Below, one piece after another: positions 1 through 12,000 of a stretch of 12,000 nt of DNA (position 1 is its first letter; every line of letters starts with the position of its first letter). The DNA is from Takakia lepidozioides (Eukaryota; Plantae; Bryophyta), in the NCBI GenBank assembly GCA_030704615.1, contig JAKLZA010000039.1, positions 1 through 12,000 of the forward strand, given 5' to 3'. The notes under the pieces were generated by a model that saw only the letters and a program-made list of their open reading frames with translations, searched no databases and was not told the DNA's origin. Position numbers and translations under genes: made by a program.

Positions 1-150
1 CTTAGTTTTTATTTTTTTATTTTTATTTTTCATATGGTACTGGGTTAGGGTGTTTGCTTTTCTTTATGGTGTTGGTTTTTGGATTGGCGGTTTTGGTTGT
101 GGGTCTTGGGGTTAAAAGGATAAACGGTGTAATTAGGATTCACATACCCA

Positions 151-506
151 TGTCAAGTTAAATAAGCACAGTGTGAAAACAGCTAGAATAAAACTAGTTA
201 TTTGTATTTAACACTTGGATTTAGGTCAAGTGTTAAATCAGGTGTCAAGTTTAGTTTGACACCTGGTCTGTCTTATCTTCACGAGAGCGGCAGTCGCGCA
301 GCTCATCTCTCTCGAGTTGAGCCTGCGCGACCGAGCTCCTGCATGTGTTTAGGTTTTAGTGTGCTTATGTAGGGATACAGGTTGTTGTGGGGTGGAGGCC
401 CCATAGCTTGGGGTGCCCCTGGCTCGACTTCAGTTTCAATGAGTGATAGCGATGGATTTTATATTTCTTGTGTTGGGAGTGTATGTCCTTTCAAGCTTCT
501 TTATCA
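151..506 (+). repeat. 5' LTR (TG...CA; 3' end at 506 inferred)
   Basis: 151-485 matches 11666-12000 with 2 substitutions (183C/11698T, 398G/11913T) and no indels. Similarity stops sharply upstream of TGTCAAG. The end is inferred from TTATCA at 501-506, directly followed by the LTR-complementary PBS-like 18-mer. Confidence 0.85.
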
Positions 507-524
507 CTCGAGAGAGATGAGCTG
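507..524 (+). promoter_or_regulatory. Putative self-priming primer-binding site
   Basis: CTCGAGAGAGATGAGCTG lies directly after CA(505-506) and is the exact reverse complement of 299-316 inside the LTR. No tRNA-type TGG PBS was found here. Confidence 0.6.
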
Positions 525-884
525 TTACCTGTGAGTGCAAGGTAGGAGTTGTGGGTTAGCACTTGCAAGATTACCTGTGTGTAAGTAGTGCTTAGTTTGA
601 GAAGCATATCATTGAATGTGATCACAAGATTCAGCGTGCCCTGAAACGCCTGGAGGATGACGATGCCGGAGCCGCCACTGTTATTGCAGTCGCTAAAGCT
701 ACCAAGTCACCAGAGGCTTTGGAGTACACGAGGAGAGACTTAAAAATGCAGCAGCAAATGCTAGTTGGCACCTATGCGTGATCCTTGAAGCTGGATGATT
801 GTTTTTCCCCAGTAAGCTTAGAGAGAAGCTCTACCGTGCAGCATGGAGCAGCGCTGGCAAGCGGTGAACGCTGATACCTGCACT

Positions 885-974
885 CTTGCAGTCTTGGAGT
901 CCAAGCTAGGACACAGGGAATATGACCGGTCAACAACCAAGGTGCTGCATTTGATCAACAATCCTGAAGTGGAG
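885..974 (+). pseudogene. MAD1: Captured fragment of spindle checkpoint protein MAD1 (Mad2-binding region)
   Basis: Translates LAVLESKLGHREYDRSTTKVLHLINNPEVE. This resembles plant MAD1 'LESKLGHGDY...T(K/R)VL' and animal MAD1 'GDYDQSRTKVLHMSLNP' (recalled sequences). It is too short to appear in the ORF track. Confidence 0.75.
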
Positions 975-985
975 GGAGAATTGCG

Positions 986-1254
986 ATGGCCGCAGTAGCG
1001 CCATCTGCAGCGAGGTGCGGGCGCTGTTGAGAGGCTTTCTCAGAGAAGCGTGAAGATTTACGCACTATAATGTGCGGGAGTACGTGAAACGGCGAAGTCG
1101 GGAAGCGTTTAAGGACAATTCCGAGCTGTCGGATCTTTCCAGCGTTGTCTCTGCTTTCAATCAGGGGAAGCAGCAGTTGGAATTGACCAGGCGGCAATCG
1201 GTTGTGTATTCGTTGTATCAACCTCGAATGACGAGTGTAATGGACTTGAAGATT
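986..1254 (+). pseudogene. ISD11: Captured near-full-length LYR-motif protein 4 / ISD11 (mitochondrial Fe-S cluster assembly), disrupted
   Basis: Reconstructs as MAAVAPSA-[frameshift ~1010]-EVRALLRGFLREA*RFTHYNVREYVKRRSREAFKDNSELSDLSSVVSAFNQGKQQLELTRRQSVVYSLYQPRMTSVMDLKI. The F..YN.REY..RR...F and L....RQ..V..LY patterns are typical of LYRM4/ISD11. In-frame TGA at 1051-1053. Confidence 0.88.
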
Positions 1255-1821
1255 CGCAAGGGGGACTCGGACTCAAGGACTCGATTCTGCTGGCGGGAAG
1301 AAAAGGATTTTGGTCTGCAGATTGGATAGTCCATTCCGATGTACATCCCGCCCGTCAAACTTGCATATAACGTGGAAAGTTTAGGTTTCAGGTTGTCCTG
1401 TGTGCTTGATGTGAAATGGTTGAGTGGAATAGTAAATCTCTGAGAATGTAACAGGCTCGAGACAAAGTCAAAAGCGGACTCTGCAGGTGAAGGGGAGTTT
1501 TCTTGGTTTTCTTTCATTTGGTGAGCATGCCTGGGAGCGTGGAGGTGTGAGGAGTGGCAGGGCTTTTCATCAGTTGCATCTTTCTCAGGGCTGTGTGTTT
1601 CACTAGTTGAACATCTTCGAAGCTGAATTACGGCTTAATTGGAAACCCGTACCCTGCTACTTCTGCCTATCAAGGTTATGGTGGGGGTGGATCAGGGGGG
1701 CAGGTGTTCCAGCTCCAGTTGTGTGCATATGTAACCTACCTCCCCGTAATCTCTTTTAGTCTCCTCTAGGAGAGGTTACTTACTTGGACTGACAGACCTG
1801 GATCAGTCTGGAAGAAAGTTT

Positions 1822-2039
1822 GACCTGCGAATAACGTCCGTCCTTGTGATCCTTCTTCCTGTTCAAGAACCAGTCAGGTATCTTGAACTGCGGGGATTCG
1901 CGACAATCACCATCAAGTTCTCCAGCTCCGCACCCGACAGCTCACCAGCTCTCTTGCTGGTGTCGACGTCCGCCTTCTTGCAGACCAGGTTAGCGAAACG
2001 GCGCCCCACTCCCTTGATGGAGGTCAAAGCAAACATGAT
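1822..2039 (-). pseudogene. RPS18: Captured internal fragment of 40S ribosomal protein S18 (uS13), antisense to the element
   Basis: The minus strand reads [49 protein letters not shown]-[1-nt deletion ~1891][24 protein letters not shown], a plant-type RPS18. Both termini are missing. Confidence 0.96.
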
Positions 2040-2490
2040 CGCTACCTGAATTGAGATAGTGCCTTGCCCTATCGGAGTATGCAGACCTATGCTCCAAGCT
2101 TCAACAAATGACGAAGCTGATCTGGTTACTCTCCACTTTGTGGATAGTCCAACACAGTTGCCTTTGTCAATAAGCTCCTTCACCACTTCCACATTTGACA
2201 CTAGGTCCGAAGATTGTCTGAAGAGAGAGCAAGTGCAGATGGCAGCTGCCCACCAGGTTCTGACAGAGTATCATCAGGGCTTGTCCTGCATTAGGGATGG
2301 CTCGAGTGCTTGCATCACGGGAAATAGATGCCTGACGCTGCACAGGCCACCACCATCGCCATAGCCATCCACCCGAGCTCGAGAGTCGTCGCTGGAGCAA
2401 AGCAGCTCACTAAGCGAGCAAGTCTGTGGTGCATCTGTAACCACAAATGAAACCGGGAACGGTTCTTAATGGCGGGAACGTTTTGGTGTT

Positions 2491-2510
2491 AAAAAAAAAA
2501 AAAAAAAAAA
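2491..2510 (+). repeat. Poly(A)20 tract
   Basis: 20 consecutive A residues between the host-fragment mosaic and the extra ORF. Confidence 0.95.
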
Positions 2511-2745
2511 CTTTGATATAATAAATGATTTAGAGCCTGGTTGGTCATAACTTTGTCAAATGGACTCCGTTGACTCAGTTTTTGGGGGATAGCTGCAGAA
2601 AGGGGAAATCTACCTATCTAGACCTGGTTTTGTTTTGGGACTCTGCTAAAAATCTATGGAATTTTTAGAGTGTGAGTGTGCCATGAAAGATCCACAATCC
2701 TGTTTCTAGAACCTGTGCTGGTCTATATGAGAGACAAATCTGTGG

Positions 2746-3510
2746 ATGTACTCCTGCATGGCTGGGGGAAATGAGGACGTAATTGAAGGGCAGGTCTCTT
2801 CTCTTAGCTGTGCACACAAGGGGACAGGATTCTATGTTTCCCAAGGAACTCAGACTGATTTGAGTGGAGAACAGTTGGACGAGTTGATTGCATACTGGGA
2901 GTCAGGCATTAGCAGTAGACAACAGACTGCTGTAGTTGGCATTGAGGGCCTCAATATCGCCTTGGACAGTCAGAACTCTGTTGGAGCCAGCAGTTCTGCA
3001 GCTGTAGGTGAAATACCAAAGTGGGTGAAAGCTAGGCTTGGAACACAGCCAAAGACAGCCCCGGGGACCAAGGTGTTCAGCCACAAGGCCGTGGTGTACT
3101 GGAGCAGAGGAGCAGGAGCTGCACAAGTTTGTGCAATTAGACAGTGTTGCAGTCGGACACGCTCTGCACAAGGCAACCACGAGCGGGGGTTCATTAGCGA
3201 GGACAAGTTTGTTCTGTTTGAAGGCGATGCAGTCATTCGCAATGAAGACACCCGCAACCGTCTCAAAGCTTTCGAGTTGAGAGACTATCAGACCCTACCT
3301 TTGTTTTCTTTAGTGTTCAGTGAGGAGGGGGAGATAGCAGAGTGTTGCTTTGTCTCTACCTGGCAGAAAGAGGAGGAGGGTTGGTTAGAGCGAGCTACTG
3401 TAGCTTGGGACAAGGTTAGTGGCAGGTTTCTGGACATAGATATACCTCCTACACCTTACCATCAAGCAGAGCGAGGCACTTTGAGAGAAGTCTGGAAGTT
3501 GATAGCATAG
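2746..3510 (+). CDS. Extra ORF upstream of gag, 254 aa, unknown function
   Basis: ATG-to-TAG ORF on the same strand as gag-pol with a globular-looking C-terminal half. No family recognised. 3105-3190 may be read out of frame (alternative frame EEQELHKFVQLDSVAVGHALHKATTSGG). Confidence 0.6.
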   Translation: MYSCMAGGNEDVIEGQVSSLSCAHKGTGFYVSQGTQTDLSGEQLDELIAYWESGISSRQQTAVVGIEGLNIALDSQNSVGASSSAAVGEIPKWVKARLGTQPKTAPGTKVFSHKAVVYWSRGAGAAQVCAIRQCCSRTRSAQGNHERGFISEDKFVLFEGDAVIRNEDTRNRLKAFELRDYQTLPLFSLVFSEEGEIAECCFVSTWQKEEEGWLERATVAWDKVSGRFLDIDIPPTPYHQAERGTLREVWKLIA

Positions 3511-3777
3511 ATCAGGATTAGATCTTGCTTGGGCGGGCGGGCTTCTATTCTTCCCCTCCATCTCTGTACTATTTTCATTACCTTGTACTTGTAGTTGCCA
3601 AAGCCTCTCTTGGTGGAGGCCAGTCAGTCCGGGGGTTGGGCTGGGATATTCTGCAGGATCAGCTGCTGCTGGATTTTGGTGTGGGGTGTTGATGTTTTGA
3701 TTTCTTGTGTTTGGATCCCCCCCAACACCTGCATGCTTGACTGCGCCATGTTGGTTTTGTGTGGGCGCTTGCTTTCA

Positions 3778-3909
3778 TAGGGATTAGGCCGGATTTGATC
3801 ACCGGTCAATCCTAGAGTATGCTGTCGGTGGTGAGGCTGGAGTGATGACCAGCAAGACCACCAGTGTTTCTTCTATGGTGAGGCTGGGTTGATGACCAGC
3901 CAACCATAG
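3778..3909 (+). promoter_or_regulatory. Cluster of three stem-loops in the pre-gag leader, including a duplicated 25-nt unit
   Basis: TGGTGAGGCTGGnnTGATGACCAGC occurs at 3829-3853 and 3876-3900 (23/25 identical), each folding through GCTGG/CCAGC. A further hairpin spans 3778-3814. Confidence 0.6.
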
Positions 3910-4080
3910 GAGTTCTTGCGGTGGATGCAGGTGCAGGTGCCCTGAGCCATTGGGATATGACCCTTAGACTGCAACAGGTGCCCACCCGTGTCACTATTAG
4001 ATTAGTACTAGAGCCTTATAGTGTCACGTGGAGGAGGTGCACATTGTGAGTGTCATTACGGAGTTACCCAAGGGTTTTGA

Positions 4081-5673
4081 GGGAGAGCTACAGGCAGTAA
4101 CAGTGAGAGTGGGTTCACAAGACGAGGTATTCGGTTCAGACCACCTTCACCGCCACCCTCAATTACTGTAGAGTCAGACACAGACTCGGGGCTTCATCAA
4201 CAGGTGTGCACTTTCATTCGCCATTTGTGGGACGACATGGAGGAGATGTATGGAGCTACCAAGGGGCCTCGTAGGTACTCTGGAGCTGTGGGCACAATCG
4301 AGTTGGATGACTTTATCCAGGAGTTCGACAGCTGGTGTGATTTGCAGCAGATGCGCAATCCACAGCTATTCACCCCATTCATGGCGTGGAAGGGACTGTT
4401 CCAGCATTTGGAAGGCCCGCCTATGGACGATTACCACGAGTTCAGGCGAGGACATGAAGCAGAGATTGAGGAGTGGAGGATGTATTGGTCACCTGACTAC
4501 GTCTCCATTACTCGAGGCACGACGCGACCAGTAGCTGCATCAGTACCAATAGCTCCCACTGCCAGCACTAGTAGTGGAGCAGTAGTGCTGGTACTTCTGA
4601 GGTGGTACCAGTTCAAAGGTGCTACTACTCCTCCTGCCACACTACAACACATGTGCCTAGATTCAACCCGGTGGTGGAGTTCTTCCAGGAGTTGCGGAGG
4701 AACTACCAAGGTGTACGGACGGACAGAGAAGCTGCGAAGTTTGCAAGACTTCCAGCGCAAACCCAGTGAGAGCCTGCGAGAGGCGTACACTCGTATGAGG
4801 CGCTTGATAAGTGTGACCCAAGGGGTTACTGAAGCTCAGGCAATCCAGTTTTGGTATGGAATTCTGGACAAGGAGCTCAAGAGAAGGGTGCGAGATGCAA
4901 CCCTGTTACAAGCAGCCCAACCCACATTAGCAGATGTGTTTCTGCTGGCTGAGCGGATTGAGCTCAACATGGTGGAGGAGCGAGTTGTTACAATTGGATT
5001 TGGCAAGGACATGCCTGTACGGGGCACAGCTGTCAGCCCACAAGCACAAGGGACTGCCCAACAGCGTGGTCAGGGGGGCAAGGTTGCCCAGCCCAAGTTC
5101 CATGGAGCTTACAGGGGACCTCAGGTGCAGAGGCCCGTGGCATCTTTTGCAGGCCAACAGCAACCAGGGGTGATATGTTGGACATGTGGAGGACCCCATG
5201 TCAAGAGAGATTGCCCAGAGAGTGGCAGAAGGCCGGCACAAGCACAGCCTGCACAGTTGCAGTGTGGGCATTGTGGCAAGTATGGGCATGGAGATGCCCA
5301 GTGTTATGACTTGCATCCTGAGTTGCGCCCAGGCCAGTTCCAAGGGAACAATGGTGGCCGGGGGCGAGGTGGACCAGCCCAAAGAGGACGAGGTGGTCGG
5401 GCACGAGGTGCAGGCCAAGGGCAAGCTCCACATGGCCAAGGACGCGGAGGTCAGGGTGTTGACCAAGGCATGGCCAATCGGCTTCAGCAGCTAGAGCAGA
5501 GGCTCGCTGCCATGGCTATAGCTCAGGCGGTACCGGCTCCCAGGCGGGATGGTCCACCTCCTGCTCCTGAGGGAGGAGATATGGGCGGAATGGGATTCAT
5601 GTGCGGAGCAGCACTACCACTAGAGCAGGTGGAGTCTGCCAGCCGTGACTCGAGGAGCAGCACGAGTTCCTGA
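4081..5673 (+). CDS. gag: Gag (capsid-like region, two zinc knuckles, RGG-rich nucleocapsid); start uncertain, internal compensating frameshifts
   Basis: The frame is open from 4081. It contains a retrotransposon Gag-like segment 'KLRSLQDFQRKPSESLREAYTRMRRL...QFWYGIL', the knuckles CWTCGGPHVKRDC (5176-5214) and CGHCGKYGHGDAQC (5263-5304), and a GRGRGG tract. Confidence 0.88.
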   Translation, partial: GRATGSNSESGFTRRGIRFRPPSPPPSITVESDTDSGLHQQVCTFIRHLWDDMEEMYGATKGPRRYSGAVGTIELDDFIQEFDSWCDLQQMRNPQLFTPFMAWKGLFQHLEGPPMDDYHEFRRGHEAEIEEWRMYWSPDYVSITRGTTRPVAASVPIAPTASTSSGAVVLVLLRWYQFKGATTPPATLQHMCLDSTRWWSSSRSCGGTTKVYGRTEKLRSLQDFQRKPSESLREAYTRMRRLISVTQGVTEAQAIQFWYGILDKELKRRVRDATLLQAAQPTLADVFLLAERIELNMVEERVVTIGFGKDMPVRGTAVSPQAQGTAQQRGQGGKVAQPKFHGAYRGPQVQRPVASFAGQQQPGVICWTCGGPHVKRDCPESGRRPAQAQPAQLQCGHCGKYGHGDAQCYDLHPELRPGQFQGNNGGRGRGGPAQRGRGGRARGAGQGQAPHGQGRGGQGVDQGMANRLQQLEQRLAAMAIAQAVPAPRRDGPPPAPEGGDMGGMGFMCGAALPLEQVESASRDSRSSTSS

Positions 5674-6169
5674 GCACGAGGTGCAGAGGTGGAGTTGGAT
5701 CCACAACGTGGGGAGGCAAGCCGTCAGGCAAGGGCCTCAGTCATTCACTTGGCGGAGACAGTGTCAACGCCATCCATGGCACCTAGTTCTCGCCCGACTG
5801 TTACCGAGGCGGAGGTTACTATGCCATTGGGGAGAGCTACACGTGCAGCACTGACACCTGCTACCAAGGCTAGTGCAGCCGGTGTGTTATTGGGGGCAGC
5901 CACCTCTGTGTGTCAAGCCCCACTGTTCTCGGCAACCATGATTGCGACGCCGGGGGTGAGACCAGCTGCAGTGTTCAGACTAGCAGCAACACTCTGTGAG
6001 AGTGGGGAGGTCACTTCATCTTCTGCGGAGAGTTAGTGGAAGGTGTAGTGGCAGAGGGATCCTCGGATTTGAGGGTCAAGACTGCCACGGCGCGCGCCCT
6101 GGCAAGCTGCAGCTGCCAGTTGACGGAGCTGCCAGCTAGGCCAGCCTTTGAGCGCGCCATGGTGACACC

Positions 6170-6610
6170 TGGAGTTGTCTTGTTAGACAACCAGGGAGGC
6201 ATTTTCACTTTGAGTGGACCGGCAGGCAAGAAGTACCGGCCACTGCGGGTCTTGTTGGACTCAGGAGCTCAGCCACTGATGTTGGGCAGAGCTGCTATTG
6301 CAGGTTTGGGCCTCATGGAGGCGGATATGGAGCCTTGTCCTTTCCAGATACAGACATCTCTGGGAGGATCAGAGCAGGCTCGGCATGACACGGCATCAGT
6401 TGGCTATTAGACTGCAGCGGATCATCCTGTAGATGGCTCAGTGATGCGAGCCAAGGCCATTGTGACAGACGCGGTCTCTTACGATGTCCTCGTTGGTGGG
6501 GCAGTGTTATACCCCATGGGCTTCACCCTGGATTTCTGGGAGGAGTCAGCATCCTACAGGCCTGGATGGCAGTCAGGGGATGGTCGCCGTGCACAGCTCC
6601 TGTGACATTC
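6170..6610 (+). CDS. pol: Pol: aspartic protease domain (frameshifted)
   Basis: RVLLDSGAQPLML with catalytic DSG at 6258-6266, flap-like IQTSLGG, and C-terminal YDVLVGG..LYPMGFTLDF. Confidence 0.88.
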
Positions 6611-6960
6611 ATTGGGGGTATTGCAGCTGCCCAGCGGGGCAAGATGCCAACACTAGCCGCCTTCACAGCTGCAGTTAGTTGGCCTGGAGAGTTGCTGGAA
6701 GGCAATGCCCATGCAGAGGATGTGCCACCTCCAGCAGAGCAGGATGACATGCATGGTACGGCGGAGTTGCCTGCCATGGTTGCTCACACTCCGTTGTGGG
6801 GTACGAGCAAGGATTTGCAGCAAGCTGCTGATGGACGGGTGCAACAAGCTTGGTAGAAGCTTTTGTACCGTCAGGAGAGGAGGAGAGTGCGGTGATTGCA
6901 CCAGGGCCACCTCAGTTGTCGCCATTGGACACCACACCTCTTGTGTGGCAGCGGCCGGAT

Positions 6961-7900
6961 GAAGGCATTTGCCTTCTGGACTTGTTTGGCGGGATCAGCA
7001 CCGGATTGGCTGCTGTGCTACAGGCAGGTGTCGGGTAAGGCGTTACCTGTATGTGGAGAGGGATGAGACTGCACGACGCGTCTCACTGCGCCATGTGCTC
7101 AGTTGGTACAGCAGTACCCTGACTTGTTGCCGTGTCTGCAGTTCGTGGATACCAACAAGCCTTGCCAGCAGACATTCGTTGCTGGGGGCGCAGATTTGGA
7201 GCAGGTTGGCTCCATTGATCTGTAGTGGCAGGTTGGCCCTGCCAAGGGCATTCATCAGCCGGGCATGGCAATGGATTTGCGAGACTCGAGGACGGGTCTG
7301 TTTGGGAGAGTGCGGATTTTGCGCCACTTGCAGCTTCATCAAGCTGTATCTCCAGCATACATCTTGGAGAGAATGCCACTGATGGGTGATTCTCGGGCCA
7401 GGGTGATGGCCAGTGTGCATCAAGTCCGGTCGTGGCTTGGGTCAGCAGTGTTGCTGGATGCAGCTGCAGTGGGGTCACGGGCTCATCGTCCACGACTATG
7501 GTGGACTAACTTGATGCCACCCGCACTGCTCAAGCGTGCATTTGATGGGGTGCAGCGGCCAGCACACCTCACCGTGGATGGCATTTTGGACACAGGAAGG
7601 CAGTCTCAACGTGTGAGACACGATGACCGTTCGCCTTTGGCAGTGGTCAACAGGGTGGGTCAACCACGAGCAGCATTACCTACACTGCTCAGCTCCCAGG
7701 ATCCCATGCTTTTCGGGATGGTGGACCTGGCCTCCTGTGGGATGCTCAGTTGCAGCAGTTAGTGGAGCCTAATGCCGACGAGCGAGAGCGGGCTATGGGG
7801 TTTTCCACTGGGACCACGGCGGTGCCTTCTTTCTGAGGCATCACGTCGTCAGGTGTTGGGGCAAGCAATGGATCTCAATTGCTTGACCTGGATTATCAGC
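6961..7900 (+). CDS. Pol-embedded C5 DNA cytosine methyltransferase, DNMT3-like (frameshifted)
   Basis: Motifs occur in canonical order across frames: I LLDLFGGISTG (6973-7005); II YLYVERDETA; III ALPADI; IV IDL.VAGWPCQGHSSAG (PC at 7237-7242); V RDSRTGLF; VI YILE(RM)P (~7358-7378); VIII LLDAAAVGSRAHRPRLWWTNL (~7451-7513); IX ERERAMGF; X SEASRRQVLGQAMDL. Confidence 0.92.
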
Positions 7901-8360
7901 TTGGCTATGGCTGAGCAACGTAGAGTGCGGAGTGCACTTCCCTTGACGGTCTCTCTGCCTACCGAGACGGTACAGGCAGCGAGTGGGGGCGAGCCGGTGA
8001 GGACCACGGGTGTAGACATCCATGGCACATGTGGGAGGTGCTCGAGGTTCAGAGGGAGTTGGCAGCAAGGCAGCTGTGATGGATGAGGTTGGGGATTCTT
8101 CTCGGGATGAGGAGGTTCTCAATGATGAGATGATGGGGCAGGATGAGGCCTTGTCATTGACTGAGCAGGAAGGGGGTACTGCTCAAGAGGTTGCAGCATA
8201 GCAACCACGGGACGCGTCCTCTACCTCTAAGCCCACTGGACTTAAGGTTGCAGTTACGGAGGACAATTGGGAGCCTGACATTGGACCCATTGTCACCGGA
8301 GGAGAGAGACGACGTATACGGCGGTTCCTGAGGGCTTACAGGAATTGCTTTGCCTTCAGT

Positions 8361-9040
8361 TTGAAGGACTTGGGAGCACTGAAGGGTCAAGAGATCCGTA
8401 TTGAGTTGGCCACTGACACGCCAATCTTTCGGAGACCCTATAGATACAGTGACATGGAGAGGTCTTTGATTCAGATGAGGACTCAAGATCTCTGGGAGGC
8501 AGGTTTGGTGGAGCTCTCTGGTGGAGAGTATGCTTCAGCCACAGTGATGCCAGCTAAGAAGGATGTCTATGGCAAATGAGAGACGTATGTGCGGTGATTA
8601 CCGGCCTGTAAATCGTCAGACCAAGTCCGATAGGTATGCCATGCCAACACCAGAGGAGATCTTTGATGCCATTGGGCATTCCAAGGTCTTTAGCACGTTG
8701 GATTTACGATCCGGATATCACCAGTTGCCGATCAAGGAGGCGGATAAGCAAAAACGGCATTCTGGGGGATCAATGAGCACGGGAAGGATTGCCTATACCA
8801 GTGGCGGTTCTTACCATTTGGGCTTAAAAACGCTCCCGCTGAGTTTCAAAGAGTCATGGACAGGATTCTAGCAGGGGTGGAGTTTGCTCGGTGCTACATA
8901 GATGACATCATCATCTTTAGTGCTACGGAGGAGCATGAGAGACACCTTCAGGGGGTATTTGAGCGCTTGAGGACGCACGGATTGAAGTTACATCCGGGCA
9001 AGTGCAAGTTTTTCCACAACCAGATTGAGTCTGGGTCACA
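8361..9040 (+). CDS. pol: Pol: reverse transcriptase (frameshifted)
   Basis: PIFRRPYRYS, RMCGDYRPVN, FSTLDLRSGYHQL, KTAF, LPFGLKNAPAEFQ, CYIDDIIIFS (YIDD 8895-8906) and GLKLHPGKCKF. Confidence 0.97.
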
Positions 9041-9319
9041 TGATATATCCTGGAGGATTGGGGGTACAGCAGACTAAGGTAGAGTCCATTGCACAGGTTC
9101 CACGCCCCACGGATGTGAGCCGAGTTCGAGCTTTCATGGGGTTAGCAAACTATTACAGACGGTTTGTTAAGGGATTTAGTGCCATTGCAAAGGCTCTAAC
9201 CAAGCTGACCAAGGTGGACCAGGAGTGGCAGTGGGAAGATGAGCAAGAACAAGCTTTTCAAGAGCTCAAAGGCGAGGTTGACCTCGGCGCCCATCTTGAG
9301 ACGACCTATCAGGGGGCGT

Positions 9320-9680
9320 CCTTTTCAGCTGCATACAGATTGGAGCATGCTGGGGCTTGGAGCGGTGCTCACACAGGTGGATGATGAGGGAAGAGAGTTC
9401 GTAGTGGCTTATGCTAGCCGCTCGAACAATGCTGCAGAGTCTAAGTATAGCTCATATGGAGAATGCTTAGCTGCAGTGTGGGCCGTGGCACACTTCAGGT
9501 GCTTCTATACGGCAATCTCTTCACCCTTGTCACGGATCACCAACCACTCAAGTGGTTGATGGAGTCAGACAAGCTTACGGGGAAGCTTGCACGGTGGGCA
9601 CTCATCCTTCAAGAGTATGACTTTCAGGTGGTGCATCGACCGGGTTTGGTCAATCGAAATGCAGATGGGTTGAGTCGCAA
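9320..9680 (+). CDS. pol: Pol: RNase H (Ty3/Gypsy type)
   Basis: FQLHTDWSMLGLGAVLTQ, VVAYASR, ECLAAVWAV, FTLVTDHQPLKWL, KLARWALILQEYDF and NADGLSR. Confidence 0.95.
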
Positions 9681-10049
9681 TCCATGCACGAGCCAGCAGG
9701 ATGACACTGGAGCTCGGTGGCATGGTGAGACGGACGAGGAGATGGTGCCCGGATGGCATGCATCTGCATTTCTGTGTATCTTGGCAGCGGAAGGCCAGGT
9801 TGGACCACAACAGGGATGACTGTAGATCAAGTGTCTGAGGACCCTGAGGCCAGCAATGAGAAGGGTGGCGCCAAAGATATACATGAGGATTCAGTTGTGT
9901 TGGACTACCTCCGCACTGGAGACACGGCAGCCACTATGACTGCCAAGGAGAGGGATCGGATCCTACAACGAGCCAAGAGGTTCAGGTGGGAGGGGACACA
10001 CCTGCTCCGAGTGTGGGAGGATGGTCGAGTGAGGATTGTGCCTCACCCA

Positions 10050-11130
10050 ACACAGCGGGCACGGTTAGTGCGGCATGCCCATGAGGAGTTGGGGCATTTT
10101 GGGGGTGCGACGCACTCATAGTCTACTGCAGGGGCAGTATTGGTGGCGTGGTATGCACACAGAGGTGCAACAATTTGTGGCTAGGTGCATGGTGTGTGAC
10201 AGGGTGCGTGCTTCATTCAACGCCCCTACTCCACAATTGCACCCTCTTCCGATCATGGGATTGGGCTACAGGTGGAGTCTTGACTTCGCAGGGCCGTTGC
10301 CACTGACCATGCGCCACAACAAGTACGTGTTGGTGATGGTGGAGCACTTCTCCAAGTGGATTGAATTGGTTCCATTGCCTGATAAGGCTAGTGAGGGAGC
10401 TGCGTATGCATTCTGGATTGTGTGCTTAGCCGATTCGGTGCTCCAGCTGAGGTACTCACGGACCAAGGGAGAGAGTTCTTGGGGGAGTTTCAGGCTTTGT
10501 GTGACAAGGCCTTGATAGACCACCGCACCACTTCTCGGGATCATCCTGAAGCCGATGGCTTGGCAGAGAGAGTTGTTCAGACAGTAAAGAGGGGTTTGCG
10601 CAAGTATGGCTTGCAGAAGGGACACCTAGGAGATTGGGACCTTCAGTTACCCTGGTTAGCCATGGGCTACAGGTTCAGCAAGCAAGCATCACTTGCCTCC
10701 TTCTCACCATACTTTCTTCTCTTTGGCCGAGAGCCGGATTTGCCTACATCCATTCGCAGAGAAGCTGCTACAGTTCTTAACCTTGACGATCCGGACGTGT
10801 GGGCACGTGCATGTGAGCAGCGTGCAGAGTTGTTCAAGAGAGTCATGCCATGGCTTTCGAGAACCTTGCCATTGCACAACACCGTGATACGTTGAGGTAT
10901 GCTACCATACGTGGTGGGGGCTATCGTCCTGGGGTTCGGAGATTCACAACCCTGGTACTATGTCTATCTGCAGCAGACTGCTCCTACGACCCTGGATGTG
11001 ACTGCAGGACGTGTTATTTTGAGGGTTCGAGAGGTCTTGCCCTCAGGCGTCTTGGTCTTGGAGGGTCGGGATGGCATCACTTGGAAGGACCATGTGCGTA
11101 ATTGTGCGCCATGTCACCTTCCGAATGTCG
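10050..11130 (+). CDS. pol: Pol: integrase (HHCC, DDE core and C-terminal region; frameshifted)
   Basis: Zinc-binding HEELGHFG...CMVC. Catalytic residues: D in WSLDFAGP (10282), D in LTDQGREF (10461), E in DGLAERVVQ (10566). SPYFLLFGREP follows. Confidence 0.95.
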
Positions 11131-11177
11131 ATGGCAGGATTGACCCAAACCTGGCAGTGGTATCTGCAGGTTTGAGG

Positions 11178-11312
11178 TGCATGTTGTGTGGGTCTGCTAA
11201 AGGGGCAGCCACCATGCTGGTATGTGATCGGTGCTCTAGAGGTTGGCATATGGGATGCTTGACTCCACCTCTTGAGATGGTTCCGGATGGGGATTGGTTC
11301 TGTCCACATTGC
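11178..11312 (+). CDS. PHD finger (C4HC3) at the polyprotein C-terminus; stop codon at 11319-11321
   Basis: CMLCGSAKGAATMLVCDRCSRGWHMGCLTPPLEMVPDGDWFCPHC contains all eight zinc ligands and the typical CL.PPL..VP.G.W.CP.C signature. Confidence 0.95.
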
Positions 11313-11568
11313 ATTGGATAGTGGGAGTGAATACAACCATGGAGGCTAACAAGAAACACAAGGCCCAGCTACTAGGAGACCTTGAACACACGAGATCTTG
11401 GCTCAAGTTCATAGATTGCAAGACGGCGACTAACGATGGGGCTACTCTTGTACCCGGCCTCTTGGTTGATAGAGTTTGAGCACGATAAAGACAGTGATAG
11501 AGGACTTAGTACGGCTGTGGCTATTACATCTTGTAGCTATCTGGAGGTAGAGGACCTATCCACCAGCT

Positions 11569-11578
11569 AGGGGGGCGA
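11569..11578 (+). promoter_or_regulatory. Polypurine-tract-like sequence AGGGGGGCGA
   Basis: A G-rich purine run followed by T-TGTG. It lies 87 nt upstream of the start of the repeat shared with the 5' LTR. Confidence 0.45.
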
Positions 11579-11665
11579 TTGTGCTAGACTACTTTATTGT
11601 GCCTATATGTGTGGTGTGGTCTGGACAGCATGTAGTTGTGTAGCGATATGTATGCGCACGACAGC

Positions 11666-12000
11666 TGTCAAGTTAAATAAGCACAGTGTGAAAACAGTTA
11701 GAATAAAACTAGTTATTTGTATTTAACACTTGGATTTAGGTCAAGTGTTAAATCAGGTGTCAAGTTTAGTTTGACACCTGGTCTGTCTTATCTTCACGAG
11801 AGCGGCAGTCGCGCAGCTCATCTCTCTCGAGTTGAGCCTGCGCGACCGAGCTCCTGCATGTGTTTAGGTTTTAGTGTGCTTATGTAGGGATACAGGTTGT
11901 TGTGGGGTGGAGTCCCCATAGCTTGGGGTGCCCCTGGCTCGACTTCAGTTTCAATGAGTGATAGCGATGGATTTTATATTTCTTGTGTTGGGAGTGTATG
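11666..12000 (+). repeat. 3' LTR (partial, predicted to end about 21 nt beyond the window)
   Basis: Copy of 151-485 at a constant offset of 11515 nt. Confidence 0.95.

What the first reader, a model, noticed from the sequence alone, without database searches (positions are those of the whole stretch)
627..2490. A ~1.9-kb mosaic of short host-gene fragments in the 5' leader (MAD1, ISD11, RPS18 and more), in both orientations
Seen: between the PBS position and the extra ORF lie unrelated host gene pieces packed end to end. They are MAD1 (885-974, +), ISD11 starting only 11 nt later (986-1254, +) and RPS18 (1822-2039, -). No repeat spacers or introns were recognised inside the pieces. These genes cannot be a native genomic neighbourhood, so they were captured serially. 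All three are conserved housekeeping genes. Inference: the cassette may arise by RT template switching onto co-packaged mRNAs. It could act as a 'hostage' or decoy region, so that siRNA/RdDM silencing of the element also hits essential host genes. It could instead be a source of sense/antisense RNAs that affect host genes, or just neutral baggage.
Basis: partly seen in the sequence, partly recalled or inferred. Interest (0 to 1): 0.85.

Follow-up and report, generated by a model that had tools for sequence, protein, structure and literature searches.

The report
Host mRNA pieces inside a retrotransposon
A dead bryophyte jumping gene (a Ty3/Gypsy retrotransposon that also carries a DNA methyltransferase) holds broken pieces of spliced host messenger RNAs just after its first end repeat. 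This is a clear but ordinary case of retrotransposons picking up host gene fragments.

Summary
The core observation holds. In window 596-2510, between the visible 5' LTR (151-485) and the family's conserved extra ORF (2746-3510), lie pseudogenised host gene pieces:
- A whole ISD11/LYRM4 coding sequence (986-1254, +; Pfam 8e-8).
- RPS18 residues about 25-100 (1823-2040, -; Pfam 2e-13, PDB 6e-22).
- A probable MAD1 motif (888-968, +; best PDB hit, but E=0.16).

LUC7 (596-778) could not be confirmed. About 60% of the cassette remains unidentified.

New here:
- The RPS18 piece runs without a break across an intron position conserved in a liverwort and two mosses, and both of its ends fall inside exons.
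- The cassette ends in an A20 tract, the only long homopolymer run in the window.
- No target-site duplication or terminal inverted repeats flank it.

So the pieces came from processed mRNAs. The most likely route is reverse-transcriptase template switching, known as LTR-mediated retroposition (maize Bs1; Tan et al. 2016). Antisense RPS18 does not fit the simplest form of that model.

The 'hostage/decoy' function is untested, and the idea is already published (Muyle et al.). First-reader notes report the same train (s1-474322, s1-462623) and other cargo mosaics on other DNA of this genome. I could not check them. Reads were unavailable.

Verdict: a new member of a known kind, of modest interest.

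The parts
151..485 (+). Visible part of the 5' LTR. Its true 3' end is unknown because the matching 3' copy runs off the window.
   Evidence: It matches 11666-12000 at 99.4% identity, 2 mismatches in 335 nt.
486..595 (+). Element sequence between the visible LTR part and the cassette. It includes 508-524, which is complementary to LTR 299-316.
   Evidence: Read directly. It has no similarity to host genes.
596..778 (+). Stop-free 61-codon stretch that other first readers called LUC7-like. Unconfirmed.
   Evidence: No hit in Pfam (E<=1), PDB or the Atlas. The name comes only from notes s1-474322 and s1-462623 and from my own memory of plant LUC7.
888..968 (+). MAD1-like fragment of about 27 codons, containing the conserved YD.S.TKVLH..NP motif. 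Probable.
   Evidence: Best PDB hit is human MAD1 (1go4_E, residues 40-66), E=0.16. Pfam finds nothing.
986..1254 (+). ISD11/LYRM4 pseudogene covering the whole coding sequence from its ATG. It has a 1-nt frameshift near 1007-1012 and an in-frame TGA at 1051-1053. The frame stays open to 1326.
   Evidence: Pfam Complex1_LYR 8.3e-8. PDB LYRM4 2e-6. Homologue P0002 is 52% identical, and its start MAAPPSAA compares with MAAVAPSAA here. Frames read.
1255..1822 (.). Unidentified filler. Its first part may be the ISD11 3' UTR.
   Evidence: No Pfam, PDB, Rfam or Atlas match in any frame. No similarity to the rest of the element.
1823..2040 (-). RPS18 (uS13) pseudogene fragment, residues about 25-100 of 152, antisense to the element. 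It crosses an exon-exon junction without a break, both ends are mid-exon, and it has a 1-nt deletion near 1891.
   Evidence: Pfam Ribosomal_S13 2.3e-13. PDB 6e-22. 92-94% protein identity to bryophyte RPS18. DNA matches two separate exons in Calypogeia (L002), Ceratodon (L023) and Sphagnum (L024), split there by roughly 170, 220 and 680 nt (the Calypogeia intron itself is about 158 nt).
2041..2490 (+). Unidentified piece. By the A-tail that follows, it is most likely the 3' end (mainly 3' UTR) of a further host mRNA in sense orientation.
   Evidence: No Pfam or PDB match. Its position directly before A20.
2491..2510 (+). A20 tract that closes the cassette. Read as a retained mRNA poly(A) tail.
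   Evidence: It is the only A or T run of 8 or more in the 12 kb.
2511..2745 (+). AT-rich, CpG-poor element leader upstream of the extra ORF.
   Evidence: GC 0.40, CpG o/e 0.11.
2746..3510 (+). Extra ORF ('ORFx', 254 aa). It is a conserved protein of this retrotransposon family with no known domain.
   Evidence: 22 relatives at E<=1e-3. The same ORFx-gag-pol order is seen on L001. Alignment A1. No Pfam match.
11666..12000 (+). 3' LTR, cut by the end of the window.

Best explanation
Window 596-2510 is cargo made of pieces of spliced, polyadenylated host mRNAs. It holds a complete ISD11 coding sequence, RPS18 residues about 25-100 in reverse orientation, probably a MAD1 motif, perhaps LUC7, about 1.1 kb of unidentified (likely UTR) sequence, and a 20-A tail at the end.

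The pieces were copied into the untranslated region after the 5' LTR of a Ty3/Gypsy element that carries a DNMT and a PHD finger. The most likely route (inferred) is that the element's reverse transcriptase switched from the element RNA onto mRNAs packaged in the same particle and back again. This is LTR-mediated retroposition. In the minus-strand version, synthesis leaves the leader at 2511, lands on a poly(A) tail, and later returns to the element near 595.

The non-coding leader is the place where such inserts do not destroy gag or pol, so they survive there (inferred). The cargo was then inherited as part of the element. It is now decaying pseudogene sequence in a dead copy and is most likely neutral baggage.

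Shown: the identity of ISD11 and RPS18, the loss of an RPS18 intron, the mid-exon ends, the A20 tract, the lack of transposon termini, and the position between two 99.4% identical LTRs.

Inferred: template switching, the number of capture events, neutrality, and inheritance by other copies.
For: - Identity of the pieces: ISD11 and RPS18; MAD1.
- RNA origin: the RPS18 piece is contiguous in the window but maps to two exons separated by an intron in Calypogeia, Ceratodon and Sphagnum. The same exon end after 'SKR' is seen in many bryophyte genomic ORF calls.
- Both ends of the piece lie inside exons.
- The A20 tract is the only long homopolymer run.
- No target-site duplication around the cassette or around the last piece, and no inverted termini.
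- The cassette has no similarity to the rest of the element.
- It lies between LTRs that are 99.4% identical.
- It is absent from the leaders of distant relatives L001, L003, L004 and L022, as far as Pfam can see. So it is an acquisition, not a family feature.
- Precedent for the mechanism and its hallmarks (partial mRNAs, several parent genes in one chimera, later spread as pseudo-elements): Tan et al. 2016, PMC5131818; Bs1 and a review, PMC13317346.
- Decay: a TGA and a frameshift in ISD11 and a 1-nt deletion in RPS18. Pol aligns to a relative only in pieces, and those overlap in different frames.
Against: - RPS18 is antisense to the element, whereas simple minus-strand template switching gives sense copies. 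It needs a switch during plus-strand synthesis, an antisense template, a later inversion or a separate event.
- Junction microhomology, the signature of template switching, could not be examined because no parent genes of the host were available.
- About 60% of the cassette is unidentified.
- The LTR end is not visible, so 'leader' is an assumption.
- Spread to other copies rests only on unchecked first-reader notes.
- No reads could be laid, so an assembly error is not formally excluded.
Confidence: 0.68

Rival explanations
1. The cassette, or at least its last piece 2041-2510, is a separate processed or chimeric retrocopy. It would have been made by a non-LTR (LINE) reverse transcriptase and inserted into the leader of an element that already existed.
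For: The A20 tail at the 3' end. LINE-made chimeric retrocopies built from several RNAs are known (PMC2104539).
Against: No target-site duplication of 8 nt or more at either candidate boundary. One piece is in the opposite orientation, which LINE template jumps do not give. First-reader notes say other copies carry the same train, which fits inheritance with the element, although a nested insert would also be inherited.
Confidence: 0.1
2. The pieces are cDNA fragments joined by end-joining repair. Stray cDNAs of host mRNAs would have been ligated as filler into a break in the element's linear cDNA or in a genomic copy. Each piece would then have a random orientation.
For: Mixed orientation (+,+,+,-,+). 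Abrupt mid-exon ends. Only 17 nt or less between the MAD1 and ISD11 pieces.
Against: There is no direct evidence. It still needs reverse transcription of mRNAs, so it overlaps the main explanation. The A20 directly abutting element sequence is what a jump onto a poly(A) tail gives.
Confidence: 0.1
3. The cargo is kept because it is useful to the element. Sense and antisense host sequence in the element transcript would tie silencing of the element to essential genes ('hostage'), or would make regulatory RNAs against them.
For: LTR-driven transcription would carry 218 nt of antisense RPS18. First-reader notes report other cargo mosaics in the same family and genome. The general hypothesis is published (10.1101/777037). 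The ISD11 and RPS18 pieces have a higher CpG o/e than the element (1.17 and 0.89 against 0.35-0.55), based on small samples.
Against: The pieces are decaying. Distant relatives lack recognisable cargo. The cassette adds 30 upstream ATGs before ORFx and gag, which is a cost. This copy is dead. No expression, siRNA or methylation data were available.
Confidence: 0.08
4. DNA-level capture by a nested Pack-MULE, Helitron or similar element, or an assembly chimera.
For: None beyond the odd content. Reads could not be checked.
Against: A conserved intron is missing. There are no terminal inverted repeats, no target-site duplication and no Helitron-like ends. The region is flanked on both sides by element sequence within one LTR pair.
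Confidence: 0.03

Closest known systems
Bs1 of maize (LTR retrotransposon with three transduced host gene fragments; Jin & Bennetzen 1994; Elrouby & Bureau 2001, 2010; cited in PMC13317346 and PMC5131818)
   Same: Several pieces of unlinked host genes sit inside one LTR element, are acquired through RNA, and are carried along when the element spreads.
   Different: In Bs1 the pieces form a hybrid, expressed ORF in a small element without pol. Here they are untranslatable pseudogene pieces in the untranslated region of a full-length (now broken) gag-pol element. One piece is antisense and a poly(A) tail is retained.
LTR-mediated retroposition (Tan et al. 2016, PMC5131818; yeast Ty1 work of Derr 1991 and Maxwell & Curcio 2007 as cited there)
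   Same: Partial copies of spliced mRNAs, cut at arbitrary points and flanked by LTR-element sequence. Chimeras of two or more parent genes occur. Further spread as pseudo-elements.
   Different: In the Drosophila cases the retrocopy replaces part of the internal ORFs, and junction microsimilarity was shown. Here gag and pol are kept, the cargo lies in the leader, there are at least three or four parent genes, and microsimilarity could not be tested.
KnitGypsy-Dnmt3 of Klebsormidium nitens (de Mendoza et al. 2018, PMC5890265)
   Same: The carrier is a Gypsy LTR element whose pol region aligns to a relative's polyprotein that bears a DNA_methylase domain.
   Different: In the passages I read, that paper describes the captured DNMT domain and does not mention leader cargo of host mRNA pieces. 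The present host is a bryophyte according to scan notes.
Pack-MULEs, Pack-CACTA and Helitron gene capture
   Same: Mosaics of fragments from unlinked host genes inside a transposon.
   Different: Those capture genomic DNA, so introns can be retained, and they have their own termini. Here an intron is missing, an A-tail is present and no such termini exist.
Epigenetic conflict from gene capture (Muyle et al., bioRxiv 10.1101/777037)
   Different: It was tested statistically in maize. Nothing of the kind was testable here.

Membership tests
LTR-mediated retrocopy / gene fragment transduced by an LTR retrotransposon | Sequence homologous to host protein-coding genes | tested here: met
   ISD11 8.3e-8 and RPS18 2.3e-13 in Pfam. 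PDB 2e-6 and 6e-22. MAD1 is weak.
LTR-mediated retrocopy / gene fragment transduced by an LTR retrotransposon | Lies inside one element, between its two LTRs, with element sequence on both sides | tested here: met
   LTRs at 151-485 and 11666-12000, 99.4% identical. ORFx, gag and pol lie downstream.
LTR-mediated retrocopy / gene fragment transduced by an LTR retrotransposon | Introns of the parent gene are absent (RNA intermediate) | tested here: met
   Met for RPS18. The piece is contiguous across the intron found in Calypogeia, Ceratodon and Sphagnum genes. The host's own gene was not available. ISD11 and MAD1 could not be tested.
LTR-mediated retrocopy / gene fragment transduced by an LTR retrotransposon | Partial copies cut at arbitrary points of the mRNA | tested here: met
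   The RPS18 piece ends at 1823 and 2040, both inside exons in all three comparisons. MAD1 is about 27 codons of a protein that, from memory, has about 700 residues.
LTR-mediated retrocopy / gene fragment transduced by an LTR retrotransposon | Microsimilarity between successive templates at the junctions | not testable with these tools
   This needs the host parent genes and a cargo-free element copy. Neither could be fetched.
LTR-mediated retrocopy / gene fragment transduced by an LTR retrotransposon | Same orientation as the element, as expected from minus-strand template switching | tested here: inconclusive
   ISD11, MAD1 and the A-tailed piece are sense. RPS18 is antisense.
LTR-mediated retrocopy / gene fragment transduced by an LTR retrotransposon | Carried along in later rounds of transposition (several copies with the same cargo) | not tested
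   Only first-reader notes s1-474322 and s1-462623 say so. A look-up by sequence came back blank.
LINE-type processed pseudogene | Poly(A) tail at the 3' end | tested here: met
   A20 at 2491-2510.
LINE-type processed pseudogene | Target-site duplication flanking the insert | tested here: not met
   No shared word of 8 nt or more between the sequence after A20 and 440-1000. The only 9-mer match within 440-2490 (2162 against 2551) is not at a boundary.
Pack-MULE / Helitron / other DNA-transposon capture | Own termini (terminal inverted repeats or Helitron ends) and a target-site duplication around the cargo | tested here: not met
   No inverted repeat brackets 596-2510. No duplication.
Pack-MULE / Helitron / other DNA-transposon capture | Captured genomic DNA, with introns retained | tested here: not met
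   The RPS18 intron is absent.
Gypsy-DNMT3 retrotransposons (KnitGypsy-Dnmt3 kind), as the carrier element | Ty3/Gypsy gag-pol with a C5-DNA methyltransferase domain in pol | tested here: inconclusive
   RVT_1 and PHD are found in the window's ORFs. Window 6961-7939 aligns to residues 781-1110 of the pol of relative L001, and that product has a PF00145 hit on record. The window's own broken ORFs gave no DNA_methylase hit at E<=0.01.

The most novel reading that the evidence does not exclude
The untranslated region after the 5' LTR of this DNMT- and PHD-carrying Gypsy family may be a recurrent, selected 'cargo slot'. In this reading different subfamilies load it with different spliced host mRNA pieces, partly antisense. 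The resulting transcripts would couple silencing or methylation of the element to housekeeping genes, or would regulate those genes. That would be an epigenetic hostage system joined to a self-encoded methyltransferase.
Probability: 0.07. Interest if true: 0.8.

Novelty: new member of a known kind. Interest (0 to 1): 0.35.

Why it matters
It is a clean example in an early land-plant lineage that LTR retrotransposons pick up pieces of processed host mRNAs. It has unusually clear marks: an intron precisely missing, mid-exon ends and a retained poly(A) tail. It is also unusually dense, with at least three or four parent genes in under 2 kb.

If the first-reader notes hold, and this family repeatedly carries different mosaics at the same position, the genome would be a good natural system for three questions. 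How often does reverse transcriptase switch onto cellular mRNAs? At which step of reverse transcription, judged from sense against antisense cargo? Does captured housekeeping sequence change how the host silences an element that brings its own DNA methyltransferase?

On the evidence from this one copy, it is decayed baggage in a dead element.

Tried and rejected
- **Reads.** There is no test of spanning reads, expression or copy variants. The message said to go on with other tools, and I did so on the same region.
- **LUC7.** Pfam, PDB and the Atlas gave nothing for 596-778.
- **Unidentified stretches.** Twenty stop-free pieces in all frames gave no further Pfam family. PDB was blank for 2050-2361 (+) and 1221-1634 (-). 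The Atlas was blank and Rfam was blank for 1-4300. The 135-138-codon open frames on the minus strand are not unusual: 70 of 300 shuffles reach 135. I therefore make no coding claim for them.
- **Same cassette elsewhere.** The exact ORFx protein is not on record. ORFx relatives are at most 45% identical, so close sister copies are not in the protein collections.
- **Metagenome scans.** The scan with the conserved leader motif gave 13 contigs that carry no family protein and fit the number expected by chance by my own rough estimate.
- **Cargo in distant relatives.** The leaders of L001, L003, L004 and L022 show no recognisable host domains.
- **ISD11 intron test.** The only homologue (P0002) sits on short Logan contigs with no DNA similarity to the window. 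Its gene structure could not be used.
- **Duplicated leader segments or internal repeats bracketing the cassette.** None found.
- **Scan notes by sequence.** Blank.
Full report
**Setting.** The window holds one Ty3/Gypsy LTR retrotransposon.
- A direct repeat, 151-485 and 11666-12000, is 99.4% identical (2 mismatches in 335 nt). It runs to the last base of the window, so the 3' end of the LTR cannot be seen.
- Downstream of the region in question lie a 254-codon ORF (2746-3510), a gag ORF with two zinc knuckles (4204-5673), and a pol broken into many short frames. The pol has RVT_1 and a C-terminal PHD finger.
- Window 6961-7939 aligns to the part of a relative's polyprotein (L001) whose product carries PF00145 DNA_methylase.
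- This is therefore the DNMT-carrying Gypsy kind first described in Klebsormidium (de Mendoza et al. 2018, PMC5890265). Earlier follow-ups of this scan report the kind as abundant in this bryophyte genome.
- The 254-codon ORF is a conserved family protein of unknown function. It has 22 relatives at E<=1e-3, with the same ORFx-gag-pol order on L001.

**The observation.** I translated 480-2620 in six frames and scanned twenty stop-free pieces against Pfam.
- ISD11 is clear. Window 1054-1326 (+) matches Complex1_LYR at E 8.3e-8 and human LYRM4 in the PDB at 2e-6.
- RPS18 is clear. Window 1866-2270 (-) matches Ribosomal_S13 at 2.3e-13, and the continuation in a second frame (1783-1941, -) at 0.005. 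Plant uS13 chains in the PDB match at 6e-22. Protein identity to Ceratodon, Sphagnum and Calypogeia RPS18 is 92-94%.
- MAD1 is weaker. For the stretch at 888-968 the best of 177,635 PDB sequences is human MAD1 (1go4_E), aligned over the conserved YD.S.TKVLH..NP motif, but with E=0.16. Pfam sees nothing.
- LUC7 is unconfirmed. Other first readers named 596-778 LUC7. It fits what I remember of plant LUC7, but Pfam, PDB and the Atlas gave no support.
- The rest (779-887, 1255-1822, 2041-2490) matched nothing in Pfam, PDB, Rfam or the Atlas.
- Identified pieces cover 31% of 596-2510, or 40% with the LUC7-like stretch. The long open frames on the minus strand are within what shuffled sequence gives.

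**Anatomy of the pieces.**
- ISD11 is a whole coding sequence. It starts at the ATG at 986 (MAAVAPSAA here, MAAPPSAA in the homologue P0002) and runs to the conserved C-terminal DLKI at 1254.
- It has a 1-nt frameshift near 1007-1012 and an in-frame TGA at 1051-1053. At most 17 nt separate it from the MAD1 piece.
- RPS18 covers residues about 25-100 of 152 and has a 1-nt deletion near 1891.

**The intron test.** Short ORFs called on genomic contigs of many bryophytes all lose RPS18 similarity right after '...DVDMSKR'. This pointed to a conserved intron at that place. I fetched three annotated genes to check:
- In Calypogeia fissa (L002) the exon ends at ...AAG AG. A 158-nt GT...AG intron follows, and the next exon begins A GCT GGA.
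- The window's piece is contiguous there (AAG AGA GCT GGT).
- At DNA level it aligns to the two exons separately in Calypogeia (83-84% identity), Ceratodon purpureus (80-88%) and Sphagnum jensenii (78-89%). In those genes the two aligned stretches lie roughly 170, 220 and 680 nt apart.
- In all three comparisons similarity stops at window 1823 and 2039/2040, well inside the exons.

The fragment therefore came from a spliced transcript and was cut at arbitrary points. The caveat is that the host's own gene was not available. The conclusion rests on the intron being conserved in a liverwort and two mosses.

**The end of the cassette.** Positions 2491-2510 are twenty A's, the only A or T run of 8 or more in 12 kb. 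They directly abut AT-rich, CpG-poor leader sequence (2511-2745) that leads to ORFx. I read this as a retained mRNA poly(A) tail, which sets the unidentified piece 2041-2490 in sense orientation.
- No target-site duplication links the sequence after the A-run with any position in 440-2490.
- No inverted repeats bracket the cassette.
- The cassette shares nothing with the rest of the element.
- These results argue against a nested DNA transposon and weaken a nested LINE-type retrocopy.

**Mechanism.** The marks fit LTR-mediated retroposition. In that process reverse transcriptase, inside the particle, switches from the element RNA to a co-packaged cellular mRNA and back. The marks are partial intron-less copies, arbitrary cut points, several unlinked parent genes side by side, and element sequence on both sides within one LTR pair.
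- The process is documented for Ty1 in yeast, Bs1 in maize, rice elements and several animals. Chimeras of two or more parent genes and later spread as pseudo-elements are both described (Tan et al. 2016, PMC5131818; review PMC13317346).
- In the minus-strand version, synthesis moving towards the 5' end of the element RNA would leave the leader at 2511 and land on a poly(A) tail. It would then pass through further templates and return to the element near 595. This is inference.
- Antisense RPS18 does not fit that simple version. It would need a switch onto an mRNA during plus-strand synthesis (which writes the antisense into the plus strand), an antisense template, an inversion, or a separate event. 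Joining of stray cDNA pieces by end-joining repair is a live alternative.
- Microhomology at the junctions, the decisive mark, needs the host parent genes, which I could not reach.
- That the cargo sits in a non-coding stretch is most simply survivorship: inserts elsewhere would break gag or pol.

**Function.** Nothing here supports a function.
- The coding pieces are broken.
- The copy's pol aligns to a relative only in pieces, and those overlap in different frames, although its LTRs are nearly identical. This suggests it was already defective when it inserted.
- The cassette puts 30 ATGs ahead of ORFx and gag.
- The leaders of distant relatives (L001, L003, L004, L022) show no recognisable host domains, so cargo is not a family-wide trait.
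- One small observation stands: the ISD11 and RPS18 pieces have a higher CpG o/e (1.17 and 0.89) than the element's own sequence (0.35-0.55). This could mean they have spent less time in a methylated state. The pieces are short and I draw no conclusion.

**Other copies.** First-reader notes on other DNA of the same genome describe the same LUC7-MAD1-ISD11-RPS18 train (s1-474322, s1-462623). They also describe different mosaics in the same family, such as THI1, ClpP5 and RPS7 or RPL6, said to be all antisense (s1-461888, s1-493540). None has a follow-up and I could not see the sequences. A look-up by sequence was blank. If true, this cargo predates the last rounds of transposition and the family has taken up cargo more than once. 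I treat this as a lead only.

**Verdict.** RNA-mediated capture is well supported. Template switching is the best but unproven route. A function is unsupported. This is a new member of a known kind, in a lineage and element family where it had not been described in the papers I read.

Noticed in passing
window 3833-3853 and 3880-3900; L001:1585-1605; L004:9459-9479: A 21-nt hairpin-forming motif (GAGGCTGG-N-TTR-ATGACCAGC) occurs twice between ORFx and gag. It is kept almost unchanged in relatives whose ORFx is only 33-45% identical. In L004 it lies upstream of ORFx instead of downstream. It may be a conserved cis signal for priming, dimerisation or packaging. It does not look like a tRNA 3' end.
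   Followed up: partly
window 2746-3510: The extra ORF (254 aa) is a conserved protein of this retrotransposon family. It has 22 relatives at E<=1e-3, invariant W/R/E/Y positions, no Pfam domain and no known function.
   Followed up: partly
window 5689-11320 compared with the LTRs at 151-485 and 11666-12000: Pol is split into about 15 short frames although the LTRs differ at only 2 of 335 positions. The copy was probably already defective when it inserted and was mobilised in trans. Alternatively the assembly carries indel errors.
   Followed up: no
window 986-1330 and 1822-2039 compared with the rest: CpG observed/expected is 1.17 (ISD11) and 0.89 (RPS18), against 0.35-0.55 in ORFx, gag and pol and 0.11-0.25 in the leader segments. 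This hints that the cargo has spent less time under methylation-driven CpG decay. The samples are small.
   Followed up: no
window 299-316 and 508-524; 206-238: A 17-nt stretch after the visible LTR part is the reverse complement of a stretch inside the LTR. The LTR also holds a 33-nt near-palindrome. Another finding on this window (s1-462290) reads the first as self-priming geometry.
   Followed up: no
L004:1-14471: This metagenome contig carries two copies of a related element in tandem, with a period of about 9.05 kb and 86-88% identity. Only about 2.3 kb lies between the integrase of the first and the ORFx of the second.
   Followed up: no
L002:3244-3402; L023:1822-2039; L024:5106-5787: The RPS18 intron after codon 'SKR' is conserved in position from a liverwort to mosses. 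Between the two aligned exon stretches lie about 170 nt (Calypogeia; the intron itself is about 158 nt), about 220 nt (Ceratodon) and about 680 nt (Sphagnum). ORF calls on angiosperm-like contigs (P0105-P0107) end at the same place.
   Followed up: partly
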